Positions 1 to 64,000 of a stretch of DNA of 64,000 nucleotides are shown here, one piece after another. Each line of letters opens with the position of its first letter. Positions within the stretch are counted from its first letter, which is position 1. The stretch lies in contig CDRNST010000056.1 of the NCBI GenBank assembly GCA_977016875.1, forward strand, positions 2,418,001 through 2,482,000, written 5' to 3'. Both the position numbers and the translations under genes were made by a program. This stretch comes from Pavona decussata (taxonomy: Eukaryota). Under the pieces are notes generated by a model. It saw only the letters and a program-made list of their open reading frames with translations, did not search any database and was not told where the DNA came from.

Positions 1-734
1 TTGAAGATGTTGTTGAGAGAGATACTCTAAATATCAGAGAAGTTGAATTGTTCAAAGGAGTGGTCGAATGGGCGTCAAAGAAGTCAGAAAAACGAGGCAT
101 CGTGGTTGATGGGCACGAAAGAAGAGGAATTATCGGAGAACGGATCCTAAAGGCTATACGCTTTTCCGAGATGAAAGAAGACGAATTTAATTCCGTGGTC
201 GTGAAAAGCCAACTACTCACGTTTGACGAGGTAAAAAACATAACAAACCGTTTCAAATCGATGTCAAGTTTTTGCGAGGAGTTGTCAGTGATCACAAGAT
301 GCGGTCCTTCTCGTCGCCCAGATCGTCTTTGCAGGTTCCCTTCAGCAAAGTATGGTTGGATTGGCTTTGAAAGGGTCTATTTCTCCGTGGACAGTGACAT
401 AAGGTTCCATGGAGTGTACTTGTTTGGCAAGGAGGATAGTTCGCATTCCGTTGGGCTTACGCTTAAGAAGACAGAAGAAAAAAACATTCTTTCCTCTACA
501 GAAGGTAAATTTTTATCTCTGCGTCACGAGTCAGGGGACTATTTTGGGTTTGACGTTTTATTTCAAGAACCAGCATTTCTGAGGAAAGACATCGTTTACT
601 GTCTTCACGCCGTTATCAACGGTCCTAAGACTTGGTACGGTGTCAATGGAAACCGTGCAATTCAACGTTCTGGTGTGACATTTACTTTTTACGCTACAGA
701 AGGCCAATTAAGTGAGTTCATTTTTAGCTTCTAA
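1..734 (+). CDS. BTB-BACK-PHR protein (BTBD1/2/3/6-like), 5' part outside the window
   Basis: Frame is open from the window start to TAA at 734. It covers the end of BACK (ELFKGVVEWA..IRF..M) and a PHR-type C-terminus (FSVD..I.FHGV.LFG, FDVLF..P, GVTFTF..GQ..E.IF). About 94% aa identical to 6471-7742. Confidence 0.9.
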   Translation, partial: EDVVERDTLNIREVELFKGVVEWASKKSEKRGIVVDGHERRGIIGERILKAIRFSEMKEDEFNSVVVKSQLLTFDEVKNITNRFKSMSSFCEELSVITRCGPSRRPDRLCRFPSAKYGWIGFERVYFSVDSDIRFHGVYLFGKEDSSHSVGLTLKKTEEKNILSSTEGKFLSLRHESGDYFGFDVLFQEPAFLRKDIVYCLHAVINGPKTWYGVNGNRAIQRSGVTFTFYATEGQLSEFIFSF

Positions 735-1594
735 ACAAGTGTAACATAGGCTTTTGTACATCGGATGTGACATTCACTTTTTACGCCACAGAAGGCCAAT
801 ACTTTCAGCCTTTAAGGGAGAATAATGTGGGCTTCTGTACATTATGCTATTGGTTCATCATCATTTTTTTCCCACTACAATGATCGGAATCGAATCGGTG
901 ACATTTACTTTTTACGCTGCTAAACTATAATGCCAATTTAGCGAGTTTATTTACAGCCTTAAAACGAGTGTAATAGAGGCATTTGTCAGTATATCGGATG
1001 TGAGATTTAGTTATGCTACAGAACTAGAAGCCGAACGGCCAATTTAGTGTGGTTATTTTCATCGTTTAAGCGAGTATAATACGGGCTTTTGTACAATGTA
1101 CATCAAGTGTGACATTTACTTTTTACACCACACAAATTAAGTGAGTTCCAATTAAGTGAGAGCCAATTAAGTGAGTTCATTTTGAGTTAGTGTAATAAAG
1201 GCTTTTGTACAAGACATTGACTTCAGCAGCCTGTACTGAAGAATTTTTAAGCGTTTAGAGAGTTTTTCAAAGTTTTGAACTCAGTTATTGTCGTTGAAAC
1301 TCTTGTATAACTTTTTACTTAGTCTTACCTTATATTCTTTTACATTTACTCGTTACTTTATATTTAGTAATTATTTATAGACGACCCGTCAAGCTATCAA
1401 GCGTTAAATTTATCGAGTTGAAATAAAGGTTTTGGTTTGATTTGATTTGATTTAATGCTTTTGATTCATTACTTAATTGCTCCAACTTAATGCTTTCTTT
1501 TTTTTCCACGACAATAATCGTCATCTGATGTAACATTTACATTTTACGCTTTCGAACTAGAAGGCCAATTTAGTGAGTTTATTTTCGGCATTAA
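735..1594 (+). repeat. Degenerate tandem copies (~90-130 bp) of the last ~20 codons plus stop region of the BTB gene
   Basis: The unit gatgtgacatttactttttacgctacagaaggccaatttagtgagtt..tttagcc..taa..gtgtaatataggcttttgtaca recurs at ~765, 897, 997, 1106 and 1527. The original is at 673-760. Confidence 0.85.
1222..1452 (+). mobile_element. 3' end of a non-LTR retroelement with (TTTGA)n tail; inverted copy at ~5850-6085
   Basis: AATAAA followed by TTTGATTTGATTTGATTT. It interrupts the tandem array at the same point in both arms of the inverted duplication. Confidence 0.55.
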
Positions 1595-1595
1595 A

Positions 1596-2041
1596 GGCCC
1601 AGTGCAGACGCCGAACTTTTCATGAGCCGAACTTAATTTAAATAAAAGTTGGCCCAAATTACGAAAATCCCGCCTTTTGATTCAGACGCCAAACTAATTA
1701 GCCAAACTTAATTTACTTGAAGCAAAACCAATCGAAATGTCAGGAGTTTTTTCTATGTTTTAATTTTTTTTTATTTGAAATACGTTATAATAATTTATGC
1801 ATTAGGTTCGGCTCATGAAAAGTTCGACGTCTGAATCAAAGCCGTTCCAAAGCCGAAATTCCCGGCTGAGCCAGGCGGGAAGAACGGCTGAGCCGTTCCA
1901 AATTGAAACAGCCGTTCTCAACTGATTAAGACGCCGAACTTTTCATGTACTTAATTCGAGGTATTAGGTTCGGCCAAGAGAAGATGAAGGTACATCCTCT
2001 CTTGGTTCGGCTCATGAAAAGTTCGGCGTCTGAACCGGGCC
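1596..2041. mobile_element. PIF/Harbinger-like MITE
   Basis: ~37-bp TIRs GGCCC(A/G)GT(G/T)CAGACGCCGAACTTTTCATGAGCCGAAC with TAA/TTA-like flanks. The motif is repeated internally, and related sequence continues to ~3030. Confidence 0.7.
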
Positions 2042-2393
2042 TTAGACCGTAAGAATCAGCCGTATGAATCAGTTAGGATCGACAGATTTGTATTTGGGTC
2101 GACCCGCCGTTCTATTCGACTGCGCCAGTCGAATAGAGCGACAAAAGTACGCCTTCGATTTATACGTCGAACTTTTACGTGTGCCGAACCAAATTGAGAC
2201 GTAAGGTATAAATTATATTAATTATAGCTATCCCAGAGGTCTGCGCGTTCCATCAACTTGGTATGCGCAGTATGTTCAGTCTGAACAAGATGTCGGGAAA
2301 AGAGGAATGTGCTTGTTCTTCTTGTTTCGCAGCAACTAAATATACTTGTCTGAGATGCGAAAGATTTAAAAAAAAAAAGATTCTATTCTTGAT

Positions 2394-2800
2394 TTGCACA
2401 TGCACTTCAAACCGACAGAAACTTTCCAATACAGGCTATATCAAAGGCGTAGCCTCAGAACAAAATCTTCAAAAACAACATTTGAAGAAAGCATTACTCT
2501 ATTCAAACAGAGATTACGCTGCAGAGGTTACCTCGATAATCTTTTAGATAAAACTCTTTCAGAAGTCAATTTCAGCGAAAGAATGTCGGTATTACAAAAA
2601 AAAACAACAAAAAAAACCGCCCAAAAACATTTTGCCGTTTGTTACGGAATATCGCCCTTCTGTGCCTAACCTAAAACCATTCAGATGAGTAAGTGGCACT
2701 TGATAATCAGCCTCTGCTAAGAGAGATCTACAAAGACCCTTTCCTGCTTTCGTACAGCATAGGGAGATCTTGAAAGACGTACTCGTAAGAGCAAATTAGC
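2394..2800 (+). pseudogene. Decayed Penelope-like retroelement ORF fragment (post-RT/linker region)
   Basis: Frameshifted peptides HFKPTETFQY..LRT.SSKTTFEE.I..FK.RL..RGY..LSEV.F..R, then ILPFVTEYRPSVPNLK..KWHLI and SLKDVLVRA. Confidence 0.7.
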
Positions 2801-3032
2801 TTTGAAGGTCTTCCTATCGTCCAATAGGAGCCGTGTTTGGTCTGTCTTCATTATTTACTAAACAAGCTCTTCCATGTCAGAATTCATATTTTCCGCCATT
2901 TTGAAACTCGTTGAGTAAAAACAACAGCCGCTGACCACGAAAATCTATTTTCTCACTTCAGCTTTAAGTTCGACTTCAGTTAGGTTCGACGTCTGAATCA
3001 ACTGCCGAACTTAATTATTTGGGTCGACCTTA

Positions 3033-4153
3033 ATTAACAATTATTCACCGAAGTGGAGGTGAATAGTGGTGGATATCTACCGAAATAAATACAGTTGAAC
3101 CTCTCCACAACGGCCACAATGGGGACAGAAGAAAGTGGCCGTTGTGGAGAGGTGGCCGTTATGGGGAGGTAGGGGTGTAATATGACACCTTTTTTTTCGT
3201 GGTTATTGTGCCAAGTTCATGCTTACTATAGCCTATAATGGCAATCCAATCTTAAATAATATATACAGATAAAATACACAATAAAACGTAAATAATGTTT
3301 CGAATCAAAATTCGACAAAATGTTAACAAGAAGAAACGAGCAAGGTTCGCAACATTCGCTGTATTATTGTACACAATTTATGCTTACTGCAGGACATAAA
3401 TGGAACACAATCAAAATACGTATATCATTAAAATGGATATAGAAACGTAATGTTCCGAAGACAAATGTCGATCACTGCATCAACTTATAAAAAAGGTTTT
3501 TACAAAAAAGAGCTGTACTGGCCGTTGTCGAAAGGTTATTTTGGCAGTTGGGACGCACTTTAGTGGCCGTTGCCGTTGTAGAGAGGTTTAAACAAGAGGT
3601 AATGTATGGACTGTCCGCTGGGACAAAAAAAAGTGGCCGTTGTAGAGAGGTGGCCGTTGTGGAGAGGTGGCCGTTAGTGGAGGTTCGACTGTACCACACA
3701 AGCTGAATAACTAGCGGGCCAAAATTCCTTTATTTTTGACACTGTACCGACAAATGGTGGGAAATTTTAAAACCACGCGCGCCGCGCGGTAAGCGATTTC
3801 TTGTTGTAGAAAGTTCCGTCTCGCTTTTTTGCAAACAATTAAAACTTTTTGAGACACTTATTTAGTTGCTAAGGTATCATTTCTTTAACTGTTGTGTGAA
3901 ATTCGTCTTGATTTCGAAACCATGCTCCTAAACATTAGATGTTTCATTGTCTACATTGAAATTATAGTGCTCGGCAGTTTTCGTAAACAAGGCATTGTAG
4001 TTTCATTTTTTGCCTTAGAATATGAGGTTGGAAAATTAAATAACTTACCATTTAATACCTTCAAACTAAACTTTGTTGCCATTTTTGTATTTTTCGTAAC
4101 AGCTGCATCGTTTATCTAAAAAAATTCCTTCTCTTCGGTTGCTCGGAGGTGAG

Positions 4154-4188
<35 letters not shown>

Positions 4189-4232
4189 AGCGCGTGCGAA
4201 AGGCACTATTCAGTTGTGTGGTATATACTAAT
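3033..4232. repeat. Non-autonomous interspersed repeat (possibly Crypton-like), interrupted by a MITE
   Basis: Ends caattattcaccgaagtggaggtgaatagtgg... and ...cacctccgagctagccaatcagcgcg..gtgtggtatatactaat resemble a common anthozoan repeat recalled from memory. No TIR or TSD was seen. Confidence 0.4.
3092..3691. mobile_element. Tc1/mariner-pogo-type MITE
   Basis: TA|CAGTTGAACCTC...GAGGTTCGACTG|TA, with internal repeats of GTGGCCGTTGT(G/A)GAGAGG. Confidence 0.85.
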
Positions 4233-4577
4233 TAACAATTAGACGGCGAGCTCGAGGTTTCTATCGGCTGATATCAAAGGCGGTAGAAACCGTGATAATA
4301 TTGCGACAACTAAGCATAATTTTTCGCAATTCCTGCCCCGAGCGATTCTAGCGTGATTTTTGCCTTGCCACTTTTTTTCTTAGCCAGCAATACGTAATAG
4401 AGGGCGCCTGTACATTTTACCACAATACCTTTTGAACCTAACAGAGCCAATAGGCACAAAGAAAGCCGCATTTTTGGTGACGTTCGTCCCTGTACTAACA
4501 TTGTGTATGCTAGGTTTGAAGTTTTTAGACCTTTTCTCTGCGTTTTTATAAGCATTTTTAAGGTTTTCGTACGCTAA

Positions 4578-4904
4578 AGCCTGGTTTACACGTACGACGC
4601 AAGCACAAGCATAGGCACAAGGATGTTTACACGTGCGATAAGCATAAGCATAAGGTGACATACGCAAGCGCAAAAGCATAAAAGTGTGGCACAATCGCAC
4701 GACCGGACTGCCTTTTGGCGCGAAATTTGATTCCAACATGACGGACTAGAATGAACGCTGACTTGTCACTGTTTTTCAGTTCCCTCTCCTTGCGTTTTGT
4801 GCTTATGCTACGACGCAACGACGCAAGCACAAGCACGAGAGAATAAAATCATCCCATTCTCTTGTGCTTGTGCTTATGCTTGCTTCGTACGTGTAAACCA
4901 GGCT
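4578..4904. mobile_element. PIF/Harbinger-like MITE
   Basis: TAA|AGCCTGGTTTACACGTACGA...TCGTACGTGTAAACCAGGCT|TAA. The host repeat copy at ~36580-36800 shows the empty site with a single TTA. Confidence 0.9.
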
Positions 4905-5419
4905 TAAGAATAATGGGTAAATGTACAAGTCACTATCTCTTTCGGTACGGTGGATCACTCATGGCATTATTGCCACCATTAGGACTACTCACCGAAGATT
5001 GAACACTCATCAGTTGGCCCTTACATGTGCTACCTTACTTAATACTACTACACAATTCAAAGAATGATGCAATCGATGTTTACAATACCAGATATTCCAG
5101 AAAATTACATGCAGACTCTAATTCGAGGAACAAATATCGGAAATTTTCAGTAAAATATCGAGGATCGAGTTGTAACTTGAAACATTTTGTCCACACAGAT
5201 TAAGGAAATCAAGTCATTGTAAACTTTTATAAAAGAAGTAAAACGATTTATTCAAACTCATTATGATCCTTCCCATAATATTTACAAAATTATATAACAG
5301 TTATTTTACGGTAGAATTCTCAAAACAAAAAACAAAACAAAAAATACAAAATACAAAACACACACACAAAAAAACGTGTATACCAAGCATTTTATGAGCG
5401 GCTTTTTTCGGTATAGTAG

Positions 5420-6470
5420 CCCGATCCGATTGTAGTCGGAAGGCGTGAAGAAAACATTAAGTTGGAGCATTCATTAGTGGTGGACCAAAATTAAAGCATA
5501 ATGCACAAAAGCCTATATTATACTCGCTAAAATGCCGGAAATGAACTCACTAAATCGGCACTCTAGTTCGAAAGCGTAAAAAGTAAATGTTACATCAGAT
5601 GACAATTATTGTCGTGGAAAAAAGAAAGCATTAAGGTGGAGCATTTTAATGGTGAACCAAAAGCCAAATTAGACAGTGTAAAAAAGCCTATATCACGCTC
5701 GCTTTAAGGGCTGAAAGTGAACTCATTAAATTGGCCCTCTGTAGCGTAAATTTAAAAGTAAATGTCACATCAGATGCCGATCATTGTCGTTGGAAAAAAA
5801 AAGAAAGCATTAAGTTGGAGCATTGATTTAGTGGTGAATCAAAAGCATTAAATCAAATCAAATCAAATCAAATCAAAATCTTTAACTCAACTCGATAAAT
5901 TTAACGCTTGATAGCTTGACGGGTCGTATATAAATAATTACTAAATATAAAGTAACGAGTAAATACGAGAGAATATTAGGTAAGACTTAGTTAAAAGTTA
6001 TATAGGTGTTTCAACGATAACAACTGAATCCAAAACCCTAAAAACTCTCTAAACGCTTAAAGATTCTACAGTACAGGTTGCTGAAGTCAATGTCTTGTAC
6101 AAAAGCCTTTTTTTACACTAGCTTAAGGCTAAAAATGAACTCACTAAATTGGCCTTGTGTAGCGTAAAAAGTGAATGCCACATCTGATGCACATTGTACA
6201 AAATCCCATATTATACTAGCTTAAAGGATGCAAATAAACTCACTAAATAGGCCCTAATCTTCTAGTTCTGTAGCGTAAAAAGTAAATCTTACATCCGATA
6301 TACAAAAGCCTATATTACACTCGTTTGAAGGCTGAAAATAAACTCACTAAATTGGCCTTATTAATAGTTCAGTAGCGTATAAAGTAAATGTCACATTCGA
6401 TTCAGATTATTGTGGTGGTAAAAAAAAATGTCACATCCGATGTACAAAAGTCTATATTACATGAGACAGT
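5420..6470 (-). repeat. Degenerate tandem copies of the CDS 3' end downstream of the minus-strand BTB gene (mirror of 735-1594)
   Basis: aaatg(t/c)cacatc..., gtagcgtaaaaagtaaa and aactcactaaattggcc recur at ~5586, 5761, 6174, 6285, 6388 and 6427. Confidence 0.85.
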
Positions 6471-7742
6471 TTAAAGGCTAAAAATGAACTCGCTAAATTG
6501 GCCTTCTGTAGCGTAAAAAGTAAATGTCACACCAGAACGTTGAATTTCACGGTTTCCATTGAGACCGTACCAAGTCTTAGGACCGGTGATAACGGCGTGA
6601 AGACAGTAGACAATATCTTTCCTCAAAAATGCTGGTTCTTGAAATAAAACGTCAAACCCAAAATAGTCCCCTGACTCGTGACGCAGAGATAAAAATTTAC
6701 CTTCTGTAGAGGAAAGAATGTTTTTTTCTTCCGTCTTCTCAAGCGTAAGCCCAACGGAATGCGAACTATCCTCCTTGCCAAACAAGTACACTCCATGGAA
6801 TCTTATGTCTGTGTCCACGGAGAAATAGACCCTTTCAAAGCCAATGCAACCATACTTTGCTGAAGGGAACCTGCAAAGACGATCTGGGCGACGAGAAGGA
6901 CCGCATCTTGTAATCACTGACAACTCCTCACAAAAACTTGACGTCGATTTGAAACGGTTTGTTATGTTTTTTACCTCGTCAAACGCGAGTAGTTTGCTTT
7001 TCACGACCACGGAATTAAATTCGTCCTCTTTCATCTCGAAAAAGCGTATAGCCTTTACGATCCGTTCTCCGATAATTCCTCTTCTTTCGTGCCCATCAAC
7101 CACGATGCCTCGTTTTTCTGACTTCTTTGACGCCCATTCGACCACTCCTTTGAACAATTCTACTTCTCTGATGTTCAGAGTATCTCTCTCAACAACCTCT
7201 TCAAGCAAGGACCTCTCAAGTGTCGCAAATCCATCCGATTTAACAGCTGCGTCTGCATGTTCGTCGATTACTTTCCAGCATCGATCGATCAGTTCCTTCT
7301 CTTCATATACCAGAGCAAACTGCATGACGACGAACACATTTGATGGATCTAGATTATTTTGCAGATAGTCCGTGCATTTCTCAGCGAGCGAAGGCACCAT
7401 ATATTTCTTCGCCAAGTATAACACTCCCATCACATTACTTCCGCTCAAATTCACTTCATCGCTGTACATGTAACGAAGCAACTCCAACAGACTCTCGTAC
7501 TCACAATCAGGCAGTTCAATAGAGTCTCTAGTCTCCGCTAGCTCACCGTAAAACATAGCCTCAAACACAGGACTGCCAACCGACAGCACAAACTTGTGAG
7601 CTGGAATCACTTGCTTACTTTCACTTTCACCATCGCTCTGACGAACCACAAACTTCACATCGCTGAAGAGATCGTTGTTGAGCATAAACTTGTTTCTCTC
7701 TCTGATGGTGGGTCTTGTCGTTTGCCAGAATTCTGTAGCCAT
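6471..7742 (-). CDS. BTB-BACK-PHR protein (BTBD1/2/3/6-like), intact, intronless, 423 aa
   Basis: BTB motifs SDVKFVV, IPAHKFVL..SPVFEAMFYG, LLRYMYSDEV, LYLAKKY.VP.L; BACK motifs RDTL.I.E.ELF; PHR-type C-terminus. Confidence 0.95.
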   Translation of the reverse strand: MATEFWQTTRPTIRERNKFMLNNDLFSDVKFVVRQSDGESESKQVIPAHKFVLSVGSPVFEAMFYGELAETRDSIELPDCEYESLLELLRYMYSDEVNLSGSNVMGVLYLAKKYMVPSLAEKCTDYLQNNLDPSNVFVVMQFALVYEEKELIDRCWKVIDEHADAAVKSDGFATLERSLLEEVVERDTLNIREVELFKGVVEWASKKSEKRGIVVDGHERRGIIGERIVKAIRFFEMKEDEFNSVVVKSKLLAFDEVKNITNRFKSTSSFCEELSVITRCGPSRRPDRLCRFPSAKYGCIGFERVYFSVDTDIRFHGVYLFGKEDSSHSVGLTLEKTEEKNILSSTEGKFLSLRHESGDYFGFDVLFQEPAFLRKDIVYCLHAVITGPKTWYGLNGNREIQRSGVTFTFYATEGQFSEFIFSL

Positions 7743-8534
7743 GATATCTTTTTCAAAGATTCAACGCATTCACTATGTTCGTTAGTTGCCGGAAATTCGG
7801 TTGGCGGATGGCTCGACGGAGAATTGAGACTGATTGCGGCAATTGAGGCTACCGTAATTAAACGCCGATTGAGTTGGTTTTGAGTTTTCTATACTAAGAA
7901 ATATACGGCTTAGTTTTAGTGTAAACAATATTGATCAATATTAATTAAAAAGTCAAAAGTTGGCTCGAGACAGTTCAAGCAATCAATCGACACGTGTTGA
8001 GACTGAAAATACCGGTCGCGCGCACTAGTGTACCATTTTTATATTAACTTATTAAAATAAGTTAATACATTTACTAAATCATGTTATGGTCATGTTCACG
8101 ACTTGATTTCTTGATATGATGAGTTAATAAGAAGGGAAGCTATAAGCGCGGGGTAAAAATAATCATATACGTACAGGACGCGGTATTTATTTATAACTGC
8201 AAAACAAAACAGCAACAGGGAGCCACTCAAGCTTAAAAGAATTAATTATCCACCTGATGCGCATATTATGTAAACATCGAACAAAGAAACACTTGCCAAA
8301 AAATATATTCAAATTCAAATTACAGCTCTTCTGTATTTGACAACTTCACGTATTGAAGAGTTTTTTAGTATTTAAAAAGAAAGGTGGATTTCCACCGTCG
8401 TCGTCAATTTTACGGGCATACGAACGTGAATCTAAGAAGCTTTACTTACATACTATGAGTAAAATAAAGGACGATGTGTGAGCCGCTTTAATTCGCAAAC
8501 GGAAAATTGAACAGCGCTCAACTTTTTGGAATAA

Positions 8535-8805
8535 TCTGCAGAATACCCGGTCACTTCAAGGCTGTACCCCCCCCCCCCCCCCCCAAAAAAAAAAAAAAAA
8601 AACGTGGATACGTGGCGACGCACTCACATGGCTACGTGTCTACATGGGCTACGAGGTTACGGGGCTAAGTGGTTTCGTCGCTACGTGGCTACGAAGCTAT
8701 TGTTTTAAATGTAGCTGTATATTTTTGAGGTGACCCATGTAGCCCACGAAGCCCACGTAGCCACCGGTTGAGGTATAGCTTTAAAATGGCCGGGTATCCT
8801 GCAGT
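8535..8805. mobile_element. Harbinger-like MITE
   Basis: TAA on both flanks. Imperfect ~33-bp TIR CTGCAG(A/G)ATACCCGG(T/C)CA.TT.AA.GCT.TACC. Internal GCTACGTG repeats. Confidence 0.65.
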
Positions 8806-10547
8806 TAAGCCATTTTTACGCCACAACGAGAAAATTTACGGAAAATGCGTGTTCCCAGATCGTTTTGTGCCGCGGGCATTTAAAGACATATTTGTTTTTT
8901 ACGGGCTAATACAGTTTCATCTATACGCGGAAGCTTAAGCCAAAAATTTAAGTTGCAGAAAGTTGTTGGGAACGGGAACGGGATTTTTTCCCGAATTTAC
9001 TGGCTGTGGTTGCAATTGACTTTAACTGCTTTACGAAAATCACGTAACATCACACAACACTGGAAAACTATTTTAATACTAAAAATAGGTGACATGCCTA
9101 CATTATAATTGCCTCTTTTACACGGTTCATCGCCGCGGCTTTCGGGTCAAACCGCGGCCCCGCTGCAGTTGTCGAAACACTTACCGCGACAAAAAAAGTT
9201 CAAGACTTCCTGTCGCTAACAGGGAACACGTCCATTTTCGTAAAAAAAGTTAAGTTATAGCATAAGTCGATCATCACTTTCAGTCTAGCCCACATGGATC
9301 GTAGGATTGTGGCAAAATTTCATCGGTGGAGCCAGTGCGTAAGATGGGTGTGCAAGAAGAGAATGGGAGAGAAGCGAGCTTCGCATTTTTCTGTCAGGGC
9401 TGAGTGCCAAATATTTGGCTTTCGTGCGCAATACCACCAGCTTCGAGGGTTTTTTTAATCAGAATATAGAAGACGAAGCCATCTTTTTCACCCACCCAAC
9501 GGCCCGCACCCAACAAGACCATTTCAACAACGTGACGCTCACAATATCCGTTTACAACTGAAACAAAGAAGTGAATTATCACTCTTATCTAGCGAACTAT
9601 AAACTCCAGGTGATTTTGGCAATAAGACCTCTGTCAAGTGTGACGTTATTTTTAAAGAATTATGAAAATGAGAGTATATTGAAGGGCAGCACACCAAATT
9701 ATAAACCCTAATTAAGTAAATAATTGCTGATAAACATTCAACATGAGGAAACGTTTTTCTATTCATCGTCCATGACTCCATCCGTCCGACATCGAAGAGA
9801 GAACTTTGCATCCTATGATGAAGATATCTTTTTTTTCAAGGTCAATAATTTTCTTTGTTTGTCTTGTTCACTACAAATAAGCAGGGCTTTAGCTGTTGTG
9901 TGTGAGAGAGAGAGTGGCAACCTTATTTTGAGGAGGGAGGTCTTTCGCAAATTTCTTTCCTGCCCACAAATTTTTTCATTCGTGACAAAAAGTCATGCGT
10001 GAAATGTTCTTGAACTGGTTTGCAAGATATTTCTTTACTTTGTTGTGCAGTGCATGGCCACTTTTATTCCCTAAAACCTTCAAAGGAATTTTTTTTTGGT
10101 AATTGTCAAACTCGTCTCCACCTCCCTGTAAATATGATGGTCCGTGTAAAAACCGGACTGGCACTGGTTCAATGAATACGACAATATAACATCATACAAG
10201 CATACCGGAATTTGACTGCCGGCGAATCTGCAATGCACGCACTCGAAGGAATCACTGCTCTAACGTTCAAGTTACTTTCCGACCCATCCAACATTTGTTA
10301 TCAAACTTGCAGTGTTAGGTATCGTCTAATCAGACGTGAATGCTTGATAGAAATTGACATCGGAAACCAATCGATATTACGGCAATCGATTGCTATCGAC
10401 TGTTATCGATTGATAAAATTGGATAACAACCGATAATCGAGTTATGTGTCTGTCCCAACACTATTTCAGTTATTAGTGAAGTGTGCAGTGGTGATTATAC
10501 CATTTATTGTAATCAAGAGAGGATGATCTCTTGTTGTAATGTATTAA

Positions 10548-10918
10548 AGGGGAAGTAACACGCAAATTTGCTGTCATTTCAAAAAACCCAAAAATCTTTG
10601 TCCGTCAGCAGAAACATAAAATAATTGTCTAGTTTGTTATAAATTATCACCCCAGTGCAAAAAAGCTGTCGATTAGTGCCTCTGGCCAGAGACAGAGTAG
10701 GCCGGTATGGATTGAAACTTGAAAAATGTTAGGCTAATATTTTTCAAGTTCTCGCATTTTTGTTTCCAAAATGCGCTAGAACAGATCACGAGTTATTCCT
10801 CTCAAGAACTGAGTTGATGTCTTTCCTCTCGTCATTCTAGAATTATTTGGCAGCTGTTGAGGGATTTATGTCATCATTTTTTACAAAAGATACCAGAAAA
10901 CCCCATGATACTTCCCCT
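10548..10918. mobile_element. Kolobok-type MITE (TTAA TSD)
   Basis: TTAA|AGGGGAAGTA...TACTTCCCCT|TTAA. Further copies at 51197-51581 and, inverted, ~47132-47504; a decayed relative at ~17171-17430. Confidence 0.85.
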
Positions 10919-13100
10919 TTAAGCATTCATTGCCGAGTGAGCCCAGGAATCCTGTTGTTTTCTCATTCCGTATACAACACTTACAAGAATGTTCTCCGTT
11001 ATGTAATCATTTGTCAGGGGCGGATTTGGGGGCGGGAGAGGGGGCGAGGGGGCCGCCCCTCGCGTTTTTCTTTCATTGTTGAAAAGTTTCTGTTATCGTA
11101 TTTTCAGTGGTATTTCGCAATCAATCGGGTTTTTTTTAATCCTTTTAAAGTCTGTCTTCCGAAGCTATAACTTTTGGTCCCAAATGCTCCCAGAATTCTG
11201 TAAGCTCCATGAATGTGAATTATTCATTGGAGGGAGGGGGGGGGGGGGGGCTCCCTTAGGTAATCATTCCCTCTATTATTTCCTTTCAGGGCGTGGATAA
11301 AAATCGCACTTTTACCATTTTAGATTCATACAATCCGTCTTCGAATTTCTATCGATGTTTAACGGTTATTGACTAATCGAGTACTCAAGTCTGATTAACA
11401 TTATGTCAAGCGCACGCCAACATTGTGAAGCAGGGGGAGGGGGAGGGGGGGGAGAGTACTCGAGGTTTTGGGTGCTTAACTGATGTATTACTTGAACATA
11501 TGAAATATGGAATTTATTAAATTTCAATGGCCAGTTTTACTGAAAAGTTATTGCTTTGTTTGTTTGTTCGACATATGCATCCGAACTACTGCAGTTGTGC
11601 CTCAGCAGGACTAATTTTTCCATCTCTTCACGGGATTAATCAATTATCCATTCATTTTTTGTTATTGAAACGCGCAAACGGTGCGCTTCCGAAAACAAAT
11701 AAATATGTGTTTGCTGTCTAGCCTTCGTCGCAGACGTATTATTCATATCGGCGGCGCCGGTTGGCCGGATTAAGTCCGCGAGCTCTCGTCTTGAGATCAG
11801 CGCAAGATAAGTCAATTTAAAAGTTTCCTTCTGAAATTAATTGCACATTAGGGTGACATCTATCTAGCAAAAGATTTATCACACCCAAGGTTAGACCGGC
11901 TTACCTTTTGCGCGGGGTGTCCTCGGTGCTTTTGTATTTGACCTCAGGATTCGATCCCCTTCTCATGTTGATCCCTGTATGGGGGGTCCTGTATTTTTCA
12001 GATGATATTAAATCAACGCAAAGAGGTCTCGGTTTGTAATGCAGCAAATTCTAATCCAGCAAATGGCGCACGAGCGATTCTCCCGCATAGATGCAAAAAC
12101 AACTGACAACTGAACTGATCCGGCCGTATCTCCTTACTTGGCCTTGTGTGCCTGTTAATAATAAAATAGGCGGATGGCCCAGGGACTGGGGGAGGAGGGT
12201 GGAGGGGGGGGGGGGGGGGTAGAAAAGTGGGTCCGGTTTTAAAATGTGTATCCGTCAAGAAGTCCCGTCTGGAGATGGAAAATCACAATTACATATCTTG
12301 GTCTCAAAATTGATGGAGGAAATCATGATGGTTTTTTATCTGAAAATCGGTAAGGAGTTTTTAGGATCCGTTGCCCGTCGACGGGTGTCAGGTGTCTAGC
12401 CGAGTGCAGGAGCTAGTGCTTTCACCTTACTCTGACAGTGCCTCATGATTTTTAATATAATTTCTCATTTCAAAAGAAATTGTTCTTGAAATCATTCGTT
12501 TCCATGGAATGTGAATATCATAAATAAAGTTCGGTGACAGTTTTACCAAAGTTGAGTATTTAGGGACCGGTCATTATTTATCGCCTGGGGGGGGTCGGAG
12601 TATTTAGGGGGGGATCACATGGTTTTTTGAAGACCTTTAGGGGGGATCAGCCGTAATTGACAAGCATAATGGGGGGGATCAGACCAAAAAAAAAAGGAAT
12701 TTTAGGTCGCGTCGGGACCCCGGGTGAGTGCATTTGTAAATACTTTGGTAGGATTTGCCGCTAGGACTCTAAACCCCCAACCATATATTCAAGACCACGT
12801 TCAGTTGTATTTTGTATTATGTAACCTTTATTCTAGCCCAGACACAAAACCCAAACCCTTTTACAGACCCTCCATTTTGTAAAAAAAAGTATCACTATCG
12901 TAGTCTAACATACACGTTGTTAATCAGGCACGATCTATTGAAATTAGAAAGGTAATCAAGATTTTGAGAATGGAATACTTACAATTGCTCAAAATTGTTT
13001 CATGACGTTTCAGTTTGTTTTATAGAGAATCGTAATCTAAAATCATAAACGTTCATTATTTTAATACGCGGCCGAATGAAAACAACAAATAAAAAAGTGT

Positions 13101-13949
13101 TTATTTTGGTGAGGCTGTATCTTGTTCCGCTTCCGTGTCAGAATCTTCGGCAGCCCTCTCCACTGGCTCTTGCACAGTCTCCACGTCAGATTCATCGGAA
13201 TCCTCCCCCGAACTTGACCCTCTTTCAGCACCATTGCTGCTATTCTCTTCGTTCATTCTGGCCACTACCACTTTCAAATTGCATGCCAGCTCTGTTTCAA
13301 ACACGCCTCTTTCCAAAAGCCATAGCAGAGGATCCAGGTGGAGACGCTTGACAAATCTCGCAGTGAATCCTGCATTAATACTTGAGACACATTTGTAAGT
13401 ATTCTTTTCGAGTGAATCGAAAACCTCTTTAGCTACCTCTTTTGAGGTAAGTTTTTCTAGGAGAATTGCTGCTCGCTGACGTAACCTTTTCTCCTTGATT
13501 TTTTTCACTTTTCTCTTGTTTTCTTTTTTTCTTCGGGATAGGCCGTTGTTCCCCATGGGAGATGGGAACTTTCTCTTCAAGCTCATGAGGGTGGTCGTGA
13601 GCGCATTGGAGGCTTTCTGCAGCTCTTGGTGTAAGGCCTTCACTCGCTCTTGAGCTTCCTGGAAATATTTGAGCTCATCACTTGCAAACGGCCTTAAGTT
13701 ATGCTCTTCTGTATAAAGGTTCTTTCGTCTGTTGTCGATAAATGAGAGCAAATCGCATGCTGAATTAAAGGCCTCATTGACAGCGGTCAAGGAGGACTCA
13801 CACTTCGCGACATCACCACTGCCCTTACATCCATCCACGCCTGACATGAACTTCGTGATGTTTTGGCACACTCCCCAATTCTCGTTTCTAAGCAAGTTGT
13901 TTTCTTTATCGGAAAGGGCTTTTATCTTTGTGTTTAACTGCCAACGCAT
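13101..13949 (-). CDS. Uncharacterised 282-aa helical/coiled-coil protein inside the Zator-like element
   Basis: Uninterrupted ORF with heptad-like segments, a basic NLS-like tract RRKKENKRKVKKIKEKRLRQR, an acidic tail and AATAAA at the stop. No family recognised. Confidence 0.65.
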   Translation of the reverse strand: MRWQLNTKIKALSDKENNLLRNENWGVCQNITKFMSGVDGCKGSGDVAKCESSLTAVNEAFNSACDLLSFIDNRRKNLYTEEHNLRPFASDELKYFQEAQERVKALHQELQKASNALTTTLMSLKRKFPSPMGNNGLSRRKKENKRKVKKIKEKRLRQRAAILLEKLTSKEVAKEVFDSLEKNTYKCVSSINAGFTARFVKRLHLDPLLWLLERGVFETELACNLKVVVARMNEENSSNGAERGSSSGEDSDESDVETVQEPVERAAEDSDTEAEQDTASPK

Positions 13950-14028
13950 TTGCTGTTGTTCTCACAATTTTTACACACATAGTGCTCTTGTTCTCGATAA
14001 GGAAACCCTGCAAGGTATCGTTACTACT

Positions 14029-16947
14029 ATGGACTCAGAATGGGATAAAATTTGTCTTAGAGTTATATTGCGATCCATATTCTCTAGAGAAGAAATGACA
14101 GCCCTAGGCTTCGATCCTGACAATCTTCCGTCTATGACGGAGAGAGTTAAATTCGTTGTTGAAGAGGTAAAAAATGCTAATGAGGCAGCAGCCGACCTCG
14201 TTGGGTTACGCTTAAATTTCAAGAAGGAAAAGCTGGAAAAGGAGATAAAAGAGAAGGAAAACCTTATTCAAAACAAAACAAATATTTGGTCATCCAAAAC
14301 GTTAGAAGAAATCCAAAGCGAAGTACAAAAACTCAAGGAAAAAGTTGAAGACACGGAGGGGCTTCTTCACAGCCAGCCCACCGAAAGCAATTATCAGAGA
14401 AAACGCCAAATGCTCAAGCGCCAAGCTTCAAGCCTTATCGAATCTAATCGACTGAAGAGGCGAAAGTTGTCAAACCAAGGTCCGAAGCCAAAGCTAGATG
14501 AGGAAGATGAAGACTTCATTGCAAAGGCAATTGAGGATAAATCATCCTATCATGGTAGACGGCATGATACGGTTCTCTATACCGGCCAGAGGGTGAAGAA
14601 GAAAAACCTTCTTTCAATCGCCAACTACCGACTAGCTCAACGTGGAAAGAAATTAATTCAATCCGCTACAACAGTATACAACAGGGCGAGACCGAGAAAC
14701 AAAAGAAGTCTCCAAGCGAAGCGCCATTATGGCAAAGGCCTATTCTGTTGGAAAAAGCCACCAAAAGGCGAAGAAAACACAAACGAAAACACTCACTACC
14801 AACGAGCACACGTAAAAAACATAAAAAGACGATTCTGGGGTGCCAGAAATTCCAGCGCGAGAAAGTTTTGTTTCATGAGAAGCACCGATGACAAGGCTTA
14901 CCTTAGACCAGGTACATCTGAAGGTTTTGACAAAGCCAGAAATCTTAGGATCTTAACATTATCAGATCACACTAAAGCAAGGAAGTTGCCAAAGTACGAC
15001 TGGCCTGAGAAAATGGTATACGTGACCCCGGGTTCTCACCGTGTTTTTACGAAGTCAAGTGTAATGAATGAAACTGAAGAGAAGCTGATAACTGAGAACG
15101 ATCGCCACTATGTATTTGTCAGGCCCAAAGCAATAGTGGGATCGTCAGGCACTGTATGGGCCAGCGAAACAGTTCGTTTGCGACATGAGGATCCATCAGC
15201 TTTTGAGGTTGACGAACCGACACCTGGCAGTCCACAGTACTCACTGGGATTTCGTAAATGCTGCGCGCGACTACACGATGACCTCTTTCTTTATTATGAT
15301 ATGACAGAGTCAGATGACCTAGACAAAATATCCGGAGAAACAGGAAGTAACTGTAAATTCTTCACTTACGAAAAAGAGAGAGCAGAGCACTTGAAATTAA
15401 GGATTGACAATTTGTTGCAGTTTTGCGAAGACACAGAAATGTCGGAGCACAATAGGGCTCTGTTTGCTAGTCAGATAATACCAGTCACGAAACGCATTTT
15501 AGATGCCATTGATGATCTGTTTAAAGAGGAAGTCGATTCAATGGAAAAAGATGCGAGAAAGGACAGGATTTTAAGGGTAACCAGTTCATGTAAACATGGT
15601 CTAGACTTTCTCGGAGATCTCTGCCTTCCACCTGTAAAGCCACGATGGGCTGACCTTACAGATGCTGGTCCGGGCGTAGGAGTTTCCAACTACGAAGTTA
15701 GATTTCGAGACGCCGAGTTAGCAAGGGTTCACAATTCCGATTATAGAGTGCGATGTCATCGTTCGAGGGGCGACAGCGGGCAAGGTGAAGCCGAAAGGAC
15801 AAACTCGGCAATTTCTGATGCTCTTGTGGATGGCGCAACTCTAGAGTGGGAAAAATATAGGAGGTTTGAGGATCTTTCAGAAGAGGAAATCAAACAACTG
15901 TCTCTCCAGTCATACGAAGAGTACGAAAAGAAACGGATGGAGAAAAATGCCTGGTATGTCTGTAGTCAGGTAGCCGAGAGAATTGATGATGCCCCTGTCC
16001 TTAAAGATTTCATCAAGAGCAAAGTTAGCGAGTCCCCTGATGAATTATTCTTTTTCAATTCTGTTTACCTCGACAACTATCGGGGTGCATCAGAACGAAA
16101 CAAAGAGCAAGCGCCCGGTGCAGCATACTTCCGAAAGATCGAATCGTTTATGGAAGACCACTATATTCGTGGAGAACTTTTTATGGAATTCTGTCGTGAT
16201 GCCTGTAAAGAGTCAAGAGAAGAAAGTTCCAATCTCTGTTCCTGGTGTTCTAACAATAGATGGGTCGGTCCAGAAACGGAAAGAATTCCGCAACCTGTAC
16301 CAGACTCAAACAATCCTGGACATTTCATGGATATCTATCAGACGGAATCGACGGGCAGGACACCAGATGATTACCTTCCAAGAAAATGTATTAAATATCT
16401 GTACGAGGAACATTCTGACAGTATCAGAAACGATCAGGATACCATGAAGAGCTTCTGCTCAAAATATAATGTGGAAGAGAAGCACGTCATTGCATATGTT
16501 AATCATTTGAAGGATATTGAGATCCGAAAGGACATGAGAACAAGAGCAGCTGAGGAGCGAAGAAGGCAAGAGGCCGAACGAACGTACAAGGACTTTCAAT
16601 GGGATAACCTCATCGAGGGTGGCAAAGTTGAAAAGTTGCGGGTAAGAGAACTAGACCTGTATCTCAACAAGCATGGTTTGACGACTGTGGGTCGGAAACT
16701 TGACAAAGTTAAGGCCATTCGATGTCACTATTACCGACAGAATAAAGAGACTGTGATAACAGAAGAACTGTCGAGTGATGAAGATGACGTGGAATCCGAG
16801 GATGAAGAATCCGAAAGTGAAGAGGCAGAGAGCGACGATGACTATGTTTTCGTGGATTTGGATGAACAGCCTGAGATTGGCACTTCCGCGACAATTCAGT
16901 TCGTATCTGACAAGCAAATATCTACCGTTGTTGTTCAAGGTCCATGA
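14029..16947 (+). CDS. Zator-like DDE transposase (~970 aa) with C-terminal SAP-like domain
   Basis: RSTDDKAY.RPG (D, nt 14887), LPKYDW, YVFVRPK..SS, KP....TDAGP (D, nt 15661), RGDSGQGEAERTNSAISDAL (E, nt 15793). SAP-like GKVEKLRVRELDLYLNKHGLTTVGRKLDKVKAI. The true start is uncertain because the frame is open from 13732. Confidence 0.8.
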   Translation: MDSEWDKICLRVILRSIFSREEMTALGFDPDNLPSMTERVKFVVEEVKNANEAAADLVGLRLNFKKEKLEKEIKEKENLIQNKTNIWSSKTLEEIQSEVQKLKEKVEDTEGLLHSQPTESNYQRKRQMLKRQASSLIESNRLKRRKLSNQGPKPKLDEEDEDFIAKAIEDKSSYHGRRHDTVLYTGQRVKKKNLLSIANYRLAQRGKKLIQSATTVYNRARPRNKRSLQAKRHYGKGLFCWKKPPKGEENTNENTHYQRAHVKNIKRRFWGARNSSARKFCFMRSTDDKAYLRPGTSEGFDKARNLRILTLSDHTKARKLPKYDWPEKMVYVTPGSHRVFTKSSVMNETEEKLITENDRHYVFVRPKAIVGSSGTVWASETVRLRHEDPSAFEVDEPTPGSPQYSLGFRKCCARLHDDLFLYYDMTESDDLDKISGETGSNCKFFTYEKERAEHLKLRIDNLLQFCEDTEMSEHNRALFASQIIPVTKRILDAIDDLFKEEVDSMEKDARKDRILRVTSSCKHGLDFLGDLCLPPVKPRWADLTDAGPGVGVSNYEVRFRDAELARVHNSDYRVRCHRSRGDSGQGEAERTNSAISDALVDGATLEWEKYRRFEDLSEEEIKQLSLQSYEEYEKKRMEKNAWYVCSQVAERIDDAPVLKDFIKSKVSESPDELFFFNSVYLDNYRGASERNKEQAPGAAYFRKIESFMEDHYIRGELFMEFCRDACKESREESSNLCSWCSNNRWVGPETERIPQPVPDSNNPGHFMDIYQTESTGRTPDDYLPRKCIKYLYEEHSDSIRNDQDTMKSFCSKYNVEEKHVIAYVNHLKDIEIRKDMRTRAAEERRRQEAERTYKDFQWDNLIEGGKVEKLRVRELDLYLNKHGLTTVGRKLDKVKAIRCHYYRQNKETVITEELSSDEDDVESEDEESESEEAESDDDYVFVDLDEQPEIGTSATIQFVSDKQISTVVVQGP

Positions 16948-17465
16948 GACGTAAGTACCACTATTAAAGATATCACTTGCATATTCAAAAAGTTATTTGG
17001 CGGTGGCTGGGAGAAAGGGGGGGGGGGGGGGATCATGAAACTTTCCACTACTAATAAGGGGGGATCTTTAAAAAACTAGATACTCTACGGGGGGATCACG
17101 TAAATGCTCCGATGTGACAACAAAAATACTCTGACCCCCCCCAGGCGATAAATAATGACCGGTCCCTTTAAAAGGGGCATTATCACGGAGATTTGCTATA
17201 TGTCGATCAAAACTACCCAAATGTTTGATAAAGGAACTTTTCTCTAACATGATTGCTCTCAGAGCTCCTGGAGGAAAAAATGGAATTATTTCTCCATCAA
17301 CTCAGTTTTTAACAATTTTTTTAAAATACGCAGGAGAGACAGACTGGAGCTAGATTTGAAAACATTGGCCATTTTTTTTTCAAGTTGCAATCCATTACCA
17401 TCCAAACAATCAACAGCCAAAGATGTCAAAAATGAACGATTCTATAAGTAGGCGACAATACCTCT

Positions 17466-18401
17466 TTAAATCTGTTCATAATCTGATGCTCTCCCCTTTT
17501 TTTCACTATTTATCAAACCAAACTTCACTGAGCTAGACCCGGAACAACGAGGACCAGATCGTTTGGTCGCTGGAAATCCCACGGGAAGATTTTCCACTAA
17601 ATTGATGTTTGCTTTGAACTTTACTTCGCCGAGTACGAGTATTTTACTTTTGAGAACGACAGAGTTAAATTCCTCCTGGGTCATAAGGGGAAAACGTATT
17701 GCTTTTACGATCCGTTCTCCTAAAATTTTTCTCATTTGCGGTCCATCTGCCACGATGCCTTGTCTTTGTGATTGTTTTGTTGCCCACCTGATGACTCCTT
17801 TGAACAATTCAACTTCGCCAATACTCAGGGTATCTCTGTGAACTACCGTTTCAAGTAAGGACCTCTCGATTGTCACAAATGCATCTGATTTCACCGCCGC
17901 TTCTGTGTGGTTGTCGATCATTTGCCAGCATCGGTCCACAAGATTTTTTTCCTCATATTTCTCAACCGCTGGGAGAATGCTGAAAACATTTGATGGATCT
18001 AAATGAATTTTTATATATCTCATGCATCTATCTGCGAGTGAAGGCACAATATATTTCTTAGCCACGTATAACACTCCAAGCACATTACTTCCGCTTAAAT
18101 TCACTTTATCACTGTACATGTAACGAAACAATTCCAACAGACTCTCGTACTCACAGTCAGGCAGTTCAATAGAGTCTCTAGTCTCTGCTAGTCTGCCGTT
18201 AAACATAGCTTCGAACACAGGACTGCTAACCGACAGCACATACTTGTGAGCTGGAATCACTTGCTTACTTTCACTTTCACCATCGCTCTGACGAACTACA
18301 AACTTCACATCGCTGAGGAGATCGTTGTTGAACGTAAACGTGATTCTTTCCTTGATCGTGGATCTTGTTGTTTGCCAATTTTCTTCGTAAACGTCTGTCA
18401 T
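17466..18401 (-). CDS. BTB-BACK protein truncated at the start of the PHR domain (311 aa); possible pseudogene
   Basis: Intact BTB and BACK. Homology to paralogues stops after SSVKFGLIN (~17510), about 350 bp from the Zator-like right TIR. Confidence 0.8.
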   Translation of the reverse strand: MTDVYEENWQTTRSTIKERITFTFNNDLLSDVKFVVRQSDGESESKQVIPAHKYVLSVSSPVFEAMFNGRLAETRDSIELPDCEYESLLELFRYMYSDKVNLSGSNVLGVLYVAKKYIVPSLADRCMRYIKIHLDPSNVFSILPAVEKYEEKNLVDRCWQMIDNHTEAAVKSDAFVTIERSLLETVVHRDTLSIGEVELFKGVIRWATKQSQRQGIVADGPQMRKILGERIVKAIRFPLMTQEEFNSVVLKSKILVLGEVKFKANINLVENLPVGFPATKRSGPRCSGSSSVKFGLINSEKKGRASDYEQI

Positions 18402-18938
18402 GATATGTGTTCACTCCGATTTGGTGGGCTTCGTTGAAATTAAATGTCTCAGTCAACTTGCAAGTCCTGTAACAAAACGACGGAATGTTAAAGTGGAGAG
18501 GGTCCCAGTAACGTTTGCATCCGGATAACTCGTGACCTTCAAAAATTAAACGGAGTAAGTCACGCAATACAAGCATCAAGAGTTTCAGTTTCCGGTTGGG
18601 ATTGTAGTGTATTGTGGGATGGAAAGTGAGCATCATTCTTGAATATCGGCCATATTTCCTCACAGTATGTTTCAAGGTCTTCTCCTTGATGATATTTGCT
18701 TTCTGAACCGGCGACGAAATAATCGAATGCACACTTCGACTACAGAACTGAATTGCTAACACTATCTGCCGATTTTAACACCTGTGTCATAAAGCTACCA
18801 AAATCACGAAAACATTTTGGGAGAAAAATTCACCATTGCAGACTGACTTCCAGTCCAGACATTATCGTCGACACCTTCATCCTGTCTGTGATTCAATCCT
18901 AAGGAAGTGTCAGTCGAAGAATCTATTTTGAGGCACTA

Positions 18939-19213
18939 CAATCGTGGACAAAACGGTTAAGAAAACGTACCCTTCCAAGCGTTTTTACAAGCAAACAATC
19001 GAACGACCATATTTCCCGCCCCCTCTCCCCCCGACTCAATGTTGTTTGGTGGGTCACGAACAGTTTCCCGGCAATCAGCACTTCCCAAATCAACATTGTA
19101 CAGGGGGAGGGGAGGAGAGAGAAGTAACTTGTAGAAATTCGAGGGGAGGAATAGTAAATAATTGTTTTTTGTGGGCCGCGTTCAGATATCTTAACGAGAT
19201 TTGTCCACGATTG
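18939..19213. mobile_element. Tc1/mariner-type MITE
   Basis: TA|CAATCGTGGACAAA...TTTGTCCACGATTG|TA. Confidence 0.75.
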
Positions 19214-20014
19214 TAGCTGTAGCGCATAAAATTCACTGTAAAATATTCCATTGTCAAACTTTTCAATAGATTTTCCCAGGACTGGCAGTGGGAATACATG
19301 TATCGGAAAAGCATGACACAGTTTGTTGTCGGAAAAGTATCGGAAGTAATATAATAAGTGCGTGACTTGTAAACAAATCAATTAGCTTAGGATTTCACTC
19401 ATCATGAAGACGTCAATCTTGTAACCTTGGTAACCGCAAACTTAGAATCTTTGTGGTTTTGTGATTAGAAGTTAGGAACAACGCGACGTGAGAAGACGGT
19501 TGTGACTATTGTCACTGAACTGAACTGAAACTATTGAGATTAAAGAAAGTGAAACAAAACTACGCGAGTGAATAGTGTTGCGGTACCGGTATGCCAACAA
19601 TGCAACATTTATTAGCCCATTATCGCCTGAGTGATATTTTACAGTTTGTTGGGATGTCTGCATTAATGTAGTAATGGCCGGTAATTCAGTCAAGGCACAC
19701 ACTTTCAGTTTTGCGTTTCAGGGCTTGCGTTCGCCTACCAAAGCAAAGATGTTTAAAAGTAGCTTTATTTTCAGATTCTACAGTTTATTATTAGCTTCTC
19801 AGTGATATATAGTGTTCTAGGATTTCTCAGTAAAAGCGGCAATCATCCATTTTTTATAGCGTTTACCAAACGATGCACTTGACGTGTTTCATCCCCGTGC
19901 GGAAAAGAGCCCGTTGCAGAAGGATATGGTTAAAGTTTATGGTGACAAACCCTCTGGAGCTCGGGGTTGTACGGTCTTTAATACTTTTCACTTTTAAAGA
20001 AATGATTGCACTTA

Positions 20015-20252
20015 GGGGGCTTTCCAATTGTCAGAACTGGCCGTCATGCTCAACCTTTTTGCAAACGGAATACACCAATTTGAACGACAGTATATACACC
20101 CCACTTCTTATTTATTGTTCCAAATGGCGCGCACCACTCTCAGAATATGCCATTTTGAAGAATTCTAAGAATCAGTCCTTTAAATTGGTACACTCCAATG
20201 ATTTATGGACCGAACGGTCTGGCCGGCTAGTTCTGACAAATTGAAAGCACCC
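20015..20252. mobile_element. PIF/Harbinger-like MITE; second copy at 47874-48104
   Basis: TTA|GGGGGCTTTCCAATTGTCAGAACTGGCC...GGCTAGTTCTGACAAATTGAAAGCACCC|TTA. Confidence 0.8.
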
Positions 20253-20921
20253 TTAGTAAACACCGAGGATGAACAATTTAACGAAGTTAGTAAAAGTATT
20301 TACATTCGGCGGAACTAAGCAATGAGTGGCAGTGACAAAGAATGTAAATATTTTCCTGTTGGTATCAACTGTCGCGTATTAGAATGGTGTTAATTGAATC
20401 TTTTTTTTGTTAGTGTATATAAGGGTTTGTCGGTTGTAATTTATTCATCTCACGGCTATCGAACTTTCAAACTTTAGTTTTCAGAAGTTGGAATTTTGAC
20501 ACTGGAGCCTCGTTTAATATCTATATTTTTTTCTATATCTGTATCAGTGGAATTTTTACTACATGTTTTACTATAGTCTGTTAGTTAACCTCTAACCCCC
20601 TGAGGTTTGTGCGGCTGCATTTGGTTGGGGAACACGCTCCCATTTTTCCCACTGGGTTTTTGGGTTTTCGTATCAGGCAGACGCACATGTTTAGCCCGAG
20701 ATCTACCCTTTTCATCTTAATTTGTTACTTTTCATGATTTTAGCATCTATTTAATTTGTATTTATGCATGAGGACGGCATTAAACACTCTGGCTCACAGT
20801 TCGAGCTGCACACCCACTCCTGTGATTGAGTCGTGATTATAAATAGCAATTAAACTAACCGAATTCGCTAACTTATGGATCCGTCCACCACCCTCTCTAG
20901 GCATAGAAGCAAACTTCATGT

Positions 20922-22237
20922 TTACGTGACAAGGCTAAAGATAAGTTCATTAATTTGTCCCTCTGTGGTATCCGTTCCATCAAGAGAGAATTCCGAGTCT
21001 TCCGAGTCTTTCAAGTTAAATGTCACACCAGTGGTCTGGCCTTGTGTACCGTACCAAGACTCGGGGCCAGAAATATGCGCTCCGAGAAAGTATGTGGTAT
21101 CTCTTTTCAAAAATATTGGCGCTTCAAAAAGGACATCAAAGCCGTAGTATTCTCCTGATTTGTGTCGCTTAGATAAAAATGTACCCTCAGTTGAGGCAAG
21201 TAGTCCTTCCGCGAAATAATCATCGAGCGTAAGAGAAACTGAGGAAGAACTCTTCCTTCCGCCAAACAAGTAGACTCCATGAAATTGTATGTCGCGGTCC
21301 ACGGAAAAGTCTACACTGGAACTGCCATTAACCCAGCCAAACTTTATTGAACTAAATCTGCAACAGCGAATGATGTTAGCAGAGGGAGTACATCTTCTAG
21401 AGACTGGAAGCCCCACAGGACAACTCTGCGATGAACTAAGTGTTTGAATTTTATTAGTGACCTCCGTTAACTGGGTATTTTGTGGTTGAGGAGTACAGAG
21501 ATAAATTCTTTCTGGTTCATCACTGGAAAGTGCATTTCCTTAATAGTTTGTTCGCCGATAATTCTTCTAAGTTCTTTTCCGTCTGCGACAATGCCTCGTT
21601 TTTCCGATTCTTTCTTCGCCCATTTCACGATCCCTTTAAACAAGTCTATGTCTGTAATTTCCAGAGAATTTCTGCGTTCAACCAACGCATCAAGTAAGGA
21701 TCTCTCGATTACTGCAAATGCATCCGAATTTACCACCGTTTCTGTCTGTTCAGCGATCACTTTCCAGCATTGATCCACCAGGTTTTTTTCTCCATATGCC
21801 TCTGCAGCTGGAATGATATTTAAAACATTTGATGGATCTAAATTATGCTGCAGAAATCCCATGCATTTGTCAGAGAGTGAAGGCACTATGTGTTTCTTCG
21901 CCAAGTATAAAACTCCCACCACATTACATCCGCTTAAATTCACGTCATCGCTGTAAATGTAACGACAAAACTCCAACAGACTCTCGCGCTCGCAGTCAGG
22001 CAGTTCAATAGAGTCTCTACGCTCCGCCAGCTCACCATAAAACATGGCTCCAAACACTGGACTGCCAATCGACAGCACAAACTTGTGAGCGGAAATTACT
22101 TGCCTACTTTCGCTTTCACCATCGCTGCCACGAACCACAAACTTCACATCGCTGAAGAGATGGTTGTTGAGCATAAATGTGGTTCTTTCTCTAATGGTGA
22201 GTCTAGTTGTTTGCCAGTCTCCTTGTAACACAGACAT
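20922..22237 (-). pseudogene. BTB-BACK-PHR gene with a single frameshift near 21470
   Basis: ORF 22237-21467 (BTB-BACK) stops at HKIPS*. The PHR domain continues in another frame (...EVTNKIQTLSSSQSCPVGLPVSRR...EGQINELIFSLVT*). Confidence 0.85.
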
Positions 22238-23460
22238 GGTGTCTTTACGATGCAGTGCACTTATTGAAAATTGAAGCTACGTTTACCAATTAACGAGGCA
22301 GAACGACACCGAAAGGCGGAAAATTTTACATATTAAGTCACGCGTCTCAAATGAACTCGACAGATCAGAGACAATAAAAATATGTTAGTCACGCCATCTA
22401 AAATTTTATTTTATTTTCCTTTTGTGTATCCAACTTGAACAAAATATGCTCCTGTGTTCCCACATCGTTTTCTGTCCTTTTAAAGACATTTTTGTGCAAC
22501 TGCGTGATACAGATTGGTCTGTTCGGAAGATTTAGCTGACAGAAAACGTTTGAGTTACAGTAAGTATTTAGGAAACTGAATTTCATTTCCCGAATTATAT
22601 TTTTTGATACGAACTGGTCAAAGGTTGTTGGTTTTACGAAAATGCCAGCAAATCTTTTTCCCGCATTTTTAAAGACATTTTTGCTCCTTCGTAAACGGAT
22701 TGATGAAGTAATAGTTTTCCAATGCACGGAAGTTTGAGCTTAGTTTTGCCAAAAAAAAGTATACATTTTCTTTACGACTAATTCCCGAAATTTCCGAGAC
22801 GATTGACACCGAATTGAACCTTTCGGATGTCCATGTTCACCACTGACCATTAAAGAAAAATAAGGGAACTGGTCATAACAAGTTTGCTCGAAGAGTACCC
22901 ACCTTGTCTGGGATTGGGAGGTTATCGAAGACACCACCTATCTCATGGACGATTGCCAACAAAATTTTATTCAACGGGCTTGAAAATTTGAGTTGACACA
23001 GAAATACTCAGCTTGCAAGAGTCAGCATTGCTACGGATAAACAAGAAAAGTAAGGTCATTTTTTGTCTGCTGGATATTTGAGGAGTGGCTATACGATGAA
23101 CTGATATAATACCATCTTCTGAGGTTGGGGAAGGAGGATGCAGGCGGAGACCACCATCTATTTTGAGGTTTGGTAGCTCCCGTACGAGCTAGTAGTTTTG
23201 ATCATCTAATAGTTAAGATAAACAAGTTTGTGGCCAGACATACTGAAACTAAAACTCATCAGTAAAATGCGTAATAATATGGCGACAGATCCCTTCCAAG
23301 GTACACAGAAGATACGACAACCCAACGTTGAGATAAATGGCTAATTTATGGCTATAATTTGGTATTTTGAGCTGACTAAAGTGAATTTCCCATCAATGCA
23401 AAGTCAATGAAATGAGTTCACGTTCATGTTATCCAATAGTGAGCTTGGGTGGCCTGTGAG
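22238..23460. repeat. Segmental duplication of the BTB upstream region; paralogue at 25191-25289 + 29681-29710 + ~30085-30990
   Basis: Colinear matching blocks, e.g. cctgtgttcccacatcg, ggaggttatcgaagacaccacctatctcatg and aaactaaaactcatcagtaaaatgc, in both copies. Confidence 0.85.
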
Positions 23461-23882
23461 TTGTCCATTCTTTTCCATGTCTTAAAAACCGCAATTCCAC
23501 TCCATCCCGAACAATTTCTGGTAGATATTGCAACACAATTGATGCTAAAGCGAGAAGGACAACTGAAAGATTCTAAAATTTCTGGTTTCACTAAAAAAAA
23601 TGTGGCTCTTTTATTTTATGCTTATTGCGCGCATTCCATACAGATCCCTGTTAGTGGTTGTGCCTGTGTAAAGCGTCGGTCACCTGTGCCCTTTCTAGGG
23701 TCGTAATAAAAACGTTTTTCCATTCGACCAAACAACAACAACAACAACAAAAACAATCTGTAACTAGGATAGTAACCCTTATGGGTGATGGGCGTATACT
23801 GCAAATAAATGTTACCATAAACGATTGTCCCGCGGCCGCCTATGAACTTAAGAAGGGGGAAATTGGAGAGGGAGGCGAGAGA

Positions 23883-25190
23883 TTAGGGAGAAGAAGGCGG
23901 GTTGAAATGGCTGCAAATGAACTCGCCAAATTGCCCTTCATTAGTAGACCAAAAAGTTAGAGTCGCATCAGAACATTGGACGGAATGCTTGCCTTGAGTA
24001 CCATACCAAGATGGTGGACCGGAAATGCGAGCCTCAAGGCAGTACACTCCGCCTTTCCTTAAAAGTATCGGTTCCTTAAACAGTACATCAAAACCGTGAT
24101 ACTTCCCCGAAGTGTGCGGGACAGATAAAAATGTTCCTTCCCTGGAAGTAAGAACAGTTCCAATTAAGTCATTTTTTAACGTAAAAGAAATTGAATAATC
24201 ATTGTCCTTGCTACCAAAGACGTACACTCCATGAAAACGTAGATCAGTATTTCGGCTCAGGGAAAATGGTAAACTGCAGCTTTTTCCATTATTTATCCAG
24301 CCAAACTTCACTAAGCTAAACCTGGAACAGCGTCTCCGAAGACCAACTCTTTTGGTCTTTGGAAATCCCACTGGAAAATTTTGCACAGAATTGAGATCTC
24401 TCTTGTAGAACACTTCGCTGACCTTGAGTATATTACTTTTAAAGAGAACGACAGAGCTAAATTCGTCCTGGGTCATAAGGGGAAAACGTATTGCTTTTAC
24501 GATCCGCTCTCCTAAAATGGTTCTCATTTGCTGTCCGTCTGCCACGATGCCTTGTCTTTGTGATTGTTTTGTTGCCCACCTGATGACTCCTTTGAACAAT
24601 TCTACTTCGGCAATACTCAGGGTATCTCTTTGAACCAGCGCTTCAAGTAAGGACCTCTCGATTGTCACAAATGTATCTGATTTCAACGCCGCTTCTGTAT
24701 GGTCGTCGATCATTTCCCAGCATCGATCCACAAGACTTTTTTCCTCATATTTTTCAACCGCTGGGAGAATGCTGAAAACATTTGATGGATCTAAATTCTC
24801 TTGTAAATATATCGTACATTTCTCAGCGAGTGAAGGCACCATGTATTTCTTAGCCAAGTACAACACTCGCATCACATTACTTCCGCTTAAATTCACTTCA
24901 TCGCTGTACATGTAACGAAACAATTCCAACAGACTCTCGTACTCACAGTCAGGCAGTTCAATAGAGTCTCTAGTCTCCGCTAGCTCACCGTAAAACATGC
25001 CTTCGAACACTGGACTGCCAATCGACAGCACAAACTTGTGAGCGGGAATCACTTGCCTACTTTCGCTTTCACCATCGCTCTGACGAACCACAAACTTCAC
25101 ATCGCTGAAGAGATCGTTTTTGAGCATAAATGTCGTTCTTTCTTTGATGTTGAGTCTAGTTGTTTGCCAGTCTTTTTGTAACACAGACAT
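23883..25190 (-). CDS. BTB-BACK-PHR protein (BTBD1/2/3/6-like), intact, intronless, 435 aa
   Basis: Complete BTB, BACK and PHR motifs as in the paralogues. Confidence 0.95.
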   Translation of the reverse strand: MSVLQKDWQTTRLNIKERTTFMLKNDLFSDVKFVVRQSDGESESRQVIPAHKFVLSIGSPVFEGMFYGELAETRDSIELPDCEYESLLELFRYMYSDEVNLSGSNVMRVLYLAKKYMVPSLAEKCTIYLQENLDPSNVFSILPAVEKYEEKSLVDRCWEMIDDHTEAALKSDTFVTIERSLLEALVQRDTLSIAEVELFKGVIRWATKQSQRQGIVADGQQMRTILGERIVKAIRFPLMTQDEFSSVVLFKSNILKVSEVFYKRDLNSVQNFPVGFPKTKRVGLRRRCSRFSLVKFGWINNGKSCSLPFSLSRNTDLRFHGVYVFGSKDNDYSISFTLKNDLIGTVLTSREGTFLSVPHTSGKYHGFDVLFKEPILLRKGGVYCLEARISGPPSWYGTQGKHSVQCSDATLTFWSTNEGQFGEFICSHFNPPSSP

Positions 25191-25441
25191 GGTGTCTTCA
25201 CGATGCGGTAAGCTCAGTGAAAATTGAAGCTACGTTTACCAATTAACAAGGCAGAACAACACGGAAAGACGGAAAATTTTACATATTAAAGGAGAACTGA
25301 AGGCTATAAGACAGATTTTTTTGTATCCACAGATTATGGCCGATTATTATAGATACAACTATAATAAAAGGTAAACAATCGAAAAAACTGAGAATTTCGA
25401 TGCGAGAATAGCATAAAACGAAGGGAATTCCTCAGATTTGA

Positions 25442-25525
25442 ACGTCCGCCATTTTGTACAGATTCTCTTCCGGTTACTTCCAAAAAAGGAATGCGCGTTG
25501 TCGCGTTATGACGTCACTGCGCTCA
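25442..25525 (+). promoter_or_regulatory. Subterminal YY1-like and CRE-like motifs, mirrored at 29468-29530
   Basis: ACGTCCGCCATTTTG (25442) pairs with CAAGATGGCGGACGT (29516). ATGACGTCACTGCGCTCA (25508) pairs with TGAGCGCAGTGACGTCAT (29468), a perfect 18-bp inverted match. Confidence 0.55.
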
Positions 25526-25667
25526 TGTGTTGTTGTTGCACCCAGACATTGCAAAGGTTTTGTTAGGGCTTTGTGCCGAGAGAATTTCGTGTCGTTTGTA
25601 TTCCAGGATATTTTCGCGAATACAGTTGAAGGGACCGTGTATTTTAGCGAACGAAAGCGAAATTTTG

Positions 25668-26841
25668 ATGGCGGCGGCTGAGATTGAACCATATTCTTTT
25701 GAACCCATGCGAGACCACTCGGATTCCGACGAAGATTTCACTGAAAATGCGGACGAAATAAGACGAGGAAACACTCTGTGGTGTAATTGTGGACGTTGCG
25801 AAAACTGGGAAAATCAGCAAGAAAGAGAGTGCCAATGTTGCCAGGAGATTGAAGAAGCTGTAACGAAAATATCAGGTGAAATCATTTATGTACAAAAAAT
25901 GCGAATAAATTTTTTTGTTGATATTTGTATCAATCGTCTTATTTCTTTTATCAAGCTTAATATGTTCCGAATTGTACAATTATTGGTGTTTACCAGTGCT
26001 GCAATACATTGTTTTGGTTATTTGGATCAGATATGGAGACAGATCTTCATCCCCTTCGTTGTATTACCGAGCATCCTAGTTTCAATACAATATGCTTGCA
26101 AAGAGAAGTGCTGGAGACTGCCATTGTTGGCTTGAGCCAGACGCGCGGGACAAGAGCACCACGAGAAATGAATTATATGTAGGTATCCTGTCTGCCGGTA
26201 CACCTGTTACTGTTTGTTTTAGTTTGCGGGTTCTGAGAAGAGTCATAATCTTGCTAATATCAAGCTCATAACAGTAGAACTGGAAGCCATTTAATTATAA
26301 ACATTGAATGCGTGACCTTACAGTTAAATATTACCAACAGTTCGCATTATCGTTGGCCGAACATATCAACCAGAATCTCCTAATCAGAACTTACAAACGT
26401 GCCACAAGTTTATCCTTAAAACAGTTTACACAGCGCCTAACTCAGTGATCTTTGCAATCAAAGGCAGCCGCAAGGTAGTGCCATGATTTCAATAACAGAC
26501 TGAACTGCTTGTCAACAAGTTACACTACAAGCATACCTCCTAAAGTTTGTTGTGATGTTACTCAAAATTGATCGGGAGAGTTGATGCCACCGACCCCTAA
26601 TACGTAAAATGATGTGTAGATATTTCTTCTTTACAGAAATTATCGTTATGCCGCATATCGCCAATTTACTTGGTGGATACATAACAGACTGGGGAGGTAT
26701 GTCAGAAAGGTAATTCCTGCATGCGTTGTAAAGGATATACGAGAAGCCTATCCTGATGCAGACGGAAATTACACTGGATTTCGTACACCTGACGAAAGTT
26801 ATTCCGAAGTGGACTTATCCTGGATACAGGAAATTGTATGA
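25668..26841 (+). CDS. Kolobok accessory (KolX-type) protein, P2X7 C-terminal 'ballast'-like Zn-binding domain; exons 25668-25875, 26031-26178, 26637-26841 (186 aa)
   Basis: GT-AG introns in compatible phases give ...PYSFEP...WCNCGRC...ECQCCQE...RCITEHPSF..ICL.REVL...YRYAAYRQFTWWIH..LG...RKVIPACVV..IREAYP...GNYTGF. AATAAA follows the stop. Confidence 0.88.
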
Positions 26842-26861
26842 AAGGAGCAATAAAACTTTGT

Positions 26862-29429
26862 TCAGTTTGTTACATTATTTGTATTAAAGCGAGATCTGTG
26901 TCTCTCTAGCAAGTTCTCTTTGGGTGGTCTTGCTGTAGGAGCAATGTTTGCTGCAGCAGGCTTAGCGGGAAGGGGAGGCACTTCAATTTGACCTCTCTTA
27001 AATGCAAGGAGATCAGCCATGAGATCATGCAAAAACTGGTAAGACTTATCCTTGTACTGAGGCTTTGCAACCCAGCCAGGACTTCCCTTGGGATGGACAA
27101 ATTTGTGTTTTGCCACACCCTCTTTGGTCATGGCTTGGGTACGTCCCACATTATGATTGTGGTCAAGAATAGCAAGTTGAGTGCGTGCTCTCATGCCATG
27201 ATAAGAGTAATGATGCAACTTATGACAGTATTTCTTTGCCATTAGACCGTGATACATCTCCAAGATGCCTGTGTGGATAAATTCTGCAAGCATCGCTATA
27301 TCCTTTAAAAGAGACTTGTTCCAAGCAACCTCCTTCAGAGCATCATGGGCGGGGCTTCCAACTTTTAGCCACTGCTTCCTTCTCTCGGTTTCTTGTGGGA
27401 TGGGTGGGTGGGCACACCGATGGAAATGCTGACAACCCTCCCAGTGGTGTATGTTTGCCGTGTGATAAACTATAGATTTCCATCTTTCCACACACTCAGT
27501 ACCATTGCCTTGTGAAGTCTTTGCACACCACCAGAGGTGAGTTATGATGGCATGAATCCATGGTTTGAGAGCAGCGCATGGCTTTGCCTGGGCCTTTTTG
27601 CTCAATTTTTTTTTTACCGATTTAGCCATGTGCCAAACATCAAAGTTGTGCTTGATGTTTGGTCGTTCCTTTTTCAAGTGTGCTCTTACTTGGATATGCC
27701 TATCTGTTGCAAGTTTTGCAATGGCCACATTTTCTTCTTGTAAGTGGTCCAAGCAACGCTTCAGTCCTTCCAATTCCATCCCGTTTGAGTTTTTAACCTC
27801 TGTCACTTGAACTAATGAAAAATCTAGAACCTTTGATGACTCTGTGTCCACTATACTGTAAGTCCCGTATTTCGCCGAGTGTCCTGGACTATCACAGCGA
27901 CCATCGCCTCCTGCCACAACCTCCTTGTTCCTAACTTCGCTTAACGTTTGCGCTTGATGTTCAGTGTACATTTTGTCAACAATTGGGAACAGATAGCTTG
28001 TCTGAGTTTCGTTGTAACTTCTTTCACTGAAAAATTGCATGTTTGTTGCTTTTGCAACACTGGCAACACTGCCGTAAGAATTTCCAGTGAACAGTATTCC
28101 AGCGCTAAGCAATAAATTTCCCGCTGCCATTGAACTAACAAACGGTTGTGTTTGCCACCGCAATGGCTTTTCGCAGCATCCAAGATTTTCTATTGTGGCT
28201 AAGGACCCTTTACTTTTAAGTGTTAGGTTTTTTACATTGCGTCCGCAGTTTGGACATTTGACACATTGAGAGAAAAGCTCTTTTAATTTACTCTCAAACA
28301 CTAAGAACTTTCGCTCTTCGTGGACATCACCGCAGTTGTCGTCAAGCCAGTTGTTGGACTCCCTTTCTTCCTCGTCATCGTCAACTTCACTTTTTTTAAA
28401 CAATTTAGTATCCTCGGAGTTGTCTTCAAGGTCAGAATTTTCTTCACCAAAATCGCTGTCGACGTCGCTTAATTCGGACTCATCAGAATCGGACATTTCC
28501 GTCAGCCATTCATCTTCACTTTGCTCCTCTTTGAAACTGACTGCTATTTCAGAAAAATCTAATTTTCTTACTGACTGTTTAGGTTGGCAAATAACATCTT
28601 CATTAGGGAATGAATCCTTGGACGATGCATAGCTGTGGTCATTTGATACAGCGTGGCGGAGGTCAGCTAAGGAAATCGATTTAATTTTCTGAGGGGAGTT
28701 TTGGGTATGTGGCATGTCTGTCTGGCATGCTTGATCCACCATCGTAACTTCGGTTTGGCTATAACAGTCATTAACCAAACATTTCGAAGAGGCTTGTATT
28801 TTTCTCTTTTTTCTTGGCGGTTTTTGCGTTTTGACGGATGTACATATGTGCGACGTCGCAGCTGATGTCACGAAATCTCCGTCTGGTTTCTGTGCGGCTT
28901 CTGAATTTGCATTACTGCTCTCCAAAATTTGATTTATAGTCTGTACGATTTAAAAACAAATGAAGAATTAAAGACCATTTGCCAATAACATTGAAACTTA
29001 TTTAAACGAAAGGCGATTTTATTGGTAGATTATAGTAAATACACAGTTGTTCGAGGTTTTCTATATATAGCATGAAACGCGACTTACTTCTTCATGAAAC
29101 GCTTTCCGTTTTCGGCGCTCACTGGCAGGCCTTCGGGTTGATCTCCTCTTATGTGCGAACAAGGTTGGAATCGCATCATCTTTTAAGTTGCGTTTTCTAC
29201 CACTCTCAGGCATGAGTTTCGACCGTAAGTCTTCTTCGAAACACGAAGACTCAAAATGCGCTGAACATATGTGGCTATGTGCCAGTGGCGGCATATTTTT
29301 TCTCTTGATTTGGGCCAGCCATTCACTCAGTCGGGTTTCATCTTTTAAGGGAAATCGATGGAAACTTATTCCTTTCTTAGTATCTCTGGGAGACCTATGT
29401 GAACAATTTACAACAACGCAATGAACCAT
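26862..29429 (-). CDS. THAP-domain Kolobok DDE transposase; exons 29429-29088 and 28940-26862 (806 aa)
   Basis: THAP (CVVVNC..FHRFP..W..ICSAHF..AIPTLF) is spliced in phase 0 (GAA|GTAAGT, CAG|ACT) to an ORF with CxxC, GDGRCDSPGHSAKY, LATDRH, FDVWHMAK and HTGILEMYHG. Confidence 0.9.
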
Positions 29430-29719
29430 TTCGGATCTCTGTTATTGAAATTTGGCGCGTTCACGACTGAGCGCAGTGACGTCATGCTTGGTACCCACGC
29501 CTTCAAGATGGCGGACAAGATGGCGGACGTACATGGTGTAGTTTTACGGGCCTTTTTTTCTTGTAAAACATGCTTGAAATGGGAAGAAAAATAAAAATAC
29601 TGCAACATTTACTCAAGGACTATTGTTTTCTTTGTTTTGAATTTCTTAAAAAAAATGAGATTTTCACCTTCAGTTCTCCTTTAAGTCACGCTTCTCAAAT
29701 GAACTCGACATCTATCATC

Positions 29720-30080
29720 AACCATCTAATTAACAAATCGGCGGCAGTTTTCTATGGTCTATACTCTTACAGACCATAAAATGACGTCAAAAAATGTTCA
29801 AAACTCAAGTGGAACCACGAGCCGCAGGCGAGTGGTTTCACTGCCAAGTTTTGGACATTTTATGGCGTCATGTCATGGTCTATAAGAGTATAGACCATGG
29901 AAAACTGCCGTCGATTTGTTTTTTACAATAACATGGAAAAAGTACGAGCGGAAGTGACTATTTTTTTTCCTTGAGAAAGCGCGCGCGTTACGTCTGACGT
30001 CGTTTCTATTATCTGTGCTCTTATAGACAATAGCTACGAGCCAATCAGCGCGCGGAAATTTGGACAGTTATTGGTAAAAC
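29720..30080. repeat. Palindromic non-autonomous repeat inserted after the duplication
   Basis: ~90-bp arms aacaaatcg.cggcagtttt.atggtctatactctta / taagagtatagaccatggaaaactgccgtcgatttgtt. Absent from the paralogous region at ~22365-22400. Confidence 0.6.
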
Positions 30081-31645
30081 TGATTTCTTCAATTTTATTT
30101 TCCTTTTGGGCATCCAATTGGAACAAAATTATTTCCTGTGTTCCCACATCGTTTTCTGTCCTTTTAAAGACATTTTCGTGTAACTGCGTGATACAGACTC
30201 ATCTGTTCGGATGCTTTAGCTGACAGAAAACTTTTAAGTTGCAGTAAGTATTTAGGAAACTGAATTTTATTCCCCAAATTATATTGTTTATTATATAATG
30301 CGAACTGGTCCGGCGAACGGTTGTTGGTTTACCTTTTCCCGCATTTTTAATTAAGGACACTTTTGCTCCTTCGAAAACATCGAACTGAACAATTGAATAT
30401 TCATGTTTCATATCAAATTCACCGCTAACCATTAAAGAAAAACAAGAAAACTGGTCATAACAAGTTTGTTCGAAGAGTGCTCAACATGTCTAGAATTGGG
30501 AGGTTATCGAAGACACCACCTATCTCATGAACATAACGAACAAGTGGTTGGCAAGTGAGTTGACACAGAAATATTCAGGTTGCAAGAGTCAGCATCGCTA
30601 GATAAACAAGAAGAGTGAGGTCATTTTTTTCTGCTGGATATTTTCAGGGGTGATTATGCTATGAAGATACCATCTTTTGAGGTTGAGGTTGGAGGCGGCA
30701 GGCAGAGACAACTATCTTTTTTGTGGTTTGGTCTCATCTAATAGTTAAGAAAAAAAACGTTTGTGGCCATACATATTGAAACTAAAACTCATCAGTAAAA
30801 TGCTTAATATGGCCACAGATCCCTTCCAAGTTACACACTGAAGACACGACAACGCAAAGTTAAAATAAATGGCTAATTTATGGCTATATTCTGGCATTTT
30901 GAGCCGACTGAAGTGAATTTCCTATACAAAGTCAATAAATTGACATCATGTTCATGTTATCGGATTGTGAGCTTGGCTGGCCTGTGAGGCATCCACTTTA
31001 ATTTTTGAGAGAGAACGACAGCGAAAGGTAGAAAAATTTTCACCCAACGCAGCCGATCACAAAACATCACATACGGGTGAAAGTCCTTTCTCGTTCCCAG
31101 TGCCAAACATTGTTTGTAGTATTCAGTCCCTACCGGCTGACGTGGTTCCAAAAGCTTGAAAAGTTCTAGGAAGCCTGTTCCTCAATCCTTTTTCTCGCAG
31201 TTTGGAAGACAGAGATTAAAAGAAAAGATGGCCCAGCTCACAAAGAAGAATAAACCAGTTTGTACCGGCTGTACCATGTGGGGCCAGCGCTAGCCTTACT
31301 GGTAACATTTACAAACACTCTTCAGTCTCTTCAGTTTATTTTATTTTGCTCTTAAGTATATCATCAGATTTTCGTTGCGTTTCTGTCATAGAAAAAAATA
31401 AGTGTTGTTCAACAGCTTCTATTCCATCCTATTGATTAACCACATCCTAGAATCTCAACCTTAAGCTTAAATAAAGTGATTTTATTTACCTATTTATTTT
31501 CTAATTTATTTTCTTTAAGGCGGGATCTTCTGCAGATGTCCAACCTATGTGTATATTAGATTAATTGACATCAAGTTATTAGACAATGTTCGTAAGTTAC
31601 GTCATTAGACCAATTTCAACGTTGTTGTCTTGTAGTTGACAATTA

Positions 31646-32304
31646 AGGCCCTGTTCATATGAGCACGGTTGACCGGGCTGGCCCAGTTTCCGAGATCTCG
31701 CCTCACCACTAAATCCTTTGTGAAAATTTAGATATGTTCATATGAGAGGGTGGGCTGGCTAGGTTGCCGAGATCTCGGTTTTTCCAACTGGGATCTCGTT
31801 AACTGGGCTGGAAATCTTTCTCATGTAAACACTTCAGCCAGGTTACCAAGCAATCTCGTTTTTTTCAACTACGCATGCCTTGTACGGTGGCGGCAAATGA
31901 GCAAATTTCTTCCGTCCTCGAATTCGAAGAGATTCCGTTGGGAGACAGAGATGCTAAGCCATTTGATCGACTGTTTTAATACTTGGCTACAACTGAGTCA
32001 ACAGGGCGGCTCGGATGACATCATTTTGTCTCATTCTACTGTATTTTCCATATCGTTAGTATCCCATGTATGTACTTCGGCATTTAGCTGAAGTAACACA
32101 GCTACACGAGTTGACAAAGCTTTGATTGGTGCGATAGTTATGACTTTGCCTTTCGCCATGTTTATTTTCTTTCTCGGAATTTCGCGCCAAAACTCGTCCC
32201 CAGGATCTTAGCACCTTTTCTCATCTTGGTAACCGGGCTGATATCTCTTATATGAACCCAAGACAAAATTAGTCCCGGTAGCCGGGCTCATATGAAGAGG
32301 ACCT
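31646..32304. mobile_element. Harbinger-like MITE
   Basis: AGGCCCTGTTCATATGAGC...GCTCATATGAAGAGGACCT imperfect TIRs, with internal CCGGGCT/GAGATCTCG repeats. Confidence 0.6.
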
Positions 32305-33187
32305 GCTAAAACGTGCACCAAGATAAGCGCACGTGCAACGAAACTGAAAGCACGTGCACTTTGTCAGTTTGAAAATTTGTCATTTTCTCGCTATCCTCCC
32401 TCTCGACACTGCTATTTTCTAACCTTGAAATGTTGCAAACTAAGTTTCCTTTCAAATTTGCATTTTTGTGCTTCTCCTCACGTCCCTCAACTACAGTTTT
32501 CATTATTTTTTGCCATTTCCACATAAGAATGCAGATAACAAAGACAAGTAAAAACATACAACGATTGGGCCAATCGTTGTATGTTTTTACTTGTCTTTGT
32601 TATCTGCATTCTTATCATGCAATTTGAATTGCAAATATATACTGCTAAAACTCATCTTTAATTCATTTCTCATCTTCTTGCACATGGCTCCGTTCGCAAA
32701 GTTAACCGTCCACTTAATCCTTGTTTCGAAGCTTTTAAGGACTATTATCTCTATCTAAAGAACTTCAAGTCGACTGCAAAGCGCTGGGGAACCACAAGAC
32801 TGTAAAACTAGCACCACTAAAGAGAGAACGACGCAGCGAGCAAGGCCGTTTGACCGGTTCATCAATGCTGTATCAACGAAAATGAAACGTCAAGGAACAT
32901 TCATTCTATGACAGGTAATTTCGCTACGACGTATCAAGTTTTTATCAGTTAATCTTGAAATGTTGCAAGTTAATTAGTTTAATTTTCGTGGCCGGTCATT
33001 CGTTTTGTTAAATTTGTTAAATTTTGCTTCAATAATTAAGAACAGATGAACTAAGTCACAGCTCAATTAATATCATCAACCATTTAAGTTTCCCGGAAAG
33101 TGCAAGCCAGGCGATTTTTGTTTATTTTTGACAATATTCGATTGTTTGCTAAACGTTTTGTCGTTAATTGAACCTATGTTGAAATTT

Positions 33188-33791
33188 AGAGCGCAACACT
33201 GAACAGGATGCATCAGATTGAAGTAAAGTGGAAGTTCAACACAAAGCGAAAGAAGAAGCGTCAATCACAGAAGGTGAGTACCCCATTCCCTTGTTTATTT
33301 AGGTTGCTTCAAGTCAGGGTAGCAGAAATGTTCGCAGATTTTATTTGCCGCTTACGTTTCTGGTACTAAATACCAATGAGAGTCTGCCATCTGCTGGCTT
33401 TGACCAAACGATTGAACGGACATGGTCTCATTGGCAGAAAGGCGCGCGTGGGTTTTTCATGGTTTGGGGGGTTGAGGTTTCCAAGGACAGGATTTCGCCT
33501 AGTGAACAAATTGATCCGGGCATTCAGCCCTCACATGCCAAGTACTGTTTTTATCTAGAGCACTCTGTTCCCTTTTTTGATGGGTTTTGTTGGTATGCAA
33601 CTGGTCTGCACCCCTCTACAGCCCACACTTCCTCGTCCACTGTTTAAATCGTCCTTAAACATGTTCTCTGCCACTAGAATCTTGACTAGTGCCTCACATT
33701 AAGAAATTATTCTTTATGATAGGAATTAAATTCAAGGAGATGATTGACCGGGGAAGGAGAAAAGAAGAAAATCAAAGATATTGCTGACAAT
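33188..33791 (+). other. Possible exons of an unidentified gene or pseudogene
   Basis: Consensus splice-like sites (GAAG|GTGAGT 33274, TTTAG|G 33302, ATG|GTGAGT 33792) bracket an open, protein-like stretch (..FDQTIERTWSHWQKGARGFF..). No complete model could be built. Confidence 0.3.
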
Positions 33792-33823
33792 GGTGAGTTT
33801 CGATAAAGTTGTTTTTGCCTTAA

Positions 33824-34102
33824 GGACGGTGCCTACTAATACCGAAGTATTTTTGTGCGGCTTATGACAGTGCGGGAAAAGTAGATCTCAGCAAGGCCTA
33901 TTGGAATCCAAAAAGAAAATTAGGGGTAACCACGCACGCAAATTGACGCTTAATTATTTCTGAAAAATGCCTGGTTACCCCCAATTTTCTTTTGAGATAC
34001 CAAAAGCATTTGCTAAGTTCTGCTTTCTCCGTATAGTTTTAAACCACGAAAAAATATTCCTGCATTAGAAGGCACCACCCATAGGAAACCTGAGTATCTC
34101 GC

Positions 34103-34145
<43 letters not shown>
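33824..34145. mobile_element. TTAA-target MITE A; decayed copy at ~58051-58440
   Basis: TTAA|GGACGGTGCCTACTA...TAGTAGGCACCGTCC|TTAA. Confidence 0.9.
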
Positions 34146-34149
<4 letters not shown>

Positions 34150-34374
34150 AGGACCCTAATCAGTCTCCGCCATTTTTGATGCCATCGAAATTATTGATAT
34201 TGCATGGTGAAGTGAAATCTTATTGCTTTACTGCAAGTTGTGTTCCTGAAAGTATGTTTCATTATCTTTAGTAGTTTCACAGTGATTTCGTTCATTTCGA
34301 CATGCTCCTAATAAAATATAATAGCCAAACTCTCGCATATAAACAAAAACAAAGTTGTGACTGACTAGGGCCCT
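34150..34374. mobile_element. TTAA-target (Kolobok-type) MITE B
   Basis: TTAA|AGGACCCTAATCAGTC...GACTGACTAGGGCCCT|TTAA. Confidence 0.85.
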
Positions 34375-34378
34375 TTAA

Positions 34379-34796
34379 AGGAAACCTCCACTCTCGAAAC
34401 ATGTTAAGGTTACATTATCGAAAATACAATTTTCTTTGAAATTCCTTTGGAAATCATGGAAATAATATTTCAGTGTCGGAAAAAACATAGTTTGATTATC
34501 GGCTATTTTCGCTTTTAAATTTCCCGCGCGCCGCCATCTTGGGTTTCATGACGTAATAAGGTTGCTCAATTGTTTTACACAAAAGAACTTCTGCTGAATA
34601 ACAATAGCGGCAACCATTACACGTCATCAAATTCAAAATGGCTGCCCCCAGGAAATTTAAAAGCGAAATTTGTCAATAATCATATTTAATTTTTACAACA
34701 CTTGAATGTTATTTCTACGTTTTAGACAAATATTTAGAATTTCGCCCCTATTTTCAACGCTTACCCGTCAATTTGTTGTGAGAGTGGAGGTTCCCT
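34379..34796. mobile_element. TTAA-target (Kolobok-type) MITE C
   Basis: TTAA|AGGAAACCTCCACTCTC...GAGAGTGGAGGTTCCCT|TTAA. Internal inverted repeat with GCCGCCATCTTG and TGACGT motifs. Confidence 0.88.
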
Positions 34797-36579
34797 TTAA
34801 TATTAGCTGAGTTGAGTTGCTGAAGATGGTTTTCGAAGCTGACGGCCCGAAGTTAACGCGTCGCGCTTTTGCCCGGTTTAAATCATCTTCCACGTTCTCT
34901 TGTCGCGTGGCCTGTGCGTAAGAACTCTCATGAGTATCGATACCTTACGTCAATGACACCGAATATTAGTGTGACACATTATTTCATTTAACGATTTAAC
35001 GTCAATTTGTTTGGGGGAGTAGAGATTCCCGATCCTTTCATCACACGCTCAAACTTTCTTGGACGCGATATTGTCTGCTAATGTTACCCTCGGTCTACGC
35101 CATGAGTCTCGGCCCTAAGAAAAATGGGGAAATTTTCGAAATCTCGTTAGTATGAAGCATCATGTAATTCCTCCGAAATTATTTCGGGCATGCGGTGAAT
35201 TCAAATTTTTGCAAGAGTTCTCTGCCTACGTAGCAGTCGTTTTCTCCTTCCAAACGGGCATGAGAAGAGAAAGAAAGCTACTGGAGAGAAGTGGAGGGGA
35301 GGGGAAAGGAGGAAAGAGGAGGGGGAGGGGGAGGGGAGGTGAGGAGGAGAACAGAATTCCCAAATCACGCAAATCAGGCTTGTAAAATTTTCGCGAGTAA
35401 GATTACCATGTTATTCGCGTATAAAAAACAACTTTTTGTCGAGAAAGGTGTCCAGTGAATGACCAAAGGTATGGGATAGAGTTCATTGCCACCCTGCTTT
35501 TGTGTCTTGAACACCTCAGTGCTCAAAGCAATATGGACAACAGCTCTGATCTGGGAATGAATGGCCTTAGAAGCGTATCCTAATGCCCTGTAGATTTCAG
35601 TCAAGTAGATACACTGTACCTAAAACGACGCGTGTCTATACTCACAGTAACAAAATCACCAGCGACCAAATCTTCGTGGAGCTCTACATTTACTCATAAA
35701 ACCCTGATTTAGTCGGGGTTTGCAGATTTTAAAGTTATTCAATTTATGACGTCGTCGATTTTTATCATGTAAAATGTTTTTGACCAGTAACTGTTGCAGA
35801 AAATAAAATAAAAACTTGCATTTCCGCTTATACTAAACTAGTTTTAGCCCCTTAGTTTATTAGATTTAGCTTTGTCTGACCGAAATATTGGGCAAACGTA
35901 TTAAAATAACGGCTGCCAAACTGGCCTTGTATCTTGAAAGTTAATAAAATCAAAGACAGTTTACTAGAGTTATTTCGAAAACTAAAAGAGAGATAACCAT
36001 AAAATCTGGGTTTGTCAGAGGACATTTTGTTCAGGTTACATGTCTTCTTGTCGATAGAGACGTTTCCGTGGACTGTTCAATTCCGTTTCATGGAAGAAAA
36101 AAATGGGATATTCCTCAATTGCGTATCAAAAATTTAGTCGTTATCGCTCTGATAATTCTAGTTATTAAAAACTGGATCATTGTATAATGCAATTCCAGGA
36201 ATTTTATTGGCTTAGCGGCCATGGTATATGAGCCATTATACCCTGCCAGAGAAAAAGAGACCATTAAATTGTCTTCTAATTGTTCCTTGCGAAGCGGAAT
36301 CGGCAAAATCTAGCAATATTTCGTGATTGTTTTAATAAAACAATTATTCCACTTGCGCTTATTGGACATGAGATGATTATAGCCTTTCTTTAGGGAGAAA
36401 GAGAAATGATGCAGTTGAAAACGCTCCGACATGCCCTTCAATACCCCCTACCCACACCGGAAACCAACCCTAAACAATGACAGGTAAATGGGAGCTCTTT
36501 CATCCTTATTGGGACTCCAGTTTCTTCGTAGCTGCCCAATTCAAATGTAATCCGCCGTAGCCAAAAAGATGGCAACTGG

Positions 36580-36843
36580 TACATTTACCCATAATTCTTA
36601 GCGTGCGAAAACCCTTAAAAAGCTCATAAAAACGCACAGAAAATTGAGAAAAGTTGTAAAAACTCCAAACCTAGGATACGCATTGATGTTGGTACACAGA
36701 CGAATTTCGCCAAAAATATGGCTTTCTTTTTGCCTGTCGGATGTGTTAGGTTCGCAAGGTATTGTGGGAAAATGTACAGCCGCTATTTTTTTTTTCGTAA
36801 GGGGGATTTTGGCCGTGCACATACCAAGGGTTTGCACGTAGTT
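36580..36843. repeat. Interspersed repeat, inverted homologue of ~4400-4930
   Basis: tacatttaccca..attctta gcgt.cgaaaacc..aaacctag.atac..tgttaggttc..aaggtattgtgg.aaaatgtaca is shared between the two sites. Confidence 0.75.
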
Positions 36844-39800
36844 AAAACAAGTGCTAAATGCATTTTACTACATCCCTGTTGACTTAGAGCAAAAAGTAAA
36901 TAATATGTCCAAGAGCTAGACTAGTCGTCGCCAAAGCAAAATTAATAGATTTTGAACCTTAAATGATGAACCTTGTTGGCTGAAGCGATATAAATAAATG
37001 TGATTAAAATTTAACTTTCTAATTGCAGATTTTGCTTAATTTTCAAGACGCTTTGTTGATGACAAGCCTTGACGACACAAGCATGGGCACAAGAGCAAGT
37101 CAAGCACTTTTTTAGTCAACAAGGTAGAACACAGGTATTAATTATTTTCCAAACGCCGACTAGGATCAATTTTCTTTCCAGTGAATCGAACTTTCTGTAA
37201 ACACGAAGGCGCACTTTATCAAAAGGCCTCGATTAGCATTTTATTTTCCACGTGAATTTTCAACGCATTTTTTGTATTTTTTATCGCTTTGAAGTAATTT
37301 CACTCTTGGTAATTATAAGCCACATTGTTTAGATCTGGCGACAGAACGGAGGAAAATGTTGTTTTCTTCGTTGAAGAAACTATGAATTTTATGGCTGAAG
37401 CATGTTCGCTTTAATTTAAAATTATTGAAACTGTCTGCAGGTTTGGTCAACTGCAGAACTTTGAAATTCTCGAAATCTGCTTTGTTTGGTCGGGTTTTGA
37501 AAGCAAATATGTGTTTCAAACAATGACTTGATATATAAAAAGCAAATTCATACCGAAGCGACCGTAACTGAGCAAAATTCTTTGTGTCAATGTAAACTGG
37601 ATTCGAATGTTCTCGCAGTTGTAGGCTACTTTAAGTCTTTTTCTTGACGGTTAATTTCAAATTTTAGTGTACAGCCGGGTTTGATAGAAGAAATCGTGAA
37701 AAGTTATATTCACCGGTAATTATAGTCAGTTAAGAAACTTTTTTATATATGCATTTTGCTAATTTTTTTACGTGAGCCAAAAACATTTTTAAAAGCAATC
37801 TCGGTTAAAACCATGGATTTCAAAATTAAGATTTCGACGAAATCACATGCTAATATGTTTGATTCGCTCGATATAACATTTCATGAAAACGTTTTGTTTA
37901 AAGTGCGCCTTCGTGTTCATTTTGCGAAGTTTAGAAAACTAACAGTTTTTCTATGAATCAATTGCACGATGTTTTTGGTAAAATTAGTTTATCGAGAAAT
38001 GAAAATTTCCAGCAAAGTCTACGATATTACAATCGTCCATGCCTTTATCAAATTTGATTGACTTAACGCATGTTCAAAATTAATAAATTTTTGCGCAACT
38101 TAATATTTTTGTTGCTAACTTCTGTTCAATTTTGTGTAATTTTCCCGCCAAAAGACTTAGAAAAAATACGGGCGCCTAAAATACGCATGCGCCTTTTTTT
38201 TTTTGGTTTTTGTTTTTCATAGCCAATTTTTATATTTGCATTTAGTAAGTAAACTCAATGATAACACTATAATTAAGAACTTAAATTCAATAATAAAAGT
38301 CACAATCAAGTACACAATTGTTTCAGTTTCATTGTGTCCTTTATTTTCTGCCTTATTCCATGAATACTTTTCCTAATTAATTTAATTAAAGGGTGTGTAC
38401 AAAACATTTTTCCTATATATACTAAGTCTTTTGGCGGGAAAATTTGGAGAAATTTGCACAGCGTTTCCCTTGGCAACAAATTTGGTCAAGAAAATTAAAG
38501 GGGTACTCTTTGAACTTTTCTCGCTCACAAAAAAATTCAGAGAGTAATCCTACAAATTTTGCCCGCCAGATAAATATAAACCACGTCGGATAGAAGCTTA
38601 AGCAATTGTCAATTAATGATCAATTCCTAGGAAATTTGAAAAGCGAAAGTTTAAAATTTTCAACGAAACGTTCGTTTTAGTGAAGTTTCATTTCCCAGGT
38701 GGTTTTTGCTTTAACAGGTCTAAAGTCAACTTCACAAGGCTAAATAAAGTTTGCAAACTTGAGTTGTCAAATTCAAGTTGGCGTGAAAGAACATTGCAAA
38801 AACAGCTTCCAAACATGCTGAAAAACTGTTGTTGTTGTTTTTATTTTTGGTGTGTGTGTGTGTGCAACGTTTTAACACGCCAAATCGTATTTGACAACAC
38901 GAGATTGGAAACCTCAGTTTGCCGAGCGAAAGCGACTTTAGAAATAAAGAAGCGACATGGCAATTCAAGACAAAATTTTGCAACAGAAGAAGAAACGTTT
39001 TTGGATTGCAGCGAAATGCCAATTGTTTCAGGGACGTTTTAATTTTGAATTGATACTTCAATGTCTTTTCCTTCAAGCTGTTACAAAAATGTCTAACTTG
39101 CAATGTCGCTTTTTGTGACCTTGTTCAACCAGCAGAGTACTAAACTCCACGTCGATATACAGTGTTACACAGGACAAGACGTTTGTAGTGAAAGCATCTA
39201 GAAAATGATACATGTACAACCCTCAACCAAATTTCAAAATTATTCTGGTTTGCGAGTATCAAGACAATTCGTCCTAAGTGATGTTCGAAATATTTTTCAA
39301 GCCTCACCCAAATTTGAAAATTATTCTTGTTTTCGAGTATCAAGACAATCCTTCCTAAGTGATGTTCGAATTGTTTTTTGCTCTATTTTTCGTTTCTTTT
39401 CTCAGATTTTACTTTAGTGATCGTCAAAGACAATTTTCACGGGTAATCCCTTAATTGGCTCCTCTTGTTCTAAATCTTTCTGGTCAAAATACTAAAAAAA
39501 AGTTTCGTAGTTCCTTGGCAAACAATCTGTTGTTATTGTTATTTAATTTTCACTAATCGAGATAACCGATACCTTGCTTACAAGTTTGGTGAATCGATCT
39601 TGTTTAAGCAAATTTCCTTTCAACTATCAATTAAAAGAAGTTCTATTCATTCTTTAGTTTCACACAATTTTCACCCAGTTTCAGCACTGTCGTCCTTAGT
39701 AATTCTGTGTTTATTTGCTTTTTTTTAATTCGTCGCAATTTCTGTATGTCTTTTCCCCCTTCGTTTCTTTGCAAATTCTTATTGAAAATTTAACGTTTGA

Positions 39801-42800
39801 GCTTTCACCCATTCCTCTTGTCCAATGCAACACTAACATAGTTAAACAAAGTCTTAAATATAAAATACACTACTGAAACTAATGTCTGGTTGAGATAATG
39901 CAAACAATTCAAGCCTAAAACAACAATTAGACTGAGAGAGAGCCAAGGCCTAAACGCAAAAAACCAAATTTTTCATACATTTCTTATCTATAAGGTAGAA
40001 TGGTTGTTTGCTTTTCTGATAATTTGTCAAGTTTATTTTCTCGATTTCTGACCACAAAAACATGACTAAAATCTGGTTCTTTCCGGAACACCAAGAAGAT
40101 CCTTACATGCGACCGAAAGGTTCAATTTTGGTTTGTAAGTTTTCATTTTCATCCATATGATTTCTCATTTTGTTTCTTATTTCTGCAAATTTCTGCAAAT
40201 TTCTTATTTCTGCAAATTCCAGAACAAAAGATAACCTTTTAAATGACTTTGTAGGGATTCCTTGCCACATAAGCCTATATTCCAACGAACGACTTGTGTA
40301 GGAATTCGCAAAAAAGTCTTACTTGAAAAAACACAAATTTCACTGGGGTACCAGAAAATGTCTGGTATGAAAAACATTTCTGGAGTAGGACTCCACTTTC
40401 CTTCAAATAAAATTATAACATTTTTGATATTTGAAATTTGCACTAATAGAAGCAGTAAATAGTCAAATGAAGGAAAAGGAACCTTTACAAATTGACTTGC
40501 GGTTATTAATCAATGGAAAGTGTTGACTGCCCTTGAGGAATTTTAGTTTCTTTTTTCGAATTTTCACATATCTGGAAACTCCAAAATCCAGTTTCAAATA
40601 TTCTATTGCAATTGGGCAGCCGTAGGATGTATCTTTTCAAAACTTAAAATACATGGTTAGTAGAAATAAATACAAATGAATCCATGCATAATCTTGTATT
40701 CCACTTATGTGAAAGTCAAGTTTGATTCAAATTATTTAATTTTGTCCCTAGCCTTCCTTTCAAATCATAGTAGTTAAAAGAACAAAATGGTAAACGGCAT
40801 AAAGCCCATTTTCATGAGTTGAATGACTAAATGCTCCCTAAATGAGGTACAATTGCCTGAATATTTTTTTTCAAGGAAACATAGCACTTTTAATTCAACA
40901 GTTTTTTGCGACCCTAAACCTTTTTCCCGCCTAATTCGAATGCCGAAGACCTTTAAAGGCGTTTTCGTAAGTATTACTTCCACCAGACACTAGTTTACTA
41001 CCTGTTATAATATCTCAAGAGAACATAAGGGATTAAAGAAGCTTTTATATAAATCTATTGTCACATTTCCCCGAACGTTTTTGCTTACAATGGAAATAAA
41101 TGATTTGGTTAAGTCACTTCAATTATTTGCTCATTAGGTACGTAATTTTGTACAAGGAGAAATATAGGGAGAAATGCTTATTTGCATCAGCTTTTCCCTG
41201 CAACAATTTGGTTATACAGTTTTCCCTTATTGTTAGATAAGGATTCCCGTTGGAACCTTACGTTCCCTTGACAACTACAAAAACTTACAAGGTGCAACTG
41301 CCAGGTGCCATGTCTAATGGTCTTTTATGATTCAGAGCTAATTTTGAGAGCCATGATTAAAAAACATCCAAACAGAAGAAAATAATATTTTCAACGCTGA
41401 TGCATTCTTTGTCGTCTTCCCCTAAGGCCCCTATGAAAATCTGAAATTGAAGGTCACGCAAAATCTCCGCGTTAAAACTCACAAGGAAAGGACCTTGTAC
41501 ACGCTTGATTACTCCCAATCTAGGTAATCCTGGTTTTGAAATTACAGCGAGGCAGTACCTAATATAACTAGCCAAATTGAGAACAGGCTTGAAAACCCTA
41601 TTTAAACTGGGTATCCCAACCACACCCCCACCACACCCCTATCCAAGGTATCCTAAATTCCACAAAACGTATATGACACAAAATATTTAGTTAGCCAAGA
41701 GACGCCCGAAATCGTTTTTCACCGTAGTGGAATTTAGTAGCCAAATTTTGCAGTTGCCGTTGAATGAGCAAGACCAGAAAAATAGATGCTTGTATTTATT
41801 CAGCGTTACTTTCAAGTTTTGCCACTCCTTGTCGTTTTTTGTAATTCTCAATCCTCTTTGATGAATTTTGCGTCACATTCTTCACATGTTCAATGACTAT
41901 CCCTCATAAAACCCTCCAGATTTGGACCCCGCTGATTTAAAGGGGAGGAGTGCCGCCCACCACCCAACCCCCACCTATGATAACTCACTTTGGTCATTAA
42001 CAGTCAGCGTTTTAAACGATTTAGTATAAATGCACTTTCTTCCGGTTTTGAAACGTTTTGTCCTGTTACATTCGACATGGCAGTAATATTTTCGTTTTCG
42101 TAACCATGGTATCTGGCAGTTTAACCTTGTAGTATAACTAGCTGATAAAGAACCCAAGTTTGAGCGATCGCTGTCTTGCTTATCAGCACTTTCGTTGTCG
42201 ATTTTGAAATCGGTCAAGATGAAAAGATTCGTTGAAGTTTCAAGTTCTAACAAATGTAGAAATTTACGAAGAATTGTATATTCAACTGATCAAAGGAAAA
42301 CATTTACGTGAAAGTAGAAGATCGCTCAAACTTGACGTTAACTGTTCGCCTCAATAAAAAAAATCTCTCTTTATGGACGACTGCAGCTAGTTTATCTGCA
42401 CAAAACCAAGAAACGCAACCCCCATTTCCAATGGTTTAACAGCAACAACAAAAAATCGGTTAACTTTGCGAGCTGAAGTATTTTGGCTCAACTGTACGAG
42501 AAAATGACGTAAATTTGCTTCAGGGGCCTAATACCTCCCAATCGCCGTCAATATAAAAACGAAATTTTAAGCCTTATTTCCCAAAATTCTTCATTTAACT
42601 TTGCGTCATATGACCATCGTCCATCAGAGGTATTTTTTTAGCAAAATAACAAATCAATTTCCTTAGCTTAATTTTTATCCCGTTTCCTGCAGTCCATTCC
42701 TTGCTCCGTGATTCTTTTCGTCTTCTTGTGCAATTGTTCGATCCTCTGATGACTTCACCTTTAAGAGAGAAATAAAAACAAATGAACTATTTTTCAGAAA

Positions 42801-43904
42801 ATACTTGTTACTATCCATGCTAAGGTATAAAGGCTTTCCTTCCTAGCTGTCGAGATTACTTATAGTTTGCCTCTAGAGGTAAATTTATGAATTTGACAAC
42901 CAAATTTTCAATGACGCTTTTAAAGAAGTATTTCTAGAGTTCATTTTCAAAGCCTTCAGAATGTCAGCGAAACTAAAATACGAAATATTTTCATTGCAAA
43001 GAAGCCCGTGAAAGCCCAAGATGCCACGTCAAAGCACGTGCTCAGTATTTCGAACAAAATCGCTAGAACGTTGAACGGCGAACAAAACCAACTTCCTCGC
43101 AGCCTTTTCCATTCTTTCCTTCTCTTTCTCAGGATATAATTTTGTGTGATAGCAACTGAAATTGAGCGTTCGCGAATTCTGGTACTTCGGTCAATACGTT
43201 GAACTGAATCTGTTCAAGCTAGCGGACCAAAATTCGAGGACCTGCTCGCCTACTACGAGTTCAAAAGTTTGTGGGCTGAAGTCCTATGAAAATATACACT
43301 TACCATATGTATTTGTTTGTTTGAAGCGAAGTTGTCTTCCTTCCATTTCGGTACATTTTCAAGAGCAGAGTTCGTCCTCACACGTCTTCACTTGTCGGCA
43401 AATTCGTTACTTTGACAAGAAATGTGGAAGATGTAATGAATATGGATTACATGTTGCAACCAATCAACAACTCTGCTAACAACGTCACTAGTGCGAGTTT
43501 TGACAAGAATGAATGCCTCAATTGATATGTTTATGAATTAATATGATATCGCGCTTGGCCGTGCTAAACACCGGCCTATCCAGTGGTTCCTAAACCTTTT
43601 TCCAGTTTGTGCATAAACAACATTAATTTTGCTATAGAAACAAATATTTCTGAAATATAATATTTTCAAACAGAAAATTTCGCTTCCACCATAAAGTGTA
43701 CTGTGTGTAACGACAAGGTTTGATTAAACTGTTATTTAATCACTGAGGGGGGGGGGGGGGGGACATATTGCGATCAGTTACTGATCAAGCTTTACAAAAG
43801 AAACGAGTTGGCTGCACAACGAAACGTATATATTACTTGGATATAAATACATAGAGGAAATTATAGAGGATATTAATTTAATTTTCGAGTGGTATAAACA
43901 AGCT

Positions 43905-44450
43905 CGCATAGTTCGTCACATCTTCCCTTTCACGGGCAACCTAAAGACAAATGAATAAGACAGAAAAAATAACGACATAACGTCTTCTCTGTCTTGTGGA
44001 TCTTCTGATGACAGTTGTCGACACTTGCTCGCTCGAAACGCCTGTTTTTGGCGCCGATTCAGCAACGGGAAGGGGGGGGGGGGAGGGGGCAGCGCAGCAG
44101 ATGGAGCCTCAGGGAGGTGTCGCCATGGGTTCAGCCACAGGGCACTGCATCGCGGGTTCAGCCAAGGGGACTCCCACCGCTGACTCAGGTCGAGTGTATT
44201 GGACATGAGTGACTTCTTCCGACGACTGCGAAGAAAAAGGCTCATATCAAGTCTCGTTAGCACGCCAGATATCTCTTTGATTTCGACGGCTAACATTTCC
44301 GTCGACTTAAACATCATGAGATCAGGTTGCAACTTCTCCCAGACACACACCTCGTTTCCAGGTTCCACTCATCGACCGAACACGAACAGTCTCGCTAGGC
44401 GATTAAGGGTCTTCCAAGCAGATATCTATTTAGTCGTGATGGTCCATTGA
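43905..44450 (-). mobile_element. Decayed Gypsy-type LTR retrotransposon 3' end (integrase tail, PPT, LTR start)
   Basis: Minus-strand PSETVRVR...TWKRGV.....*SHDV*VDG..SRRNQRDI with in-frame stops, then purine tract AAAGGGAAGA abutting TGTGAC at 43920. Confidence 0.6.
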
Positions 44451-46428
44451 CTGGCCCTGACTAATACACTGGAGTTCTGGCGAAAACCAGTATACCAGGC
44501 ATTCGATACAACACATTTCATCATATCCCAGCGCTAGCTCCAAAACCAAATTACAGCCGGTGACAAGGGCAAGGTCAATTTAAAGTTAGCACATCTCAGT
44601 ACGTACAAAGTGAATGACACGATGCGCCGTAGGATTACACTGTGCGGTTAAAATGTAAATACAGCAAAAAAACAAATTAAAAACGTACTCCGAAGCATAG
44701 ATAGATGCGTTTTATTTAAATCAACCTGGAAACTCAAGCGATGAATTGCGTTGACGTTTAGAAACAAAATTGATAAAGGAAAGGTACACATAAGCTATAT
44801 AAAAATAGAAAAAGAAATTCCTAATATTAACTATATTCTATGACAAAATGAATAAAAAAGGAATTCTTGAAGCGGTCCGTTCGATATTTAGGTATAGCCC
44901 TTCGCCTTGTAGCTATTGACGCAGGTCATACTTGACTATATTTTCTGGCGGAAAAAAGCTGTTAAGTCTACTACTTGGGTTACTTAGATTGCAAAGCTAT
45001 GTACAACATACTCTTTCACTTAGCTTTGTATTGTACTCAATGAAGGCGACATTGCCTTAAAAGGTCGGAAAATTTGAATCAATTGCAAATAGCTTGGTTT
45101 TTTATGTAAAGTGTTGCATTTGAGGTCGTATTTATAGTCAAACCTCCGCTGATGCGGAGATCCGCAACAAGCGGACGCCCGTTTAAGTCGACACTCCGAG
45201 ATGTGGTCCCACGGGTCCAGTGTCATTCGAGTGCACAGCTCAACGGTATTTATCAGAAATCGAGTTTTTTTGTTGGTGAATTTTGATCCCACAGCTGCAT
45301 TCGTTAACAATTTTACCAGAGGTCTGACTGTATAAAGGAGCTTAAGACTTGTAAACGGTAGGCAGCTAAGAACACTTAACAATAAAACTTTGAAAACATA
45401 TCGGCACTGGCATTTGGCATCACTACGTCAAATGCAAGTTTGCCAACACCAGTAGAGTATGTTTTCAAAAATGGAGAATACTTCTATTTCTTGCCAACAA
45501 CTTAAATGATTTCCAACATGCTTGCTGGCTACTTGTTTTTGCAGGCTCGCACACGGCAACTTTAACCGGAGTTCCAATATCAATTTGCCAAACTTTGCAA
45601 AATCTTGGTTCAACGTATAGCGATTTCTAAAAATGTACCCTCTCATGAAAAATTGTAAAAAAACGCACAAGACAAGTTTAGCAAGTAAAACAAACGATAA
45701 GCAAATATGAATGACGACTGAAAAAACGTCGCTCAATCGATTAGAGGAATAAACTAGGACTACAACTGCTCAAACCTACGCTGTTTTTATTCCCTCTTAG
45801 TCTAAACGAAAATCAAAGAATTGCCTAACGACAAGATAAGTTAATGCAGTAAGATCCAATCGTACATATATGTTCGATTTGGGATGTGTTTAAGGAACAA
45901 TAGCTGCTAAAATCTGCTAAAAGCTGTTTGGAGGACAGTAGCCGCTAAAATGTAGGAAGTTGAACAGCTCAAACCCAACCACGCTTTACAGACACCTCGT
46001 TATTACAAACAGTTTTTGTGGTCTCCACCCACACGTAGCTACACGTATTATTAAAACTAACACTCTCAACAAGAAAATTCCTTTTAAAACAGACATTTTG
46101 GCTTGTCCCAAAGATATCCGCAAATAGCGGGATTCGACTGTATTTACGTTTGGTGGAAACATGTTTGCATTAACTGAACTTGCACATGATTTTAATTATG
46201 GCTGCATTACAATCAAACCACAATAAACTTCTACATAAAATATAAACGCTCGTTTCATGATAGTATCATGGCTAAGTCTCTAAAGTTAGAAGTTTCCTAA
46301 AATATCCTAAAGGCTATAGCTGGTCGGGTACTTGGGTACCTGGCATATTTTTTAGAAGACATTCTGTTCTAGGAAAACTTACACGTCCTCGCTTACTAAG
46401 GGTAACATATTTGTTATTATTTCTTCTT

Positions 46429-49400
46429 TCAAAATCCCGCTGCATAAGACCTCTTTCTGGGGTCAGCCTTGCCATAAAGTTTCCCATCAGCACTTGTGGC
46501 CGCGGCCTGTACAACAGCATAAAGGCTGATGTTCCTAACCTCGTGCCCAAGCCCCTGCAGCCCTGTTTGGATGGCCAGGGGCATCTGGTAATCTCTGTCG
46601 AGGCGAATGTAGTTAGGAAGCAACTGATGGTGGAGCCTGGGTTCTTCGACAGCTTGTGAGAGGTTTCGATTGAACCACAGGTAGTTCATCACAACCTAAA
46701 ACAAGAAAATTAAGAAAATCGGCATTTAACACAATCAGGTTTAAATTACAGCCATATTTCAGTTAACGTTGTCGTATTTTAAAGCCTCCAGCTTACGACT
46801 AGAAAGCCAAACTTGATGCTTGGGTATAGATTGAAATCGGGTAATTTGGCTGTGCGTAGTTGTGCGGTGGTTTGCGTCAAAGGATGGTAGAAAATACCAT
46901 AAACATTTGCCTTGATGTAGAGCCGGAGGCATAACTAGCGCTGAGTTTATTAAAGTTATCAATAATTAAAATTACCTAAATCACTTTGCGGTCTTGTCGG
47001 GTAGACTTTCGACAACGTTATCGAAATAACTATAAATCGGAACTGGACCAATCTTTCTCACGCGATTCAAGATCTGATAATGGCGCTCTATGAAGTCCAA
47101 CCATTCTTGAGAAACAGAAGAATTAAGTTGAAAGGGAAGTATCACAGGGTCCTTTGGACCTTTTGTGCTGAAAATTAGTTCACTTCACTTAGTTCAGTAT
47201 AAAATAATTCTAGAACATCAAGAAAAAGAGATCAACTGAATTCTTTAAAGGAACAACTCATGACCTGCTCTAGTGCATTTCCGGAACGAAAACACGAGAA
47301 ACTGCAAACAGTTAGCCTTACTCTTTTCAAGTTGCAGCCCATTCTAACCCAGTCCATCTGTGTCCAGAGACACTCATCAATAGTCTTAGTACATTGGGGT
47401 GACAATCTACAACAAATTTCAAATTACTTTTAGGTTTTTTGTTGATAAAAAAAAGCGTTTTTAAGTTTCGATTGATCAACACCAAACTCCCGTGATACTC
47501 CCCTTTAAGTTGAAAACAAGTAGGTTTACATGAAATCTCACCAAAGAGGTGGCAGTTGTGATTTTCGTGCCGCCAGAGGCCCCGACAACCAGACGAGGAA
47601 CGCCCTTACTGTCCACAAAAATCGAAGGGGTCATTGAAGACATGGGGCGTTTCCCAGGTTTGATATAGTTGCTCTGTGACGGCTCAACTCCAAAAGCGTT
47701 CTTTTTCCCAGGAGTGGAGAAGTCATCCATTTCGTTGTTGTAAATTATGCCAGTGCGCGTAGAGCGATACTTTGAACCAAAGCTGACGAACATAAAGACA
47801 TAAAAAGTTAATTAATCTCCCTCTCGACCGCACTTGTTATCACTGTAATTTTTTTCGTAACCCACAAATCTTAGGACGCTTTTAATTTGTCAAAAGTGGC
47901 CGGCCAGACCAGTCAGTTCATAAACGGTATGTACCAATTTTAAGGATAAGTTTTATCCTAGTCCTTCGCATTTCTCCAAATGGCGCCTAAAATTTTCTGA
48001 GTGATTATTTTTCAAGATTTTGTAGCACCATCCCTTCAAAATGACGCATTCGATTTACAGACTGGCCGACCAGATCAGCCAGTTTTGGCAAATTGAAAGC
48101 ACTCTTAGTCATTTCCGTTGATGCTGATGACCGCTGCGTTCACATAAATCCGACGAACAACCACTTTTATAGATGTAACGCGTTAATACGACCACTAAAA
48201 TGCAAGGTGGTTTATAGAACAGTTTTCAATTGAGTCTTAAAAAAAACAAAGTTATTACTGGCCAATCACAACAGACGTAAGCAGCACAATGAACCAATCA
48301 TAATTCGAAACAAATACGTAACCGACGTCAGTAAAGCACGGGTAGAAATAGGGACCCAGCCCCACACCCCACCCAAAATTCCGTGGAGTACCCCCTCCCG
48401 GGTGGGGAGGAAGGAGAGGGTGGCTCCAATACCAATGCATCGATCACAATTTCGACTATCGATTACGGTCGCAATACTTTTCACAATTATTGGTAGTTTC
48501 AATAGTCATCAAAGAATCTCCTGCAGCCCGTTTCACGTGTTTGAAAAATACATCCCCTGTTTCTTGTTCACCAGTGTTGTCACCCAGCATAACCATGTAA
48601 CCAGGAGCCGTAAAAATCAATTACAACTTTGCTTCTGTGTTAGTTTGATAGAAACTTGTTCCAGGGCCTTATCTGAATAAAGGAGATGGCAAGTAGTTGC
48701 GCTGTATCATAATGCAGGGTCTGAGATTGAGTGAAGTAAAAACTTACAAGATTATCGCAACAGTATCGCGATGGTATTCAACTATCACAATACTATCCAA
48801 TTTCGTACCCAGAATCCTCAGGCTCTTTGGCCAGCGGTTGGTCTCCAGGTAAGACTCTGGGGAAATGGAATTTTTTTTACCGCAGGATTTCTGCGGTAAA
48901 AACAATGCAAGCCGTTACGGGGCAGCCAATCAAAACAATTTAAATACAATTCCAGTTCCCCAGAGTCTTTCCTGGTCACCAACCGCTGGCAGGAGAACCT
49001 GAGAACTATGGTACGAGATTGAGTACTATCGCAATAGTCAAAATGACATGACCTTAAGTTTAATAGGCACCCCTAGATTAAAGTGGTTCTGAGTTTTGCG
49101 TTTGTGTTTTGGGCACTGTCAAGTGGTCCAGAATTAGACGCATACTTACTAGAGGTTAATTGTATTCGTGACAGAAACTGCATCCCCGTCCGGCGAAATG
49201 ATGGACAGGTGCGAGGTTCCTCCATCATTGGCCCTCGAGTAAAAATCTCCGTAGTACGTATAGTTGTCAAAGGTTCGATTATCATAAATCTTGTGCCGAA
49301 GAGATTCTCCAAAGGCGCTGCTGGTCATATTTTTAACAACCTGATACAGAGAAAAAACGGGAAGGTTCTACTATTTCATATGGGGAAAATATTATGGCTC

Positions 49401-52400
49401 TAGATTCAAACATGCATCATGACAATGACGGAAGAGTTGAATGAAAGAAATGTGATGTTACTTTTCACGCGGGGTGAATAAATAATAGACAAAGGCATGC
49501 TCGGAAAAAGAAAATCATAGTTCTCGTCTCTCAGAGCAGGACTCATCGGAAACGAACTTTCAGCGACGACCCACTTCTTGTAGCCTGTGATGAGGGGATG
49601 TCAATGAGGGGATAGCTTTAACAGTTAACGGTTAAATTTTGCCGATTTTGACGGTTGACGGTTATCAAGCGGAAATTTCTTCTATGAGTTAAAGTTAATG
49701 TTAACTTTTGTGGTTTTTGATATTAACAATTGCGTTCTGGAGGTTGCTTTTTAATCAGAAACACGTTATCAATGTAGTAAATCATTAATATTTTTAAACC
49801 GGAAGTACTTCCAGACGGAAGTGATGTCAGTTTAGATGCAAATGCTGAGTGAGCGAGACCATAAAGTGAGTATCTTTGGGAACATGGAAACCTGTTTACC
49901 AATCAGTAAAACGACTGTTTGAGAGCCAGAACTCCGGGATAAGCAGCTGAGATAGGGATATTTGAAAGAACTTGAAACCATTTGAAGGCAAATAATAACT
50001 CCTTTTTTGACGGTTGACGGTGGAAAAATTGCCCTTTTTGACGGCTGTTTGACGGCTGACGGTTAACCCCATTGAGTCCCTCTGTGAACAGGCTCCCAAG
50101 GGAGGAAGGAGAGAAAAATCGAGCTCGGCCTGGGGGAGACGGCCTCCAGGCCGGATTTAGCACAGAGTATTGAAAATGTTGGTTACTAAGAGAGGGGAAT
50201 ACCGGAGTACCCGGAGAAAAAACTTTCGGAGCAAGGACGAGAGCCAACAACAAACAACGGCCCACCTCCGTCACGTTCCAGAAGTCTTCGTCCCCAAGCA
50301 GCGCCCTGTAGGCATAAGCAAACTTGAACGCCTCCACTATTCGATGGTAAGTCAGAATTGAACTGTTAAGGTCTTTGCGGCTCGCTTCCGTGAAATTATA
50401 ACCTGTATACAGAGGAGATAAGAGATTTCTTGGAACAGTATTTCGGGTAAATCCCTTTTGATCTGCCGACATCAGAAGGGTGGCAGGTGGTTGGGGAGAC
50501 CTCGGCTCAAGAATAGCCAAGGAAATGAGCTAATAGTGAGATTTAGAATTAGTTTACCGCAAACGGCAGAAATGACTACGTGACCATGTTTATCCTACAT
50601 TTCCAGCTCGCTATTTTCAGTTTCCCAGTAAATTTAAGCAGTTTTGTGTTAGCATCAAAGGCTAGAATTATTTGCCCTATTCTCAACTATGTACTCATTT
50701 TTTCAAGAAGACATAAACGCAAATCTCACGTTTCCCGTTCGCGTAAACGCTATTTTAAATCTCTCTAATACTGAAGAATGTAACGTTTAACAAGGGGAAT
50801 GAAAGAAAGGAATAAAATGCGAAATTCAGGAATAATTTCCTCTACCCTGTATTTACCTTTCAAAATGTTCAGGATCAATGAAAGAACAGCTCCACTGCCT
50901 GGGGGTGGGTTCGTATACCACGTGTAGTTTCCCATTGTTTCAGAAAGCGGTGTTCGAACTTTGGTTCTGTAGTTTTTCAAATCTTCCAGCGTTATTATAC
51001 CTCCGCCTTCTTGAACATCCTTCACTATATCCTGGGCCAAGCTTCCGTTATAGAAGCTGCCTGGGTCATCGCGAATTCTTTCCAAAGTTCTCGCAAACTT
51101 AGGCATTTTTAGAACGGTCCCCAACTTCTTTAAGTTTCCTTGGTCATCTATGAGAAGTTCTCTAACAGTAAATAAAAATCACAGTGTAATATTTAAACGG
51201 GAGGTATCACGCAAATTTGTTGTTATTTCAAAACCAAAAAATGTGCATGTGTCTGTCAGGTAGAAACAAAGAAAAGATTGTCAAGTTTGTTATATGATTA
51301 TTGCCCAGTGCAATAAAACTGTCGATTAGTGCCTCTGGCCAGAGACAGAGTAGGTCGGTATGGATTGAAACTAATATGTTTTTTGAGGCTATAATGTTTT
51401 CAAGTTCTCGCATTTTTGTTTCCAAAATGCGCTAAATCAGATCACGAGTTGTTCCTTTCAAGAATTGAGTCGATTTCTTTCCTTTCGTCATTCTAGAATT
51501 ATTTGGCAGCTGATTGAAGGTCTTATTTCACCATTTTTAACAAAAGATACGAAAATCCCATGTTACTTAATAGCTTCCCCTTTAAGCGATAAACTTGGTC
51601 TCGGAGACCCAAAAATTTGATTCCTACACTCTCCCCACAACAGAGAGTTATTTATTATGAAGTCTTCTCAAACTCATTAATAATTCATAAAGCCAAAACA
51701 AAGCAAATTACTACCGTGAAGGAGGTCTAGAAATGTGATCTTATCATAAAATTTTGTGAACTTTTGCTTCGAATTTCGAAAAGCTATATCAAACACTAGA
51801 AAGTGTTTCCTCCTATTTTCAAAAACCTCAAAGTTAGTTTAAAAAAAAACCATCGCCCAGAATGCAACGACATATCCGGGACCTTGACTACGCCGCCGGC
51901 GGTAAATTTAAAAGGTAATCAGCGAAGCGGGCGTCAAACAAAAGAGAAAATGATCTGAAAATGTTGAATATGGCTAGCGTTTTTCGAGTTTTCGTCCAAA
52001 CTACTAAACATTTCATAGTTTTATCATATGGCTTTTACAGAAGAGGGATCAATAAAAAATATTTGACCATTGTCGACTTTTTAGTCCTTCTATAAACTCT
52101 GGCTATTTTAATCTAAATTTTGGCCATTTTAGTCACCAGTGGGTATGGGAAGTCGCTTTTGATTCACATTAACACTGGATTTCTGTTGAACTAATACCGC
52201 AATTTCTGTTTTATTATGTGGCTATGCCAGTCAAGCTTTTAAGGAAGCTTCATATAAATTTTCGTATGATTTTGACGGTTGGAAGTTCTAGCTTTAACAA
52301 ATTTTCTGAAACATCTAGTCTGATCTCTCTAGTTTTTGCCTTTGGTGAATCCCATGAGAACGCACCTGACTTATTTCAAAACTCCCGCGAGTATACTAAT

Positions 52401-55400
52401 GTATTCTAAGCTCCACCTCCACGAACAATAGCGCGTGTGGCATCGCAATTAACCATTCAAGTCGAAACGCTACCGCACAATTACTTTAATCTTGAATCGT
52501 TGTTAAATGTTTTCGAGTTTTGTTTCCTACTTTAAGGTACTTTGCAGAAGAATACGAGCCAGTCGTATTCACGTCACAAAGTGAGCTCAAATAAATAAAG
52601 GCATCGCTCTCTCTTAAACTCTCTAAAAGAACTTTCCATTATAACATGCTCTAAAAACTTTGTTTTAAGCGACAGGTTTGTTTATGCGTAACCACTGACG
52701 ACGCGCATCCCAGTCTTTTTATTGTTGCACATTAAACTAATTTACATACACCATCTCCTGCCGCTGCAAGTGTGCCGCAGAAACGCACGAGAAAAGTTCA
52801 AAATCTGATATTGAAAATGTGTTCCGTGCAAGAAATGCAACGCGTTGATCGGGAGCTCTCTTCAGAGCTCGAAGAATCCCCGATCAATCCTTCTTTCTTG
52901 CACATGTCTGTGCCATTATTGAACGGCTACAACCCCTTGTTCTATCTGCAATTGAACGGAGAGCCTCTTTGGGAATGGAGGAAGCTTCGCAGTCCCAGCA
53001 AATTATTCGATGCGCTGCAATACAACTTGTCCAGGATCGCCGGTTATAGATTGTCGTCCTCTTCTCGCGGTCGCGTTGGCATCGCCGTGTACAACAGGGT
53101 TGAGTACGTCGCCAAAAAAGTACGCGACACTAAGATTACCAGTCATCGACGTCAAGCATTAAGATCACAGTACTGGTGTTCTATTGCTCTGCATCCGAAC
53201 GAAATTACTCATGGTCCAGGAGAGGTGATAAAAGAGCTGAAAAGGAACGAAGAATTGCTGATTAAAGAATATCAAAGATTGAAAAATGAACTAGAAGGTA
53301 AGAACTTCATTTCAACCTAGTTTCGCCTTTAATTGAGTGCTACATGCACATGCCCAAAGAAACCACTCTAATTCTGATTTAACAATGGGCTATCATGATC
53401 CATGAAGGCGAAAGCAATAATACTGCTTTCATGCAACATAAAAAAAATAACCAAAATAAAATATTAAAAAAAAAAATTCAACACTAATCGGATGAGGCAA
53501 AACTATGAAAAGACTAGTAGAGACGGCTCAGTTTGTTTCAACATTCAGCTTAGCCCATTTCATTCTTGCTGCAAACAGGCTCACTAACAGTTATAGTTAA
53601 AATACAATCAGAAACACAGACAACATCAAAACGTTATTTCAAGTGGAATGAATTACTATACTGTCAAAAATAAAAACAACAGTGATCACAAAAATTTTTC
53701 TCCTCACAGTATCAATACAGCAGTCATAAGAAAATGTTGTGAGAATTAAGGAAGTGTTCCCAAAATATAACTGGTCTTGAATTTTAGACAGTCTGCCATC
53801 TAGTACTACAGGAAATGAATAGAGTCCAGTAAGGAAAATCTGTATGTCGACTTAACAGCCTGGTTTCACATTGGACATCCAATATTAACTTTATGAACCA
53901 TTTCAGCCAACCTTGGAAAAATGCAGCTCTTTATAAGTGGGTTTTTACTGTATTACAATTTTTTTTCTTTAAGATAAAGCATCACAGCTTTATGAAGCTA
54001 TGGCTGAGCTGAGAAGTGTCTCTAAACAGAATAGCCATCAAGGCAAGAAGACCGATGAAGTTGGGGAGCGACAACAACAGCGACATTTGAAGGAAATGAA
54101 GTAATTAAGCATACCATTTTTTTATTCCTAGTCTGCACAGCATTTTATTTGGAGACAATTTTCTTCATTCACTAATAATTATCAATGAATAGTGATATTT
54201 AACTACAGTCAACTCCCGATAACTTGAACCTTAATTAAGGCGAGGTTCAAGTTAACAAAGGTGTGAGTTATTGGGAGTTGACTGTACATGATACTGTTAT
54301 GATGAACAAGAGTCAAACTAGTGAATAAAATACAAATACAAATACAAATACAAATGCGCCGAATATTGCTACTTTTAAGCGAAACATGTTTGCCAGGTTT
54401 TTTAATTAACCCTATCGGTAAGAATTTTTGTAGTTTTAGCTTTTTTGCTTTTATCATGTTTTTTATTTTTTATCAATTTGAAGTTTTTAACCCCATCGAT
54501 GATCATTAAGTCTTTGTAGTTTCAGCTTCTAGTTTGAATTGCTGTTTTTATCATTTCGTAATTTTGTCTTATATATTGTATTTTTTAACCTTTTGTATAT
54601 TTAATCTTTATAGGACCTTACTGAAAACCACATTTAGTGAACGTAAGCCTCCTAATAAAAGATTATTATTATTATTAAATGCACAAATTAACATTGTAGA
54701 GGTTTAGAGGTAATGTCCTTTATTCTGGGAAGAGTAATACAGTATATCACTTTATTTAGGGATCTACATGCAGAACACCTGATCCTATTTCATATCCAAA
54801 TATGTGATTATGATTTTCTTTGTAGAGAGAAAGCAAAGAAAACACTGTGGTTTGCTGAGACCTATGGGTTTAGTTATATTTAAGAATCTGAATGTATTTT
54901 TCAAGGGGCGGGTGTCATTCGGACAACCCACACGTCCCCGCATGTACTAAGGTTTAGTTGTAAGCAATAAATATGTTTGTTTATAAGATTAGTTTGATTT
55001 CTTCCTAAAAATGACGCTAATAATAGTCATGTCATGTCATCGTCGACCATTGTCAGCCACTAGAACATGGTAGAAGTTTTCAGAATGTCAGTTTGCCTGT
55101 ATATTACCATTTTATGTCATTTGTATGCAAACGATAGACAAAACTTAGGGACCGTTCATTTTTTATGAGCAGGGGGGGGGGGGGGGGGGGGCTGGTGGGA
55201 TTTGGTTAATTGCCACTACGAAACTGTATGACCCCCCCCTAGCATGCAATTTTTTTCCACATGGCCCCCCCCAGCAGAACTATTTTTTTCTGATGGCCCC
55301 CCCCCCCCCCCCTCCCGCCCAACCAGAAACAAATCATACTCCTAACTTTAACAAAACGCTTATGTGCTGTTTATATCAAAGATAAACGTAATTGTTACTG

Positions 55401-58400
55401 TGATTTCTTTACAGTACTATTAACAAGTAACCGTTCTCTACTTAGGTAAAGATTTCTCTTGTTTAAAAAAACGTTTTATAGATAGCAACACGTTTACGGC
55501 AACGACAAACCCTAAATTTCCATTTAGATTCTCAAAGAAACTATAAAAATTAATCAAGCAAATGGTTAACGTGAAATTACTCCCCTTCGAGTAGAAACAA
55601 TTAATACACGTACAGATCTGACTAACAAAATACGGATCGAAGCATACCAATCAACGATTACGAGTCATATTAAACAGAAAAAAACAGCGGACGCACAGAT
55701 ATCAGTCGCGTAGGTAAGGGTTAGATAGGGGTGTTCGTTGAGCCCCAAATCTTGCTTACTAGGGGGGTCCGGGGGCATGCTCCCCCGGAAATTTTTGAAA
55801 ATCTAGGTTCCCAGAAACCTGATTTCCTGCATTTTGAGACCCATTTTAAACAAATCACAAATTTGTTTTACAGCAGCTTTTTGAGCTATATACATCATTC
55901 CTACGGCATAATTGTTTCAACTTAAACAAGAAAGTTCAATGTACATTCCGCGCCCTGTCGAGTTCTGATAGCTATTCGATCTGCTGATAGTCATACACCA
56001 AGCTGGTAAACTGCATCATTCTCGGGTGTAGGCCTTCGAAAAAATTGACTATCTCGTCAAAATTGACAGGCATATCATATTTGATATGCATTAGAACCAG
56101 GGCAGACATTCTACTCTCTCGCATGGTACACCTCATGTAATTGTTCAACCTCCTCATTAAGTGCTTTTTCTTCCGCCATTACTGATCTGTAAAGGGGGTT
56201 CGTTCGAACCCCTCGAACCCCCCCTCCTACGCGCCTGGATATTAAAGTACTTCTATTAAAAATGACAGTTACAAGCTTTTCTGAAGATGGCTTACGGCTC
56301 AGATTTACCGTCAACTGAAGTCACCAACAACAGTTCTATTATTAAAACTAATCTGGATGTTCACACTAGGCATACTACTGAGTCTACTGATACTCCTGGG
56401 TTCAAATAATTTACTAATCAACAGTCTTTATAAAAGTGAGTACTATTAAAAAGAACATTAAACAATCTATTGATATAGTTCATAGTACAACCACTTTGTA
56501 GAAAACTACTCCCCCAAGGATGATTCAATAGTGAGACTGATACGTTTTTATATTAATTTGAACTTGTACAAACATAGGTGCCTACCTCAGTTTATATTCA
56601 TTATTGCTTTTCCAACAGATATGCTTCATTTCCTCAGTTGTTGTTAATATAAAATGCAGATTTCGACCTCAGTATGTAAAACAAATTAAAAGTGGTTAGG
56701 AAAATCGCATTAAATAAAATTGAAATAATATTCAATTTCTTCATCTGTTTCTGTGTTGAGCCACTTTCAATTTTCCCTACTAGCCAATTATTTCTGGTGA
56801 CCCCCCCCCCCCCCCTCTTTCACTCATTTTTTTTTGGTAGCCCCCTCCTTTAGTGCCATTTTTTTTCTCGTGGCCCCCCCCTAAATCCCACCAGCCCCCC
56901 CATGCTCATAAAAAATGAACGGTCCCTTAGTTTCGCAGCTGCTCTCACAAAAACACGACACGAACGAAAAACAAAATAAAGTTATAAATACTTAGATGGA
57001 CTAGTATAGCATTCCCGGATATATATGACTAATTATAAGGAATATAAGACCTACCTTTTCCAGGGTCTTAGACGTTCCAAAGGCTCAGAGTTTCCACATT
57101 TCGCACAGCGACCCACCATTTTGTTTCTGACGTAAACTGTGCGCGCGCAGAAAATCTTATGTAGCAACCGCTTGGAGTAATTATCGTGGTTTCTTTTTGT
57201 TGAGCTGCCGCGCTCTGGGGACGAGAGGTTACAGTCCAGCGCGTATCGCCCACGTTGGAATTCGCACTGAGATTATTTACCATCAGCATGTCAAACCCAT
57301 CAGAACCAGATGAGTCAATAACGGTAATGCGGCTAAATTTCTTATGTTAACTTTTGGCTACAACGCCGTATTTTGGGATTAGTCTTGAACATAAAACAGT
57401 CTTGTAATTTCACCAAATATTTCATTTTTCAGCTCACATTCACAGACAGCCAAGTTGCTGATTTACTAGAGGAGCTGGGATCGTATGTGGAGGGGCATTT
57501 GGCTATGGCGGACTCTGTAAGTAAAATTTGCTCATTTAAGAAGAATATTTAGTGAAAATGACGACAAAACTTTGTAAGCAAAAATGAAAACGTAAGAGCT
57601 TTGTTTCACTGAGATTTTATCACAGCCGGTTTGTTTAGCATCCTCAGTTGTGAATTACAGAACTCTGACTTGTGAACAATTACACATAGCCCTTTAATAA
57701 TCGAAAATGACATGTATCTGGATTAGAACTTTTTAACTTAGAAGTGTTATGATCTGTCTTGGTTTTTAGGACACACCACAGATGGATTCGTTAGAAAGAT
57801 GGTTAGTATGTTGTGGATTTATTCTTTGCATTTAGAATTAGTGGTGGTCATCATTTCCGGAATTCATCATAGTGTTTTCCCAACCTACTTCTCGGTGTTT
57901 GGAAATCGGAGGAAACCAGGCTCTTCCTCGTGTTTGATATATTACTTGAAGGATGTATTTTAAAAGAGCAGCAATATTTCTAATCAGGTTTCACACTCAA
58001 GAGGTGAAGATGAGTGTGTTTAGACCAAGTTAAAGTTTTTAAACTACTTAAGGATGATGCCTCCTAACACAGAGATATTTTTGCACGGTTTATGACTATG
58101 CGGGAAAAATGGTTCTTAGCAAGAGTTATTGGAAACCAAAAACAAAATTGGGGTGGAACGACCGCAACACATTTTTCAGAGATACTTAAATAAGCAACAA
58201 TGATTATAAAAAGCTTTAAAATATATAATAATGTATGGTATTTTTTCCCAAATCAAAGCCAAGTTAAGTATCGCTGAAAAATGAATGGTTACCCCTAACT
58301 TTATTTTTTAAAATGCAATAATCCTTGCCAAGATCTCCTTTTCCCGCCAAGTCCAAACCACACAATTTAGCAGGCACAGTCATGCGTATCTCGGACCATC

Positions 58401-61238
58401 CAAACATGCGCAGAACGTGTGCGCAGAAGCAAAAGGACACACAATCCTTAAAAACCCTCCAGAAAGCAGATGATTTGAATAAATAGCTCCACAAGGCCTA
58501 ACAGTGAACTCGACAGCAAAAGAACCAAGGACATACTCGACAAGCTCTATGTGAAACCAGCACGACTTAACTGTTATAAACATTCTTTTTTCGTACGAAC
58601 TGTGAAATTATGGAATGAACTACCTGGTGATATAGTGGAAGCTGATAGCTTTAAGCATTTTAAATCTAAGCTCAAAATGTATTTAAATTTTTGACTCTAA
58701 AGATCTCGATTTATGTATAATTATTTTTGTTTTTCTTTTATTTGAGGGAGTTTTCGCATAGGGCTAACCTCCAAACTTCCTTTTCTAGAAGTACTTTTCT
58801 TCTTAGTTTTATTTGTATATATAGTCTGCTTCTGGAATAAATAAAGTATGTATGTATACTAAACTTCCTAAAAATTATAACCTCTGTTGTTACCTTAATC
58901 CGGTATCATTTTTTATCCATTTTAACGAAGACCCGCTTGCAGCAGCATGAGCGGCGTAGCCAAATCGAAATCCTTTCTTTGCAAAGTCAATAGCAGGTTG
59001 AACAAGTTCCTTCCACGGTAATCTGCCATACTTCTTCCAGGCTGTGCGGTATCCACTCACTTCTCCGGGAACGCCTGATGCGGATGGACCTGTGGCAATG
59101 ATGGAACAACGATGGAACAATGATGGAACAATGATTGGACAATGTGGGATAACTTCGTCATACCGGTAGTAAAGTTTACCCTTTTGTATTGCAGCTTACT
59201 TCAAAATACACCAGGCCCTTTTATTTTTAATGCACTCTTTTTTCCCTAGAATCTTGAAATTTTGAAACTAAGCAGGGTCTAGCAATTTGAGGTTGAAAAC
59301 GTTCTTCTTTAAGTTATATTCTTGTAAAGGGATCCAGATATGACTACTCTAAGCACAAACGACCTCAATGATGAACAATGAGAAGATATGACAACACGTA
59401 GAAATTTTCTAGCTGTCTTGGAAAGTACACCACCAAAGCCACTACTCTTTAGGCACGTTTTTGCTAGTAGCCTTAAGATAGATTGAACAGCTAGAATCGA
59501 ACCCAGATTTATCAACACTCATTTTATATGGATACGCAAAGAGTAGGGCATGGAGTTCCCGGTGTGCTGGTCTGGTCTTTGTGCTGTTTCATGATTTCAT
59601 GGGTTGGGTGCATAGGATGAGGTCGCTAATGGACATATGCTGATGTAAACCGAATTTGAATACAGTCGAACCTGTTAATAACGGCCCTGTATTAAGCGGC
59701 CACCCTCTATTAAGCGGCTAGTTTTTAAAGTCCCGATTGTTTGCTCATACAAACGCTGTATTTCTTACCTGTATTAGGCGGCCACCTCGCCACCCTGTGG
59801 CAGTCCTATGTTTGTCTTTCTTTGTTATTTTTACCTGTATTAAGCAGCCACCGTTGAATGGAAACTAAGCCATACGTTATTTTATGCTGTATTTTATTGT
59901 GTTTAAAATGCGATCCAGCATCACTATAAAGAAATAACATGTGCAAAGCTACTGTAAACTGATACTCGGCCGTTTATAGTTGACGCTTTTCAGATGTCCG
60001 CAATGTGCTGAAGTACAGTACCATATCACGAACGCTAAAAAAAAGTTTGTTTTGAATATGCTTCACTCTTTAGCAAGAAATTCCTCTTAAATTAACTTGT
60101 TCTTCAGCCATGTGACATTGAACATTGAGCGTAACAACTATGAAAAGACGGACTGGGATATTTTGTTGTGAACTGTAAGTCATAGAAATAGAGCACTGTG
60201 CTCCGTAGAAGAGTAGAGGACAATTTATTGTATAGTACTTTTACACAATGTTACGTATATTATACCGTTAAGTTACAAGTTGTCACTGAACTTTGTTTAA
60301 AGTATTGATCACTTGAAAGAGTATTGATTGTCCTATTGTTTCCTTGCATGAAGTGTTTTTTGTATGATACGCCATTAAAATTGACATTAGACCACGCCCA
60401 TTGAGTATTTTTAATGATCCTGTATTAAGCAACCACCTGTATTAAGCGGCCAGTTACTCAAGTCCCGAGGGTGGCCGTTATATACAGGTTCGACTGTATA
60501 TATAAATAGAAAATGCGGTATATAAATGCATTACAATTACAATTTTCGCCGTCCAGAACCGTACATAGTCGCCTAAAATTACAATTAATAACTCAACACT
60601 ATTGTCTGTCATCTATACTGCATCTACGAGCGGGCTAAATTTCGAGGAATCCATTTTTTCCAGGTATGCAACCGGCATACCTCAAGATGTTTTTCCCCAC
60701 CCTTCGGGGGCTTAAAAATATACACCAATTTTGATCCTGATCATGCTAGGTAAACGTCTATATTTTACTGAACTTTGTGTCAATTACCATACATTTTTAA
60801 CCTTGAAACTAGTGGAAATAATCAGAACATGAGTGAATCGCTTATAATTCCGTCATCAATAAATCGTAAAGCAAAAGAGGGTGTTCGTTTCTAATATCAT
60901 ATTATCAACAAATATTGCCCCAGGTTATGAGTTTATCTTACCATATCTAGAGCTCAGACTGCTGTTGACATACATTGTTGAGTTTGCTTTCCCAGGGGCC
61001 TCTTCTCTGTAGTCAAACACTTCCACTTTATTCGTGCTTCGATTATAAACCGTCATAAACCCACCGCCGCCGATACCAGCAGAGTGCATATTGATGACTC
61101 CTACACAAAATAGGGCAGCAATAGCAGAGTCCACCGCTGAACCGTTTTTCTTGAGAATGTCTCGGCCCACCTCGGAACACAAACCAGCGTCCGCAGCAAC
61201 AACTCCGTGGGTATAAGGTCCATCAGCTCCTTCAGGAA
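46429..61238 (-). CDS. GGT: Gamma-glutamyltranspeptidase / glutathione hydrolase proenzyme; exons 61238-60942, 59089-58894, 51161-50857, 50402-50266, 49340-49150, 47782-47542, 46695-46429; 5' exon(s) not located
   Basis: Motifs GSAVDSAIAALFCVGV..HSAGIGGGGF, DYRE.AP, GVPGE, PPPGSG, EAFKFAYA.R..LGD, catalytic G|TSHLS..T.TIN, NNEMDDFS, PGKRPMSSM.P, GASGG, PRLHHQL and DPRK. All introns are GT-AG and in phase. Confidence 0.95.
48798..49021. mobile_element. Academ(H)-like MITE with 9-bp TSD
   Basis: CAATTTCGTACCCAG...ATGGTACGAGATTG long imperfect TIRs. Flanks AATACTATC / AGTACTATC. Confidence 0.6.
51197..51581. mobile_element. Kolobok-type MITE, same family as 10548-10918
   Basis: TTAA flanks and colinear internal identity with 10548-10918. 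Confidence 0.8.
52817..54870 (+). pseudogene. 5' portion of a spliced, probably transposon-derived gene nested antisense in a GGT intron; exons 52817-53297, 53974-54100, 54826-~54870
   Basis: In-phase GT-AG splicing gives ...LKNELE|DKASQLYEAM...HQGKKTDEVGERQQQRHLKEM|KEKAKKTLWFAETYG, after which the frame closes. Confidence 0.55.
54206..54284. mobile_element. 79-bp minimal Tc1/pogo-type MITE
   Basis: TA|CAGTCAACTCCCGATAACT...AGTTATTGGGAGTTGACTG|TA. Confidence 0.75.
55148..56926. mobile_element. Non-autonomous Zator-like element (TTA TSD)
   Basis: TTA|GGGACCGTTCATTTTTTATGAGCA.Gn.GCTGGTGGGATTT...AAATCCCACCAGC.Cn.TGCTCATAAAAAATGAACGGTCCC|TTA. The TIR is related to that of 12563-17166. Confidence 0.85.
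55703..56237 (-). mobile_element. Internally deleted hAT element with 5-bp TSD (hAT5-like), nested in the Zator MITE
   Basis: GATAT|CAGTCGCGTAGG...CCTACGCGCCTG|GATAT. It carries a hAT dimerisation-domain remnant MRRLNNYMRCTMRESRMSALVLMHI..HPRMM (55972-56157). Confidence 0.75.
57288..57801 (+). other. Three short in-phase exons of an unidentified truncated gene (57288-57323, 57433-57516, 57770-57801)
   Basis: ATG..ACG|GTAATG, CAG|CTC..TCT|GTAAGT and TAG|GAC..TG|GTTAGT give MSNPSEPDESIT-LTFTDSQVADLLEELGSYVEGHLAMADS-DTPQMDSLER. Confidence 0.4.
58520..58857 (+). mobile_element. CR1/L2-clade LINE 3' fragment
   Basis: KLYVKPARLNCYKHSFFVRTVKLWNELP..IVEADS...FKSKL, then AATAAA and a (TATG)n tail. 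Confidence 0.8.
59663..60496. mobile_element. Tc1/pogo-type MITE
   Basis: TA|CAGTCGAACCTGT...ACAGGTTCGACTG|TA, with internal CCTGTATTAAGCGGCCA repeats. Confidence 0.85.
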
Positions 61239-61433
61239 CTAAGTGGAAGATAAGCTCAACATAATTATTTGCTTTATAGCGAACTAGTGGGTGCCTACAT
61301 TTAACAATGGATTAATCTTACTATTAACTAATGCACCTATCAATGTTTTCCCCGACCCGGGGGAGGGCGGGCATACACGGGCATTTGACTCGAGTTCTCA
61401 TCCCGTGGGTAGGGATTTTGATTTTATTTGACA

Positions 61434-62666
61434 TAGCCTGTTCCAGGCTCCTAGAGAGAGGCGCGAAGGAGAGTGCGAGGGGACGAAAACGAGGGGGGAA
61501 TGGGGGAGAGAAAAAGAGGGAAAGAAGAGGAGCCTGTAATCATTTTCTTAAACACCTCATGCCGGTATACCAGCTCCCGGTATACCTTCTGATTGGTCAG
61601 TTTGACAGTTCACACATCACACGAAAGATATCGCCAAAGAATCTGAAAGAGTCAAAATGGCGAGTGTGTCACACGCGCGTGGTTTTGATGAGTTTAATGC
61701 AGTTTTAGAGAATTATCTTCGAGATTTTTCGCAAGTTAAAGTACTCAGGAAGGAGCAAATAGCTCTCGAAAGCGAGAGACAACAATGATAAGCTTTGAAA
61801 GACGAGGATCTGTTACACCCATATCCGTGATAAACAAACATCCTGCGGCAATTTAAATCTTCCCGCAGCGATATACACATGATAGCATAAAGAAATATTA
61901 ATCCACGGATCCTGTGTCTTCACCGATAAAATTTATTTAGCGCTACCTGAAATCTTGCAGTCAATCCGAGCTGATAAACTTGAACAAATGATCAAAAGGG
62001 AAGAATGTCTTATACAAAAGGTAAATCGCTTAAAGACATGCTCGTAAAAGCAAAACTGAAAAGGCTTTTATCAAAACAACAGACACACAGTGGGAGTCGT
62101 GCAGGTCTGTTAACCCCATTTTAACATTAAACATGCCATAAATTCTGGCCAGGGTCTTTGCACAAGTGAGACAAAAAAAAAAGCTGGAAAGCTCTTCGCT
62201 CTTAAAAGCGTGCGAAGACACAACCAAGCGAAGACACAACATCAGCCAACACTAGAGTCTAGTCGCTCGATAACGTCGCGTTAATAAGTTTCTTATTTCG
62301 AACGGCGTTGAACAAGGACACCCGGGGAACTTTCGTTCCAAGACACGCCAATTTTTTGGCAAAATCTACAGGATTTTGAGGGTTGAAATCCCAAACCCGG
62401 AGAACCTTTCGGTGCCGCGACATCGAAGCGTTGTATGGACAACCGCGCGAACTCGAGAACTCGCGCGGGTAATCGAGACCCGTGACAATGAAAGGTTTGA
62501 CATTTTGTCATGTTGACACATTTTGGAAAAAGTGGGCGGCATAAGGTGTTTAAGAAAATGATTACAGGCTCCTCTTCTTTCCCTCTTTTTCTCTCCCCCA
62601 GCCCCCCTCGTTTTCGTCCCCTCGCCCTTTCCTTCGCGCGTGTCTCTAGGAGCCTGGAACAGGCTA
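61434..62666. mobile_element. Non-autonomous AcademH-like element
   Basis: ~130-bp TIRs starting TAGCCTGTTCCAGGCTCCTAGAGA. Perfect 9-bp TSD TATTTGACA. Short ORF from 61657 ending ..FSQVKVLRKEQ, like the start of a RecQ helicase. Confidence 0.8.
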
Positions 62667-62683
62667 TATTTGACATCACGGGC

Positions 62684-63120
62684 CATTCTCGTCCCTAGAG
62701 CCGCCTGGTCCTCTTAGCCGCTGGAGGCTGGGCACGAGAACCAAGTGGCTCTGGGGACACAGGATTACGGAAGTCCTAGATTCTAGGACTTGCGGTATTC
62801 ATGTATGAAGTCTTGAAATGTCATTAAATTTAGTGAGAATAACATGGCGGCTGCCAGAGGCGATAAGGTTATTGAGATACTGGCGAAAGTTCTGCGTCTT
62901 CTTATTTTGGAAACGATTTCTCTTCGTAAGCAGCTTGGGAACGCAATTAGAATTATTCTCGAGAAAAGGAGGGATGTGTCAGGTGTCTCTGCCTTCGACA
63001 AATCCTTGATATTCCAGCTTTTGCCCTTTGTTTTGACTCATGGCTGGAGGTCAGTGACTCCATCATTTTGGTCGCATCGCCGTTGAATGCGCTGATGCGG
63101 GATCAGGTATCAATCTTGAC
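62684..63120 (+). pseudogene. Left end of a second Academ(H)-like element with a decayed RecQ-type helicase N-terminus
   Basis: CATTCTCGTCCCTAGAG end, then AIRIILEKRRDV...FDKSLIFQLLPFV (motif I remnant) and, after a frameshift, IILVASPLNALMRDQV (motif Ia). Confidence 0.65.
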
Positions 63121-64000
63121 AGCATGAAACTACCATCTGCAATGATTCTTTGAGGCGAATCGTTAGACTTCTCTGTATCCCAAATTGAAGGAATATTAAG
63201 TGTATTTAAGTTTATTGGAAAGAAATAGGAAGGTTTTGGACAGTGTTGAGATTAGGGAAAAGATCAAAGCAGCTGTAGTTCATGAGGCACATCTCATTGC
63301 AGAATGGTAACAAGTTTTATACTATTTCTTTTCACAATAAACATATAGCTACTCTAGAACTATATACTTTGTGATCAGCTCAAATCACACTATACAAACC
63401 TCTGAGGGTTAATCTGTCATTATATTAAAGTTGTACAATGTTATGCAAATCATTAATGGAAAAATGACTACAGTACGTTCGCATTTTTAGGATGGAACTG
63501 CTGTTTCAAGGGCTCGATTTATACCTGACACAGATGGACCATCTGATGGATCATTCAATAATTTGTTTCTATGATTATTACACCTATTTTAAAACCACTG
63601 GTGATCCTTGCAATCTGATTGGCTCTCAACAGTGTGGTTTATTCAAGAATCGCACTATTTTTTATCTCCAAATCGCATCCCTTTAGCGCATGAAAATAAA
63701 GTGAAATAATAATAACCACTTAAAAATCGGGTTTCTTGAAGCAGATCAATAAATATTAACATTAACAAAAAGAAGTGTGATGGGTGTAATAAATTATTAA
63801 ATATTGAACTTTGCACTTCACTCAGTTCTATTAACAATTATGCTTTTAATGATTTTAATACATGAATTCCATTAGAAGGATATATAATCTGTGCCCATAC
63901 TGTTATACACAGATGACTGATTATCAGACAAACTAGTAACACTCCATCTCTATTATTTATACCTGCAAATTACTGTAACTACTATACAGATTCATCGGGT

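Follow-up and report, generated by a model that had tools for sequence, protein, structure and literature searches.

A probable internal-deletion derivative of a two-gene, Zator-like transposon in the genome of Pavona decussata

Introduction

Among eukaryotic cut-and-paste transposons a requirement for a second protein is rare; Harbinger is the tested case. Zator elements, as originally described by Bao and colleagues in 2009, reportedly consist of a single transposase gene between short terminal inverted repeats (TIRs). Zator cores have no Pfam match (PMC5751038), and the Zator-1_HM transposase carries the motif FLSQDDKARVPIG (Majorek 2014 supplement). Target-site duplications of 3 bp are made by both Zator and the bacterial ISAzo13 elements (PMC10045372). 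Here we describe an element at positions 12563-17166 of the window, the 64,000-nt stretch of coral DNA that was analysed, which a first-pass annotation had read as an intact Zator-like transposon with two head-to-head open reading frames (ORFs). We compare it with other copies in the same genome and with relatives in other cnidarians and a hemichordate.

Results

The copy in the window

The left TIR (12563-12605, + strand) begins with GGGACCGGTC and the right TIR (17124-17166, − strand) ends with GACCGGTCCC, the termini being set by at least 10 copies. Paired over 12562-12605 and 17124-17167, the repeats are 44 nt long and 98% complementary (43/44), in agreement with the first-pass annotation. 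The left flank is TTA (12560-12562), one half of a 3-bp target-site duplication under the TWA rule of the family, and the right flank is TTT (17167-17169), one base off; the two can be read as an imperfect 3-bp duplication or as a 4-bp TTTA. Three copies of GGGGGGATC lie on the + strand next to the left TIR (12608-12680, starting at 12608, 12640 and 12672, spacing 32 bp), and three more in the same orientation next to the right one (17026-17097, starting at 17026, 17058 and 17089, spacing 31-32 bp). The sequence occurs six times in the 64-kb window against 0.2 occurrences expected, always within these two subterminal regions.

Between the repeats the transposase frame (13977-16947, + strand) is truncated at its 5' end. 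The ORF runs from the first ATG at 14029 to 16947 (972 aa) and is followed by ATTAAA at 16963, 16 nt past the stop codon. The opposite strand carries the last exon of a partner gene (13101-13949), likewise a 5'-truncated remnant, which encodes 282 aa from an internal ATG. Its AATAAA polyadenylation signal (13100-13105, − strand) overlaps the stop codon. The remnant retains a helical bundle, an RRKKENKRK basic motif and an acidic tail, and is without the SAM exon and the KKPWEKY..TER.KFYNS motif of the complete gene. The polyadenylation signal, the basic cluster and the acidic tail had all been recognised at first pass.

Aligned to intact 7,216-bp copies, the window copy consists of element positions 1-1395, 18 bp of filler (13959-13976) and positions 4027-7216, with an internal deletion of 2,631 bp (element positions 1396-4026). 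At least 12 other copies in the same genome, 94-100% identical, carry at least 2.6 kb between the two ORFs, and in a search of this genome all the other copies had 2.6-4.2 kb where the query runs from position 1400 to 1416. The deletion took out the region of ~220 bp that separates the two divergent start codons, the SAM exon, the intron and the most conserved N-terminal motif of the partner, and the predicted first exon and N-terminal domain of the transposase (~200 N-terminal residues). In the window transposase the large exon is short of its initial 431 nt, and the partner ORF opens only at residue 68 of the exon that ends the gene. The two TIRs and the six copies of GGGGGGATC are all still in place. 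Both annotated ORFs (~970 and 282 aa) are thus present, but they are not whole genes, and the reading of an intact two-ORF element has to be given up.

The loss of 2,631 bp together with 18 bp of filler is what interrupted gap repair or end-joining would be expected to leave. Further deletion derivatives are present, one of them with 17 nt of filler in two RNA-library runs, and the window copy itself is an ordinary example of this kind. Neither gene has its complete coding sequence, and the control region is gone; neither protein would be made in functional form from this copy, which may nevertheless be movable in trans by intact copies. The deleted form is single-copy in the assembly and therefore gives no sign of mobilisation. 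Taken together, the comparison indicates that 12563-17166 probably derives by internal deletion from a two-gene cut-and-paste transposon of 7.2 kb that was recently active in this genome, and that it is very probably non-autonomous.

The intact family

The full-length element is 7,216 bp long, ends in GGGACC...GGTCCC in all copies and makes 3-bp TWA target duplications. The duplication, TAA or TTA, is perfect in 8 of the 9 other copies in which both ends are present. In two fully intact copies elsewhere in the genome (L013 and L014) every one of the four coding segments is open; they contain two divergent genes, one for a transposase of ~1,190 aa and the other for a partner of ~437 aa. An intact copy lies at 686589-693804 of contig C62. 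The large exon of the transposase accounts for 1,129 aa. A predicted first exon, bounded by GT..AG and in frame, brings the protein to ~1,190 aa, which fits homologues of 1,170-1,193 aa; where copies differ by indels in this exon, the length is 3 bp. The transposase has an alpha/beta domain at its N-terminus and a coiled coil at residues 187-296. Its RNase-H-fold core is interrupted by a helical insertion that lies between the first and second catalytic aspartates, and it also has a region containing Cys residues, a SAP-like motif and an acidic tail.

The partner, annotated at first pass as a protein of 282 aa, is encoded by two exons separated by a predicted, phase-matched GT..AG intron of 153 nt, and joining the frames restores the PKK(R/Q)KQA(I/V)LSF stretch of a homologue (P0115). 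It starts with a SAM domain, followed by the conserved motif KPWEKY..T.R..(Y/F)(F/Y)N and a long bundle of helices; further features are an invariant basic motif, RR.KEN..K, a small helical domain at the C-terminus and an acidic tail. Exon 1 of L013 matched Pfam SAM_TNK with 37.4 bits (cut-off 25, E 2.6e-9) and SAM_2 with 24.9 bits (cut-off 20.5). The Nematostella partner matched SAM_1 with 57.8 bits, and the SAM score of the Ptychodera partner (19.9 bits) was under the cut-off. Protein searches and folds were run exon by exon. Contigs from four RNA libraries contained no splice joints; they covered the element evenly, introns and exons alike, and extended beyond its end, so that transcription and both intron models are predictions only.

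Conservation and possible role of the partner

The first-pass annotation had proposed an undescribed two-component Zator lineage, and the distribution of the partner supports the two-gene part of this reading. It lies inside TIRs and head-to-head with the transposase in a second subfamily of the same genome (L027, 75% identical). The same pair is found in a Montipora-like element (L026, transposase 45% identical), in Nematostella (L032, transposase 49% identical, TIRs matching the coral TIR at 24/30 bases, target duplication TAA/TAA) and in the acorn worm Ptychodera (L033, transposase 50% identical, 44-nt TIRs beginning AGGGA). Duplications of TAA or TTA on both sides were also seen in Nematostella and Pocillopora copies. 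In BLASTP the partner matched Ptychodera at 7e-25 and Nematostella at 4e-12. Between subfamilies, pN was 0.28 against a saturated pS of 0.81 for the partner, and 0.14 against 0.73 for the transposase; the partner's rate of change is about double that of the transposase (dN 0.35 vs 0.16). These results indicate that the partner truly belongs to a two-gene lineage, in which it is conserved and under purifying selection. No description of a transposase paired with a SAM partner was found in the searchable literature. More distant relatives have other layouts, tail-to-tail in a lancelet locus and with WHD_LYAR as the second ORF in L034, which indicates that the SAM partner is not universal to the wider family.

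It had been suggested that the partner may act as a targeting, regulatory or anti-silencing factor. We tentatively propose, at a little under an even chance for the mechanism as a whole, that the transposition complex would depend on it as an accessory subunit: its SAM domain would mediate self-association, helix-helix contacts would dock it on the transposase, and it would supply nuclear import, subterminal-repeat binding or both, much as the Myb-like protein does for Harbinger. The helical core of the partner matched generic helical bundles only, with Z up to 11.8 against the tool's level of ~13 for helical folds, and its function is therefore not readable from the fold. Neither NAB NCD2 nor Myb nor other DNA-binding families were detected in partner proteins from five taxa.

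We consider it rather unlikely that the partner is instead an element-carried regulator outside the transposition chemistry, acting through SAM-mediated nuclear assembly, for instance as a self-limiting transposition inhibitor, a chromatin or silencing antagonist or an expression-timing factor. Conservation under purifying selection, a nuclear-type basic motif with an acidic tail, and the replacement of the partner by other accessory genes in distant relatives would all suit a regulator, and the roughly twofold higher rate of change is what might be expected of a protein facing host factors. The strict head-to-head pairing and the shared 220-bp control region nonetheless point to stoichiometric co-expression, invariant residues have been maintained across cnidarians and a hemichordate, and the periodic repeats next to the TIRs call for a protein that binds them. 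No single one of these arguments settles the matter against a regulator.

The transposase and its superfamily

Residues D444, D702 and E746 (numbered on the 1,129-aa large-exon protein; codons 14887-14889, 15661-15663 and 15793-15795 in the window) are invariant in 25 homologues. An AF2 model of the transposase (pLDDT 77.5) has RNase-H-like topology, with D444 on strand 1, D702 after strand 4 and E746 on the next helix. From this strand and helix order, with codons checked, a DDE catalytic core of RNase-H fold was placed at 14887-15795 (+ strand). Among solved DDE structures the mariner-type Metnase matched best (Z 8.6 over 172 aligned residues). A Foldseek search of the PDB returned no match at E ≤ 0.001 for either protein, and Pfam had no match to the catalytic core in the window ORFs, the full-length proteins or the 25 homologues. 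Near the C-terminus, a SAP-like helix-extended-helix motif (16636-16743, + strand) was located by alignment to the SAP region of homologues, 7 of 25 of which match Pfam SAP (PF02037); the window transposase itself has no SAP match. The two helices span residues 1029-1038 and 1047-1061 in the AF2 model.

The best label for the family is Zator-like (ISAzo13-related, ITm-like DDE), a placement by end structure and fold, the sequence statistics being non-significant. What stands of the original Zator-like call are the 3-bp TWA duplications (TTA/TTT at the window copy itself) and the GG termini; homology to Zator or ISAzo13 transposases is not statistically shown. The TIRs, at 43-44 bp, are longer than is said of Zator, and two conserved genes lie inside them where Zator reportedly has one, a difference that is architectural and not catalytic. 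The motif FMRSTDDKAYLRPG of this family, compared by eye with that of Zator-1_HM, has DDKA in common with it. The only named Atlas neighbours, by features (0.78-0.80) and by shape (TM 0.43-0.52), were ISAzo13 (PF07592), similarities that serve as leads only, and the top unnamed neighbours were from Mucoromycota. Pfam found no PF07592 in the 25 homologues. Alignment with hhalign to five bacterial ISAzo13 transposases, as whole profiles and as the core without the insertion, was not significant (E 0.65-0.73); it paired the blocks from the second D to E, with a spacing of 44 here vs 43 in ISAzo13. When this genome was searched in six frames with PF07592, two sub-threshold matches came up, both on another contig (C175) and neither at a copy of this element.

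An alternative, improbable in our estimate, places the family outside Zator, either as an unnamed DDE superfamily of its own or as a deep branch of ITm-like elements; the 3-bp TWA duplications and GG ends would then be no more than resemblances to Zator and Harbinger. The non-significant link to ISAzo13/PF07592, a very large transposase with domains unreported for Zator, and Atlas scores of the strength of leads would be consistent with such a branch. It is harder to reconcile with all named neighbours from two methods being ISAzo13 and not one of the far commoner DDE families, with the DDKA motif of Zator-1_HM, or with the ISAzo13-like D-to-E spacing. A mariner-like best solved match also suits the published ITm-group affinity of Zator, and Mucoromycota neighbours fit the concentration of fungal Zator elements in Rhizophagus (PMC5751038).

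Origin of the second gene and of the short form

We regard it as highly improbable that the partner was captured as a fragment of a host gene, or is a nested insertion in its own right, and serves no function for the element. SAM domains are common as host modules, and the Nematostella and Montipora versions are annotated by NCBI as ordinary host genes, but the position and orientation of the partner inside the TIRs have been kept across transposases that are 45-50% identical and across two phyla. The ORF has also stayed open despite saturated synonymous sites, and the gene is not bounded by a TIR pair or target duplication of its own.

It is barely credible, and in practice already refuted, that the short element in the window is the complete, autonomous form with two ORFs and that the longer copies carry an insertion: both ORFs are open, 99.5% identical to intact copies and equipped with polyadenylation signals, and the TIRs are intact, but the extra 2.6 kb is coding and continuous with both ORFs (SAM exon, partner motif, transposase N-terminus) and conserved in Nematostella, Ptychodera and Montipora-like elements, the junction in the window holds an unrelated 18-bp filler, and the short form occurs in one copy only.

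Discussion

The element is ~98% identical in Porites, Pocillopora and Stylophora, whereas the host genes of those coral families match at 70-88%. Judged from these sequence identities, the difference points to horizontal transposon transfer and makes the family a clear candidate for this process in reef corals. In Nematostella, Ptychodera and several corals, current annotations list partner and transposase as ordinary "uncharacterized" genes of the host, and recognising the pair therefore improves annotation. One Stylophora gene model fuses the transposase to a TRPA1-named gene.

A broader interpretation, possible but distinctly tentative, is that of an ancient Zator-like clade, at least as old as the cnidarian-bilaterian ancestor, with an obligate two-subunit design in which a SAM/helical-bundle protein and a DDE transposase would assemble on periodic subterminal repeats, and with one member now spreading horizontally among distantly related reef corals (this genome, Porites, Pocillopora and Stylophora). 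If true, this second, unrelated two-subunit design would mean that accessory subunits arose more than once, and corals would offer a new, apparently active transposon system for study.

Among described systems, bacterial ISAzo13 shares with this family the 3-bp duplications (PMC10045372) and the order of catalytic motifs, and provides its best named structural neighbours; it differs in that its one gene encodes a transposase of ~400 aa that does without a helical insertion domain, and in that a partner gene is absent. Kolobok with KolX is, like this family, a eukaryotic cut-and-paste lineage with a conserved second gene of unclear role, but its transposase belongs to another superfamily, its target is TTAA, its partner has a zinc-binding fold and there is no sequence relation. 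Zator, a relative of bacterial ISAzo13/TP36 (PF07592), has in common with this family the 3-bp duplications (TWA here), 5'-GG termini and a DDE transposase without a Pfam match, with DDKA at the first catalytic aspartate in Zator-1_HM. The present family departs from it in having two genes where Zator is said to have one, 44-bp TIRs with periodic subterminal repeats, and a transposase of ~1,190 aa with an N-terminal domain, a coiled coil, a helical insertion and a SAP-like tail. From PIF/Harbinger the family differs in its partner, a SAM domain with a helical bundle and not Myb/SANT, and in the divergence of its genes from a shared short region; DDE_Tnp_4 (PF13359), PF04827 and any other Harbinger signal were absent from the 25 transposase homologues, and the partner proteins had no Myb/SANT match. 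With PIF/Harbinger it shares a 3-bp TWA duplication, G-rich termini and a two-gene design, and the second protein of that system, which is thought to bring the transposase to the subterminal repeats and the nucleus, is the closest functional analogy.

The window copy is a recent deletion derivative

Inverted repeat arms at 12562-12605 and 17124-17167 (44 nt, 98% complementary) enclose a 972-amino acid transposase ORF on the plus strand (ATG at 14029, to 16947) and, head-to-head with it, a 282-amino acid partner ORF on the minus strand (13101-13949), just where the first-pass annotation had placed them. The AATAAA that it had assigned to the shorter ORF is present as well, overlapping the stop codon, and an ATTAAA lies 16 nt past the transposase stop. 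The 64-kb window contains six occurrences of GGGGGGATC, where 0.2 would be expected, and all of them are inside the element, three directly inside each TIR, at a spacing of 31-32 bp and on the plus strand. The flanks of the window copy are TTA (left) and TTT (right). Among the nine copies with both ends present, the family termini are GGGACC...GGTCCC, and TAA or TTA is found at both flanks in eight, which makes a 3-bp TWA duplication the rule for the family. The element lies directly downstream of the stop codon of a 311-amino acid ORF on the minus strand (17466-18401), which by eye resembles a BTB/POZ-domain protein; 300 bp separate the end of this ORF from the right end of the element.

A whole-genome search with the window element as query returned at least 12 other copies, 94-100% identical to it, and in every one found, query positions 1-1400 and 1416-4606 were split by 2.6-4.2 kb. 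Eleven of these copies were fetched for comparison. Three of them (L013, L014 and L015) are colinear across 7,216 bp with 98.8-100% identity, and the others contain nested insertions or other deletions. The window copy corresponds to L013 positions 1-1395, 18 bp of unrelated filler (window 13959-13976) and positions 4027-7216, a short form represented by this single instance among the copies found. Internal deletion is the usual outcome of faulty gap repair in cut-and-paste elements. Missing from the window copy are the putative shared control region, the SAM exon, the best-conserved motif of the partner (KKPWEKY..TER.KFYNS) and roughly the first 200 transposase residues. What is left of both frames is open and shares 99.5% identity with the intact copies, from which we conclude that the deletion is recent and that the window ORFs are relics, not genes. 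Thus, the TIRs and ORFs of the two-gene element reported for the window are real, but its genes are not intact, and comparison with L013 identifies the copy as a truncated deletion derivative that is probably a dead end. All four coding segments are intact in L013 (C62) and L014 (C164), which, judging from these reading frames, could be autonomous sources. A second deletion form, in which L013 position 1671 is joined to 6418 (4,746 bp skipped, 17 nt of filler), was present in two independent coral RNA-library runs (X1 and X2) and in one of these two its depth exceeded that of the full form.

Gene models of the intact element

The exons of both genes were analysed separately in searches and folding. 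In L013, the transposase frame encodes 1,129 amino acids from the ATG at 4109. Upstream, a 171-nt ORF (2725-2895) terminates in a GT donor that can be joined in frame to an AG acceptor at 4096; this predicted join results in a transposase of ~1,190 amino acids, and the homologues from Nematostella, Ptychodera and lancelet have 1,170-1,193. Indels between copies in this predicted exon are 3 bp. On the opposite strand, the last partner exon of the intact copies is 67 residues longer than the window ORF, and an exon starting at 2505 encodes a SAM domain (Pfam SAM_TNK, 37.4 bits, E 2.6e-9). Removal of a predicted 153-nt intron (GT..AG, matching phase) restores a PKK(R/Q)KQA(I/V)LSF stretch across the junction that is also found in the homologue P0115. 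The intact partner is not the 282-amino acid protein originally described; the model predicts a two-exon, SAM-domain protein of ~437 amino acids. The two start codons are ~220 bp apart, a spacing that suggests a shared bidirectional control region.

The element is contained in 23 public runs. Contigs from four RNA libraries were placed on one intact copy; they contained no splice joints and covered exons, introns and flanks evenly. Such coverage is indistinguishable from DNA carry-over or unspliced read-through, and the intron models are predictions. A 35-40-nt stretch within the predicted transposase intron (L013:3707-3745, missing in the window copy) reached a contig depth of 400-1,100 versus ~10 elsewhere in all four runs. 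This stretch has many different flanks and comes from a short interspersed repeat of very high abundance.

The partner is an old component of the element

Searches yielded 31 partner relatives, including a 466-amino acid Montipora protein with the full architecture, and the partner-transposase gene context was examined at six loci. The genes are head-to-head in a diverged subfamily of the same genome (L027; transposase 75% and partner 58% identical) and on a Montipora-like contig (L026), where a SAM exon and a partner exon face a 45% identical transposase; a second ENA assembly contig, encoding the partner relative P0134, has the same layout as judged from called genes. In Nematostella (L032), a SAM_1 exon (E 1.5e-15) and a 285-amino acid exon are head-to-head with a 49% identical transposase, and both genes lie within TIRs that share 24 of 30 bases with the coral TIR and are flanked by TAA on both sides. 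The locus from Ptychodera flava (L033; transposase 50% identical) has a SAM-like exon and a 302-amino acid exon, again head-to-head, inside 44-nt TIRs starting AGGGA. The proposed two-component Zator-like lineage is thus supported and reaches well beyond corals, with the same gene pair within TIRs in both of these animals. At the Branchiostoma floridae locus (L031:14721-15737 and 16212-16457, minus strand), a 338-amino acid helical ORF lies tail-to-tail with, and downstream of, a multi-exon transposase homologue; no SAM exon was found at this locus, and a Cys-rich exon precedes the ORF in its place. This ORF matched the partner core in hhalign (95.8% probability, E 7.8e-9), a value to be read with the caution usual for helical proteins. 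BLASTP with the coral partner exon gave 7e-25 to Ptychodera and 4e-12 to Nematostella, and the invariant residues of a seven-sequence alignment fall into two clusters, the N-terminal motif and RR.KEN..K....K..R.

A comparison of the two subfamilies within this genome shows saturation at synonymous sites (pS 0.73-0.93) and a pN well below this for both genes, 0.14 in the transposase and 0.28 in the partner, whose N-terminal part has 0.17. These values show that both genes are under purifying selection and that it acts less strongly on the partner. We conclude that the partner is an old, integral component of the element. A distant relative on ENA contig NODE_765166 (L034), whose 27% identical transposase has a SAP domain, lacks the SAM partner; the transposase is followed by a same-strand 545-amino acid ORF with a WHD_LYAR domain (4199-5836), and accessory genes therefore vary across the wider family.

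The transposase and its resemblance to Zator

A word-based protein search identified 107 transposase relatives, nearly all unnamed or "uncharacterized", in corals, Nematostella, Ptychodera, Branchiostoma, Mytilus and a fish. Pfam had no match for the core in the transposase or 25 aligned homologues, in which the sole domains were SAP (seven) and PHD (one). In an AlphaFold model built from this alignment (pLDDT 77.5), residues 1-135 form an alpha/beta domain at the N-terminus and residues 187-296 a long coiled coil; the model further has an RNase-H-like core with D444, D702 and E746, all invariant in the alignment, at the expected places, a four-helix insertion (563-687) and a C-terminal helix-extended-helix that aligns with the SAP domains of the homologues. 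Foldseek against the PDB gave no match for this model. An all-against-representatives structure search returned mostly helical bundles on top; among DDE folds, the mariner-type domain of Metnase ranked first (Z 8.6, rmsd 3.7 over 172 residues) and foamy-virus integrase second (Z 8.0). Those neighbours in the ESM Atlas that carry a name were all ISAzo13 transposases (PF07592; features 0.78-0.80, shape TM 0.43-0.52 on target), and the best unnamed ones were from Mucoromycota and Cnidaria.

A 1,062-bp contig of a 'Candidatus Poribacteria' MAG from Porites lutea (JAAXHI010000573.1) encodes a fragment from this transposase family (47% identical) and is almost certainly misbinned coral host DNA. The name 'Transient receptor potential cation channel subfamily A member 1' has been given to a public Stylophora pistillata gene model (P0006, LSMT01001154.1) that matches the transposase at 98% identity over 69% of the query; this model is probably a chimeric or misnamed annotation that includes a transposon fragment.

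Zator resembles ISAzo13, with 3-bp duplications common to both (PMC10045372), and converges with mariner in PSI-BLAST (PMC4455052; PMC7386202). Zator cores are without Pfam matches, and fungal Zator elements are concentrated in Rhizophagus, which belongs to Mucoromycota (PMC5751038). The RNase-H core of Zator-1_HM starts FLSQDDKARVPIG (Majorek et al. 2014 supplement), where by eye the coral transposase has FMRSTDDKAYLRPG. These features all fit the coral element. A formal comparison did not establish homology: hhalign of the family profile against five bacterial ISAzo13 transposases reached E 0.65-0.73, both over the whole length and after removal of the insertion. The alignment paired AD.GGSNG...NKIEH with TDAGPGVG...EAER, as expected beforehand, with a D-to-E spacing of 43 versus 44. 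The best label is therefore "Zator-like", which does not imply proven homology. Neither a two-gene Zator nor a transposon partner with a SAM domain turned up in the literature that could be searched.

Near-identical copies in other corals

The 7.2-kb element is also present in Porites lobata (L054:2260-9524, 97.4-98.7% identical) and Pocillopora meandrina (L055:3040-9329, 96.4-98.0%), intron and untranslated parts included, and a 2-kb fragment in Stylophora pistillata (L053:20792-22823) is 98.0% identical. Host DNA adjoining the Porites and Pocillopora copies matches this genome in exons only, at 70-88%. Near-identical elements in diverged host DNA are the classic signature of recent horizontal transposon transfer, for which these reef corals are a candidate case on sequence comparison. 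Cross-contamination of assemblies is an unlikely alternative, given the distinct integration sites; every copy has a site of its own, and the contigs are long.

A possible role for the partner

The last partner exon gave a confident helical model (pLDDT 77.8) with long antiparallel helices, a further helix with the basic motif, a small helical domain and a disordered acidic tail, but the fold did not reveal a function; structure searches found generic bundles only, with Z up to 11.8, below the meaningful level for helical proteins. In the mechanism that we tentatively prefer, at slightly less than even odds, the partner would self-associate through SAM, dock helix-to-helix on the transposase coiled coil and use its basic motif to enter the nucleus and/or to bind the periodic GGGGGGATC repeats. 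A regulatory or anti-host role, which is less likely, would fit the faster evolution of the partner and its replaceability in distant lineages. That the partner is no more than a passively captured gene is very unlikely.

Harbinger elements share the TWA duplication and the two-gene habit with the coral element. Pfam, however, detected no Harbinger domain in the 25 transposase homologues. If the partner does self-associate and dock on the transposase, the Myb-like partner of Harbinger would be its functional analogue.

Follow-up and report, generated by a model that had tools for sequence, protein, structure and literature searches.

The closest described relatives of the element reported here are the Kol0 transposons of the Kolobok superfamily, exemplified by Kolobok-1_XT, Kolobok-1_NV and Kolobok-1_CTe (Kapitonov & Jurka; PMC9587614). 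Kolobok elements are defined by 5'-RR ... YY-3' termini, unlike those of piggyBac, by TTAA target-site duplications and by an RNase H-fold DDD/E transposase with a DxxH signature and a downstream zinc motif; the Kol0 lineage, which extends from sponges to vertebrates, is defined by a second gene, KolX (PMC9587614). KolX has been described as a ballast fold with seven cysteines and two zinc ions, and both the C-terminus of P2X7 and nanor are stated to derive from it (Kojima & Bao 2022, PMC9587614). Free-standing ballast domains had been described earlier in cnidarians, including corals, in work that raised the question of GDP binding (Rump et al. 2020, PMC7016195), and the location of such genes in mobile elements was pointed out later (Kojima & Bao, PMC9587614). 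The isolated human P2X7 ballast binds GDP with a Kd of 2.6 µM (PMC9574498), and GTP is a required cofactor for P element transposition (PMC7776569).

In the window, by which we mean the whole 64,000-nucleotide stretch of the Pavona decussata genome that was analysed, positions 25290–29680 are occupied by an element 4,391 bp long, bounded by perfect 14-bp terminal inverted repeats and flanked on each side by TTAA. The left repeat, AGGAGAACTGAAGG (25290–25303, plus strand), has a 5'-AG (RR) terminus and matches in inverted orientation the right repeat (29667–29680, minus strand), which ends in CT-3' (YY), as the Kolobok definition prescribes. The ends thus read TTAA (25286–25289), AGGAGAACTGAAGG, and at the other extremity CCTTCAGTTCTCCT and TTAA (29681–29684). 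The window contains the 18-mer made up of TTAA and the terminal repeat exactly twice, where 0.12 occurrences would be expected by chance, and the terminal repeat is kept in the two diverged relatives that we compared, L002 and L003.

The element is present again at another locus, L001; over 4,400 bp the two copies show six mismatches, no gaps and 99.86% identity. The flanks of this second copy differ from those of the window copy, the similarity stops exactly at the TTAAs, and TTAA is present on both of its sides, so that the target-site duplication is seen at two independent insertions. Assembly contigs from the same organism likewise break exactly at 25286 and at 29684/29686 and continue into other flanking sequence; an empty-site joint (25285 to 29685) was looked for and none was seen. 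We conclude that the coral genome harbours here an intact Kolobok DNA transposon that has moved recently.

The element carries two convergent genes. KolX lies on the plus strand and comprises three exons that encode 186 amino acids, in frame throughout. Exon 1 (25668–25875) encodes a conserved N-terminal PYxFEP motif, an acidic stretch and the zinc cysteines of WCxCGxC and CC; exon 2 (26031–26178) encodes the RCIT cysteine, an HPxF helix region and a linker; and exon 3 (26637–26841, with the TGA stop at 26839–26841) encodes RYAAYRQF...VIPAC..IREAYP..YTGF, identified through Pfam, the family profile and relatives as the equivalent of rat P2X7 residues 546–595. The donors are AG/GTGAAA and AT/GTAGGT, and both acceptors end in CAG. 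Each intron appears as an exact GT..AG joint, at 25875/26031 with 155 nt skipped (listed as 25870 to 26026, from which the cut is shifted five places to the right) and at 26178/26637 with 458 nt skipped, on the strength of one low-depth contig per intron from a single same-organism run, X3, whose labelling as RNA is a guess. Unspliced contigs occur too. The transposase stop, at 26862–26864, leaves a gap of 20 bp between the two coding regions, and both the three-exon structure and the tail-to-tail arrangement of the original prediction are thereby borne out. Since AATAAA, the likely KolX polyadenylation signal, sits inside this gap (26851–26856, plus strand), immediately before the transposase stop, the two mRNAs probably overlap at their 3' ends.

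The transposase is encoded on the minus strand by two exons that, in our gene model, give an 806-residue protein with THAP and DDE domains. Exon 1 (29088–29429) encodes a 114-residue THAP zinc-finger DNA-binding domain (Pfam THAP, E = 6.7e-21) and ends at a donor, GAA/GTAAGT, read from the sequence. Exon 2 (26862–28940) begins after a modelled acceptor, GTACAG, at 28941; residues directly upstream of the TTG that opens the reading frame align in L002. No RNA joint across this intron (29087–28941) was found in the contigs, which cross it unspliced. Homologues, motifs and an AF2 model assign to exon 2 a disordered acidic N-terminal region, a zinc motif of CxxC type and an RNase H-like DDE core that contains GDGRCDSPGHSAKY, ATDRH, DVWH, HLWWC and HTGILEMYH.

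A Pfam search with the 687-residue open reading frame of the transposase gave no meaningful match, and its distant homologues gave only sub-threshold matches to Mutator, MULE and ISL3 families; it is thus by motifs, by the published alignment and by fold that the protein is identified. There are 469 homologues at E ≤ 1e-10. Among 40 homologues D341/D345, D408, the DxxH at 429–432 and E556 are invariant, the catalytic residue of the first pair being either D341 or D345. DVWH (429–432), HLWWC (463–467), H488, H493, C504 and H506 are invariant or nearly so, with the exception of C467, which falls outside the listed conserved columns; the protein thus carries the DxxH signature and downstream zinc motif by which the superfamily is defined (PMC9587614). 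By eye, it matches Kolobok-1_XT1p and Kolobok-1_BF1p block by block (Data S5, PMC9587614). The AF2 model, with a core pLDDT above 85, finds its best PDB matches in ISCth4, Hermes, the P element transposase and retroviral integrases, which together with the invariant acidic residues points to an RNase H-fold DDD/E enzyme. With these motifs, the perfect terminal repeats, the TTAAs and the near-identical second copy, the prediction of an intact Kolobok element holds.

A piggyBac identity, suggested by the TTAA target-site duplication that the two groups share, was considered and rejected. piggyBac elements have CCC..GGG termini and another transposase family, whereas the present element has AG..CT termini, a Kolobok-type transposase and no piggyBac match in Pfam. 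A few piggyBac families do bear a KolX-like C-terminal fragment (PMC9587614).

Each of the convergent genes is preceded by the same subterminal module of GCCATnTTG and TGACGTCA. The left module (25444–25525, plus strand), upstream of the KolX ATG, consists of the YY1-box-like GTCCGCCATTTTG (25444–25456) and ATGACGTCACTGCGCTCA (25508–25525), the latter containing the CRE-like TGACGTCA, with inverted copies at the right end of the element. The right module (29468–29533, minus strand), upstream of the transposase ATG and identified by repeat search and in relatives, contains the 18-mer of the left module with TGACGTCA (29468–29485) and two GTCCGCCATCTTG boxes (29504–29533). The order of these motifs is the same in L002 and L003. 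Judged from its sequence and placement, the left module probably serves as a promoter or as a site of transposase binding.

Assignment of the KolX product to the ballast family comes from several directions. Exon 3 alone matches Pfam P2RX7_C (PF20478) with E = 4e-10 and 40.4 bits, against a gathering cutoff of 23.5, and exon 1 shows a weak match (E = 0.023, 15 bits) to an earlier part of the same profile. The motifs named in the original prediction, WCNCGRC, ECQCC, RCIT, IPAC, YRYAAY, IREAYP and YTGF, are all present in the exons, and all seven zinc-cluster cysteines are kept (three in WCNCGRC, two in CC, and one each in RCIT and IPAC); in each of the matching alignment columns at least 97% of 68 relatives have cysteine. 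A phmmer search of PDB sequences with exon 1 returned nothing relevant, and the KolX family profile matched only P2X7 in the PDB (E = 3e-22, residues 469–596).

The fold was examined with an Acropora homologue, P0125, standing in for the spliced protein of the window, whose exons were searched separately; P0125 is 72, 63 and 78% identical to exons 1, 2 and 3 respectively, and its annotation omits about 14 linker residues. Its AF2 model has a pLDDT of 80.8. In a Foldseek search with this model the best 14 matches are all P2X7 entries, and the next has E > 4. VIA-align superimposes 106–114 residues of the model on to the P2X7 ballast with Z scores of 9.4–10.2 and rmsd values of 2.9–4.0 Å, from model residues 25–33 to 162 and from P2X7 chain residues 414–472 to 595. 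On this modelling we take KolX to have the P2X7 cytoplasmic-ballast fold, with all seven zinc-cluster cysteines, and the element therefore has the second gene, of ballast fold, that marks the Kol0 lineage. The predicted homology to P2X7 is thus upheld by Pfam, by the family profile and by the P0125 fold, in which only P2X7 entries pass the Foldseek comparison that had been proposed as a check. Overall, we put at roughly 0.93 the probability that this is an autonomous, recently active cut-and-paste transposon of the Kol0 lineage of Kolobok, with a KolX gene of P2X7 ballast fold.

Domesticated relatives of KolX, nanor and P2X7, do exist, and the three-exon gene might on that ground be taken for a captured host gene, or else for a chance reading frame, of no service to the element. 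The gene, however, lies inside the terminal repeats in both near-identical copies, and its exon structure is the same in the L002 family, at about 75% DNA identity, and is partly kept in a family of 60–70% identity; moreover, a KolX gene is what defines the Kol0 lineage. Comparison of the window element with L002 gives dN/dS values of 0.106 for KolX, 0.149 for the transposase and 0.035 for KolX exon 3, ratios that are rough because dS between the compared elements is 0.85–1.2, near saturation. By this sequence comparison, KolX is under purifying selection no weaker than that acting on the transposase. Position, exon structure and dN/dS largely refute the host-gene or chance-frame explanation, and we reject it as extremely improbable.

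Whether KolX binds guanine nucleotide is a separate matter. In rat P2X7 the GDP contacts are R546, H547, R574, R578 and K583 (Rump 2020, PMC7016195). The equivalent residues in the window KolX are Arg, Tyr, Val, Arg and Asp, so that two of the five are kept, the full rat-type set is lacking, and the position of K583 is acidic. Nucleotide might still be bound through a different arrangement of residues. Among the 68 relatives, arginine is found at the R546 equivalent in all 68 and at the R578 equivalent in 64, and the other three contacts vary: the H547 position is Tyr in 27, His in 13 and Leu in 12, and the K583 position is usually Glu, Ser or Asp. Non-deuterostome ballast domains show the same pattern of contacts, and their GDP binding was left as a question (Rump 2020, PMC7016195). 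The original prediction saw in KolX a guanine-nucleotide-sensing cofactor; because only two of five contacts are kept, nucleotide sensing is unproven and does not reach beyond a resemblance of motifs. We consider it rather doubtful that KolX binds GDP or GTP.

A fuller form of this idea, in which KolX acts in trans as a guanine-nucleotide-binding cofactor and the Kolobok transposase is GTP/GDP-dependent like that of the P element, has several points in its favour. It accords with the GDP binding of the P2X7 ballast and the GTP requirement of the P element noted above, with the near invariance among the 68 KolX-like proteins of the R546 and R578 equivalents and of the AY, IR..FP and Y.GF motifs, and with the C/DxxH signature common to Kolobok and the P, hAT and MuDR superfamilies (PMC9587614). 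Three of the five GDP contacts, however, are not conserved (H547 to Tyr, R574 to Val, K583 to Asp), non-deuterostome ballast domains lack the same ones, and the GTP-binding domain of the P element transposase has a different fold; we regard this form as unlikely.

KolX could instead be a nucleotide-independent zinc-cluster adaptor or regulator, whose partner would be the transposase, the ends of the element or host chromatin and which would assemble or restrain the transpososome. Strict conservation falls on the seven cysteines and on hydrophobic core positions rather than on the full GDP site, the conserved disordered PYxFEP motif and acidic tail resemble a docking motif, and nanor, a KolX-like protein, has been proposed to function in transcription regulation (Rump 2020, PMC7016195). 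Against this, two arginines are invariant and another, in the LGxxxRR stretch, is particular to the family (66 of 68 relatives), which suggests a phosphate-binding site. We hold the adaptor role as a tentative possibility, somewhat short of even odds.

In the mechanism that we envisage, the ends of the element would be bound by the THAP domain, cutting and rejoining at TTAA would fall to the DDE core, and KolX would be an accessory subunit, encoded by the transposon itself and necessary for its propagation. The zinc-stabilised domain of KolX would bind a phosphate-bearing ligand, which could be guanine nucleotide or nucleic acid, in a conserved basic pocket putatively formed by the R546 and R578 equivalents and the LGxxxRR arginine. 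The N-terminal PYxFEP/acidic tail, conserved and disordered, would dock on to the transposase or a host factor. We lean towards KolX being required for transposition. We judge quite unlikely the specific proposal that the THAP-DDE transposase needs KolX in trans as a small subunit that binds guanine nucleotide or nucleic acid, and that P2X7 inherited the ligand pocket of KolX; if true, the dependence on a nucleotide cofactor otherwise known just for the P element transposase would here exist in split form.

The suspicion that the P2X7 homology had already been reported proved correct, and the idea that such elements are the source of the P2X7 domain had likewise been stated already (Kojima & Bao 2022, PMC9587614). 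The element is a clean example of the published KolX–ballast link and origin story, not a discovery. In itself textbook, it has practical value: as an apparently intact family with two near-identical copies, and with KolX apparently transcribed and spliced and under purifying selection, it is a good natural template for experiments on ballast function. Such experiments could ask how the ballast domain serves the transposon and whether guanine nucleotide is a ligand, and an answer would bear on the role of the domain in P2X7.

Comparison with known systems places the element closest to Kol0: both have TTAA duplications, RR..YY termini, a KolX gene, and a DDE transposase in which DxxH is followed by a zinc motif. 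The KolX of the present element aligns motif by motif with Figure S6, and its transposase with Data S5, of the published description (PMC9587614). The element differs in representing a coral family of about 4.4 kb with convergent genes and the twin subterminal GCCATnTTG/TGACGTCA module.

The P2X7 ballast (PDB 6U9V/6U9W; PF20478) resembles KolX in fold (Z ~10), in the seven zinc cysteines, in the R546 and R578 equivalents and in the AY, IR..FP and Y.GF motifs. KolX, in contrast, is free-standing, with no ion-channel fusion, lacks the H547, R574 and K583 contacts, and has in addition the conserved N-terminal PYxFEP/acidic tail and the LGxxxRR arginine. The free-standing zinc-cluster (ZCD)/ballast proteins of invertebrates and zebrafish nanor (PMC7016195; PTHR36981) are similarly short, consist of the ballast alone and show the same pattern of cysteines and R546/R578 equivalents, but were taken as host genes by Rump 2020, whereas the window KolX is clearly inside a mobile element.

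The Drosophila P element transposase and THAP9 share with the present transposase an N-terminal THAP domain, an RNase H DDE core with an insertion domain, and membership of a superfamily with the C/DxxH signature. The GTP-binding insertion domain of the P element transposase positions the transposon end. The P element differs in its 8-bp duplications and in having its GTP-binding domain within the transposase, with a fold unrelated to that of KolX, and to connect KolX with nucleotide use in Kolobok is speculation.

Positions 25290–29680 of the window form a segment with perfect 14-bp inverted repeats at its ends (left, AGGAGAACTGAAGG; right, CCTTCAGTTCTCCT) and TTAA directly outside both. The 18-mer made up of TTAA and this terminal inverted repeat (TIR) has two exact occurrences in the 64-kb window, compared with 0.12 expected by chance. 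An identical database entry for the transposase ORF lies on a different contig; this second locus, L001, matches the window with 99.86% identity across exactly 25286–29685 (6 mismatches, 0 gaps), with TTAA at both sides and flanks unrelated to those of the window. In Logan contigs from the same organism, the match likewise stops precisely at positions 25286 and 29684/29686, beyond which other flanks follow. We conclude that 25290–29680 is a mobile element that has been recently active. At position 26174 the window copy has T (Tyr, in the linker of KolX, the plus-strand gene of the element); since L001 and all four sequencing runs have A (Asn), this is a private substitution of the window copy.

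Element copies in coral metatranscriptome runs are 90–95% alike, and variants among them have lost 51 nt or 195 nt in frame from the acidic N-terminal region of the transposase. In run X5, the transcriptome of a related coral, one contig connects 26419 to 28745 with 6 inserted letters; it represents a non-autonomous derivative of the family with an internal deletion that reaches from intron 2 of KolX into the transposase. Among named homologues, the nearest come from Acropora and Oculina, which places the host among, or close to, the stony corals.

The original prediction of a three-exon, 186-residue gene holds: exons at 25668–25875, 26031–26178 and 26637–26841 read in continuous frame on the plus strand, with donors AG/GTGAAA and AT/GTAGGT at the ends of exons 1 and 2 and acceptors ending in CAG for both introns. 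Both introns are matched exactly by joints in contigs of run X3, from the same organism: 25875|26031, of GT..AG type (shown by the tool as 25870 to 26026, the cut being shifted rightwards by 5 places), and, in another contig, 26178|26637; each comes from a single low-depth contig, with unspliced contigs alongside and a run label of RNA that is a guess. Two exact matches to predicted splice sites are nevertheless hard to explain otherwise. The annotation of P0125, an Acropora homologue, omits ∼14 residues at the end of exon 2, whereas full-length relatives retain this linker, and the window splice model is therefore favoured.

Comparison with a related family at locus L002 (∼75% DNA identity, with the same TIR and exon layout) gives dN/dS values of 0.106 for KolX overall, 0.035 for its exon 3 and 0.149 for the transposase; this indicates that KolX has been kept by selection within the transposon lineage. 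The two genes lie tail-to-tail with stop codons 20 bp apart, as had been proposed. The KolX stop, an AATAAA signal (26851–56) and the transposase stop (26862–64) all fall within 26 bp (26839–26864), and no minus-strand AATAAA was seen in the window sequence soon past the transposase stop, so that the 3′ ends of the convergent mRNAs should overlap. Such an overlap could give rise to double-stranded RNA.

The KolX exons were searched one by one, and whole-protein tests were run on P0125 (spliced NCBI entry 'P2X purinoceptor 7-like', Acropora muricata, 177 residues), which is 72, 63 and 78% identical to exons 1, 2 and 3 respectively. Exon 3 alone exceeds the cutoff for Pfam P2RX7_C, the ballast domain of P2X7 (40.4 bits compared with 23.5), and aligns with residues 546–601 of rat P2X7; exon 1 weakly matches the corresponding earlier part of the profile. 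A phmmer search of 1.84 billion cluster representatives with P0125 found 1,675 relatives at E≤0.001, and a profile built from 68 of these has P2X7 as its sole PDB match (E 3e-22, residues 469–596). The AlphaFold model of P0125 (pLDDT 80.8, pTM 0.71) gave the Foldseek comparison with P2X7 that had been suggested as a check: each of the 14 best matches is a P2X7 structure, followed by a hit with E>4. VIA-align superposes this model on P2X7 with Z of 9.4–10.2 and rmsd of 2.9–4.0 Å over 106–114 residues, ending at P2X7 residue 595. All seven cysteines of the P2X7 zinc cluster, whose equivalents had been claimed, are present in the window protein, with conservation of 97% or more for each across the family. 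As judged from the Pfam match, the profile and the homologue model, the second gene is KolX with a predicted ballast fold.

This homology, and the transposon origin of the P2X7 domain, were correctly anticipated and are already in print. The paper by Kojima and Bao (2022, Mobile DNA 13:24, PMC9587614) matches KolX of the Kol0 lineage to the P2X7 ballast (2 Zn, 7 Cys), assigns free-standing ballast proteins across animals to Kolobok elements, derives P2X7 from a P2X4-like gene that fused with KolX, regards nanor as probably a domesticated KolX, and includes the cnidarian family Kolobok-1_NV in its Figure S6. Ballast-only coral proteins were described earlier by Rump et al. (2020, PMC7016195). 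No later biological paper was found in a full-text search for 'KolX'. The window element is a new, clean coral example of an element type whose KolX–ballast homology and link to the origin of P2X7 have been published. Family features include a conserved, disordered PYxFEP motif at the N terminus with acidic residues after it (P0125 positions 6–11, P11 in 60/68 of the aligned proteins; within exon 1, 25668–25875, in the window) and a near-invariant arginine in LGxxxRR (66/68, P0125 position 133). P2X7, in contrast, has neither, and the available portions of PMC9587614 and PMC7016195 make no mention of them.

The transposase is encoded on the minus strand by a 687-residue ORF (26862–28925) and an upstream THAP exon with its ATG at 29429 (Pfam THAP, E 6.7e-21). 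An intron placed by reading the sequence, with a consensus donor GAA/GTAAGT after 29088 and acceptor GTACAG/ before 28940, gives a two-exon model with a putative 147-nt intron and an 806-residue product. Pfam finds no match in the large ORF, for which 469 sequences qualify as homologues at E≤1e-10. When 40 of these are aligned, D341 and D345 (GDGRCDSPGH), D408 (ATDRH), W431 (DVWH), H488, H493, C504, H506 and E556 (HTGxLExYH) are invariant, D429 and H432 of DVWH nearly so, and the WW of HLWWC invariant or nearly so. The same blocks occur in the same order in Kolobok-1_XT1p and Kolobok-1_BF1p (Data S5 of Kojima and Bao). Element and transposase fit the superfamily definition of PMC9587614, which calls for TTAA duplications, termini of RR/YY type, a C/DxxH signature and, ahead of the last E, a zinc motif. 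The AlphaFold model is disordered over its N-terminal 185 residues and confident in its core, with pLDDT mostly >85 from residue 190 onwards; in the PDB it is best matched by the ISCth4 (IS256/Mutator-like), Hermes and P element transposases and by retroviral integrases. The transposase is of Kolobok type, and its motifs together with the presence of KolX suggest the lineage placement.

A subterminal module is present in inverted orientation at both ends (25444–25525 and 29468–29533), comprising a GCCATnTTG box (YY1-like) ∼160 bp in and an 18-mer with TGACGTCA (CRE-like) ∼220 bp in, each just 5′ of the ATG of the gene starting at that end. The order TIR, GCCAT box, TGACGTCA is retained in the diverged relatives L002 (3376/3416 and 7454/7522) and L003 (3437/3477 and 7278), which are 60–75% identical. 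Most simply, the modules may be twin, symmetric promoters for the convergent genes, or sites bound by the transposase or its THAP domain. The L003 copy yields no match to KolX exon 3 and is adjoined by a reverse-transcriptase ORF (RVT_1, 1840–2997). In the window, a MITE-like inverted repeat (29727–29925; 79-nt arms, 87% complementary, 41-nt loop) that also contains TGACGTCA lies 43 bp past the right end of the element. On the left, an intact minus-strand gene (23883–25190) encodes a 435-residue BTB-BACK-PHR protein; just 96 bp separate its ATG from the Kolobok insertion upstream, which likely falls in the promoter or 5′UTR. Contig depth is very high at 25000–25157 in all four runs.

Rat P2X7 contacts GDP through R546, H547, R574, R578 and K583, and R546 and R578 are the only contacts conserved outside deuterostomes, according to Rump et al. 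(2020), who posed the question of whether ballast-only domains bind GDP. In the window KolX, the corresponding residues are R, Y, V, R and D. The two arginines are kept in 68/68 and 64/68 relatives respectively; the other three positions vary, that of K583 being mostly E, S or D. KolX may plausibly have some form of phosphate-binding pocket, with GDP as no more than a candidate ligand. Among transposases, only that of the P element is known to require GTP as a cofactor (PMC7776569); like the window transposase it combines THAP and RNase H domains, and its superfamily shares the C/DxxH signature with Kolobok. By analogy, KolX might supply a nucleotide cofactor function in trans, which we consider unlikely, at roughly one chance in five, but which would parallel the GTP requirement of the P element.
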